DNA of 64,000 nucleotides, from the NCBI GenBank assembly GCA_963749755.1, contig CAVVOK010000010.1, positions 101,301 to 165,300 of the forward strand, read 5' to 3'. The notes beneath the pieces were generated by a model, which was not told the origin of the DNA, made no database searches, and saw only the letters and a list, made by a program, of their open reading frames with translations. This document shows, piece by piece, positions 1-64,000 of the stretch (the first letter of the stretch is position 1; every line of letters begins with the position of its first letter). The position numbers and the translations under genes were made by a program. This stretch comes from an uncultured Alphaproteobacteria bacterium. Its GTDB lineage: Bacteria; Pseudomonadota; Alphaproteobacteria; Rhizobiales; Kaistiaceae.

Positions 1-674
1 AACTCCAGGCCCTTGTTCATCAGCGTCGCGGAATCGACGCTGATCTTCCGCCCCATCGGCCAGGTCGGGTGCGCCACGGCTTCCGCCGGCGTCGCGTGCG
101 CCATTCGGTCGCGGCTCCACTCGCGGAAGGGACCGCCGGACGCGGTGAGCACGATCCGCTCGATCGTCTGGCCCCCGCGGCCCGAGAGAATCTGGAAGAT
201 CGCGTTGTGTTCTGAATCGACCGGCAGGATTGGAACGCCGGCGGTCTTGGCTGCCTTGATGAACAGCCCGCCGCCCGACACCAGGCACTCCTTGTTGGCG
301 AGCGCCACCGGCGTCCCGGCGACGATTGCGGCGTAGGTCGGCGCCAGTCCCGCTGCCCCGACGATCGCGCCGACCACCAGGTCGGCGGGTCGGCCGGCGG
401 CCTCCACCACCGCCTCCGCACCGGCGGTCGCTTCGATGTCACTGCCGGCAAGCGCCTCTTTCAGCGCGCCGTATGCGGAAGGATCCGCGATCGCCGCCAA
501 CCGCGCGCCCGAAGTGCGCGCGATGCGGGCGAGTTTGACCACGTCGGAATTGGCGGTCACCGCCTCCACCTGGAAGGCGCCCGGCCGCGCGGCGATGACT
601 TGCAGCGTGCTGGTCCCGATCGAACCGGTCGCGCCCAGGATCGTGATGCGGCGCGGGGCCGCCGCGACGCCCAT
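1..674 (-). CDS. dxr: 1-deoxy-D-xylulose 5-phosphate reductoisomerase, N-terminal 224 codons; the 3' end runs off the left edge
   Basis: My own minus-strand translation reads MGVAAAPRRITILGATGSIGTSTLQV..LANKECLVSGGGLF..PVDSEHNAIFQ..HPTWPMGRKISVDSATLMNKGLE with no interruption. It is absent from the ORF track because no stop lies inside the window. An alternative GTG at 707 overlaps the cdsA stop (GTGA). Confidence 0.9.
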   Translation of the reverse strand, partial: MGVAAAPRRITILGATGSIGTSTLQVIAARPGAFQVEAVTANSDVVKLARIARTSGARLAAIADPSAYGALKEALAGSDIEATAGAEAVVEAAGRPADLVVGAIVGAAGLAPTYAAIVAGTPVALANKECLVSGGGLFIKAAKTAGVPILPVDSEHNAIFQILSGRGGQTIERIVLTASGGPFREWSRDRMAHATPAEAVAHPTWPMGRKISVDSATLMNKGLE

Positions 675-703
675 CGGCGCGTGCAAAGTCGCGGTCCCGG
701 CGC

Positions 704-1546
704 TCACCATTGCAGGAGCCCCACTGCGACGCCCGATGCTCCGCCGTGGATCCAGCCGATCGCCAGCGCCAGCGCCGCGGCGAAGACGAGGCCGTCCACC
801 CGATCCATCAGACCGCCATGACCTGGGATCAGGTGGCCGGAATCCTTGGCGCCGACTTGGCGCTTCACCCACGACTCGAAGAGATCGCCGCCCTGCGCGG
901 CGAGGCACAGCACCGCGAGGACGGCCATAAGTGCCACGCTGAGCGGCACGCCCAGGACCGCGGACGCCACCGCCCCGGCGCCGACGCCGGCCACCAGCCC
1001 CGTCACGGCCCCGGCCCAAGTCTTGTTGGGCGATACCGACGGCCGGAGCCGCGGTCCCCCGATCGCACGCCCGCCCAGAAACGCGCCGGTGTCCGTCGCC
1101 CAGACCGTCGCGAACAGAACCACCACCGCCGCGAATCCAAGGCCCGGCGCGTAGCGGAGAGTGAGCAGCGCGAAGCCGAACGTCGCGGCGTACGCGACCC
1201 CGATCGGCCGCCACACCTGCCCGCTCGACACCACTGCCACGCCCACGGCCGTCGCCGCCAGCACCCAGCCGGTCGGCAGCAGGCCGCCGCCGGCGAACGC
1301 GAGCGCGATGACCAGCCCACCCGTGTAGAGCGCGGCCGGCCACGGCGACGGCTCCGTCAGCCCGATCCATTCGACGTGCACGATGACAACGAGCACCGCC
1401 ATGACAACCGCCGCCACCCAGCCACCGAGCCAGGCCGCCGCCAGCGCGATCGCGGCCAGGAGGAATCCCGAGCCGAGCCGCGCCACGAGGCCCGAGCCCC
1501 AGCCCGGGGACGTGGGCCCGCGCTCGCTGATCCCTTGCGCGCTCAC
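704..1546 (-). CDS. cdsA: phosphatidate cytidylyltransferase
   Basis: ORF 704..1642 carries the SPNKTWAG and GDLFESWVKRQVGAKDSGHLIPGHGGLMDRVDG motifs and is polytopic and hydrophobic. I placed the start at GTG 1546, which overlaps the uppS stop (GTGA). The ATG at 1642 would overlap uppS by about 100 nt. Confidence 0.85.
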   Translation of the reverse strand: MSAQGISERGPTSPGWGSGLVARLGSGFLLAAIALAAAWLGGWVAAVVMAVLVVIVHVEWIGLTEPSPWPAALYTGGLVIALAFAGGGLLPTGWVLAATAVGVAVVSSGQVWRPIGVAYAATFGFALLTLRYAPGLGFAAVVVLFATVWATDTGAFLGGRAIGGPRLRPSVSPNKTWAGAVTGLVAGVGAGAVASAVLGVPLSVALMAVLAVLCLAAQGGDLFESWVKRQVGAKDSGHLIPGHGGLMDRVDGLVFAAALALAIGWIHGGASGVAVGLLQW

Positions 1547-2307
1547 CCGATGTTCCGCCCTTTCACGCCGCCATAGCGGCGCGAGCGCGTCGCGAATTCC
1601 TCGATCGCGCTGCGAAGCTCTTCCCGGCCGAAGTCGGGCCAAAAAACCGGCAGAAACACGAACTCAGCGTAAGCCGACTGCCACAACAGAAAGTTACTGA
1701 TCCGGAGTTCCCCGCTTGTGCGGATGACGAGGTCGGGGTCGGGGAACCGGCTTGTGTCCAGGTGGTCGCTGATCGTCGCTTCGTCGATATCCTCCGGCGC
1801 GATCCGACCGTCCTTCACCGCCTCTGCGATGTCCTTGACGGCGCGCGTGATTTCGTCGCGGCTGCCGTAGTTGAACGCGAAGACGAGGTGGAGCTGCCGG
1901 TTCGTCGCCGTCAGCGCCTCCGTCTCTTCGATCATCGCCAAGATGTCGGGCGGAAGGCCGCCACGACGGCCGATCACGCTGACCTTGGCACCCTGCTCGT
2001 GCAGCTCTGCCACGTCGCGCCGGATATAGAGTCGGAAGAGCCCGAAGAGGAAATCGACTTCCGATTGCGGCCGTGTCCAGTTCTCCGAGGAGAAGCTGAA
2101 CAGCGTCACGTGGCGGATGCCGATCTCGATCGCCGCCTTGACCGTCTGTCGTACGGCCTCGACGCCGCGCCGGTGCCCCTCGCCACGCGGCAGGCCACGC
2201 GCGGCTGCCCATCGCCCGTTGCCGTCCATGATGATCGCGACGTGACGCGGCTTGGCGTCCGTGTCGCCCGGTGATGGCGCCGCATTGGATTCGGCTAGGG
2301 TCGACAT
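1543..2307 (-). CDS. uppS: undecaprenyl-diphosphate synthase (cis-prenyltransferase)
   Basis: ORF 1543..2349 carries HVAIIMDGNGRWA and ISNFLLWQSAYAEF motifs. The start is taken at the second Met (MSTLAES..). Confidence 0.9.
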   Translation of the reverse strand: MSTLAESNAAPSPGDTDAKPRHVAIIMDGNGRWAAARGLPRGEGHRRGVEAVRQTVKAAIEIGIRHVTLFSFSSENWTRPQSEVDFLFGLFRLYIRRDVAELHEQGAKVSVIGRRGGLPPDILAMIEETEALTATNRQLHLVFAFNYGSRDEITRAVKDIAEAVKDGRIAPEDIDEATISDHLDTSRFPDPDLVIRTSGELRISNFLLWQSAYAEFVFLPVFWPDFGREELRSAIEEFATRSRRYGGVKGRNIG

Positions 2308-2314
2308 CGGCGTC

Positions 2315-2864
2315 TCAGATCTGAGTGATCTCGCCTTCCTTATCAGCAAGCATGCGATCGACCTCGGAAATCATTTCACCGGTCAGCTTCTGGATCTCGT
2401 CGGCGAGCTTATGGTGCTGGTCCTCGCTCATCCCGCCGTCCTTCTCCTCCTTCTTCAGGTGGTCGAGCCCGTCGCGTCGCACGTGGCGGATCGCCACCCG
2501 CGCCTGCTCGGCGTACTTGTGCGCCACCTTGACGAGTTCCTGCCGCCGGTCGGCCGTCAGGTCGGGGATCGGGATGCGCAACAGCGTCCCTTCCGAGATC
2601 GGGTTGAGTCCGAGGTTCGACTTCGCGGATGGCGCGGTCGACCGCCGCCACGTTGGATTTGTCCCACACCTGGACGGACAACATGCGCGGTTCGGGAACG
2701 CTCACCGTGGCGACCTGCGCGATCGGCATGTTGGAGCCGTATGCGTTGACCTGGATCGGTTCGAGCAGGCTGGTGGATGCGCGGCCAGTCCTGAGCCCCG
2801 CGAGCTCCGTCTTGAACACCGACACGGCGCCATGCATGCGGCGGCTAAGTTCAGAAATGTCCAT
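2315..2864 (-). CDS. frr: ribosome recycling factor, interrupted by one apparent 1-nt insertion near 2621
   Basis: The N-terminal part is in ORF 2409..2864 ([24 protein letters not shown]). The C-terminal part is in ORF 2315..2581 ([17 protein letters not shown]..). Removing one base near 2621 joins them as AIRE|[19 protein letters not shown], which is colinear with E. coli Frr. Confidence 0.85.
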
Positions 2865-2968
2865 CTCGCTCCCATCTCACCGAATTCGGGCGTCAAATCC
2901 ATTCCAGGCCACGCCACCGCGCCGCCCGCCAGGAACCGCGCAAGACCGCCGCCGCAAGGTCCGCGGGC

Positions 2969-3688
2969 TCAGTCGTCCTCGACGACCGTGGCCCGGCCTC
3001 CACCCGACAGGATATCAATGAAAGCGCCGGATTGCAGGATCGAAAACACCACCACCGGGATATGATTGTCGCGTGCCAGCGCCACCGCCGCGGTGTCCAT
3101 CACCGCCAGGCCTTTGGCCAACACCTCCGTGTGCGTCAGCCGGTCGAAGCGGGCCGCCGTCTTGTCCCGCTTGGGGTCGGCGGAATAGATGCCGTCCACC
3201 TGCGTCCCCTTGAACAGCGCGTCGCAGCTGAGCTCCGCCGCCCGCAGCGCTGCCCCGGAATCGGTCGTGAAGAACGGGTTGCCGGTGCCGCCGGCGAGCA
3301 ACAGCACGTGTCCATGCTCGAACGCCCTCTCCGCCCTCCGCTGGCTGAACGTTTCGCAGATTGTCGGCATCGGCACGGCCGAGAATAGCCGCGGCTCCAG
3401 CCCCTTGCGCGCCAACCCCTCGGCGAGCGCGATGGCGTTCATCACCGTGGCGAGCATGCCCATCTGGTCGCCCGCGACGCGGTTGCCGCCGGCATCCGCG
3501 ATCGCCATGCCGCGGAAGATATTGCCACCACCCGGAACGACCGCGACCTTGACGCCAAGTGCCGCCGCCTCGGCAATCTCCCCCGCCAGGCGGTCCACGA
3601 CCGCCCTATCGATGCCAAAGGATTGGCCGCCAAGCAGCGCTTCGCCGGAGAGTTTGAGGAGAACCCTCTTGTAGCGGAGCGCCGTCAT
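2969..3688 (-). CDS. pyrH: UMP kinase
   Basis: ORF 2969..3730 carries KRVLLKLSGEAL, GGGNIFRG and TGNPFFTTDSGAALRA. The start is taken at MTALRYKR. Confidence 0.93.
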   Translation of the reverse strand: MTALRYKRVLLKLSGEALLGGQSFGIDRAVVDRLAGEIAEAAALGVKVAVVPGGGNIFRGMAIADAGGNRVAGDQMGMLATVMNAIALAEGLARKGLEPRLFSAVPMPTICETFSQRRAERAFEHGHVLLLAGGTGNPFFTTDSGAALRAAELSCDALFKGTQVDGIYSADPKRDKTAARFDRLTHTEVLAKGLAVMDTAAVALARDNHIPVVVFSILQSGAFIDILSGGGRATVVEDD

Positions 3689-3790
3689 CGTCCCAACTCG
3701 TTCGCTTGAGGAGCGGCGACCCCGATACACGAAGCCCGCCGGGCTGTCACGGCTGCGCCGCCGCCCTGCGATCCCGAAAGCTTCGCCGGC

Positions 3791-4717
3791 TCAGTGACCG
3801 CCGGCCGCCGCCGCGACCTCGGCCGCGAAATCCGCGGTCTTCTTCTCGATGCCTTCACCGAGGCGGAAGCAGATGAATTCGCTGACCGCGATCGGCGCGC
3901 CCACCGCGATCTCGGCCGCCTTCAGCGCCTTCTCGACGGTCTTCTCGGTATCCACGACGAAGATCTGGGACAGCAGCACCACTTCCTCGTGGAACTTGCG
4001 CATCCGGCCTTCCACCATCTTGTCGATGATCGCCTCGGGCTTGCCGGATTCCCTTGCCTGTTCGGCGAAAACGGCCCGCTCGCGCTCGACCACCGCAGGC
4101 TCAAGATCTTCCACGCGGAGCGCTAGCGGCGCCGCGGCCGCGACATGCATCGCCACCTGCTTGCCGATCTGCGACAAAGGCTCGCTCTCGCCGCCGGACT
4201 CGACGCCCACCAGCACTCCAATCTTGCCGAGGCCCGGCGCGACCGCGCTGTGCACGTAGCTCGCGACCACGCCGCTCTGCACCTCGACCACCGCCGCGCG
4301 GCGGAGCGAAATGTTCTCGCCGATCGTCGCGATCGCCGCCTTGATGGCGTCGTCCACCGTATCGCCGCCACCCGGCATCTTGGCGGCGAGGATCGCGTCG
4401 AGCGCACCGTCGGTGGCAAGGGCCGTTTCGGCGATGCCCGTCGCGAGCGCCTGGAAGTCCGGGTTGCGCGCGACGAAATCGGTCTCCGAGTTGACCTCCA
4501 CCATCGCGGCGCGGCGGCCCGCGCTCGCCACGGCGATGACGCCTTCGGCCGCGATGCGCCCGGCCTTCTTCGCCGCTTTGGCGAGCCCTTTGGCGCGCAG
4601 CCAATCGATCGCCGCCTCCATGTCGCCGGCCGTCTCGGTCAGCGCCGACTTGCAGTCCATCATGCCGGCGCCCGTCTTGTCGCGCAGCTCCTTCACCATT
4701 CCTGCCGAGATGTTCAT
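3791..4717 (-). CDS. tsf: translation elongation factor Ts
   Basis: A 308-aa ORF with the [27 protein letters not shown]-terminal signature. It lies immediately downstream of rpsB. Confidence 0.95.
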
Positions 4718-4770
4718 GACGGCCTTCCTCGCAAATTTCGATGTCTGTTGAGCGACGCCCGGGCGGCGCC

Positions 4771-5853
4771 CTAGCTCGGTTCGCCGAGCTTCCGCGCCTG
4801 GCCGATCCAGTCGTCGCGCCCGATGCGGCCCTTCAGGTTCAACGCCATGTCGATCTTGCCGATGTCGTCGTCGCTGAGGCCCGCGATTTGATTGAGCTTG
4901 GTGATGCCGAGGCCATTGAGCTTCTTCTCCAGCACCGGCCCAACTCCGGTGATCTTCTTCAAGTCGTCCGCGTCGCCGGACGGCGCCACGAACAGCACCT
5001 CGAGAGCCGCTTCCTCGGCCGGCGCTTCGCGCGGCGAAAGTTGCGGCTCCACCGCCTCAGCGTCCGCCATGCCGGCGTCGGCGCCGTTCGGCTTCGCTGC
5101 CGGCTCCAGGATCGTCGGCTCCTCGACCGTTTCGGCTTCGCCGATGTCGATACCCGCCTCGCCCTGCGCCCGGCCGATGCCATCGATTGCCGCCTTGGCG
5201 ATGAGGTCGCAGTAGAGCGTGATCGCGCGGCCGGCATCGTCGTTGCCCGGGATCGGGAACGTGATGTTGTCCGGGTCGCAGTTGGAATCGACGATCGCCG
5301 CGACCGGGATGTTCAGCCGGTTCGCCTCCTGGATCGCGATCGCCTCCTTGTTGGTGTCGATCACGAACACCAGGTCCGGCACGCCGCCCATGTCCTTGAT
5401 GCCGCCGAGCGCCTTCTCCAGCTTGTCGCGCTCGCGCGTCAGCGTGAGGCGTTCCTTCTTCGTGAGCCCCTGCGCGTCGCCGGCGAGCAATTGGTCGAGA
5501 TCGCGCAACCGCTGGATCGAGCGCGAGATCGTTTTCCAGTTGGTCAGCATGCCGCCGAGCCAGCGAGCGTTGACGAAGTACTGCGCCGAGCGCCTGGCCG
5601 CGGCCATGATAGGCTCCGACGCTTGGCGCTTGGTGCCCACGAACAGGATGCGACCGCCGCCGGCCACCGTGTCGCTCACCTGCTGCAACGCGCGGTAGAG
5701 CATGGGTACGGTCTGGGCGAGGTCAATGATGTGGATGTTGTTGCGGACGCCGTAGATGTACGACGCCATCTTCGGGTTCCAGCGATGCTTCTGATGGCCG
5801 AAGTGCACGCCGGCCTCGAGAAGCTGGCGCATTGTAAAATCGGGCAGTGCCAT
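4771..5853 (-). CDS. rpsB: 30S ribosomal protein S2 with a long C-terminal extension
   Basis: The N-terminus [29 protein letters not shown].. is the S2 core. At 360 aa it is about 105 aa longer than typical S2, and it ends in a helix-hairpin-helix-like segment. Confidence 0.95.
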
Positions 5854-5988
5854 GACTACCTGTCTCCTTCACCGGTTCTGCCGCCGCGAGGATGTGGCGT
5901 ATTGCCACCGCCCTTTCGGGCACCGGTCGGATCGCGGCCAGCCCCAAGCTGGCGCGCGAGCCTACCCTCGCGTGTGAGATGGCAGGGC

Positions 5989-6017
5989 TTATAGGTGCCC
6001 TACCGTCGGTTGGCAAG
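5989..6017 (-). promoter_or_regulatory. predicted sigma70-type promoter for rpsB-tsf
   Basis: The minus strand reads CTTGCC-17 nt-CTATAA about 135 nt upstream of the rpsB ATG. This resembles the alphaproteobacterial consensus CTTGAC-N17-CTATAT. It is a sequence match only. Confidence 0.4.
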
Positions 6018-6050
6018 CCGGCGCCGCTCCCGCGGAGGCGGCCGAGGCGC

Positions 6051-7328
6051 CTATTCGCCGGGGACCGCGGCATCGGCCGCGGGGCGCATGCCCCTTTCCT
6101 CCATCTCTCTCTCGATATCGCCCAGCGGCTCGTCGTAGATCGTGGACTCGAAGGCCCTGAGGCGCTTGTAGATCGAGATCAGGTCGATGATCGTCGTCCA
6201 GGCGTTGACCAGGTATTGGAAGGACGACCGCACCTGTTCGAACGCGTTCAGGATCTGGTTCATCACCCCGAGGGTGATTTTGCCCGCAACGATCGTCGGC
6301 GCGAGGATGATGTAGGGGAAGATCGTGTCCGTCTGCAGGTACACGATGCGGCCGACGTTGAAGTACATGTAGTTGAAATAGATACGGAAATAGTTGCGGC
6401 GCACGTTCTGGAACAGCTCCGCAACCGTCGGCGGCTGCGCGCGGCTTGCATCGTCTTCGCCGTAGACCAGCTCCTTGCGGTAGGCGGCCTCCACTCGCTG
6501 GTTGCGGAACTCGAGCCCCGGCAGGCGAATGCCGATGACGGCGAGGAACCCGGTCCCGAAAATCGACCAGACGATGGCGACAATCACCAGCGCGTTCGGC
6601 AGCGCCCCGATGATCGGAATTTCACTGACGTTCTCCGATAGCCGCATTAGCACCGGCAGGAATGCGAACAGCGTCATCACCGAATTGACCAGGCTGACGC
6701 TCAGCACCTCGAGCGTGGACGAGAAGCGCATCGTGTCTTCCTGAACGCGCTGCGACGCGCCTTCGATGGTGCGGAGCCGCGGCCAATGCACGATGTAGTA
6801 GTTGTTCATCGCCGTCCGCCAGCGGAAGATGTAGTGGCTGACGAAGAAGCGCGTCAGCACGCCGATGAACACCGCGACGAATGCGATCTCCGCGAAAATC
6901 ACGAGGAACGAGAAGTACTCTCCGATCGAGACATCGCGGCTCTTGCTGAGCGCCGCCTGGATCAGGTCGTAAAAGGGCCCGTACCAGTTGTTGATTGCGA
7001 CGCTCACCTGGACCTGGAAATAGGTGGTGAAGATGATGAGCGCGGATCCGAGGATCGACCAGTTGGCCCACGGGTGCGGGTCGTAATACCGCCAGAAGGC
7101 GTAGAACAGCAGCGCGACCACCGCGTAGTACAGATAAAAAAACAGGAAATCCGGCTGCCAGAACACCTGCACGCCGACGATGGGTTCGGCGTCCGGCGGC
7201 GGCATGGCGAACCCGAGGGCGGTGGCTATGCCCTCGCCGAACATGTACCAGATGGCGATGCTCACGACGGTCCAGATCACCGCCGACAGAAAGAATGGCC
7301 TGGGGTTCGGAAAAAACGAAACGAACAT
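6051..7328 (-). CDS. sbmA: SbmA/BacA-family inner-membrane peptide transporter
   Basis: The 425-aa ORF is colinear with E. coli SbmA: [16 protein letters not shown].., [58 protein letters not shown]. Confidence 0.9.
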
Positions 7329-7643
7329 CGCAGCCTCTCACCGCGCCATGCCGGCGCTGTTCCAGCGTCCCAAGGTGGGGCCCGAAGGCAACTCACCCCT
7401 AAGGTCCCGGCCGCCGATCGCGCGAAACGCGATGCCACGGCCGGACCTCTCCGAATCCAGCGTTACCCGCCAGTTCAGACAAAGCAATGCTATACCAGTC
7501 CGTGAGCGGCCGCGCCTCCCACCGTATTCGGGAGACATCGTCGTTTTGCATCCGGTCTTGCGTGGAAGATGGTCCCCATCTCTACGGGGGCGCGCCGGTA
7601 TTACCGCCTCGCTCCCCCGTTACCGTCGCCACGCCGGAAGGTC

Positions 7644-10600
7644 TCAGACCAACTCAACCTCGACCACGCCTTCGACGGCGCGGAGCGCGCTCGCGATCTG
7701 CGGCGTGACGGCGCACCGCCCCGGTAGCCGCATCTCGACCTCCTGACGGCCACCGTCGAGAACGAGCACGAGGCTCGCCTCGCCTTCGCCGCGCCCCCCA
7801 AGGTGCCGCTCGACCGCAGCCAGCGGTGCCGTGTCGTTGAGGAACACCCTGAGCCGCGTCAGGCCCGCCATCACCTTGTCAAGCGACTCGACCGATTGGA
7901 TGCGGAGGTTGATCCCTTCCGGCCGGTCCTCGGCGCCGACCAGAACCACCACCGACCGCCCCGGCTCGATCAGGTCGCGGTATTCGGCAAGGCCTTCCGA
8001 GAACAAGACCGCCTCGTACGACCCCGTCGGGTCTGAGAGTTGCACCACGGCCATGCGGTTGCCGGAGCGAATGCGGCGCTCCTGCCGCGCGGTCACGGTG
8101 CCGGCGAGCCGTCCGGCGGTCGCGCCGTTGCGCACCGCGTCGGCGAAGCTCGCCCAGTTTTGCACACGCATCCTTTCCAGCACCGTGCGGTATTCATCCA
8201 ACGGGTGCGCCGACAGGTAGAACCCCACTGCGGCATGCTCCCGCGCGAGCTTTTCCGCCGGCAGCCACGGCTCGACCGCCGGCAGAAGCAGCGGCCGCCG
8301 CTCCTCCATTCCACCGAATATGTCGCCCTGCCCGACCGCCGCGCTCTCCGATGCGTGGCTCGCAAGCCCAAGGATTCGGTCGCTTCCGGCGGTCAGCCGC
8401 GCCCGGTCCGGCTCCAGTTCGTCCAGCGCGCCCGCGGCGATGAGGCTCTCCAGCACCCGCTTGTTGACGATCTTCGGATTGATGCGCCGGCCGAAATCCG
8501 CCAAGTCCCGGAACGGCTTGTCGCCCCGGACTTCCACGAGGTGCTCGACCGCCTGCGCGCCGACGCCCCTGAGCGCCGCCAGCGAATAAAGGATGCGCCC
8601 GTCCGCCACGTCGAAATCGACGCCGGAGCGGTTGACCGAAGGCGCTTCCACCTGAATTCCGAGCCGCAGCGCCTCGCGGCGGAATTCCGCGATTTTGTCG
8701 GTGTTCCCGGTTTCGAGCGTCAGCGACGCCGCCATGAACTCCGCCGGGTAGTTCGCCTTCACATAGGCGGTTTGGTACGTGATCAGCGCGTACGGCGCCG
8801 AGTGCGACTTGTTGAAGCCGTACTCCGCGAACTTCGCGCACGCGTCGAAAATGGTGTTGGCGGTCTCCTTGTCCACGCCGCGCTCGATTGCACCGGCGAG
8901 GAAGCGGTCGCGCTGCGCGGCCATCTCCGCCTTGATCTTCTTGCCCATGGCGCGGCGCAGAAGATCGGCCTCCGCGAGCGTGTAACCGGCGAGATCGCGC
9001 GCGATCTGCTGCACCTGCTCCTGATACGTGATGATGCCGTACGTCGCCGCGAGGATGGGCTCGAGCTTGGGATGGATATAATCGACCGCCTCGCGCCCGA
9101 GCTTGCGCGCGCAATAGCTCGGGATATTCGCCATCGGCCCCGGCCGGTAGAGCGCAACCAGCGCGATCAGGTCCTCAAAGCGATCCGGCCGCATGTCGAC
9201 CAACGCGCGCCGCATGCCCGCGCTTTCAACCTGGAACACGCCGACCGTCTCGCCACGCCGCAGCATGTCGAACGATTTCTCGTCGCCTAGCGGGATGCGG
9301 GAGAGGTCGATTTCGACGCCCCGCCGCCGGACGTTCTTCACCGCCAGGTCGAGCACCGTCAGCGTCTTTAGGCCGAGGAAGTCGAACTTGACCAGCCCCG
9401 CCTGTTCGACCCACTTCATGTTGAACTGGCTGACCGCCATGCCGGAGCGCGGATCGCGGTAGAGCGGAACCAGTTCGATCAGCGGCCGGTCGCCGATAAC
9501 GATGCCGGCGGCGTGCGTCGAGGCATGGCGGTAAAGGCCCTCGAGTTTCTGCGCGATCATGAGCAGCCGGCCGACCAGCGGGTCCGCGTCGCTCTCCGCC
9601 TGGAAGCGCGGCTCGTCGGCGATGGCCTTGTCGAGGTGGACTGGGTTTGCCGGGTTGAACGGCACCATCTTGGCGAGCCGATCAACTTGCCCGTAAGGCA
9701 TCTGCAGCACGCGGCCGACGTCGCGCAGAACCGCTCGCGCCTGCAGCGTCCCGAAGGTAATGATCTGCGCCACTTGTTCTGCGCCGTACTTCGCCTCCAC
9801 GTAGCGGAGCACCTCGTCGCGCCGGTTCTGGCAGAAGTCGACGTCGAAGTCGGGCATCGACACGCGCTCGGGATTGAGGAAGCGCTCGAAGAGCAGCGAG
9901 AAGCGCAGCGGATCGAGATCGGTGATGGTCAGCGCCCACGCGACCACCGACCCGGCGCCGGAGCCGCGACCAGGCCCGACCGGGATCCCTTGCGCCTTTG
10001 CCCACTGGATGAAGTCCGCGACGATCAGGAAGTACCCCTGGTACTTCATGTCAACGATGACCCCGAGCTCGTAGTCGAGCCGCTCGCGGTAATCCTGTTC
10101 GGTCAGCCCCGGCGCGAGGCCGTGCGTGGCGAGCCGCTTGGCGAGCCCCGCGGTCGCTTGCTCGCGGAGGATCGCCGCCTCGGCCCGGTCTGTCTCCTCC
10201 GGGTCCGCGCCGCCGACGGCAAACCGCGGCAGGATCGGCCTCTGCGTCCGCGGCCACCAGTTGGAGCGCATCGCGATCTCGACGGTGTTGTCGACGGCCT
10301 CGCCGAGATCGCTGAAGACGGCGGCCATCTCGGCGCGAGTCTTGAAGAAGTGCTCCTCGGTCAACCGCCGCCGCTTGTCGTCCGAGATGACCGTGCCTTC
10401 GGCGATGGCGATCAGCGCATCGTGCGCCTCGTAGTCGCCGCGCGCGGCGAAGAACGGCTCGTTGGTCGCCACCAACGACAGTCCGCGCGCGTAGGCGAGT
10501 TCGACCAGCACAGGCTCAACCGCCTGCTCGACCGGAAGCCCGTGGCGCTGCAGTTCCACGTAGAGCCGGTCGCCGAAGGCGTCGGTGAGCCCCGACAGGC

Positions 10601-11120
10601 GCGACGCCGCCAGGTCCTCCCGGCCGGCGGCAATCGCCCGATCGACTGGCCCGCCAGGCCCGCCCGTCAACACCACCAATCCATCGGCGCACGCCGCGAT
10701 GCGGCCGATCGCACGATGCGGCCGGTTAGCCGCGTCCATTTCCAGATACGACTCCGACACCAGCCGGACGAGGTTCCAGTAGCCGGTTTCGCCGAGGGCG
10801 ATCAGGACGACGTCCGCAAGGTCTTTCTGGCCGGGTGCGCCGAAACGGTTGTCGCCACCGTGATCGCCGAAATCGACGGCCAACTGGCAGCCAATAATGG
10901 GCTGCACGCCCTTCGCCACCATCGCTTCGGCGAATTCCAGCGCGCCGAACAGATTGCCCGTGTCGGCGATCCCCAATGCCGGCATGCGGTCGGCGACGGC
11001 TAGGTCCGCCAGCCGCTTGATCGGCAGCGCCCCCTCGAGCAGCGAGTATGCGGAGTGGACCCTGAGGTGGACGAACCCGACCTCGTTCGAAACCCAACTC
11101 ATCGCACCCCTCTCGGCCAA
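7644..11120 (-). CDS. dnaE: DNA polymerase III alpha subunit
   Basis: A 1158-aa uninterrupted ORF with an N-terminal PHP domain ([16 protein letters not shown]) and the polymerase core ([34 protein letters not shown]). Confidence 0.96.
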   Translation of the reverse strand: [1158 protein letters not shown]

Positions 11121-11193
11121 TCGGCGGCACTGTCAGGCACCGAGGCGGGCAAGTCCACGCGCGGCGGGACGTCGTCCACGGTTTGCCCCTGCA

Positions 11194-11292
11194 TCAGGCC
11201 AGGATGCGCACCACGTCCGACCACATGGCGATCATCGCGACGAAGGCGCCGAGTGCTGCCAACGCCGCAGCATCGCGAAATAGAACCGGCAT
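11194..11292 (-). CDS. candidate 32-aa hydrophobic small protein upstream of dnaE
   Basis: My own translation gives MPVLFRDAAALAALGAFVAMIAMWSDVVRILA. GGGGAGG sits 6 nt upstream of the ATG, and the codons are mostly GC3-rich. It is too short for the ORF track. No family was recognised. Confidence 0.3.
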   Translation of the reverse strand: MPVLFRDAAALAALGAFVAMIAMWSDVVRILA

Positions 11293-11397
11293 GAGGTGCC
11301 TCCCCTGTACTCCACAACGCGGGCAGTATGTTCTTGTTTTGTTCTCTTGTCAACACGCACTCAATATCGCGGTGGCTTAAGCGCTTTCGCGCCCGAA

Positions 11398-12156
11398 CTA
11401 ACCCGCCGCTTCGCCGCGATCGCGCACGATCGTCGGTCGCGTCACTGGCGGGCTTAACTCCACAATCTTCCCCTCGCTGATCGTGATGCGCCGGTCCATC
11501 CGTGCGGCGAGTTCATGATTGTGGGTCGCGATGACGACGGCGAGTTTGGACGCGCGCACCAACCGGATCAGCCCATCGAACACATGGCCCGAGGTGTGCG
11601 GGTCGAGATTGCCGGTCGGTTCGTCGGCGAGGAGCAGCCGCGGCGCGTTCGCCACGGCCCGAGCGATCGCCACCCGCTGCTGCTCGCCGCCGGAGAGCTC
11701 CGCCGGCCGGTGCGTGGCGCGCTCCGCGACGCGCATATAGGCGAGAAGCTGACGGGAGCGCCGCGCCGCCTCGCCGCGCTCGATGCCGCGGATAAGCTGC
11801 GGCAGCATGACGTTCTCCAGCGCCGTGAATTCCGGCAGCAGGTGGTGGAACTGGTACACGAACCCGATCTGCACACGCCGGATCGCCGTGCGGTCTAGGT
11901 CGCCGAGCTTGCCGGTCGGCCGGCCGGCAATGACCACCTCGCCGGAATCGGGGCGTTCCAGCAGGCCCGCCATGTGCAGCAGCGTTGACTTGCCGGCGCC
12001 GGAGGGCGCCACCAGCGCCACCATCTCCCCCGGGAAGATTTCCAGGTCCGTGTCGTCGAGCACCACCAGCTCGCCTTCGGCGTCGTGGTAACGGCGCGAA
12101 ACGCCCTCCAGCCGGAGGATCGGCCGCCGCGCGCGATCTGTGCGATCGGAGCTCAT
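11398..12156 (-). CDS. lolD: lipoprotein-releasing system ATP-binding protein
   Basis: This is the C-terminal 252 aa of ORF 11398..12639. It carries Walker [21 protein letters not shown] and Walker [13 protein letters not shown]. The ATG at 12156 overlaps the lolC stop (ATGA). Confidence 0.88.
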
Positions 12157-13421
12157 TCGTAGCGCAGTGCGTCGACCGGATCGAGGCGGGCCGCCCGCCA
12201 GGCCGGGTAGAGGGTGGCAAGGAACGACAGGATCAGCGCCATCAGGATCACGGAGGTCGTCTCGCCGAAGTCCATCTCGGCCGGCAGCTGGCTCAGGAAA
12301 TAGAGTTCGGGCGAGAACAACTCGGTGCGCGTGAGCTCCGAGATGAACTGGCGGATCGGCTCGATGTTCAGATTCACGACCACGCCGAGCGCGAAGCCGG
12401 CGAGCGTCCCTATGGTGCCGATCGATGCGCCGGTGATGAAGAAGACGCGCATGATCGCACCGCGCGTCGCCCCCATCGTCCTTAGGATGGCGATGTCGTG
12501 ACCCTTGTCCTTCACCAGCATGGTGAGGCCGGAAATGATGTTGAGCGCGGCCACCAGCACGATCAGCGCGAGGATGATGAACATCACGTTCCGCTCGACC
12601 TCGAGAGCCGAGAAGAAGGTCACGTTGCGCTGGCGCCAATCGACCAGCACCGCCTGCCGGTCGGCGGCCTTCTCGATCGCCGGTCGGAGCGCGCCGACGT
12701 CGTCGGCGTTGTTCAGGTAGATCTCGACCGCGCTCGCCTGCTCGCCCATGTTGAAATAGACCTGAGCGTCGGCGAACGGCATGATCACGAACGTGGAGTC
12801 GTACTCCGACATCCCGATCTCGAAGATCGCCACCACCGGGTAGGCCTTCACCCGTGGCGTCACGCCGAACGGCGTCACGCTTCCGCGCGGCGAGACCAGC
12901 GTGATGTTCGACCCGATGGTGAGGCCGAGGTCGGAGGCAAGCCGTGTCCCGACCGCCACCCCGCCCGATTGATCGAAACCGGCGAGCGTGCCGAGCCGCA
13001 CGTTGTCGTAGATGCCGGTGACCTTCGGCAGGTCGGACTCGCGGATCCCGCGCACCAGCACGCCGCCGGACGAATTGGCGCCGCTGGCGAGCGCCTGGCC
13101 TTCCACCAGCGGGACCGCCGACTTGACGCCCGGCACCAGCGAGATGCGATCTGCCACCGGGCCGTAGTCCGTGAGCTTGGTGTCGACCGGCTGCATGATC
13201 AGGTGGCCGTTGAGGCCGAGAATCTTATCGATGAGCTGCGCGCGGAAGCCGTTCATCACCGCCATGACGATGATGAGCGTCGCGACGCCGAGCGTGATCC
13301 CAGTGAACGAGAAGCCGGCGATGACGGAGATGAAGGCCTCGCGACGGCGCGAGCGAAGGTAGCGCCCCGCGATCATCCATTCGAAACGGGCGAACGGCCG
13401 TGTCCCGATCGGCGCTGCCAT
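12153..13421 (-). CDS. lolC: lipoprotein-releasing system permease (LolC/LolE family)
   Basis: A 422-aa ORF with MacB-like periplasmic domain and FtsX topology (..[22 protein letters not shown].., C-terminal FtsX TM bundle). It lies directly upstream of lolD. Confidence 0.88.
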
Positions 13422-13445
13422 GGCCCTTTTTGTTCCCTCCCCGCC

Positions 13446-14765
13446 TCAGCGGCCCAGCCGCGCGAGCACGCCGTCGAGGCCCAGTGTCTCGCGCTCGCCG
13501 GTCGCCCGGCGCTTGATTTCGACCTCGCCGCGCTCCAGCCCCTTCGGGCCGACGATCACCTGCCAGGGCAGCCCGATCAGGTCCATCGTGGCGAACTTCG
13601 CTCCCGCACGCTGGTCCAGATCGTCGTAAAGCACTGAAATTCCGGCATTGTTGAGACGCTCGTAGAGCGTGTCGGCGGCCGCATCGACCGTCTTGTCGCC
13701 GGCCTTCAGGTTGATCAGGCCCACCTCGAACGGCGCCACGCTATCCGGCCAGACGATACCCGAGTCGTCGTGGCTCGCCTCGATTATTGCGCCGGCCAGC
13801 CGCGACACGCCAATGCCGTACGAGCCGCCCTGGATCGGCCGCTCGATGCCGTCGGGGCCGGAGACCATCGTCTTCATCGGCAGCGAGTACTTCGTCCCGA
13901 AATAGAAGATCTGACCGACCTCGATGCCGCGCGTGTTGAGCTGCCGCTCGGCCGGCACCTCCCGCTCGAAGCGCTCCACCTCATGCACGTCCTCGGTGGA
14001 GGCGTAGAACGACGTCCACGGCTCGATCAGCGGTCTCAGGTCGCCGTCATAGTCCACGTCCTCGCCCGGCACCTGCAATTCGAGGATATTGCTGTCGCAA
14101 TAGACGCCGGATTCGCCGGTATCGGCGAGCACCAGGAACTCGTGGCTGAGATCGCCGCCGATCGGCCCGGTTTCCGCCCGCATCGGGATCGCGGTCAGGC
14201 CCATGCGCGCGAAGGTCCGGAGATAGGCGACGAACATCTTGTCGTACGACCGCCGCGCGCCCGCTTCGTCGATGTCGAACGAGTAGGCGTCCTTCATCAG
14301 GAACTCGCGGCCGCGCATCACGCCGAACCGCGGTCGCACCTCGTCCCGGAACTTCCACTGAATGTGGTAGAGGTTGAGCGGCAGCGCGCGGTACGAACTG
14401 ACATACGCGCGGAAGATGTCGGTCACCATCTCCTCGTTGGTCGGGCCGTACAACATCTCCCGCTCGTGGCGATCGACGATGCGCAGCATTTCCTTGCCGT
14501 AATCGTCGTACCGCTGGCTTTGCCGCCAAAGATCGGCCGGCTGGATCGTCGGCATCAGGATTTCGATAGCGCCGGCGCGGTCCTGCTCCTCGCGCACGAT
14601 CTGCTCAATCTTGGCGAGCACTCGCTTGCCCAGCGGCAACCAAGAATAGATGCCCGCCGCCTGCTGTCGAATCATGCCCGCGCGCAGCATGAGACGATGC
14701 GAGACGATGTCCGCCTCCTTGGGTGTCTCGCGAAGGATCGGAAGGAAGTAGCGGGATAGGCGCAT
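13446..14765 (-). CDS. proS: prolyl-tRNA synthetase (short alphaproteobacterial type)
   Basis: A 439-aa ORF starting [34 protein letters not shown], with class II motifs [25 protein letters not shown]. Confidence 0.95.
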
Positions 14766-15167
14766 CGGCTAAGCTCTTCGGCGGGCGTTTGCGGCGGCAA
14801 AGTCGAGGGATACCCTTGGCGGGCGGCCGGACAAAACACAAGTCCCGACTCCGCGCCGCGCCACATCGCGACCGATCGGCTGCCACGCAGATGGCTTTGC
14901 TGTGGCGCACCCGGCGAAAAATTTGGGCGGATAGCGCACAAAATGATGACAACCGCCGCGAGTTTGGGTAGGGTTTTTTGCAATAACAGGGACGGCCCAC
15001 CGCTTCGGTCGGACGCTCCGTACAAGAAGGCATCGCGGTCTAAGTCTTGGGAGGAAGATCCCTTCGGGCGCGCCGTCTGGCTGCTGCCGCAGCACTCCGC
15101 AAATAAGGTCCAAGAGCCTATTGGGCCGAGAGTGTTGCACGAAGGGTTAAGACGCGGAACTCGATGA

Positions 15168-15194
15168 GCAAGGCCTTTCGGCCTTGCTTTTTTT
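15168..15194 (+). terminator. rho-independent terminator oriented for the plus strand
   Basis: GCAAGGCC-TTTC-GGCCTTGC (8-bp GC-rich stem, tetraloop) is followed by TTTTTTT. On the minus strand the run reads as A's before the hairpin, so the element is directional. Confidence 0.6.
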
Positions 15195-15462
15195 ATGGGC
15201 GTCCGTCGTACCAGTCGACGATCGCCGTCAGGTCGATCCCATACGCGTCCACCACCACCGCGAAGGCCCCGACAATGATCGCGGCGGCGATGGATGTTGC
15301 CACGGCGATGCGCAACAGGCGCGGCCGCACCGGTGCGCCGCGCTCGGTGCCGAGCACGACCTCGCCCTCGTCGTCCTGCGTACGCATCCCCCACGGCAGA
15401 ACGGCGAACAGGATCGTCCACCACGTGACGAAGTAGACGGCGATGATCGCGACGAGGCTCAC
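15193..15462 (-). CDS. small two-TM membrane protein (DUF1467-like)
   Basis: This is the C-terminal 89 aa of ORF 15193..15624 (VSLVAIIAVYFVTWWTILFAVLPWG..). The GTG at 15462 overlaps the mce stop (GTGA). The family assignment is from memory of conserved mce-adjacent genes. Confidence 0.6.
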   Translation of the reverse strand: MSLVAIIAVYFVTWWTILFAVLPWGMRTQDDEGEVVLGTERGAPVRPRLLRIAVATSIAAAIIVGAFAVVVDAYGIDLTAIVDWYDGRP

Positions 15463-15875
15463 GCCTGCTCCAGCTCGATGAGCGTGCCGAGGAAGTCCTT
15501 GGGGTGCACGAAGATCACCGGCTTGCCGTGCGCGCCAATCTTGGGTTTTCCGTCGCCGAGAACGCGCGCGCCCTTGGCCGCGAGATCGCGGCTGGCGGCC
15601 GCCACGTCGGCGACCTCGTAGCACACGTGGTGGATGCCCCCGAACGGGTTCCGCTCCAGGAACGCGCGGATCGGGGAGCGCTCGCCCAGCGGCGAGATGA
15701 GCTCGATCTTGGTGTTGGGGAGCTCGATGAAGACGGTGGTGACGCCGTGTTCCGGCTGATCCACGGGGTCCGACACCTTCGCGCCCAACGTCCCCCGGTA
15801 GAGCTCCGAAGCGGCGGCGAGATCGGGAACGGCGATGGCGACGTGGTTGAGACGGCCGATCATTGCGGCGGTCAT
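15459..15875 (-). CDS. mce: methylmalonyl-CoA epimerase (VOC/glyoxalase fold)
   Basis: This is the C-terminal 138 aa of the 703-aa ORF (MTAAMIGRLNHVAIAVPDL..GIHHVCYEV..IFVHPKDFLGTLIELEQ). The ATG at 15875 overlaps the rnj stop once the frameshift is corrected. An alternative ATG is at 15863. Confidence 0.88.
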   Translation of the reverse strand: MTAAMIGRLNHVAIAVPDLAAASELYRGTLGAKVSDPVDQPEHGVTTVFIELPNTKIELISPLGERSPIRAFLERNPFGGIHHVCYEVADVAAASRDLAAKGARVLGDGKPKIGAHGKPVIFVHPKDFLGTLIELEQA

Positions 15876-17570
15876 ACGACCGAGACGAACACGGTGCAAA
15901 CCGGCTTTTTGCCCCACGCCTCGTTGATCGCCGCGCGCACCGACCGAGTCACCGCCTCGCGCACCACGTCGGGGTCTCGACGTCGCCGGCGCGGGATCGA
16001 ATTCGAGCGTGCCAAGCACGGCGTCCTCGGCGGCCTCCGCGAGCGGCCGACCGCTCCCGTCCTTCAACGGGAGGCCCGTCACCGATACCTCGGGGTCGGC
16101 CGCGAGGTCGCCGTTGTCGTCGAGCACGATCGACACCGCCACGTGCCCCGAAAACGCGAGCCGCCGGCGCGCGATCACGCCGACCTCCTCGATGTCGCCG
16201 ATCAGCCGCCCGTCCTTGTAGAGGTACTCAGCGTCGATCTCATCCACCTGTTCGACCGGATCCGGTGCCAGCCGCACCATCATCCCGTCGCGGATTGTCA
16301 GCACCGTCTTGACGCCCACCTCACGGGCGAGCTCGGCGTGCGCGGCGAGATGCATAGGCTGTCCGTGGACCGGTATCGAAATGCGAGGCTTCAGCCAGCC
16401 GTACATATCGCGCATCTCGTCGCGGCGGGGATGCCCGGAGGTATGCACCAAGCCATCGCGTCCGGTGATCACGCGTACGCCGCGTGTCGTGAGGTTGTTG
16501 ATCACGCCACCGATGGCGATCTCGTTCCCAGGGATCGCGCGCGCCGAGAACACCACCGCGTCGCCGCGATCGAGGTCGATGCGCGGGTGGTCCCCGTTCG
16601 CCACGCGCGACAGAGCGGCGCGCGGCTCTCCTTGGCTGCCGCTGAGCAGCACGACCACGCGGTCGCGAGGCAGATGTTGGAATGCGTCCTCGTCCAGAAA
16701 CGGCGGCACCCCGTCGAGCAGGTTCAGTTCCTGCGCCACATCGATGACACGGCGCATGGCACGACCGGCGACGACAACATCGCGGCCCGCCTTGGCGGCC
16801 GCCAGCGCAATCGAGCGGATACGTCCGACGTTCGACGCGAACGTCGTGAATCCGATCCGCCCCTTGGCCTGCGCGACCAGCTTGCCGAGCTGGCGCGCGA
16901 CCTCGACCTCGCTGGGGCTTCGCCCTTCGCCGAGCGCGTTGGTCGAGTCGCAGATGAAGGCCAGCACGCCCTCCTCCCCGATGGCGCGCAGCCGCGCTTC
17001 GTCGGTCGGCAGGCCCACCACCGGCGTCGGGTCGAGCTTCCAATCGCCGCTGTGCACGACGGTGCCGAGCGGCGTGCGGATCGCGAGCGAATGGGATTCG
17101 GGGATCGAGTGAGCGACGTTGATGTACTCCACCTCGAACGGCCCGACCTCGATCCGGTCGCCTGCCTTCACCAGCGTGATCGGGATCGGCGATGAACCCG
17201 GCTCGCTCGCGAGCTTCGCGTAAAGCAGGTGCGCCGTGAAGGCGGTCGCGTACACCGGCACGCGCAGCCGCGGCCAGAGGTCGATCAGCGCGCCGAAGTG
17301 ATCCTCGTGCGCATGCGTGATGACGATGCCTGCGAGGTTCTTCCGTTCCTCCTCCAGATACGCAATGTCCGGGAATACGAGATCCACGCCAGGCAGGTTC
17401 GCGTGCGGAAACCCGACACCGAAATCGACCGCCATCCACGTCCGGTCGTGCGGCGACCCGTAGCCGTAGAGGGCGAGGTTCATGCCGATCTCGCCGACGC
17501 CGCCGAGGGGCAGAAACACCAGTTCCCTGTCCGCGGCCCCCACCACCGCCGCCCTACCCGGCCGCCGCAA
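15872..17570 (-). CDS. rnj: ribonuclease J, one apparent 1-nt insertion near 16000
   Basis: It carries the metallo-beta-lactamase motif ITHAHEDHFGAL and a beta-CASP core. After ..AVLGTLE the canonical C-terminus IPRRRRRDPDVVREAVTRSVRAAINEAWGKKPVCTVFVSVV-stop is in the +1 frame and ends at the TGA at 15872. Confidence 0.88.
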
Positions 17571-18312
17571 GGAACACGTCGCCGGCCGCGAAAGCCTCGC
17601 GCCCGCCGTCGCTCCGCTCGACGATCAACCGGCCAGCCTCGTCCAGCGCCTCAAAGCGGCCCTCGATGACCCGGTCGGCGAGGTTCACCCTCACCGGTTC
17701 GCCGACGCCAGCGGCGCGGGCAAGCCACGCCTCCCGCACGGCCGCGAAGCCCGCCCCGCGATCCCACGTCGCGATGCCCTCGGCGAAGCGCACCGCGAGC
17801 GCGTCGAACAGGGCGTCGGCCGCGATCCCCATTCCGCGTGCCGCGAAATCAGTCGCCGCCGGCGGGCCGGCAACATTCGGGTGACTGACGCAATTGACTC
17901 CGATCCCCACGACCGTCGCGAAGCGGCCATCCGGCAGCCGTTCGCCCTCGATCAGGATGCCCGCGACCTTGTCGCGGTCGAGCAGCAGGTCGTTCGGCCA
18001 TTTGAGGCCGAGCCGCGGCGCAACGTTCGCGCCGGCGACGTCGACCACCGCCCGATGCAGTGCTACGCCCGCCACGAACGACAGCGTTGCGGCCACGTCC
18101 GCCGACGCCGGATCGATCAACAGAAGGGAGGCCGCGAGATTGCCGCGCTCGGTGGACCAGGGCCGCCCGCGCCGCCCTCGCCCCGCGGTTTGGATCGCCG
18201 CCGTGACCCACAGGCCGCCCGCGTCGCCGCGGCGCGCGGTTACGAGTGCCTCGGCGCTGGTCGATGGCAGCGCGTCGAATGCTAGGCGTCGGTAGCCCGG
18301 CGGAAGCGCCAT
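17554..18312 (-). CDS. birA: biotin-[acetyl-CoA-carboxylase] ligase (no HTH domain)
   Basis: ORF 17554..18396 carries GRGRRGRPW and KWPNDLLL motifs. The start is taken at MALPPGYRR, 4 nt after the nuoN stop. Confidence 0.85.
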   Translation of the reverse strand: MALPPGYRRLAFDALPSTSAEALVTARRGDAGGLWVTAAIQTAGRGRRGRPWSTERGNLAASLLLIDPASADVAATLSFVAGVALHRAVVDVAGANVAPRLGLKWPNDLLLDRDKVAGILIEGERLPDGRFATVVGIGVNCVSHPNVAGPPAATDFAARGMGIAADALFDALAVRFAEGIATWDRGAGFAAVREAWLARAAGVGEPVRVNLADRVIEGRFEALDEAGRLIVERSDGGREAFAAGDVFLAAAG

Positions 18313-18316
18313 CGCC

Positions 18317-19750
18317 TCAAAAGAACGTCTTTGCGGCGAGCTCCGCGGCGCTGCCAATCTGAGAGGCGACGAAGATGAAAAGCAGCACGAACGCACCGCT
18401 GACCCCGAGGACGAGCCTCAACTCCGACGGCATCGGTTGGAAGCCGCCGACCGGCTCGTCGAAATACATGATCTTGATGATGCGCAGGTAATAGTACGCG
18501 GCCACCACACTCGAGAGAACGCCGATCACCGCAAGCGGATAGAGGCCAGCGTCGATGGCGGCGAGAAACACGTAGAACTTCGCGAAGAACCCGGCGAGCG
18601 GCGGGATACCGGCGAGCGAGAACATCAGCATCCCGAGCATGAACGCCATAACCGGGTTCGTCCGCGACAGCCCGGCGAGGTCGCCGATATCCTCCACCAG
18701 CACGTCGCCGCGCCGCATGGCGAGGATGCAGGCGAACGTGCCCAGCGTCATCGCCATGTAGATGAGCATGTAGATGATCACGCCCATCACGCCCGCCTCG
18801 TTGCCGGCGGCCAGCCCAACGAGCGCGAAGCCCACGTGGCCGATGGACGAGTAGGCCATCAGCCGCTTGATGTTGGTCTGCCCGATCGCGGCGAACGCGC
18901 CGAGCGCCATTGAGGCCACCGAGATGAACGTTATGATCTGTTGCCAGTCGGCGGTCATGGGCGCGAACGGGCCGACCATGACGCGCACGAACAGCGCCAT
19001 CGCCGCCACCTTCGGCGCCGCCGCGAAGAACGCGGTCACCGGCGTCGGCGCGCCCTCGTACACGTCCGGCGCCCACATGTGGAACGGCACCGCCGAGACC
19101 TTGAATGCGAAGCCGGCGATGAGGAACACGAGGCCGAACACCAAGCCAAGCGAGGTCTCGCCGCCCTGGAGCGCCTCCGCGATGCCGGCGAACGTCGTGT
19201 GCCCGGTGAAGCCGTAGACGAGCGACGCGCCATAGAGCAGCATCCCCGACGATAGCGCGCCAAGCACGAAGTACTTGAGGCCCGCTTCCGTCGAGCGCAC
19301 GGAGTCGCGGTTGATGGCGGCCACCACGTACAGCGACAGCGATTGCAGCTCGAGGCCGAGATAGACGGCGATCAGGTCGTTGGCCGAGATCATCATCAGC
19401 ATGCCGAGCGTGGCGATGACGATCAGCACCGGGTACTCGAACCGCTCGAACTTGTGCTCGCGCGCGTAGCCGACGGACATGACGATCGCCGTGCCGGAGC
19501 CGATCAGCGTCAGGATCTTCATCAGCCGCGCGAACGGGTCGAACACGAACGAGCCATTGAAGGTCACCACCGTCTCGTTGGGGAGCATCGCGACGATGAC
19601 GCCCGCCGCGATGATCAACAACACCGATAGCGTCGTAACAAGCGACACCGCGCGGTCGCCGCCGAATACGCCGACCATCAACAGCGCGAGCGCGCCGACG
19701 GCGAGAACGATCTCGGGCAGCGCCGGCAGGAACGCGAAATCGCTCGGCAT
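18317..19750 (-). CDS. nuoN: NADH-quinone oxidoreductase subunit N
   Basis: A 477-aa polytopic ORF, last gene of the nuo operon, antiporter-like (..[20 protein letters not shown]..). Confidence 0.93.
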
Positions 19751-19762
19751 TCAAGTCCCCCC

Positions 19763-21274
19763 TTACGGCGCCAATTGAGCGAGCTGCCCGGCGGCGGACA
19801 GCGCCGCCTGGTAGTTGGCAACGAGCTGATCGACCGCCGCCGACGTGACGTTCATGATCGGCGCCGGGTAGAACCCAAAGAAAATCGCCAGCGCCACCAG
19901 CGGCGCGAAGATCGCCACCTCGCGGAACGACAGGTCGAGGATCGAGCGGAGCTTCTCCTTCTCGATCTCACCGAAGATCACCCGCCGATAGAGCCACAGC
20001 GCATAGGCCGCCGAGAGGATCATGCCGGTTGCCGCCAGGAAGGCGACCCACGTGTTCACGCGGAACGCGCCGGCAAGCGCCAGGAACTCGCCGATGAAGC
20101 CGGTGGTACCGGGCAGCCCGACGTTGGCGAGCGAAAACACCAGGAACACGAACGCGTAGAGCGGCATCCGGTTCACCAGCCCACCGTACGCGGCGATCTC
20201 GCGCGTGTGCATCCGGTCGTAGATCACGCCCACCGACAGGAACAGCGCGCCGGAGACGATGCCGTGCGACAGCATCTGGAAGATGCCGCCCTGCACGCCC
20301 TGCACGTTGGCGGCGAAGACGCCGATCGTCACGAAGCCCATGTGCGCCACGGAGGAATAGGCGATCAGCTTCTTGATGTCCTCCTGCATCAGCGCCACGA
20401 GCGAAGTGTAGACTACCGCGAACACCGACAGCGTGAAGATGAAGGGCGCGAGGTCGGCCGAGGCGAGCGGGAACATCGGCAGCGAGAAGCGCAGGAAGCC
20501 GTAGCCGCCCATCTTCAGGAGGATCGCGGCGAGGATCACCGAGCCCGCGGTCGGCGCCTCCACGTGCGCGTCCGGCAGCCACGTGTGCACCGGCCACATC
20601 GGCAGCTTCACCGCGAACGAAGCGAAGAACGCGATCCACAGCCACGTCTGCATCCCGGCGGGGAAGTTGTACTGGAGCAGCGTCGGAATGTCGGTCGTGC
20701 CCACCTGCCAGTACATCGCCATGATGGCGAGCAGCATCAGCACCGAGCCGGTAAGCGTGTAGAGGAAGAACTTGAAGCTCGCGTAGACGCGCCGCGGGCC
20801 ACCCCAGATGCCGATGATCAGGAACATCGGGATCAGGCCGCCCTCGAAGAACACGTAGAACAGCACCAAATCCAGCGCGCAGAAGACGCCGATCATCAGC
20901 GTCTCGAGCACCAGGAACGCCACCATGTAGGACTTGAAGTAGCGATTGACGGTGAGCTTGCTCGCCAGGATCGACAGGGGCATCAGGAACGTCGTCAGGA
21001 TGACGAACAGCATCGAGATGCCGTCCACGCCCATCTTGTAGGAGATGGTGCCGCCCAGCCAATTGGTCTGCTCGACAAGCTGGAAGTTCGGATCGCTCGG
21101 GTCGAAGTTCACCCAGATCAGTAGCGACAGGATGAAGGTGACCGCCGTGGTCCACAGCGCCACGTGGTACATGTTGCGCCGCGCGACCGCGTCGTCGCCG
21201 CGGATCACCATCACCAGCAGCGCGCCAACGGTCGGCAGGAACGTGACGGTCGAGAGGATCGGCCAGTCGAGCAT
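19763..21274 (-). CDS. nuoM: NADH-quinone oxidoreductase subunit M
   Basis: A 503-aa ORF with [28 protein letters not shown]. Confidence 0.94.
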
Positions 21275-21283
21275 GGTGATCCC

Positions 21284-23318
21284 TCAGCCCCGGAACATGA
21301 GCCAGGTGACCAGCGCGGCGACGCCGATCAGCATGGCGAAAGCATAGTGGTAGAGGTACCCCGACTGCAGCCGCACGACCCGTGAGGTCACGTCGAGCAC
21401 CCGCGCCGATACGCCGTCCGGCCCGAACCCGTCGATCAACCAGCCGTCGCCGCGCTTCCATAGGAAGCGCCCGAGCCACTTCGCCGAACGGACGAACAGC
21501 ACGTCGTACAATTCGTCGAAGTACCATTTGTTGAGCAGGAACCGGTACAGCCAGTCGTTCCGCTGCGCGAGCAGCCGCGGCGTTTCCGGCGAGTAGAGGT
21601 AGAAATATGCCGCGATCGCCACGCCGATGATCATCATGGTCGTCGGAGCCAACACGACCCACAGCGGGGCGTGTCCCTCCTCGTGCCCGAGCACCAGTGC
21701 ACCGCGCCAGAAATCCTCCGCGCCGCCGCCGATGAATGTGCCGGCGAATATCAGGCCGGCGAGCAGAGAGCCGGCGCCGAGCACGTAGAGCGGGACCATC
21801 ATCACCGGCGGCAACTCGTGGATGTGCTTCACCACCTCCGCCGGTGCGCGCGTGCGCCCGTGGAACGTCATGAAGATCAGGCGCCACGAGTAGAACGCCG
21901 TCATCAGCGCCGCGATAACCGTCAGCCAGAATGCGTAGGCGGCGAGCGGGTTGGCACCGCCGAACGCGGCCTCGATGATCGCGTCCTTGGAGAAATAGCC
22001 GGCGGTCAGCGGGAAGCCGGTCAGCGCCAGCGTGCCGATCACCATCATCCAGTAGGTGACCGGAATGTGCTGCCTGAGGCCGCCCATCTTGCGCATGTCC
22101 TGCTCGTCGGACACGGCGTGGATCACAGAGCCCGCGCCGAGGAACAGGAGCGCCTTGAAGAAGGCGTGCGTGAACAGGTGGAACATGCCGACGCCGAACG
22201 CACCGACGCCCATCGCCACGAACATGTAGCCAAGCTGCGAGCACGTCGAATACGCGATGACGCGTTTGATGTCGTTTTGCGACGAGGCCGACGCTCGCCG
22301 CGAAAAACGCGGTCGTCGCACCGAAAAACGTCACCACCGTCAGCGCCGTCGGCGAGAGTTCGAACAGCGGCGAAAGCCGCGCGACCATGAATACGCCCGC
22401 GGTCACCATCGTCGCGGCGTGGATCAGCGCGGACACCGGCGTCGGGCCTTCCATGGCGTCCGGCAGCCACGTGTGGAGCAGGAACTGGGCCGACTTGCCC
22501 ATCGCGCCCATGAACAGAAGCAGGCAGACGACCGTCAACGCGTCCAGGTCCCACGACAGGAAATGCATCGTGGTGCCCTCGACCGCCGTGACGTTGGCGA
22601 AGATCGTTTCGTAGTCGATCGAGTTGAACAGAACGAACACGCCGAAGATGCCGAGCGCGAAACCGAAATCGCCGATGCGGTTGACGATGAACGCCTTGAT
22701 CGCGGCAGCGTTGGCCGAGGGTCGCGTGTACCAGAAGCCGATCAGCAGGTACGAGGCGAGGCCCACGCCCTCCCAGCCGAAATAGAGCTGCACGAGGTTG
22801 TCGGACGTGACCAGCGCCAGCATGGCGAAGGTGAACATCGATAGGTAGGCGAAGAACCGCGGCCGGAACGGGTCGTGCGCCATGTAGCCGATCGAGTAGA
22901 TGTGCACGAGCGACGAGACCGTAGTCACGACGACGAGCATCACCACCGTCAGCGTATCGACCCGGATCGCCCAGTCGACCTCGAGCGTTCCCGACGAGAA
23001 CCAGTTGAAAAGCGGCACGCGACCCGCCGGCTCGTCGCCGAACATGACAGTGACGAACGCGACCCACGACAGGATCGCCGACACCACCAGGAATCCCGAC
23101 GTGATGATTTCGGCCGGGCGCGAGCCCTCCACCGCTTCGTGGCCGTGCCCGTCATGCTCTTCGTCGTGCCCCCGGCGCGCATGTATCCGGCCATGATGGC
23201 CATCGTGACCGGCCGCATCCGCTTCCCCGCCGGGATACCGTCGCCGCGCGCCGACCAGCGAGATGAAGCCGGCGATGATCGCGCCGAGCAGGGGCAGAAG
23301 GACAATCGCCTGATACAT
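21284..23318 (-). CDS. nuoL: NADH-quinone oxidoreductase subunit L, one apparent 1-nt insertion near 22280
   Basis: The N-terminal half is the start of ORF 19968..23318 (..[33 protein letters not shown]). The rest is ORF 21284..22321 ([20 protein letters not shown]..). Removing one base at about 22280 joins them. Confidence 0.9.
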
Positions 23319-23324
23319 GCCGAT

Positions 23325-23633
23325 TCAGCCCTTCATCATGTTGATGTCCTCGACCGCGATCGACCCGCGATTGCGATAGAAGACGACGAGGATGGCGAGG
23401 CCGATGGAGGCCTCGGCCGCCGCCACCGTGAGCACCAGCAGCGCGAATACCTGGCCGACGAGGTCGCCGAGGTAATGCGAAAACGCCACGAGATTGATGT
23501 TCACCGCGAGCAGAATCAGCTCGACCGACATGAGGATGATGATGACGTTCTTGCGGTTGATGAAGATGCCGAAGATGCCGATCGTGAACAGGATCGCGGC
23601 GACCGTCAGATACTGCGAGAGGCCGATCGTCAT
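23325..23633 (-). CDS. nuoK: NADH-quinone oxidoreductase subunit K
   Basis: This is the C-terminal 102 aa of ORF 23325..23909 ([29 protein letters not shown]..). The ATG overlaps the nuoJ stop (ATGA). Confidence 0.93.
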
Positions 23634-24244
23634 CACATGCCCCTCCCGAACTCGACCTTGCGGACTTCGATCGCGGTAGCGGGCGTGCGCGCCACCTGCT
23701 CGGCGATCGACTGACGCTTGACGTAAGGCCGGTGGCGGAGCGTGAGGACGATCGCGCCGATCATCGCCACCAGCAGGACCAATCCGGCGGTCTGGAAGAA
23801 ATACACGTACCGCGTGTAAAGCAACTCGCCCAACGCCGCTGTGTTCGTCACGTCGCTCGGCGGGAACGGCGCCGCAACCGTCGCCGGCGCCTCGGGCGCG
23901 AACGCCCAACCGCCAAGCACGATCAGCAGCTCGGCGAGGAGCACCACGCCGATCAACCCGCCCACCGGCAGGTAGTTGAGGAAGCCCTGGCGCATCTCGA
24001 CGAAATCCACGTCGAGCATCATCACCACGAACAGGAACAATACCGCGACCGCGCCGACGTAGACGATGACCAGGATCATCGCCAAGAATTCCGCGCCGAG
24101 CATGACGAACAGGGCCGCGGTGTTGAAGAACGCCAGGATCAGGAACAGCACCGAGTGGACCGGATTGCGCGCGCCGATCACCATCACTGCAGCGCCAACA
24201 GTGACCGCCGAGAACAAATAGAAGAAGAGAGCCTGGAGGATCAC
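23633..24244 (-). CDS. nuoJ: NADH-quinone oxidoreductase subunit J
   Basis: A 203-aa hydrophobic ORF in the conserved operon position. Confidence 0.9.
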
Positions 24245-24311
24245 AGTTCCACCGGTTACGAGAGGCGTGCGGCTTCTAGAACGTTCGCCGCGCGGCGTCC
24301 AGGACGGGATA

Positions 24312-24800
24312 TCATCGATACGGCGAGTCCATCTCGATGTTGCGCGCGATTTCGCGCTCCCACCGGTCGCCGTTGGCGAGCAGCTTGTCCTTGTTGAAGT
24401 ACAGTTCTTCGCGCGTTTCGGTCGCGAATTCGAAGTTCGGTCCTTCGACGATCGCGTCCACCGGGCACGCCTCTTGGCAGAAGCCGCAGTAGATGCATTT
24501 CACCATGTCGATGTCGTAGCGAGTGGTGCGCCGCGTGCCGTCGTTGCGGCTGGGCCCGGCCTCGATGGTGATCGCCTGCGCCGGGCAGATCGCCTCGCAG
24601 AGCTTGCACGCGATGCAGCGCTCCTCCCCGTTCGGATAGCGCCGGAGCGCATGCTCGCCGCGGAAGCGCGGGCTCACCGGTCCTTTTTCGAACGGGTAGT
24701 TGATCGTCGCCTTCTTGGCGAAGAAGTAGCGCATGGAAAGCCAAAACGCGCCGAAGAACTCGCCGAGAAACACAGCGCGGGCGGACTGGTCGAGACGCAT
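24312..24800 (-). CDS. nuoI: NADH-quinone oxidoreductase subunit I
   Basis: This is the C-terminal 162 aa of ORF 24312..25523. It has two 4Fe-4S motifs, [12 protein letters not shown] and [12 protein letters not shown]. Confidence 0.94.
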
Positions 24801-25843
24801 CAGGCCAACCCCGTAAGTTGGAGGACTGCCGCCACCAACGCGACCATGAACAGCGAGATCGGCAGGAACACCTTCCAGCCGAGCCGCATCAACTGGTCGT
24901 AGCGGTACCGCGGCACGAACGCCTTTACCATCGCGAACATGAAAAAGACGAAGCATACCTTGAGAACGAACCAGACGATGCCAGGCACCCACGTAAAGGG
25001 CGGCACCGCCAGCGGGGGCAGCCAGCCGCCCAGGAAAAGGATGGTCGCGAGCGCGCACATCAGCACGATCGCCACGTATTCGCCGAGGAAAAACAGCAGG
25101 AACGGCGTCGAGGAATATTCCACCGCGTAGCCCGCGACCAGTTCCGATTCCGCTTCGACCAGGTCGAACGGCGGCCGGTTGGTCTCCGCCAGCGCCGAGA
25201 CGAAGAAGATCACGAACATCGGCAGCAGCGGCAGCCAGTGCCAGTCGAGCAGGCTGTTCGGCAGCCCCATGCGCGTGCCGAGGCCGTCGGCCTGCGCCAG
25301 CACGATGTCGCTGAGGTTCAGCGAGCCGACCAGCAGCAGCACCGTCACGATGACGAAGCCGATCGATACTTCGTACGATACCATCTGCGCCGCCGAGCGC
25401 AGCGCGCTCAGGAACGGGTACTTCGAGTTCGACGCCCACCCGGCCATGATGATGCCGTAGACGCCGAGCGACGAGATCGCGAACAGGTAGAGAACACCGA
25501 CATTGATGTTGGCGATCACCCAACCCGCGTCAAAGGGAACAACCACCCACGCGGACAGCGCCAGCGTCGCGGTCACGAGCGGCGCCAGGATGAAGACGCC
25601 CTTGTTGGCGCCGGAGGGAATGATCGGCTCCTTGAACACGAACTTCAGGAGGTCGGCGAAGCTCTGTAGCAGTCCCCACGGCCCGACCACGTTCGGCCCG
25701 CGCCGCATCTGTACCGCAGCCCAAATCTTGCGGTCCGCGTAGAGGATGTACGCGATGAAAATGAGCAGCGTGACAAGCAGCAGCAGGCTCTCGCCGATGA
25801 TGATGGCGGCCGGAACGACGAAACCGTTGAAGAACTCGTCCAT
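24800..25843 (-). CDS. nuoH: NADH-quinone oxidoreductase subunit H
   Basis: This is 347 aa within ORF 24800..26557, starting [11 protein letters not shown]. It carries [18 protein letters not shown] and [20 protein letters not shown]. Confidence 0.94.
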
Positions 25844-25851
25844 GCCCCGTC

Positions 25852-27945
25852 CTATTCCGCCGCTGCCGGCAGCTTGCCCGCGGCCAGCGCCGAGCATTCC
25901 GCCATGATCGCGGATGCGCGCGCGACCGGGTTGGTCAGATAGAAGTCGCCGATCGCGTTGCGGAACGGCTGATTGAGCATCTTGCCACCGCCCTTGGCGA
26001 GCGCCTGGACCGCGTCGGACGAACCGGGCTCGATCTGGTCCAGCCGCATGAGGTGTGGATGCGCGGCGTAGAGTTTCACCCGCAGTTGCGCCAGCGAATC
26101 GAACGGCAGCGGCCGCTCCAGCACGCCGGAGAGCGCCCTCAGGATCGCCCAGTCCTCGCGCGCGTCGCCCGGCGGGAAATTCGCCCGCGCCGCCATCTGC
26201 ACGCGGCCCTCTGTGTTGACGTAGGTGGCGGATTTCTCGGTGTACGCGGCGCCGGGCAAGATGACGTCGGCGCGATGCGCGCCCGCGTCGCCATGGGTGC
26301 CGAGATAGACGACGAACGCCTTGCCGAGCGCGTCCGCGTTCATCTCGTCGGCGCCAAGCAGGAACAACACGTCGAGGTCGTTGGTCGCTGCCGCGGCCAC
26401 CATCCCCAGCGTATCGAGCCCACCGTCCGCCGGCACAAAGCCAACGTCGAGCCCGCCGACGCGAGCGGCGGCCGTGTGCAGCACGGCCAAGCCGTTCCAA
26501 CCCTCCGCGCGCTCGCCGTTGGCGGCGATCGCCGCGGCCGTCGTGAGCACCTCGCATCCGTCGGGACGGGCGAGCGCGCCCTGCCCGACCAGCACGATCG
26601 GCCGCTTGGCGGACGCGAGCACCTTCGCGAAGGCGTGCCCGCCGCTCGCGATCTTGCCGAGCGTATCCGGTCCCGCACCGAGATAGTCGTAGTCGTAAGT
26701 GAGATCGACGCTCTCGCCGACCACGCCCACGGGGAAACTGCCGAGCCGCCAGCGTTTGCGGATGCGCGCATTGAGCACCGCCGCCTCTTGACGCGGGTTG
26801 GCGCCCACGATCAGCAGCGCGTCGGCGTCATCGATTCCGGCGACGGTCGGGTTGAAAATGTAGCTCCCCCGGCCGAGCGCGGGATCGAGCTTGCTCCCCG
26901 CCTCGCGGCAGTCGAGATTCGCCACGCCCATACCGCTGAGCAGTTCCCGGAGCGCGAACATCTCTTCGACGCCGGCGAGGTCGCCGGCGATCGCGCCGAT
27001 CCGCTCCGGTTTGGTTGCCCCCACGCGCTCCGCGATCGCGGCGAACGCCTCGCCCCACGTGGCCGGCGCGAGCCGGCCGTTGCGGCGCACGTACGGACGG
27101 TCGAGGCGCTGCGCCCTCAGCCCGTCCCAGATGAAGCGCGTCTTGTCCGAGATCCACTCCTCGTTCACGCCCTCGTTGAGGCGAGGAAGGATGCGCATCA
27201 CTTCGCGATCGCGCGTGTCGACGCGGATCGCTGAGCCGAGCGCGTCCATCACGTCGATCGATTCTGTCTTGGTCAGCTCCCACGGCCGCGCCTGGAACGC
27301 GTACGGCTTCGAGGTCAGCGCCCCGACCGGGCAGAGGTCGATGACGTTGCCCTGGAGCTCCGACCCCATCGCGCGCTCGAGGTATGTCGTGATCTCCATG
27401 TCCTCGCCGCGGCCGATCGCACCGAGGTCCGGAACGCCGCCTACCTCGGCGGTGAACCGGATGCACCGCGTGCAATGGATGCAGCGGTTCATGATCGTCT
27501 TGACCAGTGGACCGATATATTTGTCCTCGACGGCGCGCTTGTTCTCGTGGAACCGGCTGCCATCGACGCCGTAGGCCATCGCCTGGTCCTGCAAGTCGCA
27601 CTCGCCACCCTGATCGCAGATCGGGCAATCGAGCGGGTGATTGATGAGCAGGAACTCCATCACCCCTTCGCGCGCTTTTTTCACCATCTTCGACTTGGTG
27701 AACAGTTCCGGGGGCGCGCCCTCCGGCCCCGGCCGCAAGTCGCGCACGCCCATCGCGCAACTCGCCTGCGGCTTGGGCGGCCCGCCCTTCACCTCGATCA
27801 AGCACATGCGACAGTTGCCCGCGATCGACAGCCGCTCGTGGAAACAGAAGCGCGGGATTTCGGCGCCCGCGGCCTCGCACGCCTGCAGCAGCGTGTAGTC
27901 CGCCGGAACGTCGATCTCTTTGCCGTCGACTTTGATAAGGGGCAT
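25852..27945 (-). CDS. nuoG: NADH-quinone oxidoreductase subunit G
   Basis: This is 697 aa starting [24 protein letters not shown], with 2Fe-2S/4Fe-4S cysteine clusters ([25 protein letters not shown]). Confidence 0.94.
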
Positions 27946-27949
27946 AGCG

Positions 27950-29254
27950 CTACTCCGCCGCTTCCATGACGGGCGCCCGACCGGATTTGCCCGCGTGGTA
28001 ATCGTCGATCCGCCGCTCGATCTCGCCACGGAAGTGACGGATGAGACCCTGGATCGGCCACGCCGCCGCGTCGCCGAGTGCGCAGATCGTGTGCCCCTCC
28101 ACCTGGTACGTCACGTCGAGCAGCAGGTCGATCTCGCGCTTTTCCGCGCGCCCGTCCGCCATCCGCTCAAGCACGCGCCACATCCAGCCGGTGCCCTCGC
28201 GGCATGGCGTGCATTGGCCGCAGCTCTCGTGCTTATAGAAGTACGCAAGCCGCGCGATCGCCCGCACGATGTCGGTGGATTTGTCCATCACGATGACGGC
28301 TGCGGTGCCGAGACCGGACTTCACGTCCTTGAGCGCGTCGAAATCCATAGGCAGGTCGTCGCACATGCCGGCCGGCAGGCAGGGCACCGACGCGCCGCCC
28401 GGAATGATGGCGAGCAGGTTATCCCAACCACCGCGCACGCCACCGGCGTGCCGCTCGATCAACTCACGCAGCGGAATGCTCATTTCCTCTTCCACCGTGC
28501 ACGGCTTCTCGACGTGCCCTGAGATGCAGAAGAGCTTGGTGCCGGTGTTGTTGGGCCGGCCGAACCCGGCGAACCACGCCGCGCCGCGCCTCAGGATTTC
28601 CGGCGCCACCGCAACCGATTCGACATTGGCGACCGTCGACGGGCAGCCGTACACGCCGACGCTCGCCGGAAACGGCGGCTTCAGCCGCGGCATGCCCTTC
28701 TTGCCTTCCAGGCTTTCCAGGAGGCCGGTTTCCTCGCCGCAGATGTAGGCGCCCGCACCGTGATGGACGACGATCTCGAAGTCCCAACCGTGCTTGTTGT
28801 TCTTGCCGATGAGACCCGCCTCGCGTGCCTGATCCACGGCCGCTTGCAGCCGCTCGCGTTCGCGGATGAACTCGCCGCGCACGTAGACGAAGGCCGTGTG
28901 GGCGCCCATGGCAAAGCCGGCCACCAGGCAACCCTCGACCAGCGTGTGCGGATCGTGCCGCATGATCTCACGATCCTTGCAGGTGCCCGGCTCCGACTCG
29001 TCGGCGTTGACCACGAGGTAGTGCGGACGGTCGCCGACTTCCTTCGGCATGAACGACCACTTGAGACCGGTCGGGAAGCCCGCGCCGCCCCGGCCGCGGA
29101 GACCGGACGCCTTGATCTGGTCGATGATCCAGTCGCGGCCCTTCTCCAACATCCCCTTGGTGCCGTCCCACTGGCCACGCGCCATGGCGCCCTTGAGGCC
29201 CCAGTCCTCGCGGCCATAGAGGTTCGTGAAGATGCGGTCCTTATCGGCAAGCAT
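27950..29254 (-). CDS. nuoF: NADH-quinone oxidoreductase subunit F
   Basis: A 434-aa ORF with [16 protein letters not shown] (FMN/NADH site) and [12 protein letters not shown]. Confidence 0.96.
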
Positions 29255-29259
29255 TCGCG

Positions 29260-30018
29260 TCAGCCCTTCGACACCGGATCAGGCTTCTCGTCTTCCGGGT
29301 TCTTTTTGACCGGTGGCTTCGGCGCCGATGCTGCCCGATGGCTGGCGCTCTTGGTCGGCTTTTTGGCATTGTCGTCGGTGAGCGGCGGCTGGCCGTCGCG
29401 CGGCGGCTTGCCTCGTGATGCGCCGACCTCGGTCAGCGTCGTCGGTCCCCCGATCGGCGCGGAGAACTCGCGCTCGATCTGTGGTCCGGGCTTCACTGTG
29501 CGGCCCGCCGCGAGATCGTCGAGCAATTTCTCGAAACTTTCGGCGGTCAGGTCCTCGTAGGTGTCGGCGCCGATCTGCACCAGCGGCGCGTTAACGCACG
29601 CGCCGAGGCACTCGACCTCCTCCCACGAGAACGCACCGTCGGTCGAGACATGGTGTTGGTCGCCGATCCGCCGATGGCATACGTCCTTCAGGTCGTTGGC
29701 GCCGCGCAGCCAGCACGGCGTCGTGCCGCACACTTGGATGTGCGCCGTCCGCCCCACCGGCTCGAGCAGGAACATCGTGTAGAACGTCGCGACCTCGAGC
29801 ACACGGATCAGTGGCATGTCGAGCATGTCGGCGACGACGCGGATCGCAGGCTCGGTCAACCAGCCCTCGCGCTCCTGCGCCCGCCACAGCAGAGAGATCA
29901 CCGCCGACGCCTGTCGCCCGCGCGGATATTTCGCAATTTCCTTCTCCGCCCAGGCGCGGTCCTGCGGCGAAAACGCGAAGGACTGGGGCTGCTTCTCGGC
30001 GAGACGGCGGACGGCCAT
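29260..30018 (-). CDS. nuoE: NADH-quinone oxidoreductase subunit E
   Basis: A 252-aa ORF with a thioredoxin-like 2Fe-2S core ([20 protein letters not shown]) and a low-complexity Pro/Lys tail. Confidence 0.93.
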
Positions 30019-30059
30019 GGTCGACGTTCAGTCCTTCCTCGTCGGGAGCGTACACGGTT

Positions 30060-31250
30060 TCACCGGTCCACCTCACCGAACACGATATCGAGCGAGCCGA
30101 GGATCGCCGTCACGTCGGCCAGCATGTGGCCGCGGGTCATGTGGTCCATCGCCGAAAGGTGCGCGAATCCGGGCGCCTTGATCTTGCAGCGGTACGGCTT
30201 GTTGGTGCCGTCCGCAACGAGATAGACGCCGAACTCGCCCTTCGGCGCCTCCACCGCTGCGTACACTTCGCCTTCCGGCACGTGATAGCCTTCGGTGTAC
30301 AGCTTGAAATGGTGGATGAGCGCCTCCATCGAGCGCTTCATCTCCTCGCGCTTGGGCGGCACAACCTTCCCGTCGTCCGTGGAGACCGGCCCGCGGCCCG
30401 ATTGGGAACTGAGCAACTCGACGCACTGTTTCATGATGCGCGTCGATTGGCGCATCTCCTCCATGCGGATCAGATAGCGGTCGTAACAGTCGCCGTTCTT
30501 TCCGACCGGTATGTCGAACTCCATTTCGGGGTAGCACTCGTACGGCTGCGCCTTGCGCAGATCCCACGCCGCGCCGGACCCGCGCACCATCACGCCCGAG
30601 AATCCCCACTTCCACGCGTCGGCGAGGCTGATCACGCCGATATCGACGTTGCGCTGCTTGAAGATGCGGTTGCCCGTCAGCAGCTCGTCGATGTCGTCCA
30701 CCACCTTCAGGAAGGGGTCGCAGAACGCGCCGATATCGTCCACCAGCTTGTCGGGCAGGTCCTCGTGAACGCCGCCCGGCCGGAAATACGCCGCGTGCAT
30801 GCGGCTTCCCGAGGCGCGCTCGTAGAACACCATCAGCTTCTCGCGTTCCTCGAAACCCCACAGCGGCGGGGTGAGCGCGCCGACATCCAGCGCCTGCGTG
30901 GTGATATTCAGCAAGTGGTTGAGCAGGCGGCCGATTTCGCAATAGAGCACGCGAATGATCTGGCCGCGCCGCGGCACGGCAATACCCAGCATCTTCTCCA
31001 CGGCGAGCGCGAAGGCGTGCTCCTGATTCATCGGCGCGACGTAGTCGAGCCGGTCGAAATACGGGATCGCCTGCAGGTACGTCTTATGCTCGATCAGTTT
31101 TTCGGTGCCACGGTGGAGAAGCCCGATGTGCGGATCGACCCGCTCGATCACCTCGCCGTCGAGTTCCAGCACAAGGCGCAGCACGCCGTGCGCCGCTGGA
31201 TGCTGCGGCCCGAAATTCAGCGTAAACGTGCGGACGTCGATTTCGCTCAC
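30060..31250 (-). CDS. nuoD: NADH-quinone oxidoreductase subunit D
   Basis: This is 396 aa within ORF 30060..31784 and carries [14 protein letters not shown]. The GTG at 31250 overlaps the nuoC stop (GTGA). Confidence 0.94.
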
Positions 31251-31849
31251 GGTTTCGCCTTCTCGTCGCCCGGCAGCGCGTATTCCGTCCCCTCCCACGG
31301 CGAGAGGAAATCGAAGTCGCGGAATTGCTGGGCAAGCCGCACCGGCTCGTACACCACGCGCTTGCGCTCGTCGTCGTAGCGCACTTCGACGAACCCGGTG
31401 AGCGGAAAGTCCTTCCGGAGCGGATGCCCCTCGAACCCATAGTCGGTGAGGATGCGCCTGAGGTCCGGGTGGCCCGTGAACAGGATGCCGTAGAGGTCGT
31501 AGGCCTCGCGCTCGAACCAGTCCGCGCCGGGAAACATCGAGGTGATGGAGGGCACGGGCGTGTCCTCGTCGGTCGTCACCTTGATGCGGATTCGCACGTT
31601 CTGCGTCGGGCTGAGCAGGTGATAGACGACGTCGAAGCGCTTCTCGCGCTGCGGCCAGTCCACCCCGCATACGTCCGTGAGGTTGACGAAGGCAAGACTC
31701 GGTTCGTCGCGCAGGAAGCGCATGAGGCCTACCAGCGCGGTAGCCGACACCGTCAGCGTCAATTCGCCGAACGCTATGTGCCACTCGCCCACCGCGTCGC
31801 CGCGCGCGGCCGCGATGGATTCGCCGAGATCCCTCAGTGTCTCGTCCAA
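31247..31849 (-). CDS. nuoC: NADH-quinone oxidoreductase subunit C
   Basis: This is the C-terminal 200 aa of ORF 31247..32011 (..[42 protein letters not shown]). The start is set at TTG 31849, 9 nt downstream of GAAGGGGA and 22 nt after the nuoB stop. Confidence 0.88.
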
Positions 31850-31871
31850 CGACCCCGATCCCCTTCGCCGT

Positions 31872-32429
31872 TCAGCGCTCGATCGTCCCGGTGCGCCGAA
31901 TCTTCTTCTGCAACAGCAGCACCCCGTAGAGCAGCGCCTCCGCCGTGGGTGGACAGCCGGGCACGTAGATATCGACTGGGACGACGCGGTCGCACCCCCG
32001 TACCACCGCATAAGAATAGTGATAGTAGCCGCCGCCGTTGGCGCACGAGCCCATCGAGATCACGTAGCGCGGCTCCGGCATCTGGTCGTAGACCTTGCGG
32101 AGCGCGGGCGCCATCTTGTTGGTCAGCGTGCCGGCGACGATCATCACGTCCGACTGGCGCGGGCTGGCGCGCGGCGCGAAGCCAAAGCGCTCCGCGTCGT
32201 AGCGCGGCATCGACATCTGCATCATTTCGACCGCGCAACACGCGAGGCCAAACGTCATCCAGTGCAGCGAGCCCGTACGCGCCCAATTGATCAGGTCGTC
32301 GGTCGCCGTGACGAGAAAGCCTTTGTCGGCCAGCTCGTTGTTGACTTCGAGAAAGAACGGGTCGTCGGCGCGTGCCAACGGCTGGCCGGACGCGTCGACG
32401 AGCGGCCGGGGCATGGGGGTCAATCCCAT
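31872..32429 (-). CDS. nuoB: NADH-quinone oxidoreductase subunit B
   Basis: It lies within ORF 31872..32648 and carries [20 protein letters not shown] and VPGCPP. The start is at MGLTPMP, preceded by AAGGGAG. An alternative Met is at 32414. Confidence 0.92.
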
Positions 32430-32785
32430 TCCAGCGCTCCCTTGCGCCACTCGTAGATGAACCCGATCGTCAGCACGCCCAGGAACAGCATCATCGACCA
32501 GAAGCCGTACCAGCCGAGGTCGCCAAACGAGACCGCCCACGGGAACAGGAAGGCCACCTCGAGGTCGAAGATGATGAACAGGATCGCGATCAGGTAGAAA
32601 CGCACGTCGAACTTCATGCGCGCATCGTCGAAGGCGACAAACCCGCACTCGTACGCGGAGAGCTTCTCCACGTCGGGATTCTTGTACGCGACGATGAACG
32701 GCGCAATGAGAAGCGCGAGACCGATCAGCGCCGCCACGCCCATGAACACCACTACCGGAAGGTAGGTGCCCAGAAGGTCCTGCAT
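32420..32785 (-). CDS. nuoA: NADH-quinone oxidoreductase subunit A
   Basis: A 121-aa ORF, the first gene of the operon (..[22 protein letters not shown]). Confidence 0.93.
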
Positions 32786-32970
32786 GCTATCCCCTACTCT
32801 TCATTCCCCCGGCGGTTCCTGCCACCTATTTGTTGCGGCGCACCGAGACGGCAAGCCCTGAGCGTGCTTGGGCTTACTGGGCGCCGCAGCCCGGCGAAAA
32901 CGGGAGGACCGGGTCGCAAGAACCGAGGCGGAGGCTTAGCCGAGGCGACCGCGACTGGCAAGCGCCAAAC

Positions 32971-33000
32971 CGGAGATGACTGGGCCGGAGATGACTGGGG
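32971..33000. repeat. perfect 15-bp tandem duplication (CCGGAGATGACTGGG x2)
   Basis: Two directly adjacent identical copies at 32971-32985 and 32986-33000, between tRNA-Asp and the nuoA upstream region. Confidence 0.95.
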
Positions 33001-33008
33001 AAGTGAAT

Positions 33009-33085
33009 GGCGGGAGCGACGGGGCTCGAACCCGCGACCTTCGGCGTGACAGGCCGACGCTCTAACCAACTGAGCTACGCCCCCG
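33009..33085 (-). tRNA. tRNA-Asp (anticodon GTC)
   Basis: The reverse complement is GGGGGCGTAGCTCAGTTGGTTAGAGCGTCGGCCTGTCACGCCGAAGGTCGCGGGTTCGAGCCCCGTCGCTCCCGCCA. It folds as a cloverleaf with anticodon loop CTGTCAC, a TTCGAGC T-loop and an encoded CCA. Confidence 0.9.
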
Positions 33086-33175
33086 CGGGCGTGGGCGGCA
33101 CTTAAGGCAGCGGCCAATACCAAGTCAAGAAGTGCGGCGCCAAGCGGCGCAATTCTTGCGCGCGCCGCGGCGACT

Positions 33176-33251
33176 GGTGGGCGGTGAGAGGCTCGAACTC
33201 CCGACATCCACGGTGTAAACGTGGCGCTCTACCAACTGAGCTAACCGCCCG
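33176..33251 (-). tRNA. tRNA-Val (anticodon TAC)
   Basis: The reverse complement is GGGCGGTTAGCTCAGTTGGTAGAGCGCCACGTTTACACCGTGGATGTCGGGAGTTCGAGCCTCTCACCGCCCACCA. The acceptor pairs GGGCGGT/ACCGCCC, the anticodon loop is TTTACAC, and the CCA is encoded. Confidence 0.9.
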
Positions 33252-33380
33252 CCATATGCTCGACGCTTCGCGCGAGGGATATCCCACCCCCTCCGGCCAG
33301 GCAATCGCGGTCGCATCGCCCGAATTCACAGCGCCGCGGGCGCGTGGTAAGGCGCCGGGCGCTAAGGAGGCGGTCGGCCG

Positions 33381-35099
33381 ATGTCTCGACAGGAGTTGCT
33401 GGTGGGGCGCGCGTCGTTTCCCCTCGACGATGGTCCCATTGCCCGCGCCCTTGCGTGGGTTTCGGCAAGCCACGTTCGGGCGATCGCCGCGCTCGTTCTC
33501 ATCTCCCTCGTCTGTTTCCTCCCCGGAATCGCCAGCATCCCGCCCCTCGATCGCGACGAGGCGCGATTTGCTCAATCGACCAAGCAGATGCTGGAGACCG
33601 GCAACTACATCGACATCCGTCTCGGCGACGAGGCTCGCTACAAGAAGCCGATCGGCATCTACTGGCTCCAGGCGGCGCTGGTGAAGGCGACCGGACAGGG
33701 CGCCGACGCCCCAATTTCCGCCTACCGCCTTGCCTCGCTCGCCGGCGCTTTGGCGACCGTGCTGCTCACGTACTGGGCCGCCCTCGCTTTCTTCGGCCGC
33801 CCCGCCGCGTTCATCGGCGCGGCGTTGATGGCACTCTCCTTGATTCTCGTTGTCGAGGCGCACCTCGCCAAGACCGACGCGGTACTGACGGCGACTGTCA
33901 CCCTTGCCATGGGCGCGCTCGGGCGGCTCTACATGCGCAAGGACTCCCACGCGAACGGCATCGCCATCCCGCTCCTATTCTGGGTCGGTACCGGTCTCGG
34001 TATCCTTGTCAAAGGGCCAATCGCGCCGATGGTGGCGGCCCTCGCCATCGTCGCGCTCGTTGCTACGGACCGGCGCGCAGCGTGGCTGAAACGACTGAGG
34101 CCGGCGATCGGCCTCCCGGTCATGCTGGCGATCGTGCTGCCGTGGTTCATCGCAATCCTGGCGATCGCCGGTCGCGATTTCTTCCAGCAGTCCGTCGGCG
34201 CGGACCTCCTGAGCAAAGTCGCAAGCGGCCAGGAGTCCCATGGCGCGCCGCCGGGAACGCACTTTGCGACATTCTGGGTGATCTTCTGGCCGGGCGCGGT
34301 GCTCGCCCCGTTTGCCGCCACTTGGGTCTGGCACCGGCGCGCGGAGCCCGCCGTCCACTTCTGCCTCGCGTGGATCGTCCCCTCGTGGATCGTGTTCGAG
34401 CTCGTCGCGACCAAGCTGCCGCACTACACGCTGCCGCTCTACCCGGCGATCGCTATGCTGATCGGTGGCGCCGTCGCCAACGGCAGCTTGAGCGCGTGGC
34501 CGCGCCTTGCCCGGATCGCCGCCATGCCTCCGGCCGCATTTGCCGTGCTTCTGGCGCTCGCCGCCGTCGTAGGCCTGGCGTGGCTGCAGCACGCCGTCAG
34601 CCCAACGCTGCTGGTGCTGCTGCTCGTCGTCGCGGGCCTTGCCGCCATGGCGATGATCGCCGGACGAGGCCATGCGCCACTCACCGCCGCCGCGCTCGTC
34701 GCCGTCGCGGCAGCCGGCGCATATTGGGCAGTGCTGGGAATCGCCGCGCCTCGGCTCGATGTGCTCCACGTGTCCGGCGCGCTGGCAGCGGCCGCGACGC
34801 GCGACGCACGCTGCCTGACACCGGAGATCGCGTCGGCAGGCTACGACGAGCCAAGCTTGCTCTTCCTGGCCGGTACCGGCACCCGCTTCGTGGACGGCCC
34901 CGCCGCTGCCGATTTCCTCGCCGCCGGCGGTTGCCGGGTGGTGTTCGTCGCCGCTCCCCGCCAGGCGGCGTTCCTCGCCCGCGTGGCCGATCTTGGCCTC
35001 GCCGTCGATAAGCGCGACACCGTCGAAGGTATCGACATCGGCAACCTCAACCGCGTCAGCATCGCGGTCTACGTCCCCGTCGCCGCTACCGCTCAATAG
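33381..35099 (+). CDS. glycosyltransferase family 39 (ArnT/PMT-like) polytopic membrane protein
   Basis: A 572-aa ORF with the N-terminal loop PPLDRDEARFAQSTKQMLETGNYIDIRLGDEARYKKPIGIYWLQA typical of the ArnT-like family, followed by many TM segments. Confidence 0.8.
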   Translation: MSRQELLVGRASFPLDDGPIARALAWVSASHVRAIAALVLISLVCFLPGIASIPPLDRDEARFAQSTKQMLETGNYIDIRLGDEARYKKPIGIYWLQAALVKATGQGADAPISAYRLASLAGALATVLLTYWAALAFFGRPAAFIGAALMALSLILVVEAHLAKTDAVLTATVTLAMGALGRLYMRKDSHANGIAIPLLFWVGTGLGILVKGPIAPMVAALAIVALVATDRRAAWLKRLRPAIGLPVMLAIVLPWFIAILAIAGRDFFQQSVGADLLSKVASGQESHGAPPGTHFATFWVIFWPGAVLAPFAATWVWHRRAEPAVHFCLAWIVPSWIVFELVATKLPHYTLPLYPAIAMLIGGAVANGSLSAWPRLARIAAMPPAAFAVLLALAAVVGLAWLQHAVSPTLLVLLLVVAGLAAMAMIAGRGHAPLTAAALVAVAAAGAYWAVLGIAAPRLDVLHVSGALAAAATRDARCLTPEIASAGYDEPSLLFLAGTGTRFVDGPAAADFLAAGGCRVVFVAAPRQAAFLARVADLGLAVDKRDTVEGIDIGNLNRVSIAVYVPVAATAQ

Positions 35100-35199
35100 G
35101 GAGTTGCGGGACAGATTGTCCTGCGACCAACGGGCATCTTGAGTTGGGTCGCCCGCCCATATTACCTCGCAGCCAGCGTCAATATTCGGCAGGAGTCCC

Positions 35200-36080
35200 A
35201 TGGCGATCGCATCAGCGACCGGTTTTACTTGGCCGTGGCAGGATCGGCAGGCCCGGTTCTCGCCCCTGCGCGCCGGCGCGTTGGTCGTCGTGCTGCTACC
35301 GGCTGTCTCGATGCTTTTTGACCTCGCCTTCGGCTTCTATGGCGACATGCCCGTCCACGGGTTCCTTTATTGGTCCGGCATCTGGGCAACCGCCCTTCTG
35401 CTCCTCGTCCTGGCGGTGACGCCCGCGCGCACCATCCTGCGCTGGAACCGGCTGATCGCAGTCCGCCGTACCATCGGCTTGGCGGCGCTCGCCTATACGG
35501 TCTTTCACGTCGTCATGTACTTCGCGCTCGACTCCTGGAACTTCGCCCAGGTCGCCTTCGGAGATGGCGATGATCAGCGTCAACGTCATTGCCGCGACCG
35601 TATCGACCATCTTCCTCGTCGCGCTTGGTGCAACATCCTGCGACGCCGCCGTCCGGCGGCTCGGACCGAAGGGCTGGCAGCGGCTGCACCGTTTGGCATA
35701 CACCGCGACCGTCCTTGCCATCGTGCACTTCCTGCTATCGCGCGGCGTGTTCCCGGTCATGTACGTGTTCTCCGGCATTCTGCTGTGGCTGATGGCGTGG
35801 CGCGTGCTCGCACGTTACGGCCGCGGTGGCGACCCGCTGGCGCTTGGCGTCCTCACCCTTGCCGTATCGCTCGTCACGCTGGCGCTCGAGCCATGGTGGA
35901 CCTGGGCGCACCATGGCTTCGATCCGATCCTCACCCTCGGCGACAACCTCACCGGTTGCATACGGCCTCACGTCGGCTTGGCAGATCCTGATCAGCGGTC
36001 TCATCGTTACGGCCATCGCCGCGCTCGTCCGCCTCCGTTCGCGGACACCAACCGTTTCCCACGTCGCGCGAGCAAACTGA
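35200..36080 (+). pseudogene. MsrQ/YedZ-like ferric-reductase-type heme membrane protein, two frame changes
   Basis: Frame 1 runs ..RTIGLAALAYTVFHVVMYFALDSWNFAQVAF. After an extra G at 35560 it continues EMAMISVNVIAATVSTIFLVALGATSCDAAVRRLGPKGWQRLHRLAYTATVLAIVHFLL. A second shift near 35950 leads into ..AWQILISGLIVTAIAALVRLR-stop at 36080. No msrP partner is nearby. Confidence 0.6.
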
Positions 36081-36206
36081 GCCCGGCTTGCCCCGTCGGC
36101 TCCGCCCGCGTTAGGCTTTCCAAACGAGGCCACGCGCAAACGCGTGCAACGGCGCCGCGGGACCCCATCCGCACGCCCACCACCGACAACCATCATTGCG
36201 AGGGAC

Positions 36207-37388
36207 ATGGTAGGGCCGCGTATCTACAATCTCTTCCCGCCATTGGTCGGCCCCGTCCGCGAATGGTCAGCACACCTCGACCGCATCGCCGAGATGGGGT
36301 TCGACTGGGTCTTCGTCAACCCCTTCCACTAATCGGGTTTTCCGGCAGCCTCTACGCCGTCAAGGACTACTATCGACCTCAACCCGCTGTTGCGCGGCGA
36401 CGCGCGCAGGCCGATGACGACAGCCTGCTCGCCGGCTTCGTCGAGCCGGCGGCCGAGGCACGGCCTGTCGGTGATGATGGACCTGGTGCTCAACCACACC
36501 GCCAAGGACAGCCTGCTCGCGAGCAGCACCCGGACTGGTTCCCCCGCGAGGCCGACGGGACGCTCGATTCGCCCGCGCGGTCGACCCCGACGATCCCGAT
36601 GCCAAGGTCACAGTCTGGGGCGATCTGGCCGAGCTCGATTACTGCGAGCGCGCCCGAGCGCAAGGCGATCGTCGCCTACTGGCGGACGTCGTCGCGACAC
36701 TACGCCGGGCTCGGCTTCCGCGGCTTCCGCGCCGACGCCGCCTACAAGGTGCCGGCCGCCGTTTGGGCCGCGATCATGACGGCCGGCACGGGCCGCGCGA
36801 CCCCGCCGCTCACCTTTTCGCCGAGACGCTCGGCTGCCGCCCGCGAGCGAGGTGACGGCGCTGCACGATGCCGGCTTCGACTTCATCTTCAACAGCGCCA
36901 AATGGTGGGACTTCAAGGCGCCCTGGCTGATCGAGCAATACGAGATGTTTCGGCACATCGCGCCATCCATCGCCTTCCCCGAAAGCCATGACACGGAACG
37001 TCTGGCGACCGATCTCGCGCGCGAAGCGGCGTAACCGGACCCGGCCGACGTGGAGGCGATCTACCGCCAGCGCTATCTGTTCGCCGCCGCCTTCTCCACC
37101 GGCGTCATGATGCCGATCGGCTACGAGTTCGGCTTCCGCCGGAAGCTCGACGTGGTCACGACGCGCCCGACCGACTGGGAGGAGCCGCTGTTCGACCTCA
37201 CCGAGTTCATCGCCGATGCGAACGCCATGAAGCGCGACGCGCCGCCGCTGAACGAGGAAGGGCCGCAAATCTGGTGGCATCCGCGCGACTCCGGCGTGGT
37301 CGCCCTCGTTCGCCGCGCGGTCGGGGACGGTTGGGCGCTGACGCTCGTCAACCCCGACCGTGCGCATGGCCACACCGTCAGCGCCTGA
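36207..37388 (+). pseudogene. GH13 alpha-amylase-family protein, heavily frameshifted plus an in-frame TAA
   Basis: Conserved pieces appear in alternating frames: MVGPRIYNLFPPLVGPVREWSAHLDRIAEMGFDWVFVNPFH / GFSGSLYAVKDYY / LNPLLRGDARRP / HGLSVMMDLVLNHTAKD / AVDPDDPDAKVTVWGDLAELDY / GLGFRGFRADAAYKVP / FNSAKWWDF..FPESHDTERLA. There is an in-frame TAA at 37032, after which the frame continues as ..YLFAAAFSTGVMMPIGYEFGF. Confidence 0.75.
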
Positions 37389-37508
37389 ACGCCTGGTGGA
37401 GCTCGGCTGCGTCCTCCCGGCGGCACGAGATGACGCCCGGCCATGCCGGCACCGAGCTCGGACGGAGCACCGTCCTTCGCCTCGCAGCCGTCGGAAGTGC
37501 GCGTGTTC

Positions 37509-39592
37509 ATGGGTCCTACGACGGCAGCGATGGAACGCCCGGCGGCCACCGCCGCGGCCGCGCCGGTTTCGGTCCCGCCGGACGCCCTTGAATCGCCGCC
37601 GTCGGAGCTCCGCAGCGCACCGATCATGATCCAGAACGTCAAACCCGAGCTCGACTGCGGCCGCTACCCCGTCAAGCGCGAGGTCGGGCGACGTGCTCGA
37701 CGTCTGCGCCGAGTCTTCAAGGAGGGCCACGATCAAGCATCGCGTGCCGTCCTCAAGGTGCGGCGCGCCGACCAAGTCGACGTGGCACGAAACGCGGATG
37801 ACGCTGGCCGAGCCCGGCCTCGACCGCTGGCGCGGTCAAGTGCGGCTCGAGGAGAACACGCGCTATCGCTACACCATCGAGGCTTGGCCGGATGCGTTAC
37901 GAAATCGTGGCGCGCGGAGATTGAGAAGAAGCACGCCGCCGGGCAGGCGGTCGCGCTGGAGCTGCGGGAGGGGCGCGACATCGTCGCGGCCGCGCGCGAC
38001 CGCGCCACGGGCGACGACCGCAGCAAGCTCGACGCGGCGCTCGCCGAGATCGACGCAGCGATCAGGCGAGGCCGACCGCCTCGCGCTGCTCGTTGCGCAT
38101 GCGCGTCAGCCGCCTCATCGCCCGCGCGCCCGATCGTGCCCGCGCCGTCGCTACCCACACGAGTTGGAGGTGATGGTCGACCGGACCGGCCGCGCGCTTC
38201 GCCGCCTGGTACGAGATGTTTCCCCGCTCGCAGGGCACCGACCCGGCGAAGAGCGCAACGTTCGACGACTGCATTTCGCGCCTCGACGAGATTCGCGCCA
38301 TGGGCTTCGACGTGGTCTATTTGGTGCCGATCCATCCGATCGGCCGCGTCCACCGCAAGGGCCGCAACAACGCGCCGCGCGCCGAGCCCGGCGATCCCGG
38401 CAGCCCCTACGCCATCGGCTCCGTCGAGGGCGGGCACGACGCCATCCACCCCGATCTCGGCACGATCGACGATTTTCGCGCCTTCGTCGCCGCCACCAAG
38501 GAGCGCGGCATGGAGGTGGCGCTCGATTTCGCCATCCAGTGCGCGCCCGACCACCCGTGGGTGAAGGAGCATCCGGAGTGGTTCGTCTTCCGGCCGGATG
38601 GGTCGATGAAATACGCCGAGAACCCGCCCAAGAAGTACGAGGACATCGTCAACGTCAATTTCTACGGACCGCATCGCCAAGCCCTGTGGGAGGCGCTGCG
38701 CGACGTCATCGTATTCTGGATCGACGCCGGCGTCGCCATCTTCCGCGTCGATAACCCCCACACCAAGCCGGTGCCGTTCTGGGAGTGGCTGATCCGCGAC
38801 ATCCAGGAGCGGCATCCGGAGGTGATCTTCCTCGCCGAGGCGTTCACCCGGCCCGCAGTGCTGAAGATGCTGGCCAAGGTCGGCTTCAGCCAGTCGTACA
38901 CCTATTTCACCTGGCGCAAATTCAAGGGCGAGCTCACCGACTATCTGACCGAGCTGACGCAATCGGAATGAGCGAGTATCTTCGCCCGAACTTCTTCGCC
39001 AACACGCCCGACATCCTGCCTGCGTTCCTTCAGACGGGCGGGCGGCCGGCGTTCCAGATCCGGTTGGTGCTCGCCGCGACGCTCTCCAGCGTCTACGGCA
39101 TCTACAACGGCTTCGAGCTGTGCGAGGCGGCGGCGCTTCCCAACAGCGAGGAGTACGCCAACTCGGAGAAGTACGAATACAAGGTCTGGGATTGGGATCG
39201 CCCGGGCAACATCAAGGACTATGTCGCACGGGTGAACGCCATCCGCCGCGACAATCCCGCCCTGCACTATCTCAAGAACCTGACATTCCATCACGCGGAT
39301 GACGACAACGTGCTGTTCTACGGCAAGATGAGCGAGGACGGCGCGCAACATCGTCTTCATCGCCGTCAACCTCGATCCGTTCGATGCTCACGAGGCGAAC
39401 CTTGAGTTTCCGCTCGCCGCCATGGGCGTACCGGAGGGCGAGGCCTTCGAGGTCGAGGAACTGCTGACCGGCAGCAAGCATTTGTGGCGCGGCGCGGTCC
39501 AGCGCGTCCGGCTCGATCCGCACGCCAACCCGGCGGTGATCTTCCGCGTGGCGAAATGGACGCGCGTCGACTACCGCGAGCCCTGTTTCTGA
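37509..39592 (+). pseudogene. glgE: alpha-1,4-glucan:maltose-1-phosphate maltosyltransferase, at least 8 frame changes
   Basis: Fragments across the three frames are IMIQNVKPELDCGRYPVKREVG / DVLDVCAE / VFKEGHDQ / WHETRMTLAEPGLDRWRGQV..YTIEAW / WRAEIEKKHAAGQ / ELEVMVDR / a long intact block [38 protein letters not shown] / [17 protein letters not shown].. / NIVFIAVNLDPFDAHE..DYREPCF-stop. The start coordinate is approximate. Confidence 0.85.
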
Positions 39593-39594
39593 CG

Positions 39595-42500
39595 ATGGCC
39601 GAAACCCAAACCCGCTGGTACCAGGACGCGATCGTCTACGAGGTGCACGTCAAGTCGTTCTACGACTCCAACGGCGACGGAGTGGGCGATTTCGCCGGGC
39701 TGACGGAGAAGCTCGACTACCTCACCGATCTTGGCATCACCGCGATCTGGCTGCTGCCGTTCTACCCTTCGCCGCTCCGCGACGACGGCTACGACATCGG
39801 CGAATATCGCAGCGTCAACCCGACTTACGGCACGATGCGCGACTTCCGTCGCTTCGTGCGCGAGGCGCACAAGCGCGGGCTGCGCGTCATCACCGAACTC
39901 GTCGTCAACCACACCTCGGACCAGCACCCGTGGTTTCAGCGCGCGCGCAAGGCGAAGCCCGGCTCCGCCATGGCGCAACTTCTACGTCTGGAGCGACACG
40001 GACCAGCGCTACCAGGGCACGCGCATTATCTTCCTCGACACAGAGGCCTCCAATTGGGCCTGGGACCCCGAGGCGCAGTCGTATTACTGGCACCGCTTCT
40101 ACTCGCACCAGCCGGATCTCAACTTCGCCAATCCGCGGGTGGTGAAGGAAATCATCCGTGTGATGGAACACTGGATCGAGATGGGGGTCGACGGCCTGAG
40201 GCTCGACGCCGTGCCATACCTTTGCGAGCGGGAGGGCACCAACAATGAAAACCTCCCCGAGACCCACGCGGTGATCCGCGAAATCCGCGCCAACCTCGAC
40301 GCGCGCTATCCCGATCGCATGCTGCTCGCGGAGGCCAACCAGTGGCCGGAGGACGTGTTGCCCTATTTTGGCAACGGCGATGAATGCCACATGGCGTTCC
40401 ACTTCCCCCTCATGCCGCGCATCTACATGGCGCTGGCCCAGGAGGATCGTCATCCCATCACCGACATCATGCGCCAAACACCGGACGTGCCGGACGGTTG
40501 CCAGTGGGCGATCTTCCTGAGGAACCACGACGAACTGACGCTGGAAATGGTCAGTGACCGCGAGCGCGATTACCTATGGCGAACCTACGCCACTGACGCC
40601 CGCGCGCGGTTGAACCTCGGCATACGCCGTCGTCTGGCGCCGCTGCTCCAGAACGACCACCGCAAGATCCAACTGCTCAATAGCCTGCTCATGTCCATGC
40701 CCGGCACGCCGATCCTCTATTACGGCGACGAGATCGGCATGGGCGACAATATCTACCTCGGCGACCGCGACGGTGTGCGCACGCCCATGCAATGGTCGCC
40801 GGACCGCAACGCCGGCTTTTCCCGCGCCGACCCCGCCCGCCTGTTCCTGCCGCCGATCATGGACCCCGTGTTCGGGTACGAGGCGGTCAACGTCGAGGCG
40901 CAGAACCGAAGCCCGTCGTCGCTGCTGAACTGGCTCAAGGGCCTCATCGCCGCCCGAAAATCGACGCGGGCGTTCGGCCGGGGAACGCTCGCCTTCCTTC
41001 GCCCGGGCAACCGCAAAGTGCTCGCCTACCTTCGGCAGGACGAGAACGACACCGTCCTGTGTCTGGCGAACCTGTCGCGCGCGCCCCAGCCGGTGGAGCT
41101 CGACCTCGCTGAATTCAACGGCCGCGTGCCGGTCGAGTTGCTCGGCCGCAGCGCGTTCCCGCCGGTCGGCCAACTTCCGTACTTTGTGACGCTGCCAGCG
41201 TACGGCTTCTACTGGTTTCTGCTCGCCGAAGAGGCCAAGGCGCCGAGTTGGCACGAAACCATTGCCCCAACGACCGCGGAGTTGGTCACGCTGGTGATCC
41301 CCCAGGGCTGGGCGAGCCTGACGACTGGCTCCGCCGGCAAGTCGCTCCAGGAGCGGAGCCTTCCCGACTACCTCACACCGCGACGTTGGTTCGCCGCCAA
41401 GGGCGACCGTGCCCAGTCGATGAGCCTGTCGCCATTAGCCGAGTTCCCGGTTGACGGCGCCAACGCACTCCTTGCCACCGTTTCGGTCTCCCTCGAGCAA
41501 CGGCGCCAGCCGCAGACCTACGGACTGCCGCTGATGATCGCGTGGGAGGAACTGAGTGACGATGGTCCGCACCCGCCGGACTCCGCTACCGTCGCCCGCG
41601 TCCGCCGTGGAGCAAAGTCGGGCGTGCTGTTCGATGCGACCGCCGACGACAGCTTCGTTCGCGCCCTGGTCGCGGCGATACGCGACAACCGCACCATCGC
41701 TGCGACCGAGGGTGGCGAGGTCGCCTTCACCGCCACCAGCGCATTCCCTCCTGAGGTTGATCTCGCGGCGCTGCCGGTTGCCCGCGGCACGAGCGAACAG
41801 TCGAATACCTCGGTGCGCATCGGCGAGGACCTGAGCCTCAAGGTCTATCGCCTGCTCCAGCAGGGCGTGCATCCGGAGGTTGAGATCGGTCATCACCTGA
41901 CCGAGGTTGCGAACTTCGCCAATACACCGCCGCTTTTCGGCTCGATCGTCCACCGCGACCGGGCGGGCGCACCGACCGCCCTCGCCGTGCTCTCGCGCTA
42001 CGTTGTCAATCAGGGCGACGGCTTTACAACGACGCTGGATTACCTACGGCGCTTCCTGGAAGAGGCGGACCTGCTCACCACCGACGCCGTTGGCGACATG
42101 GCCGAACGTCATCGCGGGTTCGTCGACCGCATGACGACGCTCGGCCGCCGCACTGCCGAGCTGCATCGCGCCTTCGCCGTGCCGACCACAGACAGCGCCT
42201 TCAAACCCGCTCCGACTACGGAGCGGGATCTCAAGCGCTGGCGCAGCGCCGCTCGTGATCAAGCGAACAAAGCGTTCGCGCTGCTCCGCCGCGTGCGTTC
42301 GTCTCTGTCGCCGGACGATAAAGACCGCGCGCGCCAAGTGCTCCGCGCCCGCGCCGCCGTCCTCGCCCGCATCAATGCCGCCGTGCCGGATCGACTCGAT
42401 GCGGTCAAGACCCGCTACCACGGCGACATGCACCTCGGTCAGGTGCTGGTGGTGCACGACGACTTCATCTTCGTCGACTTCGAGGGGGAGCCGGCGCGGC

Positions 42501-42877
42501 CGCTCGCTGAGCGTCGCGTCAAGCACTCGCCGCTCCGCGACGTCGCGGGCATGTTGCGCTCGTTCCACTACGTCGAGGCGACCGCCATGCGCGAACGTCT
42601 TGCGATCCGCGCCGAGGCTGCCAAAGCGCTCGCGCCAATGGCCGAGGACTGGCGGCGCCGTGCGCACGAGGGCTTCATGGCGGGCTATCTCGCGGCAATC
42701 GGCGACTGCCCGTCCGTCCCCACCGATGCGGCGCTCCGCGACAAGCTCATCTTCCTCTTCCTCATCGAGAAGGCCCTCTACGAAATCGGCTACGAGGGCG
42801 CCAACCGTCCGGATTGGATTGGCATTCCGATGGAAGGCGTACTCGCGCTCCTCGCGCTGCCGGAGGGAACTGCCTGA
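39595..42877 (+). CDS. treS: trehalose synthase fused to maltokinase (TreS-Pep2), one apparent 1-nt insertion near 39965
   Basis: [55 protein letters not shown] is in one frame. [23 protein letters not shown].. continues for about 970 further aa in ORF 39731..42877. The C-terminal roughly 450 aa is kinase-like (..[19 protein letters not shown]). Confidence 0.88.
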
Positions 42878-45104
42878 TGCCAATTCATCCTGACAAGTCG
42901 GCGGTTTCAGCCATCGTCCACGGCGACTGCACCGATCCGTTTGCGGTTCTCGGCATGCACACCGGACGCGACGGCACGCTCACCGTGCGTGCGTTCGTGC
43001 CGTGGGCATCCGCGGCAACCGTCATTGCCGACGACGGCCGCGATGTCGCATCGCTGGAGCGCATCGACCCGGAGGGTCTGTTCTCCGGCAAGGTTGGAAA
43101 GGGCGAACGGTTCCGCTACCGCTTGCGCGTCGAAACCGGCTCAGGTGCGCGCGAGATCGAGGACCCGTACCGCTTTCCGCCGGTGCTCGGCGACTTCGAT
43201 GTCCATCTGCTCGCGGAAGGAACCCACCACCGGGCGTACGAGAAGCTGGGCGCGCATGCGACCAACATCGACGGCGTCGACGGCGTATCCTTCGCCGTGT
43301 GGGCGCCCAATGCCCGCCGCGTGTCAGCGTCGTCGGGCCCGTTCAACGAGTGGGACGGCCGGCGGCATCCCGATGCGCCTTCGCCACGCGTGCGGCGTGT
43401 GGGAATTGTTCGTGCCCGGGCTTCGGGCCGGCGAGGTCTACAAGTACGAGATCAAGGCACAGTCCGGCGAAGTGCTTGCGTTGAAGGCGGACCCGTTCGG
43501 GTTCTACGCCGAGCGCCCGCCTGCGACCGCTTCCATCGTCTTCGACCTGGACGACTATCGCTGGAGCGACGCCGAGTGGCTGTCGGCGCGCGCCGACACG
43601 CGCCGCGCGCGAGGCGCCGATCGCCATCTACGAGGCGCATCTCGGCTCGTGGAAGCGCCACGCCGGACGAGGGCAACCGCTACCTGACGTACCGCGAGCT
43701 CGCCGACGAACTGGTCCCCTACGTGCGCGACCTGGGCTTCACCCATATCGAGCTGATGCCGGTCGAGCGAGCATCCCTTCGACGGCTCCTGGGGCTACCA
43801 GCCGATCGGCCTCTACGCTCCGACCAGCCGCTACGGCACGCCGGACGATTTCCGCGCTTTCGTCGATCGCGCTGCCACGCGCGAGGGCCTCGGCGTCATC
43901 GTCGACTGGGTCGCCGGCCACTTCCCCAACGACGCGCACGGCCTGTCGTGGTTCGACGGCACGCACCTCTACGAACACGCCGACCCGCGCCAGGGCATGC
44001 ACCCGCGAGTGGGATACGCTCATCTACAATTACGGCCGGCGCGAGGTCGCGCAACTTCCTGATCGCCAACGCCCTGTTCTGGGTGCGACCGCTACCACAT
44101 CGACGGGCTGCGCGTGGATGCCGTCGCCTCGATGCTTTACCTCGACTACAGCCGCAAGGCCGGCGAGTGGATCCCGAACCGCTTCGGCGGCCGCGAGAAC
44201 CTCGAGGCCATCGATTTCCTCCGCCACATGAACGAAGCCGGTGTACGGCGAGAGTCACCGGCGCGTTCACCGTCGCCGAGGAATCGACCGCCTGGCCGAT
44301 GGTGTCGCGCCCGACCTATCTCGGCGGGCTCGGCTTCGGCTACAAATGGAACATGGGCTGGATGCACGACACGCTCCACTACATGGAGCAAGGAGCCCGT
44401 CCACCGCCGATATCATCACGACGGCCTGACCTTCGGTCTGCTCTACGCGTTCACCGAGAATTTCGTGCTGCCGCTCTCCCATGACGAGGTCGTGCACGGC
44501 AAGCGGTCGCTGCTCTCGCAAGATGCCCGGCGATCGCTGGCAGCAGTTCGCCAACCTCCGCGCCTACTTCGGCTTTCATGTACACCATGCCGGGCAAGAA
44601 GCTGCTGTTCATGGGCGGCGAGTTCGGCCAGGACCGCGAGTGGAACCACGACCGCGGCCTCGACTGGCACCTGCTCGACGATCCGCTCACGCCGGCGTCC
44701 AGCGGCTGATCCGCGACCTGAACGGCCTCTACCGCGCCTTGCCGGCGCTCCACCGGCTCGACTGCGAGCAGGACGGGTTCCAGTGGATCGACGCCAACGA
44801 CCGGCGAGGCAGAGCGTCGTGTCCTACCTGCGTTTGGCCGCGCGCCGGGGACGAATTCGCGGTGGTGGTCTGCAACTTCACGCCCGTCGTCCGCGAGGGG
44901 TACCGCGTCGGCGTGCCGGAGGCCGGCTATTATCGCGAACGGCTGAACACCGACGCGGCGGAGTATGGCGGCAGCGGCGTCGGCAACCTCGGCGGCTGCC
45001 AGGCGGAGGCGACGCCAAGCCACGGCCGGCCGTTCTCGCTGTCCTTGACGCTGCCGCCGCTCGCGACGCTCGTTCTTGTTCCCGACGGCCCGCCCCGCGC
45101 GTGA
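42877..45104 (+). pseudogene. glgB: 1,4-alpha-glucan branching enzyme, about 15 frame changes
   Basis: The sequence is intact up to ..[14 protein letters not shown] (about 43330). After that, conserved blocks hop between frames: [16 protein letters not shown] / [16 protein letters not shown] / [30 protein letters not shown] / [12 protein letters not shown] / [11 protein letters not shown] / [14 protein letters not shown] / [29 protein letters not shown] / [14 protein letters not shown] / [15 protein letters not shown]. The ATG overlaps the treS stop. Confidence 0.85.
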
Positions 45105-45129
45105 CCGCCGCGCCCGATGAGGATGGACG

Positions 45130-47365
45130 GTGGTTGAAGATGCAAACGTGAGCGGAGACGCCGACCCCGTGACCGTCCCGACCGAGATGCACGTTCGGGC
45201 GCGGTCGCCCGTGTGGCCGGGCATCCCCTATCCGCTCGGCGCCACCTGGCCGATGCCCGCGGGGTCAACTTCGCGCTCTTTTCGGAGAACGCGGAGAGAG
45301 TCGAGCTGTGCCTGTTCGACGCGTCGGGCACGCGCGAGATGCGAGCGCATTCGTCCTCCCGGAGTACACCGACCTCGTCTGGCACGGCTACGTGCCGGGG
45401 CTCGCGCCGGGCCAGCTCTACGGCTATCGCGTATACGGCCCGTACGAACCCGCGCAGGGGCACCGATTCAACCCCAACAAGCTGCTGCTCGACCCATACG
45501 CCCGCCGTATCGCCGGCGACTTCCATTGGGACGACGCGGTCTATGGTTACACCGTCGGGCATAACGACGGTGACCTGTCGTTCGATAAGCGCGACAGCGC
45601 GCGCGTTCATTCCGAAGTGCCAGGTGATCGGCGGCGCGCTTCGACTTGGGAAGACGACGTGTCTCCGGGCCATGCCTGGACCGAGACCGTCATCTACGAG
45701 ACGCATGTGCGTGGCTTCACCATGCGCCATCCCGGCGTCGCCAAGCACCGCCGCGGCACGTTCAGCGGCCTCGCCGACCCCGCCGTCATCGCCTACCTCA
45801 AGGATCTCGGCATCACGGCGGTCGAACTGCTGCCGGTCCACGCCCACATCGACGAGGCGTTCGTCGTCTAGCGCGGGCTGGTCAACTACTGGGGCTACAA
45901 CACCATCGGCTTCTTCGCGCCCGAGCCGCGCTACCTCACCGACGGCGGCATCGACGAGTTCAAGGCGATGGTCAAGGCGCTGCACGACGCGGGCATCGAG
46001 GTCATCCTCGACGTCGTCTACAACCACACCGCCGAGGGCAACGAGCTCGGGCCGACGCTGTCGCTTCCGCGGCATCGACAACGCCTCCTACTACCGGCTC
46101 GATCCGGAAGACCGCGCGCTACTACCTCGACTTCACCGGCTGCGGCAACACGTTCAACCTGCATCGGCCCGCGCGTGCTGCAGCTGGTCATGGACTCGCT
46201 GCGCTATTGGGTCGAGGAGATGCACGTCGACGGGTTCCGCTTCGATCTGGCGACCACGCTCGCGCGCGGCCAGGACAGCGGCTTCGATGCCCAACGCGAG
46301 CTTCCTCGACGCGATCGGCCAGGATCCGGTGCTGGCGCCCGTCAAGCTGATCGCCGAGCCGTGGGACATCGGCGCCGGACGGCTATCAGCTCGGCAATTT
46401 TCCGCCGCGGCTGGTCGGAATGGAACGACCGCTACCGCGACGCCGTGCGTCGGTTCTGGAAGGGCGAGGACGGCACGATCGGCGAGACTGGCGTCGCGCG
46501 TGACCGGCTCCAGCGACATCTTCGATCGCCTCGGCCGGCGCCCGCTGCGCCAGCATCAACTTCATCACCGCCCACGACGGTTTCACCCTCACTGACCTCG
46601 TCAGCTACAACGCCAAGCACAACGACGCCAACCACGAAGGCAACCGCGACGGCTCCGACCAGAACCACAGCTGGAACTGCGGCGCGGAAGGCCCAACCGA
46701 CGATGCGCTGATCAATCGCCTACGCCGTCGCCAGCGCCGCAATTTCCTCGCCACCCTGCTGCTGTCCCAGGGCACGCCGATGCTGCTCGGCGGGCGACGA
46801 GATCGGCCGCTCCAAGGGCGGAAACAACAACACCTATTGCCAGGACAACGAGCTCACCTGGATCGACTGGGAAGCGATCGGCGACGAGGCCCGTTCGCTA
46901 CGGGATTTCGTCCGCCGTCTGCTTCAGCTCCGCCGCGACCACGTGGTATTCAGGCGGAGCCGCTTCTTCCACGGCGCGCCGACGCCCGGCACCGACGTCA
47001 AGGACATTACGTGGCTCCGCCCCGACGGCGGCGAGAAGGAACAGGCCGATTGGGAGGTGCCCTACGCCCGCTGCCTCGGCTTCGTGCTCAGCGGCGAGGC
47101 CGGCGCTTACCATCTGACCACCGGCGGCGAAGGCGAACCGGACGACACGTTTCTCGTCATCATGAACGCCTATCACGACGCCGTGCCTTATTGCCTCCCG
47201 TCGTTCGACTCCACCCTTGGGTGGGAACTCGTACTCGACACAGCCCGTGAAGACGGTTTCTCCGACGGCGAGCAATATCCGCCCGGCCACACCGTGTCGG
47301 TGAGCGAACATTCCATGATCCTGTTCATTCGGCGCGTCTCCGTCTCGCCATCGCCGGAGAGCTGA
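45130..47365 (+). pseudogene. glgX: glycogen debranching enzyme, about 13 frame changes plus an in-frame TAG
   Basis: The blocks are PYPLGATW / RGVNFALFSENAERVELCLFD / LPEYTDLVWHGYVPG..YGYRVYGPYEP..FNPNKLLLDPYA / TETVIYETHVRGFT / TAG at 45869 / [34 protein letters not shown] / FRGIDNASYY / DGFRFDLA / KLIAEPWD / WSEWNDRYRD / [12 protein letters not shown] / [11 protein letters not shown]. The start is uncertain (GTG 45130 or ATG 45187). Confidence 0.85.
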
Positions 47366-47375
47366 TGCCGGGCCC

Positions 47376-49625
47376 TTGGCCGCCTTTGTCGATCCCATGG
47401 GGCCTCGCACGGGAGGCGCCGTTCCCGTGAGCACGGCACCGCTGGCGCGGCTCGCGGCACTCGCCGGCGTGGCGACGTCCTACCGGGATTCGTGGGGCGA
47501 AATCCGCTACGCGACCGACGACACTCTGCGCGGGCTCATCCACGCCATGGGAATCGCCGTCGACGGTCGCCATGAAGTCGAGGAGAGTATCCGCGCCCTC
47601 TACGAAGCCCCGTGGCGCCGGCCGCTGGCGCTCACTGCCGTCGCCCACCCGCAGAACGACGTCCGGATTGCGGTGACCGTGGCCGAGCAGGCTGAGCACC
47701 GCCCGCTTGCGTGGCGCATCACCAACGAAAGCGGCGACATGCGTGCCGGCAACGTCGATCCCAACGAGCTCCCGCTTGTCGAAGCACGGACCATCGACGG
47801 CGTGACTTATCACCGACGCAGGTTCACGCTGCCGGTTCCAGTCGGCCTCGGCTACCATGACCTAAGCGTCGAACCGGCCGACCACGAAAGCCCGGCCAAC
47901 CTTCGCCTGATCGTCGCGCCACCGCGGTGCCATCCGCTGTCCGGGCGCGGCGACGGAGGCCGCGCGTGGGGCGTCGCGGTTCAGCTCTATGGCCTCACGT
48001 CCGACGGCGACTGGGGTGCCGGCGATTTCACGGACCTGACGCGTCTCGCCGAAAGCGCCGCCGCCCTCGGCGCGGACGCGATCGGCCTCAACCCAATCCA
48101 CGCGTTATTTCCCGGCAATCCGAGCCGCATAAGCCCCTATTCCCCATCCGACCGCCGCTTCCTGAGCGTCCTTTATCTCGACATCGCGGCCATCGCCGAC
48201 CTGGCGGACGCCGAGGACGCCCGAGCGCTTCTCGCCGATCCGGGCTTCCAGACCGCCCTTGCCACGGCGCGCGCCGCGACGCTGGTCGACTACACGACCG
48301 TCCTTAAGGCAAAGCTCGCCGTCCTCCATCGCCTCTACGCCGCGTTCCGCCGTGCGAACCTCGATGGACCCGGCGGCATCAGTGGCCGTGGCGCCGCGTT
48401 CCGCACCTTCCAACGCGCCGGTGGCGACACGCTGGCGCGGTTCGCCCTCTTTCAGGCGCTATCGGACCATTTCGGCCCGAACGCCAAGTGGACGGATTGG
48501 CCAGCCGCATACCGCGACCCCGCGTCGCCTGACGTGGCGGAATTCGCGAGCGCCCACGCCGACCGCGTCGAGTTTTTCGCGTACCTTCAATGGCAGGCTT
48601 CCGGGCAGCTCGGCACCGCGCAGACCGCTGCGAAACGCGCCGGCATGGCCGTCGGCCTCTACCACGATCTAGCGCTCGCCCCGGACCCCGCCGGCGCGGA
48701 AGCCTGGACCGGACAGGCCCTGTTCGCGCACGACGTCGCCATCGGCGCCCCGCCCGACGATTGGAACCTCAAGGGGCAGAATTGGGCGCTGCGGCCGTAC
48801 AACCCCAGTGCGCTCATGGCGACCGGCTGCATCCCCTACGCGGACATGATCCGCGCCAACATGAGTCACGCCGGCGCACTCCGCATCGATCATATGATGG
48901 GGCTGGAGCGCCTGTTCTGGATCCCTGACGGTGCCGAAGCGAAAGACGGCTCGTACGTGCGCTATCCCGCCGACGAGCTGTTTGCCGTCCTGGCATTGGA
49001 GAGCCACCGAAAGCGGTGCGCTGTCATCGGTGAGGACCTCGGCACGCTGCCAGAGGGGTTCCAGGAACGCATGCGCGGAGCCGGCATCCTCTCATACCGG
49101 CTCATCTATTTCGCCCACGCCCCCGGCGGGGGGCCCCTGCCGCCTGACCGCTATCCCGCCGAGGCGGCGGTGGCTGTGAGCACCCACGACCTTGCGACCC
49201 TCGCAGGCTATTGGAACGACGCCGACCTCGATCTTCGCCGCGACCTCGAGCTGTACCCGGCGCCGGCCATCGAAAAACAAGCCCGCGCGACACGCGCCCG
49301 GGAGCGCAAAGGCCTGGTCGCCGCCCTCCGGCAGGCGAAGCTGTTGCCCGCCGACCCGTCCGGGGCCGTTCCACCGTTTTCCTTCCAGCTCGCGCTCGCC
49401 GTCTATCGCTACCTCGCGCGCACCCCGTCTCGGCTCTTGCTTGTCCAGCTTGAAGATGTCCTCGGCGTCATCGACCAGGCGAACCTTCCGGGCACGGTTG
49501 ACGAACACCCCAACTGGCGCCGGAAACTCCCGACGACCGTCGCGGGTTTGGCTGCCGACGCACGCATCCGCGCGCTCGCCGACGCGATCGGATCTGAGCG
49601 CGGCGTCAGGCCGCACTTGCCATGA
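47376..49625 (+). CDS. malQ: 4-alpha-glucanotransferase (amylomaltase), long form
   Basis: An uninterrupted ORF with WGVAVQLYGL, GLNPIHAL, RIDHMMGLERLFWIP, VIGEDLGT and HDLATLAGYW. The true start may be GTG 47427, downstream of GGGAGG. Confidence 0.88.
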   Translation: MAAFVDPMGPRTGGAVPVSTAPLARLAALAGVATSYRDSWGEIRYATDDTLRGLIHAMGIAVDGRHEVEESIRALYEAPWRRPLALTAVAHPQNDVRIAVTVAEQAEHRPLAWRITNESGDMRAGNVDPNELPLVEARTIDGVTYHRRRFTLPVPVGLGYHDLSVEPADHESPANLRLIVAPPRCHPLSGRGDGGRAWGVAVQLYGLTSDGDWGAGDFTDLTRLAESAAALGADAIGLNPIHALFPGNPSRISPYSPSDRRFLSVLYLDIAAIADLADAEDARALLADPGFQTALATARAATLVDYTTVLKAKLAVLHRLYAAFRRANLDGPGGISGRGAAFRTFQRAGGDTLARFALFQALSDHFGPNAKWTDWPAAYRDPASPDVAEFASAHADRVEFFAYLQWQASGQLGTAQTAAKRAGMAVGLYHDLALAPDPAGAEAWTGQALFAHDVAIGAPPDDWNLKGQNWALRPYNPSALMATGCIPYADMIRANMSHAGALRIDHMMGLERLFWIPDGAEAKDGSYVRYPADELFAVLALESHRKRCAVIGEDLGTLPEGFQERMRGAGILSYRLIYFAHAPGGGPLPPDRYPAEAAVAVSTHDLATLAGYWNDADLDLRRDLELYPAPAIEKQARATRARERKGLVAALRQAKLLPADPSGAVPPFSFQLALAVYRYLARTPSRLLLVQLEDVLGVIDQANLPGTVDEHPNWRRKLPTTVAGLAADARIRALADAIGSERGVRPHLP

Positions 49626-49822
49626 TGCGTCGTTCACCAAGATGAAACCATGCGGCACGAACTTTGCTCCGTTCGTGCCCAACACGCGCTACGGGCTCTG
49701 GAGTGCCGCTCTTCTAGGCAACGTCGCTGTTCGGCGTCCCGCATCAGCCTCAAGGCGTTCACGTCGCTGACGCATGACAATGATGTCGATTGCAGCACGA
49801 CAACATGAGGTGCGGGGTCGTC

Positions 49823-51358
49823 ATGCGCGTCTTGCATGTGGCGTCTGAAGTCTTTCCCCTCGTCAAGACGGGCGGCCTTGCCGACGTAACGGGCGCGTTG
49901 CCGTCTGCTCTGAAAGAGCTTGGCGCCGATGCCCGGCTACTCCTTCCCGGGTATCGGCAAGCCCTGGCCCGTGCGCTGAGGCTGACTGAAGTCGCCCGGT
50001 TGGATGACCTGCTCGGCTGCGGCGAAGTTCGCCTTCTTGAGACGAACCTGCCCGAAAGCGATATCGCCGTCTGGCTGATCGATTGCCCGGCGCTGTACGA
50101 CCGGCCGGGTGGCATCTACCAGGACGAGTCGGGCGTGGAGTGGCACGACGGCGCGCTCCGCTTCGCCGCTCTGTGCCACGTCGCCGCGCTCATCGGCGAG
50201 GGGCTGCTCGAATCGTGGCGCCCGGACATCGTGCACGCCCACGATTGGCACGCCGCGCTCACGCCGATGCTTCTGGCCACCCGGCCCTCGCCGCCTCCGA
50301 CCGTACTGACGGTTCACAACCTCGCCTACCAGGGACTGTTCGCGGCCGACATCTTCGATCGGCTCCGCCTCGATCACCCGGAGGCTTACGCGACGCTCGA
50401 GTTCTACGGCCGGCTTTGCTTCATCAAAGCCGGCATCGCCTTCGCCGATGCGCTGACAACCGTCAGCCCGACCTACGCCGCCGAAATCCTCACGCCGGAA
50501 TACGGCTGCGGCCTCGAGGGGGTTCTCAACGAGCGCGCCGAGCGCCTCCAGGGCATCATGAACGGCGTGGACTACGACGTATGGGATCCCGAGCGCGATC
50601 CCCACCTGCCCCATACCTATTCGTGCCGCCGCCTTGCCGCGAAGCACGCCTGCAAGGCCGCGCTTCAGGCGGAGATGGGGCTCGAGCTGGCGCCGGACGC
50701 GCCGTTGCTGGCGTTCAGCAGCCGTCTGGCGCACCAGAAGATGCCCGACATCGTCCTTGAGGCGCTACCTGTCCTCCTTGAGGGGGAAGGTATCCAGTTC
50801 GCCCTCGTCGCCGAAGGGGAGGCCTGCTACGAGGCCGCCTTCCGCGACCTCGCCACTCGCTATCCCGGGCGCGTGTCTGTCGCGATCGGTTACGAGGAGG
50901 GGCTGGCGCACCGTCTGCTCGCCGGCGCCGACGTCCTGCTTCATCCGTCGCGCTTCGAGCCATGCGGCCTCGCGCCGATCTATGCCCTGAGGTACGGCAC
51001 GCTGCCGATCGTCAGGCGGAGCGGCGGCACCGCCGACAGCGTCGTCGACGCCATCGAGGATTCGTTGCGCTGCGAGACGGCGACCGGCTTCGTATTCGAG
51101 CGGGCAACCGCGGGCGATCTCATCGCCAGCGCCCGGCGCGCGCTCGCCCTTTACGGTCAGCCGATCGTTTGGCGAAAGATGCAGATGTGCGCCATGCGGC
51201 ACGATTTCGGCTGGGAGCGGCCGGCGCGCGCCTATCTTGATCTCTACCAGGCGCTGGTTGCAGACTCTCCCGCCGCTGGTGCACATGCGGCGGAGACCAT
51301 GGAGGACAAATGGCACGCGGCTGATTGCACCGAGGCGGACGTGCACACGGCAGCTTAG
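49823..51358 (+). CDS. glgA: glycogen synthase (GT5)
   Basis: MRVLHVASEVFPLVKTGGLADV (KTGGL motif), ..HAHDWHAAL.., ..PSRFEPCGLAPIYALRYGTLPIVRRSGGTADSV. The start is at the Met preceded by GAGGTG. Confidence 0.92.
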   Translation: MRVLHVASEVFPLVKTGGLADVTGALPSALKELGADARLLLPGYRQALARALRLTEVARLDDLLGCGEVRLLETNLPESDIAVWLIDCPALYDRPGGIYQDESGVEWHDGALRFAALCHVAALIGEGLLESWRPDIVHAHDWHAALTPMLLATRPSPPPTVLTVHNLAYQGLFAADIFDRLRLDHPEAYATLEFYGRLCFIKAGIAFADALTTVSPTYAAEILTPEYGCGLEGVLNERAERLQGIMNGVDYDVWDPERDPHLPHTYSCRRLAAKHACKAALQAEMGLELAPDAPLLAFSSRLAHQKMPDIVLEALPVLLEGEGIQFALVAEGEACYEAAFRDLATRYPGRVSVAIGYEEGLAHRLLAGADVLLHPSRFEPCGLAPIYALRYGTLPIVRRSGGTADSVVDAIEDSLRCETATGFVFERATAGDLIASARRALALYGQPIVWRKMQMCAMRHDFGWERPARAYLDLYQALVADSPAAGAHAAETMEDKWHAADCTEADVHTAA

Positions 51359-51408
51359 CCGCGGCGCCTGGGCATTTTCGGCGCCGACCATGCAGAGGAG
51401 GTGAAGTC

Positions 51409-51627
51409 ATGACCCCGAATAGGCAAACCGATCGCGAGACGGCCAAACAGGCGGTCGCGCAGCGCGCGTACGCGATTTGGGAAGCCGAGGGCCGGCCGGA
51501 CGGTCGCGAAGTCGACCACTGGCTCCGCGCCGAGGCCGAGGTCTCAACCGCGGCCGTGGAGCTTGCCCCCAAGCGGCAGCCGCGACGCGTGGCCGCTACG
51601 CGGCGCCCGCGCGAGCGCAAGGCGTGA
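51409..51627 (+). CDS. DUF2934-family small protein
   Basis: MTPNRQTDRETAKQAVAQRAYAIWEAEGRPDGREVDHWLRAEAE; GAGGAGG lies upstream of the ATG. The family call is from memory of the RAYxxWexxGrPxGxxxxdWxxAe signature. Confidence 0.7.
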   Translation: MTPNRQTDRETAKQAVAQRAYAIWEAEGRPDGREVDHWLRAEAEVSTAAVELAPKRQPRRVAATRRPRERKA

Positions 51628-51739
51628 GGCCAGGGCCCAACACCGTATTTCGACTGCCACCCACACCCCTCCCCGCGCCTGCCGGTGCCGTGCGCTTCAT
51701 GTGCCGGCACCGCGCGGCCGCCAACCCAGCATCCCTCAT

Positions 51740-53437
51740 ATGACCATTTCCGCGTTCGCCGCGCGCACGCACATCGCTTACTTCTCGATGGAAATCGCCA
51801 TCCGCCCGGAGATGCACACCTACGCCGGCGGCCTCGGCGTACTGGCGGGAGACACCGCCCGTTCGGCGGCGGACCTCGAGTTGCACGTGGTTTTCCTCAC
51901 TCTGGTCAGCCGCGCCGGCTATTTCCGCCAAACGATCGACGGTGATGGGCGCCAGCACGAGGCGTCCGATTGGTGGGATCCCTCCAAGTGGTGCGAACCG
52001 CTCGACGCGATGGTCGCCGTGAACATCGACGGGCGCGCGGTCTGGATTCGGCCCTGGCTCTACGTCCACGCGTCCCCTTACGGCCACCGCATCCCGATCC
52101 TCCTGCTCGACACCGACCTTGACCAGAACGCCGAAGAAGACCGGATGCTCACGCACCACCTTTACGGCGGCGACGACGAATACCGGATGAAGCAGGAGAT
52201 CGTCCTCGGCATCGGCGGCATCCGCACGCTCCGCGCCCTCGCCTTCAACATCCGGACCTACCACCTCAACGAGGGGCACGCCGCGTTCCTGACGCTCGAT
52301 CTGCTGACCAGCTTCACCGTCCCGGCGGACCAAATGGAGCCGGGCGACTCGCCCTACGAGGTCGCCGAGGTGCGCGAGCGCTGCGTTTTCACGACCCACA
52401 CCCCGGTCCAGGCCGGGCACGACACATTCTCGTACGACCTCTATCGGCGCGCTTTGCCCGACCTTATCGACCTCGACGAGGTGAAGCGGCTCGCCGGTAA
52501 CGATCAACTCAACATGACGCGTCTGGCGCTCAACCTGTCGGGCTACATCAACGGCGTCGCGCGGAGCCACGCCGAGACGACCGGACAGATGTTTCCCGGA
52601 CACCGCATCCACGCGGTGACCAACGGCGTGCACGCCGAGACGTGGGCGCACCCTGCGTTCGCCAAACTATTCAACGCGCACTTTCCCCATTGGTGGCACG
52701 AGCCGGAGATCCTCGTACGTGCGACGAGGCTGCCTACGGAGGAAATTTGGCGCTGCCACCAGGAGGCCAAGGCCGACCTGATCGACACCGTGCGGGAGCT
52801 CGGCGGCGTCGGCCTCGATCCGGGCATGCCCATCATCGGATTCGCGCGTCGCATGACGGGCTACAAGCGCCCGACGTTGCTCTTCTCGGACCTCGACCGC
52901 CTCACTGCAATCGCGAAGCGCCATCCCTTCCAGGTCGTGCTCGCCGGCAAGGCGCACCCGCGCGATGGCGAGGGCAAGGAGGCCATCGCCGAGATTCACA
53001 AGATCATCCGTGGGTTGGAGGGCAAGATCACGTGCGTCTTCCTGCCCAATTACGACATGAACATCGCCAAGGCCCTCGTCACCGGGTCCGACGTGTGGCT
53101 CAACACACCGTTGCCGCCGCTGGAGGCATCCGGCACCAGCGGCATGAAGGCGGCGCTAAACGGAGTGCTCAATCTCAGCGTGCTCGACGGTTGGTGGATC
53201 GAGGCGTGCATGGAAGGCGTCACGGGTTGGGCGATCGGACCGGCCGGTACCGGTGCGAAGTCGTCACTCCACGCCACCGCCCTCTACGAGAAGCTCGGCG
53301 ACACCGTCTTGCCGCTGTACTACGAGGATCCGGAGCGCTGGCGCTGGATGATGAACCACGCGATCGCGTTCATCGCATACTACTTCAATAGCCAGCGCAT
53401 GATGCGCCGCTACGCAACCGAGGCCTACCTCAACTGA
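51740..53437 (+). CDS. glgP: alpha-glucan phosphorylase, short (about 565 aa) GT35 type
   Basis: It starts MTISAFAARTHIAYFSMEIAIRPEMHTYAGGLGVLAGD and carries the PLP-lysine region EASGTSGMKAALNGVLNLSVLDGWW. Confidence 0.88.
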   Translation: MTISAFAARTHIAYFSMEIAIRPEMHTYAGGLGVLAGDTARSAADLELHVVFLTLVSRAGYFRQTIDGDGRQHEASDWWDPSKWCEPLDAMVAVNIDGRAVWIRPWLYVHASPYGHRIPILLLDTDLDQNAEEDRMLTHHLYGGDDEYRMKQEIVLGIGGIRTLRALAFNIRTYHLNEGHAAFLTLDLLTSFTVPADQMEPGDSPYEVAEVRERCVFTTHTPVQAGHDTFSYDLYRRALPDLIDLDEVKRLAGNDQLNMTRLALNLSGYINGVARSHAETTGQMFPGHRIHAVTNGVHAETWAHPAFAKLFNAHFPHWWHEPEILVRATRLPTEEIWRCHQEAKADLIDTVRELGGVGLDPGMPIIGFARRMTGYKRPTLLFSDLDRLTAIAKRHPFQVVLAGKAHPRDGEGKEAIAEIHKIIRGLEGKITCVFLPNYDMNIAKALVTGSDVWLNTPLPPLEASGTSGMKAALNGVLNLSVLDGWWIEACMEGVTGWAIGPAGTGAKSSLHATALYEKLGDTVLPLYYEDPERWRWMMNHAIAFIAYYFNSQRMMRRYATEAYLN

Positions 53438-53453
53438 TCCGGCGCCCACGCGG

Positions 53454-54395
53454 CTAGCGCACTTCCTCCACGACGACGTCCGCGTAGAGGCGCATCACGT
53501 CGTCCTTGTGGCAGAGTCCGTTTCCGTGCCGCAGCAAAGCGCCGGAACCGCCGGCGATGCCATAGCGGAACGCGTCGGCAAGGTCATGGCCCGCGACGAG
53601 GCTCCACACGAATGCGCCAACGAAGCTGTCGCCCGCGCCGACGACGCTCACCGGCGTGATCGGCAGTGGGCGCGCTCGCCATGCCTGTTCGTGCGTGACC
53701 AGAAGCCCGCCCTCCTCCGCGAGCGTGAGCGCCACCACCTCGGCGCGCGCCGCCCGCACCAGCCGCCGGCAGGCTTCGATCCGCCCCGCCTCGTCGTCCA
53801 GCGGTGCCCCGACCAATGCCGTCAACTCGCGCAAGTTCGGCTTGAACAGGTATACGCCCTCCTCCAGTGCCGACTGCAAAGCCGGCCCCGAGGTGTCGAG
53901 CACGACGCGCGCGCCGAGCGCCTTGGCGATGCGCGTCACCTGCGCGTAGAAGTCCGTCGGCACCCCCGGCGGCAGGCTCCCGCTCGCCACCACGACCTCG
54001 GGTTCGCCCTTGAGCGACCCCAGTGTGTCGAGCAGCGCCTGGCACTCAGCCTCCGATAGCGTCGGGCCGGGGAAGACGAACCGGTACTGGTGCCCCGTCG
54101 ATTCCTCGAAGACCGTCACGTCTTCGCGGATCTCTTGCGCCACGGGGATGGCGACGCTGGAGATGCCTTCGCCATCCATGAGCCGCCTGAGGAGCTGTCC
54201 CATCGCACCGCCGGTCGTGTAGAGCGCTTTCACGTCGGCGCCGAGCCGCGTCACCACGCGCGCCACATTGATGCCGCCGCCGCCGGGATCGTGGTGCGCC
54301 GGCGCACAGCGCAGCTTGCTCATCGGCATCATCTTGTCGATGGACGTGGAGAGGTCGATCGACGGGTTGACCGTCAGCGTTACGATACCCGGCAT
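53454..54395 (-). CDS. PfkB-family sugar/hexose-phosphate kinase (1-phosphofructokinase subfamily)
   Basis: MPGIVTLTVNPSIDLST..GGGGINVARV..; C-terminal VVGAGDSFVGAF motif. The substrate cannot be told from sequence by eye. Confidence 0.8.
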   Translation of the reverse strand: MPGIVTLTVNPSIDLSTSIDKMMPMSKLRCAPAHHDPGGGGINVARVVTRLGADVKALYTTGGAMGQLLRRLMDGEGISSVAIPVAQEIREDVTVFEESTGHQYRFVFPGPTLSEAECQALLDTLGSLKGEPEVVVASGSLPPGVPTDFYAQVTRIAKALGARVVLDTSGPALQSALEEGVYLFKPNLRELTALVGAPLDDEAGRIEACRRLVRAARAEVVALTLAEEGGLLVTHEQAWRARPLPITPVSVVGAGDSFVGAFVWSLVAGHDLADAFRYGIAGGSGALLRHGNGLCHKDDVMRLYADVVVEEVR

Positions 54396-54520
54396 GGTCC
54401 ACGCCCCTGCGACTGCGTCGCACCGTCCCGCCACCTCGTTCGGCGGCGGCGAGAACTGGCGAATCCGCGTTCAGCCGACTTTACCAGCAGATGGCGCGAA
54501 TTGATCCGGCGGAGCACGCG

Positions 54521-55618
<1,098 letters not shown>

Positions 55619-55631
55619 CGGTCCCGCCTCC

Positions 55632-56462
55632 TCACCCCTTCACCGCGCCGGCCGTCAGCCCGGAGATGATCTTCCGCTGGAAGATCAGCACCAGCACCAC
55701 GAGCGGCACGGTGACGATCACCGAAGCCGCCATGATGTTGCCCCATGGCACTTCGAATGCGGTCGAGCCGGACAACAGCGCGATCGCCACCGGCACCGTG
55801 CGCTGCGAGTCGCTCGCCAGAAACGTCAGCGCGAACAGGAACTCGTTCCACGCCGCGATGAACGCCAACAGCCCGGTCGTCACCAGCGCCGGCCACATCA
55901 GCGGCAGGAACACCCGCGTGATGATCACCCACGGCGACGCGCCATCAATGATCGCCGCCTCCTCGATCTCGATCGGCAGATCACGCATGAACGTCGTCAA
56001 CACCCACACCGTGAACGGCAGCGTGAAGATCATGTAGGAGAAGATCACCGACGGCAGGGTGTTGTAGATGCCCATCGCCCGGATCAACTCGAACAGACCC
56101 GCGAGCACCGCGATCTGCGGGAACATCGATACCGACAGCACCAGTAGCAGCAGCGGGCTGCGTCCGCGGAAGCGCACGCGCGCGAGCGCGTACGACGCCG
56201 TGACCGCCAAGACCAGCGAGATCGCAACCACGGCCGCCGACACGATCAGGGAATTGATGACGTTCCGCGGAAAGTATCCCGTCGTCAGCACGTTGACGTA
56301 GTTGCCGAGCGCGAAGCTCTTCGGCAGATAGTCGACCCGGAATATGTCGGTGCCGGCTTTGAACGACGTCAGGATCGCGTAATAGAACGGGAACACCGCG
56401 TACACGATGATGATCGCGAGCAGCACATAGAACAGTCCGCGTTTGGCGATCGCACCCGCCAT
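55632..56462 (-). CDS. sugar ABC transporter permease (MalG-like)
   Basis: This is the C-terminal 276 aa of ORF 55632..56897, starting MAGAIAKRGLFYV. It has an EAA-type loop, IEEAAIIDGASPW. The ATG overlaps the upstream stop (ATGA). Confidence 0.9.
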   Translation of the reverse strand: MAGAIAKRGLFYVLLAIIIVYAVFPFYYAILTSFKAGTDIFRVDYLPKSFALGNYVNVLTTGYFPRNVINSLIVSAAVVAISLVLAVTASYALARVRFRGRSPLLLLVLSVSMFPQIAVLAGLFELIRAMGIYNTLPSVIFSYMIFTLPFTVWVLTTFMRDLPIEIEEAAIIDGASPWVIITRVFLPLMWPALVTTGLLAFIAAWNEFLFALTFLASDSQRTVPVAIALLSGSTAFEVPWGNIMAASVIVTVPLVVLVLIFQRKIISGLTAGAVKG

Positions 56463-57457
56463 CACCGCCCGCCCTCGAAGCTGACGCGGCCGACGCGAAT
56501 GTAGACGATGGTGATCAATGCGATCACCATGAACAGCAGCGTCGAGGCGGCCGAGCCGTACGCGAACTTGTCGAACTCGAACAGGTTCTGCCGAGCGTAG
56601 ATCGACATCGTCATGGTCTGCTGGTTGTTGGGCGTCAGCACGTAGATCAGGTCGAAGATGCGCAACGCGTCCAGCATCCGGAAGATCACCGCCACCATCA
56701 GCGCCGGGCGGATGAGCGGCAGCGTCACCCGCCAGAACACCTTGAGCGGGGGAATTCCGTCGATCTTCGTGGCCTCGTAGATGTCGGACGGCACCATCTG
56801 CAGCCCGGCGAGGATGAGCAGCGCCATGAACGGCGTCGTCTTCCACACGTCCACGATGATCACCGCGACCATCGCGGTGTCCGGCGACGCCGTCCACGCG
56901 ATCGGTTCAGCGATCAGGTGCAGTCGCATCAGGAGGTCGTTGACCATGCCGAACTGGTCGTTGAGCATCCATTCCCACATCTTCGCCGAAACGATCGTCG
57001 GGATGGCCCAGGGAATGAGGATCGCGGCGCGCACAAGCCCGCGGCCGGGGAACACCGCGTTGAGCGTCAGCGCCACGCCGAGCCCGACCAGCGTTTCGAG
57101 CGTCACCGAGATCGCCGCGAACCGCACAGTGTTCCACACCGCGCTCCACCACGCCGGATCTGCGAGCAGCCCAAACCAGGCGCCACCCTTGCCGTTGCCG
57201 AAATCGACGTATTCCAGGTAGTTGCGGAACCAGATCCAGTGACTCGTGCCGAGCGAGTCAAGCGACGCGTCGGTGAAGCCGAAATAGATGGTGCGGAGCA
57301 ACGGCCAGCCTGCCACCGCCGCCAGAGTCACAAGCATGGGCGTCAGGAAGAGCCAAGCGGACCGCACCCGCTGCCGTGAAAGCTGCGAGCGCGGCGCCGC
57401 CTTGAGGCGCGATGCGGGCGCCGGCGTCAGCGCGCCCGCATCGACGATTTCCGCCAT
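56462..57457 (-). CDS. sugar ABC transporter permease (MalF-like)
   Basis: A 331-aa ORF with the loop YEATKIDGIPPLKVFWRVTLP. Confidence 0.9.
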   Translation of the reverse strand: MAEIVDAGALTPAPASRLKAAPRSQLSRQRVRSAWLFLTPMLVTLAAVAGWPLLRTIYFGFTDASLDSLGTSHWIWFRNYLEYVDFGNGKGGAWFGLLADPAWWSAVWNTVRFAAISVTLETLVGLGVALTLNAVFPGRGLVRAAILIPWAIPTIVSAKMWEWMLNDQFGMVNDLLMRLHLIAEPIAWTASPDTAMVAVIIVDVWKTTPFMALLILAGLQMVPSDIYEATKIDGIPPLKVFWRVTLPLIRPALMVAVIFRMLDALRIFDLIYVLTPNNQQTMTMSIYARQNLFEFDKFAYGSAASTLLFMVIALITIVYIRVGRVSFEGGR

Positions 57458-57472
57458 CGGTGTGGCGGCCCG

Positions 57473-58738
57473 CTACCAGGCCGCGCCTTTCAGCCGCTGC
57501 AGCTTGGTGTCGAGCTGCGCGAGGTTCTGTTCGGCGGAGCCGTTACCGGACAGCGTCTCGTGGACGGCGGTCCAGAACTCCTTCGACACCTCGTTGTAGC
57601 TCTTCTGCGTCGGCGCCGACGGCCGCGGCACCGCATTAGCGAGCACGTCCTTCCACGGCGGAATGATCGGCTGCGCCTTCGCGATGTCCGGATCGTCGTA
57701 GAGCGCCGGGATCGTCGGCAGGTTCGAGTTGTTGATCGCGCGATATTTCTGCGCCTCGGGCGAGGCCAGGAACTTCACGAGATCGATCGCGGCGTCCTTG
57801 TGCTGGCTGAACGCGGAAACCGCGAGGTTCCACCCACCGAGCGTGGCGGCGGAACGGTCACCGGACGGCCCGACGGGCAGCGTGGTCACGGCGAACTTGC
57901 CCTTGATCGGCGAATCCTCGCCGTTGCCGAGCGAGTAGGCGTACGGCCAGTTGCGCATGAACACGGCTTGTCCGGTCTGCCACACGCCGCGCGATTCCTC
58001 CTCGCCATACGAGAGCACACCCGGGGGCGAGATCGTGCCGATCCAGCCCTTGACCATATCGAGCATCTGGGCGGCCTTCGCGTTGTTGATCGAGATCGTG
58101 CCGTCCGCCTCGACGATCTGACCGCCGCCGTTCGACTTGATCCACTCCAGCGCGTCACAGGTCAGGCCCTCGTACGATTTGCCCTGGAACACGAAGCCCC
58201 ACATGCCGGCATTCCCGGCCGCGCGCTCCTTGTCCATGATCATCTTGGCCGTCGCGGCCATCTCTTCCCAAGTCTTCGGCACCGACGCGCCGTACTTGTC
58301 GAGCAGGTCCTTGCGGTAGTAGAGCGCCGGCGCGTCGGTGAACATCGGCAATGCCACGAGCTTGCCGTTCACGGTCTGCGACTCGATGATCGCCGGAAAG
58401 TGGTCCTTCGCCACATCCTTCGTCGCCTCGGTCAGATCGACGAAGTTCGCCGCGAGCTGCGGCGCCCAGATCACGTCCGTGCGGTAGACGTCGATGTCGC
58501 TGTTTTGCGCGGCGAGCCAGAGGCGGTACTGCGCGAATTGGTCGGTGCTCGACGACGGCATCGACACGATGTCGACGGTGTTGTCCGTCTTTTGCTGGTA
58601 TTGATCCAGCACGTCGCGGAGCATCTGGAGGTCGGCTCCGGTCGAGCCGGACACAATCGAGAGTTTTTCGGCGTTTGCCCCGGTCGCCGCGAGCAGCAGC
58701 CCGGCGACCGTCGCGAAAAGGGCCTCGCGAAACATCAT
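57473..58738 (-). CDS. extracellular solute-binding protein, probably disaccharide (trehalose/maltose-like) specific
   Basis: A 421-aa ORF with the signal peptide MMFREALFATVAGLLLAATGANA and family 1 SBP features. The ligand guess rests only on resemblance to ThuE-type proteins and the neighbouring alpha-glucan/trehalose genes. Confidence 0.8.
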   Translation of the reverse strand: MMFREALFATVAGLLLAATGANAEKLSIVSGSTGADLQMLRDVLDQYQQKTDNTVDIVSMPSSSTDQFAQYRLWLAAQNSDIDVYRTDVIWAPQLAANFVDLTEATKDVAKDHFPAIIESQTVNGKLVALPMFTDAPALYYRKDLLDKYGASVPKTWEEMAATAKMIMDKERAAGNAGMWGFVFQGKSYEGLTCDALEWIKSNGGGQIVEADGTISINNAKAAQMLDMVKGWIGTISPPGVLSYGEEESRGVWQTGQAVFMRNWPYAYSLGNGEDSPIKGKFAVTTLPVGPSGDRSAATLGGWNLAVSAFSQHKDAAIDLVKFLASPEAQKYRAINNSNLPTIPALYDDPDIAKAQPIIPPWKDVLANAVPRPSAPTQKSYNEVSKEFWTAVHETLSGNGSAEQNLAQLDTKLQRLKGAAW

Positions 58739-59005
58739 CGTTCTCTCTCCTTGTCTATGGCGAAACAGCGATAGGGCTCTGGCGGCCCCTTGCGACCGTT
58801 CGCAGCGTTTTCACCCCCGAATTTTTTCTCGTTTCTCTCTTGTCTTCCGGGCCGGATCACCGGCGCGGGGCATGTGCGTCCCACGCGGCAAGACCGGCCG
58901 TCGAATGTGCTACATCGCGCCGCTGGGCGCCGCGAAGGAACACACGCGAGACCGAGCAGCGTCCCGCACCCGACCCCGCGTGTCAAGGAAGCCCACGGTG
59001 GCCGG

Positions 59006-59527
59006 TTACCTGCCGGTGGCGTGCTTTTGCAACCGGTCGCTGAAAGCGAGCAGGAAGCGCAGGCTGCGTTGTGTCTCCGGCTTGGACAGAAGCCCGACCA
59101 TCGCCATCACGCCACCGCGCGACGGCTCCGCGGCGGTTTCCTCCGCCGCCTCGTCGAGCGCCAGCCTCGCGTGATCGGCGAGTTCGCCCATCGCCTCGCT
59201 GCCGAGCGTGGACACCATCTGCTCCGTGAAAGCGAACAGCCGCTCCACCATGCTGTCGGTGAGCGCGGCGCGCGCGCCGTGCGCGAGCATGATGAGGTCG
59301 AACAGGGTATCGATCGCGCCGACCTTGTGCGCCTGGGTGATCCTATCCAATGCGTTGTGGACCGCAGCACTCGTCTCCGGATCGTTCAGCCGGTCGATCA
59401 ACTCCAACGCGCTCGCCCCGGTCGCCGCGAGCCGCTCGACCATGGAATCGGTCAGCGCCTCGCGCGCCGCGGCCATGAGCCGCGCCAGATCGTCCACGGG
59501 CGCATTGCTGAGGGTGTTATCGCTCAT
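59006..59527 (-). CDS. DUF1641 domain protein
   Basis: A 173-aa ORF with an internally duplicated ..ALTDSMVERL.. helical repeat. GGGAGGA precedes the ATG. It lies directly downstream of the flavoprotein, as is usual for DUF1641. Confidence 0.7.
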   Translation of the reverse strand: MSDNTLSNAPVDDLARLMAAAREALTDSMVERLAATGASALELIDRLNDPETSAAVHNALDRITQAHKVGAIDTLFDLIMLAHGARAALTDSMVERLFAFTEQMVSTLGSEAMGELADHARLALDEAAEETAAEPSRGGVMAMVGLLSKPETQRSLRFLLAFSDRLQKHATGR

Positions 59528-59537
59528 CGCGTCCTCC

Positions 59538-60678
59538 CTAGAGCAACCCGCGCGCCGACAACCAGTAGAGCCGGTTGTAGGCGAGCTTGAACCAATGGAT
59601 CATCTGCGACGGCGGGCCGGGGTTCGGCGGGGTGGTATAGTTGAACCAGACGTACGTGCCGTTGTTCAGGCCGGTCTCCACAAAGCAGAAGACCTTGCCG
59701 TCGTAGTCGCGCGCCCAGCGATCCTCTTTCAGGAGCGAGGCGAGGTTGTCCACGATCGTGTCGGCCTCGAAGTGGGCCGTCGATCCCGCCTTGGAGATCG
59801 GCAGGTTGGTCGTGTCGCCCACCACGAACACGTTGTTCGAGCCCTCGCGCAGCAGCTTGCCGCGCTCGGTAGGCACCCAGCCGCCGGCCCCGAGGTTCGA
59901 GTTCGAGAATGACCTGCTGCCCGCTGTGCGGCGGCACCGTGATCAGCAGGTCATAGGGAAGCGTCGTCCCTTCCTCCGAGGTGATCGTCTTCGCCTTCGG
60001 ATCGACCGACTTGGTGTTGAAGAACGTCTCCGACTTGATGCCGCTCCGCTGGAACTCGGGCACCGCCCAGTTGGCGACCGGCTCCAGCGTGTGCAAACGC
60101 CCGACTGGATAGGTGTAGGTGATCTCGCTCTTGTCGAGCAGCCCGCGACCCGCGAGGTAATCGCGTAGCATGAAGGTGATCTCGAGCGGCGCCACCGGAC
60201 ACTTGTGCGGCACGTTGATGTTGACCACCACTTTGCCGCCCTCGAATTTCGCCAGCGCGTCGCGCATCTTGCGCGCGCCGTCGAGGTCGTAGAACCAGTG
60301 TCCGCCCTCGGTCATGCCGGGTATGTTGTCCGGCCGGATGCGCGAGCCCGTGGCGATCACCAGGAAATCGTACCCGTACGTCTTGCCGGATTCGGTCGTG
60401 ACCGCCTTCTTGTCCACGTCGATGTTCTTCGCCGGGTCCACGAGGTACGGCACGCGGCGGTCGAGCACCTTGCGCTGGTCGCGGAAGAGGTCGGACTCGC
60501 GCATCCGCCCGAACGGCACGTAGAGCAGGCCCGGCTGATACATGTGCTTGTCGGACGCGCCGATCATGGTGATCGCAACGCTGCCGCTGGCGAGTTCGTC
60601 GCGCAACTGGCGGCAAAGGCCGTTGGCGATAATCGTCCCCGCCAACCCGCCGCCGACGATCAGTATCTGTTTTGCCAT
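59538..60678 (-). CDS. FAD-dependent pyridine-nucleotide-disulfide oxidoreductase, SQR-like, one apparent 1-nt insertion near 59909
   Basis: The N-terminus is MAKQILIVGGGLAGTIIA (a GxGxxG motif), then ..CPVAPLE..VPPHSGQQVI. The next frame continues SNSNLGAGGWVPTERGKLLREGSNNVFVVGDTTNLP.. (ORF 59538..59876). Confidence 0.75.
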
Positions 60679-60751
60679 GGCCGTTTCTCCGCCTTTCCTT
60701 CTTGCTTGTTGGCCGCGCGCGGCGGCTTGGCGCGTCGCCGTCCGGCGATCG

Positions 60752-60982
60752 CTACTTTGCCTTCTTCACCACGATGCTCCACACCCCGTCGTTTTGCGTC
60801 ATGCCGACCATCTCGTGATGAACCTTGTTCACCCACTCGGGAATATCGTTGGCCGAACCCTTGTCGGTCGACAGGATCTCGATCTCGTCCCCTACCTCGA
60901 CCAGCTTCAGCGCCGCGATCAGCTCCATCAGCGGACCCGGGCAGAAGGCCCCCCGCGCGTCGATCTTCGTCCTTGTCGTCAT
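60752..60982 (-). CDS. TusA/SirA-family sulfur carrier protein (CPGP type)
   Basis: A 76-aa ORF, IDARGAFCPGPLMELIAALKLV. Confidence 0.8.
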   Translation of the reverse strand: MTTRTKIDARGAFCPGPLMELIAALKLVEVGDEIEILSTDKGSANDIPEWVNKVHHEMVGMTQNDGVWSIVVKKAK

Positions 60983-61002
60983 CGTTCAGGCGTCTCCGCT
61001 AT

Positions 61003-61401
61003 CTACAGCGTGACGAATTGCCCGCCCTCGGCGTCGGACAGGAACTTGGTGAGCCCGAGCGGACCGTCGAACAGGCCCGGCTCGAGATGGTATTCGTCCC
61101 AGCCGGACACATCGAGCGCCATGGAGCAGGCCCACATCTTAAGGTCGCCGAGTTCCTTCCCCTGGCGGAAGAGCGTGATCGCGTCCGGCGCCCGCTTCTG
61201 CTTCAGCAAGTCGGAAAACATGCCCCCGCGGTACCGTTCCTCCGCCGGTGCATCCTTCGCGAAGGCGAACATCGCGTTCATGCTGACGAACACCTCGACC
61301 GGCCGCTCCGACACCGCGCCGACCGACGCGATCATCGCCGCCATGTGTACCTTCTCGTGCTCGCCGGAGCACAAGAGGACGTAGAGAGACAGCGTGGCCA
61401 T
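61003..61401 (-). CDS. DsrE/DsrF-like family protein
   Basis: A 132-aa ORF, MATLSLYVLLCSGEHEKVHMAAMIA..MWACSMALD. It has the size and pattern of DsrE-fold sulfurtransferase-like proteins. Confidence 0.65.
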   Translation of the reverse strand: MATLSLYVLLCSGEHEKVHMAAMIASVGAVSERPVEVFVSMNAMFAFAKDAPAEERYRGGMFSDLLKQKRAPDAITLFRQGKELGDLKMWACSMALDVSGWDEYHLEPGLFDGPLGLTKFLSDAEGGQFVTL

Positions 61402-61422
61402 AGAGCGCGGTCTCCTTGCCCG

Positions 61423-61650
61423 TCACGACATCCGCTTTATGAGGAATGAGAACACGTCGCCCTCGTGCTTCAATTCCATCAGCTCGTTACCCGTCGTGCG
61501 GCAGAACGCCTCGAAGTCCTTCACCGAGCCCGGGTCGGTGGCGAGGACCTCGAGCGTCCCGCCAATCGCCACGTCTTTCAGCGCCTTCTTGGCGCGCAGG
61601 ATCGGCAGCGGGCAGTTCAGTCCTTTCACGTCGAGAACCTGGTCGGCCAT
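61423..61650 (-). CDS. tusA: TusA sulfur carrier protein
   Basis: A 75-aa ORF, LDVKGLNCPLPILRAKKALKDV, carrying the canonical CPxP active site. Confidence 0.85.
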   Translation of the reverse strand: MADQVLDVKGLNCPLPILRAKKALKDVAIGGTLEVLATDPGSVKDFEAFCRTTGNELMELKHEGDVFSFLIKRMS

Positions 61651-61686
61651 GAATATTTCCTCGTTCCGATTTCTCTTGCCGCAAGA

Positions 61687-62187
61687 TCAGATGAACAGGT
61701 TGATGTCGCTCTTTGTCGCGGTCTCGATGAATGTCGCCGCGCCGCCGAGCACCGGCCCCTCGATCATGTCATCGGGATTGTACTCGAACATGTCCATCGT
61801 CATCTGACAGGCGATCATTTCCACGTCGGCTTCGAGCGCCATCGATCTCAGGTCCTCGATCGACGCGATGCCCTTTTTCTTGATCAGGTTCTTCATCATC
61901 GCGCTCGCCGCCGCGTCGACGCCCGGGATAGCGGAGATGATGTTGGGCATGCCGATGTGCATGCCCATTATCGGCATGGACATCGCCGGGTTGCCCAGCG
62001 TCGTAACCGTCAGGTCGAGCTTCTTCTTGAGCAGCGTCAGACCGTAGAAGGTGAAGAACATCGATACCTCAAGGCCCATCGCCGCCGCGGTAGTCGCGAG
62101 GATGAACGGAGGATACGCCCAGTCGAGCGACCCCTTCGTGACGATCATAGACAGCTTCTTGGTGTTGCTTCCAACGTCGTTTGCCAT
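61687..62187 (-). CDS. DsrE3-type (DsrE/DsrF/DrsH-like) sulfurtransferase
   Basis: A 166-aa ORF, ..KLSMIVTKGSLDWAYPPFILATTAAAMG..IACQMTMDMF. Confidence 0.75.
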   Translation of the reverse strand: MANDVGSNTKKLSMIVTKGSLDWAYPPFILATTAAAMGLEVSMFFTFYGLTLLKKKLDLTVTTLGNPAMSMPIMGMHIGMPNIISAIPGVDAAASAMMKNLIKKKGIASIEDLRSMALEADVEMIACQMTMDMFEYNPDDMIEGPVLGGAATFIETATKSDINLFI

Positions 62188-62249
62188 TGGCAGTCCTCCA
62201 CGTCGGACGCGGCCCCGCTCCCGTCCGTGTCAGTATTTACGCGCCCTCT

Positions 62250-62699
62250 TCACGCCGCCGACGCACAGCCGGCGAATTGATCGGCAGTCATCTTTGCCTC
62301 GTAAGGCTCGGCAACGGCGGTGCCGGGGATGAGGTTGGCCTTCGCCGCCGCCCAATCGACGGGCTTCACCTTGACCATCCAGCCTTCCCCATAGGGGTCG
62401 GAGTTCGCGAGCTTCGGATTGCCCGACAGCGCCTCGTTGACTTCCAGCACCTCGGCCGGAAACGCGATCTTCGCCGGCCCGACCCATTTGCCGGACTCGA
62501 CCGTCGCGCACGATTTGCCTCCGTCCAGCGACTTGCCCGGCTTTTTCGCCGTGAAAGCGACCAACGGTCCAGCCATGGCGGCGGCGACCGTGGTCATGCC
62601 GAGCGTCACCGTGCCGTCGGCGTTCTCGCGGTACCAGATGTTGTTCTCGACGTCGTAGAGCAGATCGTCGGGAAGGTTGCAGCCACGGACCGAAGGCAT
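62250..62699 (-). CDS. lbpA: GcvH-like lipoate-binding protein (LbpA type)
   Basis: A 149-aa ORF with an H-protein fold: ..ATVESGKWVGPAKIAFPAEVLEVNEAL..NSDPYGEGWMVKV. The candidate lipoyl lysine is in ESGKW. No other glycine-cleavage genes are nearby. Confidence 0.8.
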   Translation of the reverse strand: MPSVRGCNLPDDLLYDVENNIWYRENADGTVTLGMTTVAAAMAGPLVAFTAKKPGKSLDGGKSCATVESGKWVGPAKIAFPAEVLEVNEALSGNPKLANSDPYGEGWMVKVKPVDWAAAKANLIPGTAVAEPYEAKMTADQFAGCASAA

Positions 62700-62714
62700 T
62701 GACGAACTCCGATT

Positions 62715-63176
62715 TCAGGTATGAACGGTCGCCGCCGTCTCGTTGAGACGCAGCGGACGTGACGCGCAGCAGAATTCGCCGAGACCGGCGACCTCCAGCT
62801 TGCCGTCGATGAAAAGGACCAGGTGCCGCGCCACCATGGCGGCGAGGCGGACACGCTGCGCGATGTCGTCAGCCGCCGGTTCCACGCGAATGCAGTTGTA
62901 GGCGTACGCCAATTCACGGCACGTCTCGCGGCACGCGTTGAAGGTCGCGTCGCCCCGTGCGCCTTGACGGTGGAGCGCGAGCAGCCGGAAGCCCTCGACG
63001 GTATTGCCCGTGGGCGTCTTTCCCTTCGCGAGAAGCCAGCTTTCGAGCGCCGCCTCGCCGATGGCGAGAAGCTCGTCGGCCAGCGCCGGCGCCGCCTCGA
63101 CGAGATCGGCGTCGGCCACTGCCACGATCGCGTCGAGCCGGTCCATCGGCGTCTGCGCGGTCGCGCTATCGCTCAC
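62715..63176 (-). CDS. hypothetical protein, translationally coupled to hdrB
   Basis: This is the C-terminal 153 codons of ORF 62715..63476. The GTG at 63176 overlaps the hdrB TGA (GTGA). It is predicted helical and Ala/Leu-rich, with cysteines in NACRETCRELAYAYNC and EFCC. I recognise no family. Confidence 0.55.
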   Translation of the reverse strand: MSDSATAQTPMDRLDAIVAVADADLVEAAPALADELLAIGEAALESWLLAKGKTPTGNTVEGFRLLALHRQGARGDATFNACRETCRELAYAYNCIRVEPAADDIAQRVRLAAMVARHLVLFIDGKLEVAGLGEFCCASRPLRLNETAATVHT

Positions 63177-64000
63177 GCCAGCCTCCGCGCTCGCAGCAAG
63201 TCGCGCAACTCCGACATGTTCTCGTGCACGCCCACCTTCCGCGCCGACAGCCCGAGCGCGATGCCCAGGAGCTGCGTGAAGTAGAGGATCTTCACCTTCG
63301 TCTTTTTCCCGAACACCTTCTCCGCGCGCATCTGATGCATCTCGAGGCCCGTGTGGCAGGTCGGGCATTCGGTCGCGATCACGTCCGCGCCGCAGGCCTC
63401 CGCCGTCGTCAGCAGGTTCAGCACAAGCTTGGTTGATGTGTCGGAATCCGACAGCGTATGGGCGCCACCGCAGCATGCCGTCTTCAGCGGATACTCGACG
63501 TTCTCCGCGCCGGCCGCCGCCAAGAGATCGTCCATGAAGTGCGGCTTCGACGTCAATTCCGAACCCGGCCCCTTGTCCTTCTCCGGGAAGATATGCCGCG
63601 GGCGCGTGTACATGCAGCCGTAGTAGTTAGCGACCTTCAGGCCCTTCAGCGAATTGGTGACGCGCGCCTTCAGTCCTTCCTCGCCGATCGCGTGCTTGAT
63701 CCAGTCGAGCGCGTGGATCGTCTCGACCTTGCCGGCCTCGTAGGTCTTGTGGCCGGCCTTGGCCGACAGGCGGGCATTCACCTCACGCGACGGCTGATCG
63801 TTCGCGAGGTCGTATTCCGCCTTCTTTAGGTTGTGATAGCAGCCGTTGCAGGGCGCCATCACCGTTTTGAAGCCCATGTCCTCCGCGATCGAGAGGTTCC
63901 GCGCCGAGAGGTATGTCTGAAGCTTCGGATCGACGTTCTTGACCTCCATCGCTCCGCAGCAGTTCCAGTTTTCCAGTTCCACCACGTCGAGTCCGAGCGC
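63173..64000 (-). CDS. hdrB: heterodisulfide reductase subunit B-like protein (two CCG domains); the 5' end lies beyond the window
   Basis: NWNCCG..APCNGCYHNL and KTACCGG..ATECPTCHTG form a tandem CCG-domain pattern. The reading frame continues upstream of the ORF-track start to the window edge (ALGLDVVELENWNCCG). Confidence 0.75.
   Translation of the reverse strand, partial: ALGLDVVELENWNCCGAMEVKNVDPKLQTYLSARNLSIAEDMGFKTVMAPCNGCYHNLKKAEYDLANDQPSREVNARLSAKAGHKTYEAGKVETIHALDWIKHAIGEEGLKARVTNSLKGLKVANYYGCMYTRPRHIFPEKDKGPGSELTSKPHFMDDLLAAAGAENVEYPLKTACCGGAHTLSDSDTSTKLVLNLLTTAEACGADVIATECPTCHTGLEMHQMRAEKVFGKKTKVKILYFTQLLGIALGLSARKVGVHENMSELRDLLRARRLA

Follow-up and report, generated by a model that had tools for sequence, protein, structure and literature searches.

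What do a second pair of sulfur carriers, a flavoprotein and a DUF1641 protein do at the end of an operon for sulfur oxidation? The sHdr-LbpA system is cytoplasmic and converts protein-bound sulfane sulfur into sulfite. In a 64,000-nt stretch of alphaproteobacterial DNA (hereafter the window), the tail of an operon of this kind is followed by such genes, and a first-pass annotation had read them as an elaboration of sHdr. Judged from its sequence, the region consists of two parts: a type I sHdr-LbpA operon, represented by its 3′ end, and, downstream, a four-gene module in the same orientation (Table 1).

Table 1. Features at the sHdr-LbpA operon tail, in order of coordinate
Feature	Position in window	Strand	Basis or remark
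Terminator-like hairpin	58944..58969	-	~37 nt 3′ of DUF1641 stop
DUF1641 protein, 173 aa (module gene 4)	59006..59527	-	Pfam PF07849, 29.5 bits vs gathering score 21
SQR-like (type III-related) flavoprotein (module gene 3)	59538..60678	-	Pfam Pyr_redox_2, 53 bits
Frameshift site, GAAC with one extra A	59901..59904	-	DNA comparison with 14 orthologues
TusA-like carrier, 76 aa (module gene 2)	60752..60982	-	Pfam TusA, 78 bits
DsrE-like carrier, 132 aa (module gene 1)	61003..61401	-	Pfam DrsE_2, 26 bits
tusA, 75 aa, paired with dsrE2	61423..61650	-	Pfam TusA, 83 bits
dsrE2 sulfur carrier, 166 aa	61687..62187	-	Pfam DrsE_2, 166 bits
lbpA, lipoate-binding GcvH paralogue, 149 aa	62250..62699	-	Pfam GCV_H, 106 bits
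Conserved 153-aa protein, function unassigned	62715..63176	-	Between shdrB2 and lbpA
shdrB2, 3′ 275 codons	63173..64000, gene continues past window end	-	Pfam CCG, 73 bits, two stretches

The tail of the sHdr-LbpA operon

The nine genes lie co-directionally on the minus strand in the order shdrB2 (3′ part)-153-aa unknown-lbpA-dsrE2-tusA-dsrE-like-tusA-like-SQR-like flavoprotein-DUF1641, with successive intergenic gaps of -4, 15, 62, 36, 21, 20, 73 and 10 nt and a purine-rich, Shine-Dalgarno-like stretch 5′ of every start. Coordinates, gaps and Pfam matches, all of them at or above the gathering score, agree with the tightly spaced string described in the first-pass annotation, and HMM searches recovered each of the expected families (CCG, GCV_H, DrsE_2, TusA, Pyr_redox_2 and DUF1641). 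Moreover, the comparison of gene neighbourhoods found the entire order in 31 other genomes, a repetition far beyond chance. The suggestion of a single transcription unit is likewise favoured, as the coding strand holds no terminator-like hairpin before a site just past DUF1641. This hairpin, the sole minus-strand site in a scan of 58600-64000 and separated from the next gene by a 267-nt gap, is the likely end of the unit, although it is weak evidence given that the scan returned 5 sites on both strands together vs 4.3 by chance.

The partial gene at the edge of the window, whose frame stays open up to base 64000, encodes a CCG protein that shares 92% identity with sHdrB2 from L001, a locus with a complete dsrE-shdrC1-B1-A-H-C2-B2-unknown-lbpA cluster, and its best solved relatives, the only ones, are the methanogen HdrB proteins (E 7e-32); both results bear out the earlier assignment to the downstream end of an sHdr/LbpA operon. 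The H-protein had also been rightly set apart from canonical GcvH, since it scores under both NCBI GcvH cut-offs (104 vs 117 and 69 vs 116). The lysine of its ESGK motif (Lys71) is invariant in 32 orthologues, and its gene is placed after shdrB2, matching known shdr-lbpA clusters. We therefore assign these genes to a type I shdr-lbpA operon, of which they form the downstream end. Like the systems of Hyphomicrobium denitrificans, Acidithiobacillus and Aquifex, it joins an sHdrB2 orthologue, LbpA, DsrE2 and TusA in one string. Whereas the window has the last 275 codons of shdrB2 only, its closest relatives carry upstream the full dsrE-shdrC1B1AHC2B2 set together with lipoate-assembly genes (LplA-B_cat, two radical-SAM proteins and a geranylgeranyl-reductase-like flavoprotein).

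Two features depart from the type I systems, the four-gene module joined downstream and a conserved 153-aa protein with four cysteines encoded between shdrB2 and lbpA. The gene of the latter begins with GTG, overlaps the shdrB2 stop by 4 nt and holds the same position in 31/31 co-directional loci; the identical protein P0241 is likewise called at 153 aa. Its four cysteines (C-x3-C and CC) are invariant, and among its 5861 homologues all 120 listed carry the source name 'hypothetical protein'. The AF2 model (pLDDT 84.5) is a helical bundle, and neither Pfam and NCBIfam nor Foldseek and PDB sequence searches gave a match.

The first carrier pair belongs to the operon tail as it is usually found. 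The 166-aa protein had been labelled dsrE3, an identity ruled out by its score above the cut-off of the NCBIfam equivalog NF047629 SulfCarrDsrE2 (220.9 vs 210 bits), which makes it DsrE2; the cysteine of its IACQMT motif is conserved, and the accompanying 75-aa TusA has a CPLP motif with Cys13. This dsrE2-tusA pair is kept 5′ of the four-gene module in 37 loci. Sets of DsrE and TusA beside shdr are a documented rule, with DsrE2 in about half of the shdr clusters (PMC11094781), so the first pair adds nothing new and does not extend the core system as had been claimed for both pairs.

A four-gene module that also stands alone

The four distal genes form a module of their own and do not elaborate sHdr. 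Wherever the available flank permits, the DsrE-like, TusA, ~380-aa SQR-like and DUF1641 genes are found together (80/80 distinct loci, drawn from 412 matching stretches), and their order is kept where flavoprotein identity has fallen to 54% and 38%. Microbaculum sp. FT89 and Roseospirillum parvum 930I are among the cultured carriers. At least 20 genomes have a copy with no shdr within about 10 kb (n=20 loci whose available flanks reach 6 kb or more upstream and 4 kb or more downstream), and no recurrent neighbour was common to these lone copies. It is on account of such loci that the second carrier pair, the flavoprotein and DUF1641 are to be regarded as an independent unit, and the claim that the distal genes elaborate sHdr is not upheld.

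Both carriers of the module keep their cysteines. For the 132-aa DsrE-like protein, a profile built from 18 orthologues matched PDB 2qs7 across the full length (E 2e-14), as well as 3pnx, a 'putative sulfurtransferase DsrE'; Cys92 (WACSMAL) never varies and Cys11 hardly does. In the 76-aa TusA-like protein, Cys14 of the CPGP motif is invariant (n=78 sequences), and the gene lies immediately 5′ of the flavoprotein gene in related loci.

Such autonomy in many unrelated contexts, along with ArsR-type regulators close by in 13 loci, would suit a stand-alone unit for the detoxification of sulfide or reactive sulfur, in which sulfur would be parked on the module's own carriers for assimilation or disposal and adjacency to shdr would reflect cluster shuffling, with no dedicated flow to sHdr. 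This role has been proposed for SQR-linked DsrE4 proteins (PMC11094781), and an SQR-TusA-DsrE2 operon of Methylacidiphilum has been read in the same way (PMC10205796). However, the module adjoins shdr in 39 of the 80 loci, in 8 of them with shdr in a different orientation and in 31 behind shdr-lbpA in a single co-directional string whose gaps resemble those of the window; here, nothing terminator-like lies between it and tusA/dsrE2, and cross-transfer is likely under the published sulfur-transferase network model. Detoxification is thus a possibility that we take seriously but regard as doubtful.

The SQR-like flavoprotein and its candidate DUF1641 partner

As deposited, the flavoprotein gene comprises 1141 nt without an intact frame, and without the one extra base it encodes 379 aa. 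This frameshift is absent from the first-pass annotation. Orthologues read GAC, GAT or AAC where the window has GAAC, the GC3 phase changes between 59820 and 59970, and the corrected reading V-I-L-D-S-N-L-G is an exact match to P0004. Similar single-base insertions in nuoL, glgE and treS, which bring the count in conserved genes to four within 64 kb, indicate that the insertion is most likely an assembly error and not a real inactivation. A true pseudogene, in a decaying module left with its carriers and DUF1641 only, seems quite unlikely: the lack of an intact frame and a site outside any long homopolymer would agree with it, but 81/81 orthologues are in frame, there is no second lesion in the gene, the frame past the insertion is 100% orthologue-like, at least three other conserved genes of the window (nuoL included) have such insertions, and breaks of a similar kind occur in the orthologues of related MAGs from the same project.

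The corrected protein resembles sulfide:quinone oxidoreductases. Its top NCBIfam match is the type III SQR model (339 bits, under the cut-off of 525), covering model positions 1-355 of 406, and among solved structures human SQR (E 5e-28) and Acidianus SQR (E 3e-20) come closest. The catalytic SQR cysteines have counterparts in Cys160 and Cys331, neither of which varies across 81 sequences. A second GxGxxG for NAD(P)H is missing from region 145-160, and the protein has no signal peptide. Similarity to the type III model and to relatives of 406-434 aa ends near residue 355; in contrast, relatives of ~380 aa align to the very end, and the orthologues measure 377-379 aa. The last 40 residues form the most conserved block (0.96-0.97), a short and near-invariant C-terminus unlike the longer tail of relatives. 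Those long-tail relatives adjoin DsrC-like and DsrE genes, and one of 420 aa also has a DUF1641 neighbour, so that the link between the short tail and DUF1641 is not exclusive.

The DUF1641 gene adjoins the flavoprotein gene in 81/81 loci. Using a profile of 24 orthologues, Bacillus subtilis YjlC/Ncp was matched over nearly its full length (9snk_B, E 0.005; 9pxk_E, E 0.009), a similarity that hhalign leaves marginal (probability 64%, E 6.5e-5); the monomer model was poor (pLDDT 63.5) and found no structural match. Structures of HucM, ForE and Ndh-Ncp present DUF1641 proteins as quinone-conducting scaffolds (PMC13524794; ForE in PMC8808070), which serve as scaffold, membrane attachment and quinone conduit, in one case for a partner enzyme without membrane-binding residues of its own (PMC13524794). 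In this regard, the protein is a candidate for the flavoprotein's partner, as quinone conduit and scaffold, and the link to the quinone pool suggested earlier draws real support from that structural work. As in the characterised complexes (Ndh-Ncp or YjlD-YjlC of B. subtilis, HucM of the mycobacterial Huc hydrogenase, ForE of the ForCE formate dehydrogenase), we find the DUF1641 motif at the C-terminus of a small all-helical protein encoded directly after a peripheral quinone-reducing enzyme whose C-terminus departs from the membrane-binding tail of its relatives. Here, however, the partner is SQR-like and not an NDH-2, a hydrogenase or a formate dehydrogenase, and the putative pair is accompanied by two sulfur carriers. 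The hosts also differ: menaquinone serves the DUF1641 complexes characterised in Gram-positives, whereas the Alpha- and Gammaproteobacteria that carry the module use ubiquinone.

Having a DUF1641 partner is a hallmark of B. subtilis Ndh-Ncp, and the flavoprotein does match YjlD weakly (E 9e-4), so an NADH:quinone oxidoreductase pair of the NDH-2/Ncp type that does not oxidise sulfide might be envisaged. We hold it to be highly improbable, as SQRs match better than NDH-2 by at least 20 orders of magnitude, both SQR cysteines are invariant, the second GxGxxG for NADH is lacking, TusA and DsrE-like genes always flank the flavoprotein, and Ndh-Ncp reportedly occurs only in Bacillota.

A possible route from sulfide to quinone and carriers

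The reading that we favour, with about half of our confidence, is that the module is a cytoplasmic sulfide:quinone oxidoreductase with a DUF1641 conduit, from which sulfane sulfur would pass to the TusA and DsrE carriers and, in this genome, to sHdr-LbpA. The presence of both SQR cysteines, with neither signal peptide nor second GxGxxG, suggests that the flavoprotein would oxidise sulfide in the cytoplasm, its electrons moving from FAD to quinone. The quinone would be supplied through an oligomeric, hydrophobic DUF1641 tube, comparable to those of HucM with hydrogenase, ForE with formate dehydrogenase and Ncp with NDH-2, and the short aromatic C-terminal helix would be the likely docking element, instead of the longer membrane-binding tail of ordinary SQRs. 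Sulfane sulfur on the cysteine pair would then be handed to the module's own TusA-like and DsrE-like carriers rather than to a small thiol, and we infer that where the module stands behind shdr-lbpA-dsrE2-tusA, as here, it may move through the carrier network to sHdr-LbpA. Adjacency to shdr alone does not prove this hand-over. For the passage from SQR to protein carriers there is a precedent in the H2S-induced type III SQR-TusA-DsrE2 operon of Methylacidiphilum (PMC10205796), and the DsrE4 group is defined by its linkage to SQR (PMC4175335).

Electrons could also be drawn from the sHdr side, the flavoprotein re-oxidising dihydrolipoyl-LbpA or taking sHdr electrons to quinone via DUF1641. This corresponds to the 'branch to the quinone pool' of the first-pass annotation, a role like that proposed for EtfAB/EMO in type II systems. 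Lipoamide dehydrogenase and the flavoprotein belong to the same flavoprotein superfamily, DUF1641 proteins connect soluble enzymes with quinone, and the module lies tight and co-directional behind shdr-lbpA in 31 genomes; type II clusters, in turn, have their own proposed quinone-reducing branch (PMC11094781). Yet the cysteines are of the SQR type and not the CxxxxC of lipoamide dehydrogenase, relatives are paired with DsrC-like and DsrE proteins and not with lipoyl proteins, and the carriers that the module has of its own are always TusA and DsrE-like, never LbpA, with at least 20 genomes having neither shdr nor lbpA within about 10 kb of it. Such an electron outlet is therefore rather unlikely.

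The favoured sulfide:quinone oxidoreductase has its nearest counterparts in type III SQRs with carriers, such as SQR-TusA-DsrE2 of Methylacidiphilum fumariolicum (MFUM_v2_0219-0221) and the Sulfolobales DsrE4 downstream of SQR. All share a cytoplasmic SQR of type III lineage with two canonical cysteines, encoded together with TusA and DsrE-family carriers. In the module, by contrast, the C-terminus is different and shorter (379 aa), the carriers lie upstream and not downstream, the score stays under the NCBIfam type III cut-off and the DUF1641 partner is obligatory. No description of sHdr together with DUF1641 was found in the literature searched. New with respect to that literature is the joining of an SQR-like/DUF1641 module, with sulfur carriers, to the known tail of an sHdr/LbpA operon.

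The shdr-lbpA operon tail

The nine co-directional minus-strand genes that the first-pass annotation had placed at 59006-64000 were confirmed, and Pfam and NCBIfam agree with eight of the nine assignments. From upstream to downstream the intergenic gaps measure -4, 15, 62, 36, 21, 20, 73 and 10 nt, a purine-rich ribosome-binding-like stretch precedes each start, and GC3 phase analysis confines the coding signal of this region to the minus strand. The sole minus-strand terminator-like hairpin of the region follows the last gene; the terminator scan returned no more sites than expected by chance, so that the hairpin argues only weakly for a single transcription unit. On its downstream side a 267-nt gap leads to an unrelated sugar ABC-transporter operon. 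No match was obtained in an Rfam search of 58000-64000 or in a scan for sigma-70 promoters.

Features of the window considered in this analysis
Feature	Position	Strand	Remark
shdrB2, last 275 codons	63173-64000	minus	frame open up to the window end
153-aa protein	62715-63176	minus	GTG start overlaps shdrB2 stop
lbpA	62250-62699	minus	
dsrE2, 166-aa DsrE protein	61687-62187	minus	
tusA	61423-61650	minus	
DsrE-like, 132 aa	61003-61401	minus	
Second TusA-like protein	60752-60982	minus	
Flavoprotein, 1141 nt	59538-60678	minus	frame change near 59900
DUF1641 protein	59006-59527	minus	
Terminator-like hairpin	58969-58944	minus	directly past DUF1641 stop
treS-maltokinase fusion	39484-42877	plus	single-base insertion near 39960
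glgE C-terminus	38785-39592	plus	single-base insertion near 39345
nuoL	21284-23318	minus	split by single inserted base near 22290

Within the window the shdr set is represented by the 3' part of shdrB2 alone, whose product shows Pfam CCG in two stretches and shares 92% identity with sHdrB2 of L001, a related locus from another genome. That locus reads dsrE(126 aa)-shdrC1-B1-A-H-C2-B2-unknown-lbpA, with a pattern of NCBIfam and Pfam matches that fits HdrC, HdrB, a short HdrA, a hypothetical protein, HdrC and HdrB; a full shdrC1-B1-A-H-C2-B2 set stands upstream of the same downstream genes in 31 orthologous loci. All five solved relatives of the CCG protein are methanogen HdrB (E 7e-32 to 2e-26). 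As for NCBIfam, HdrB (149 bits) and SdhE (145 bits) are not separated by these scores alone, and it is the synteny with shdrC2 that decides for the HdrB type. Altogether, solved relatives and synteny uphold the original reading of this protein as sHdrB and not LutA, GlcF or SdhE. The H-protein was likewise, by its scores, rightly set apart from canonical GcvH: it matches Pfam GCV_H with 106 bits but stays below both NCBIfam GcvH cut-offs, and its lipoyl lysine, Lys71, is invariant in 32 orthologues. Upstream, related loci carry an LplA-B_cat lipoate-protein ligase, two Radical_SAM proteins and a geranylgeranyl-reductase (GGR)-like flavoprotein, genes that the window itself does not contain.

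The 166-aa protein, first named DsrE3, is instead a DsrE2, since it reaches 220.9 bits with the NCBIfam equivalog SulfCarrDsrE2 against a cut-off of 210; the active-site cysteine in its ACQMT motif is conserved, and the neighbouring TusA scores above the Pfam gathering score. This first carrier pair had been counted as an addition to the core system. TusA and DsrE proteins regularly accompany shdr-lbpA clusters, with DsrE2 in about half of them (PMC11094781), so that the dsrE2-tusA pair is ordinary. The stretch shdr-lbpA-dsrE2-tusA as a whole belongs to a known system.

Two further genes recur in this part of related loci. A putative sulfate-export transporter of the YeiH family lies between lbpA and dsrE2 in L001 (7421-8437), L002, L036, L039, L033, L040 and L044, at a place where the window has nothing beyond the 62-nt gap. 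On the other hand, a histone-deacetylase-family gene (Hist_deacetyl, 221 bits), whose product might be a deacylase of a modified lysine, stands between the lipoate-assembly genes and dsrE2 in L051 (1898-3043) and at the same place in L034, L048, L050, L052 and L056.

Two cysteine pairs, Cys82-x3-Cys86 and Cys136-Cys137, are invariant in the 153-aa protein encoded between shdrB2 and lbpA. Its homologues number 5861, with 'hypothetical protein' as the only source name among the 120 listed. It matches no Pfam or NCBIfam family; its confident helical-bundle model (pLDDT 84.5) finds no Foldseek match below E 0.7, and its profile none in the PDB. It is a second conserved component, with no family assigned, in this version of the shdr cluster, and may serve such clusters as an additional binder of sulfur or metal.

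The SQR-like flavoprotein and its reading frame

The flavoprotein is closest, among solved structures, to the sulfide:quinone-type enzymes human SQR (E 5e-28) and Acidianus ambivalens SQR (E 3e-20), NDH-2 enzymes scoring at least 20 orders of magnitude worse. An N-terminal FAD-binding fold carries GGGLAG at residues 9-14, and Cys160 and Cys331, invariant in 81 sequences, align with the catalytic cysteines of human SQR; in type III SQRs the redox-active cysteines lie at about Cys159 and Cys339 (PMC13047784). These cysteines, the scores and the gene context all contradict an NDH-2-like NADH dehydrogenase. The best NCBIfam model, NF049943, describes a selenoprotein subtype of type III SQR; its cut-off is 525 bits, and the flavoprotein, at 339 bits, stays below family level. 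A selenoprotein, as this top model could suggest, was discarded, because of this low score and because the corrected frame lacks an in-frame TGA.

The NF049943 match stops at model position 355 of 406, and relatives of 406-434 aa likewise align only to about residue 355, those of ~380 aa aligning to the end. In place of the C-terminal amphipathic membrane-binding helices of SQR, only 24-27 residues extend past the homologous core, where the 406-434-aa relatives have about 50-75. A single aromatic amphipathic helix, invariant throughout the family, makes up the remaining tail, and no block of the protein is more conserved than its last 40 residues (...PPNPGPPSQMIHWFKLAYNRLYWLSARGLL).

Other members of the lineage show further arrangements. 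A 420-aa relative with a different C-terminus (L084, 1281-3169) has a DUF1641 gene directly downstream (Pfam 23.3 bits) and no upstream DsrE or TusA, which indicates that the SQR-like/DUF1641 pairing is wider than the four-gene module described below. The same protein softens the rule that a short tail occurs always and only with DUF1641: the correlation between tail length and a DUF1641 partner is not strict. Moreover, relatives of 406-433 aa are followed by a DsrC/TusE-like gene in L087 (2317-4452), L088 (2432-4567) and L089 (1644-3606), without a DUF1641 neighbour, L087 and L088 having in addition DsrE genes, an ArsR-type regulator and a thioredoxin downstream. Protein sulfur carriers thus seem to be a general companion of this SQR lineage.

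As assembled, the flavoprotein gene does not encode one continuous protein. Its N-terminal 258 residues and a C-terminal 112-aa ORF (59538-59876) both match one 379-aa family at 80-89% identity. DNA comparison with 14 orthologues locates the lesion in GAAC at 59901-59904, where these have GAC, GAT or AAC, and removal of one A restores V-I-L-D-S-N-L-G, identical to the homologue P0004. Similar breaks are found elsewhere in the window. In nuoL, encoding a complex I subunit, the N-terminal part ends ...FFAASVGLV before passing out of frame and the C-terminal part resumes in another frame; that such a gene is broken points to indel errors of the assembly. With glgE and the treS-maltokinase fusion, this makes four frameshifts noticed in the window, all of them +1 insertions. 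In addition, the nearest relatives are long-read MAGs from one project, and two orthologues of the 153-aa gene in related long-read MAGs end out of frame (...SPRRHGGAAPRSLHRR and ...GTRRVLLLIARPSPT), which suggests that such data often contain indel errors. Because nuoL, glgE and treS are broken as well and related MAGs hold out-of-frame orthologues, the frameshift is very probably an assembly error; a true pseudogene is unlikely on the same grounds. A programmed frameshift was rejected, the site having no slippery heptamer and all 81 orthologues being in frame. Although the corrected site would read GACTC, basecalling errors at CcrM sites (GANTC) do not account for the indels in general, none of the other three sites being GANTC.

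The four-gene module and its DUF1641 protein

Upstream of the flavoprotein gene lie a second pair of carriers. The family profile of the 132-aa DsrE-like protein hits PDB 2qs7 along the entire length (E 2e-14) as well as a DsrE sulfurtransferase, which confirms the DsrE fold, and its active-site cysteine is conserved; in the TusA-like protein the cysteine of the CPxP motif is invariant. The DsrE4 group, with Mcup_1724 as prototype, was defined by linkage to SQR (PMC4175335). The DsrE-like gene here is also linked to an SQR-like gene, but it stands upstream of it with tusA in between.

The protein encoded downstream was assigned to DUF1641 from a C-terminal motif, residues 131-162, which gives 29.5 bits with PF07849 against a gathering score of 21; single sequences pass this test in 9 of 24 orthologues. 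(In the precomputed annotation of L086 and L090, PF07849 carries the short name 'HMP' instead of 'DUF1641', perhaps because a more recent release of Pfam changed the name.) The family profile also finds Bacillus subtilis YjlC/Ncp, the DUF1641 protein of an NDH-2, weakly (E 0.005-0.009) but over ~130 residues, almost the whole length, and hhalign against Ncp gives 64% (E 6.5e-5). The AF2 monomer is poor (pLDDT 63.5, pTM 0.25, 51 sequences) and has no Foldseek match in the PDB (structures to April 2026); the model is uninformative, as one would expect if the protein works as part of an oligomeric tube. The DUF1641 gene adjoins the flavoprotein gene in 81 of 81 loci, and in four of six distant relatives sampled.

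A scan of one genome per species for relatives of the flavoprotein returned 412 stretches, the best 80 of which were analysed. Among these 80 loci the order DsrE-like, TusA-like, flavoprotein, DUF1641 is kept wherever the flank suffices. The shdr/lbpA genes lie upstream and co-directional, as in the window, in 31, and shdr is nearby in another orientation or on the other side in eight; dsrE2(-tusA) alone is found upstream in six, mostly on short contigs. The module stands alone in the remainder, in 20 loci with at least 6 kb seen upstream and 4 kb downstream and in 15 with short flanks, and no recurrent neighbours of these lone copies were found among the best 80 of the 412 loci. The first-pass view of an operon tail with extra genes therefore holds in part: these genes do follow shdr/lbpA co-directionally in 31 of 80 loci, but the last four form an autonomous module.

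The hosts are mainly Alphaproteobacteria (Xanthobacteraceae, Pseudolabrys, Stellaceae, Roseiarcus, Microbaculum sp. FT89, Roseospirillum parvum 930I and Rhodospirillales), with some Gammaproteobacteria; Microbaculum sp. FT89 and R. parvum 930I are cultured carriers. The module is common and the flavoprotein family deep, with 254 representatives at E <= 1e-30 in a search of 1.84 billion representative proteins and thousands of metagenome proteins besides. Around distant homologues the module is kept: P0362 (54% identity) is encoded with DsrE, TusA and a 220-aa protein matching the DUF1641 family (hhalign 97.7%), P0375 (38%) with DsrE, TusA and a PF07849 protein, and P0365 (45%), on a short contig, is followed by a PF07849 protein.

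An ArsR-family (HTH_5) regulator with two cysteines also recurs near the module, in L019 (3670-4083), L042 and 11 other loci, lying directly downstream of the DUF1641 gene in the two loci named. It presumably resembles the sulfane-sulfur-sensing SqrR/SoxR/sHdrR group.

A candidate quinone conduit for sulfide oxidation

Three DUF1641 proteins, HucM, ForE and Ncp, form hydrophobic tubes by cryo-EM, which scaffold a soluble enzyme, contact the membrane and bring quinone to the enzyme; in this regard, B. subtilis Ndh depends on Ncp, to which its C-terminal domain binds, and does not have the residues with which other NDH-2 attach to the membrane (PMC13524794; PMC8808070). The module flavoprotein likewise combines a different, shorter and invariant C-terminus with an obligatory DUF1641 neighbour. 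In Methylacidiphilum an H2S-induced SQR-TusA-DsrE2 operon is known (PMC10205796), where, as in the DsrE4-SQR linkage, an SQR stands beside sulfur-carrier genes.

From this C-terminus/DUF1641 pattern and from the type III SQRs known beside carrier genes, we infer a mechanism in which the flavoprotein would oxidise sulfide in the cytoplasm and its electrons would reach quinone by way of the DUF1641 protein, which by analogy may form a tetrameric hydrophobic tube that binds both quinone and flavoprotein. The sulfane sulfur would pass to the module's own TusA-like and DsrE-like carriers and, in the clade of the window, the hand-over may continue through the DsrE2/TusA network to sHdr-LbpA. Flavoprotein and DUF1641 protein are thus proposed, tentatively and with more doubt than confidence, as a fourth class of DUF1641 quinone conduit, in which the membrane-binding tail would have been traded for a protein tube and sulfur loaded onto a private TusA/DsrE relay.

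Two other explanations deserve consideration. The flavoprotein/DUF1641 pair could be an electron outlet for sHdr-LbpA, a possibility weakened because the module also travels independently of lbpA and never without carriers of its own. Alternatively, the module could be a stand-alone detoxification unit whose shdr linkage is incidental, which is compatible with much of the evidence and differs from the conduit mechanism mainly on the hand-over of sulfur to sHdr.

That SQR can be linked to DsrE/TusA genes is already known in outline, as are DUF1641 conduits for three other enzymes. The Ndh-Ncp complex has been reported only in Bacillota, in a survey where SQRs served merely as outgroup, and the Huc hydrogenase with its DUF1641 protein is mycobacterial. 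Nothing in the searchable literature treats sHdr together with DUF1641, and the DUF1641 literature examined describes no SQR partner; it therefore appears that neither the SQR-like/DUF1641 pairing nor the four-gene module, docked behind shdr-lbpA or not, has been described. The comparative evidence for them is solid, and it is the mechanism that we infer.

If true, this would be the first DUF1641 conduit complex in sulfur metabolism and in Gram-negative, ubiquinone-using bacteria. Three enzymes, a hydrogenase, a formate dehydrogenase and an NDH-2, have so far been shown to take quinone from the membrane and reduce it in a protein tube. With a sulfide oxidase from Proteobacteria of soil and sea this strategy would widen in chemistry and in taxonomy, and its reach would become testable. 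Docked to shdr-lbpA, the module would complete a path from H2S to sulfite on which proteins channel the sulfur throughout. The SQR-like enzyme with its own TusA/DsrE acceptors, found behind shdr-lbpA across a whole Xanthobacteraceae-like clade, is a candidate entry of sulfide-derived sulfur into the cytoplasmic sHdr-LbpA pathway.
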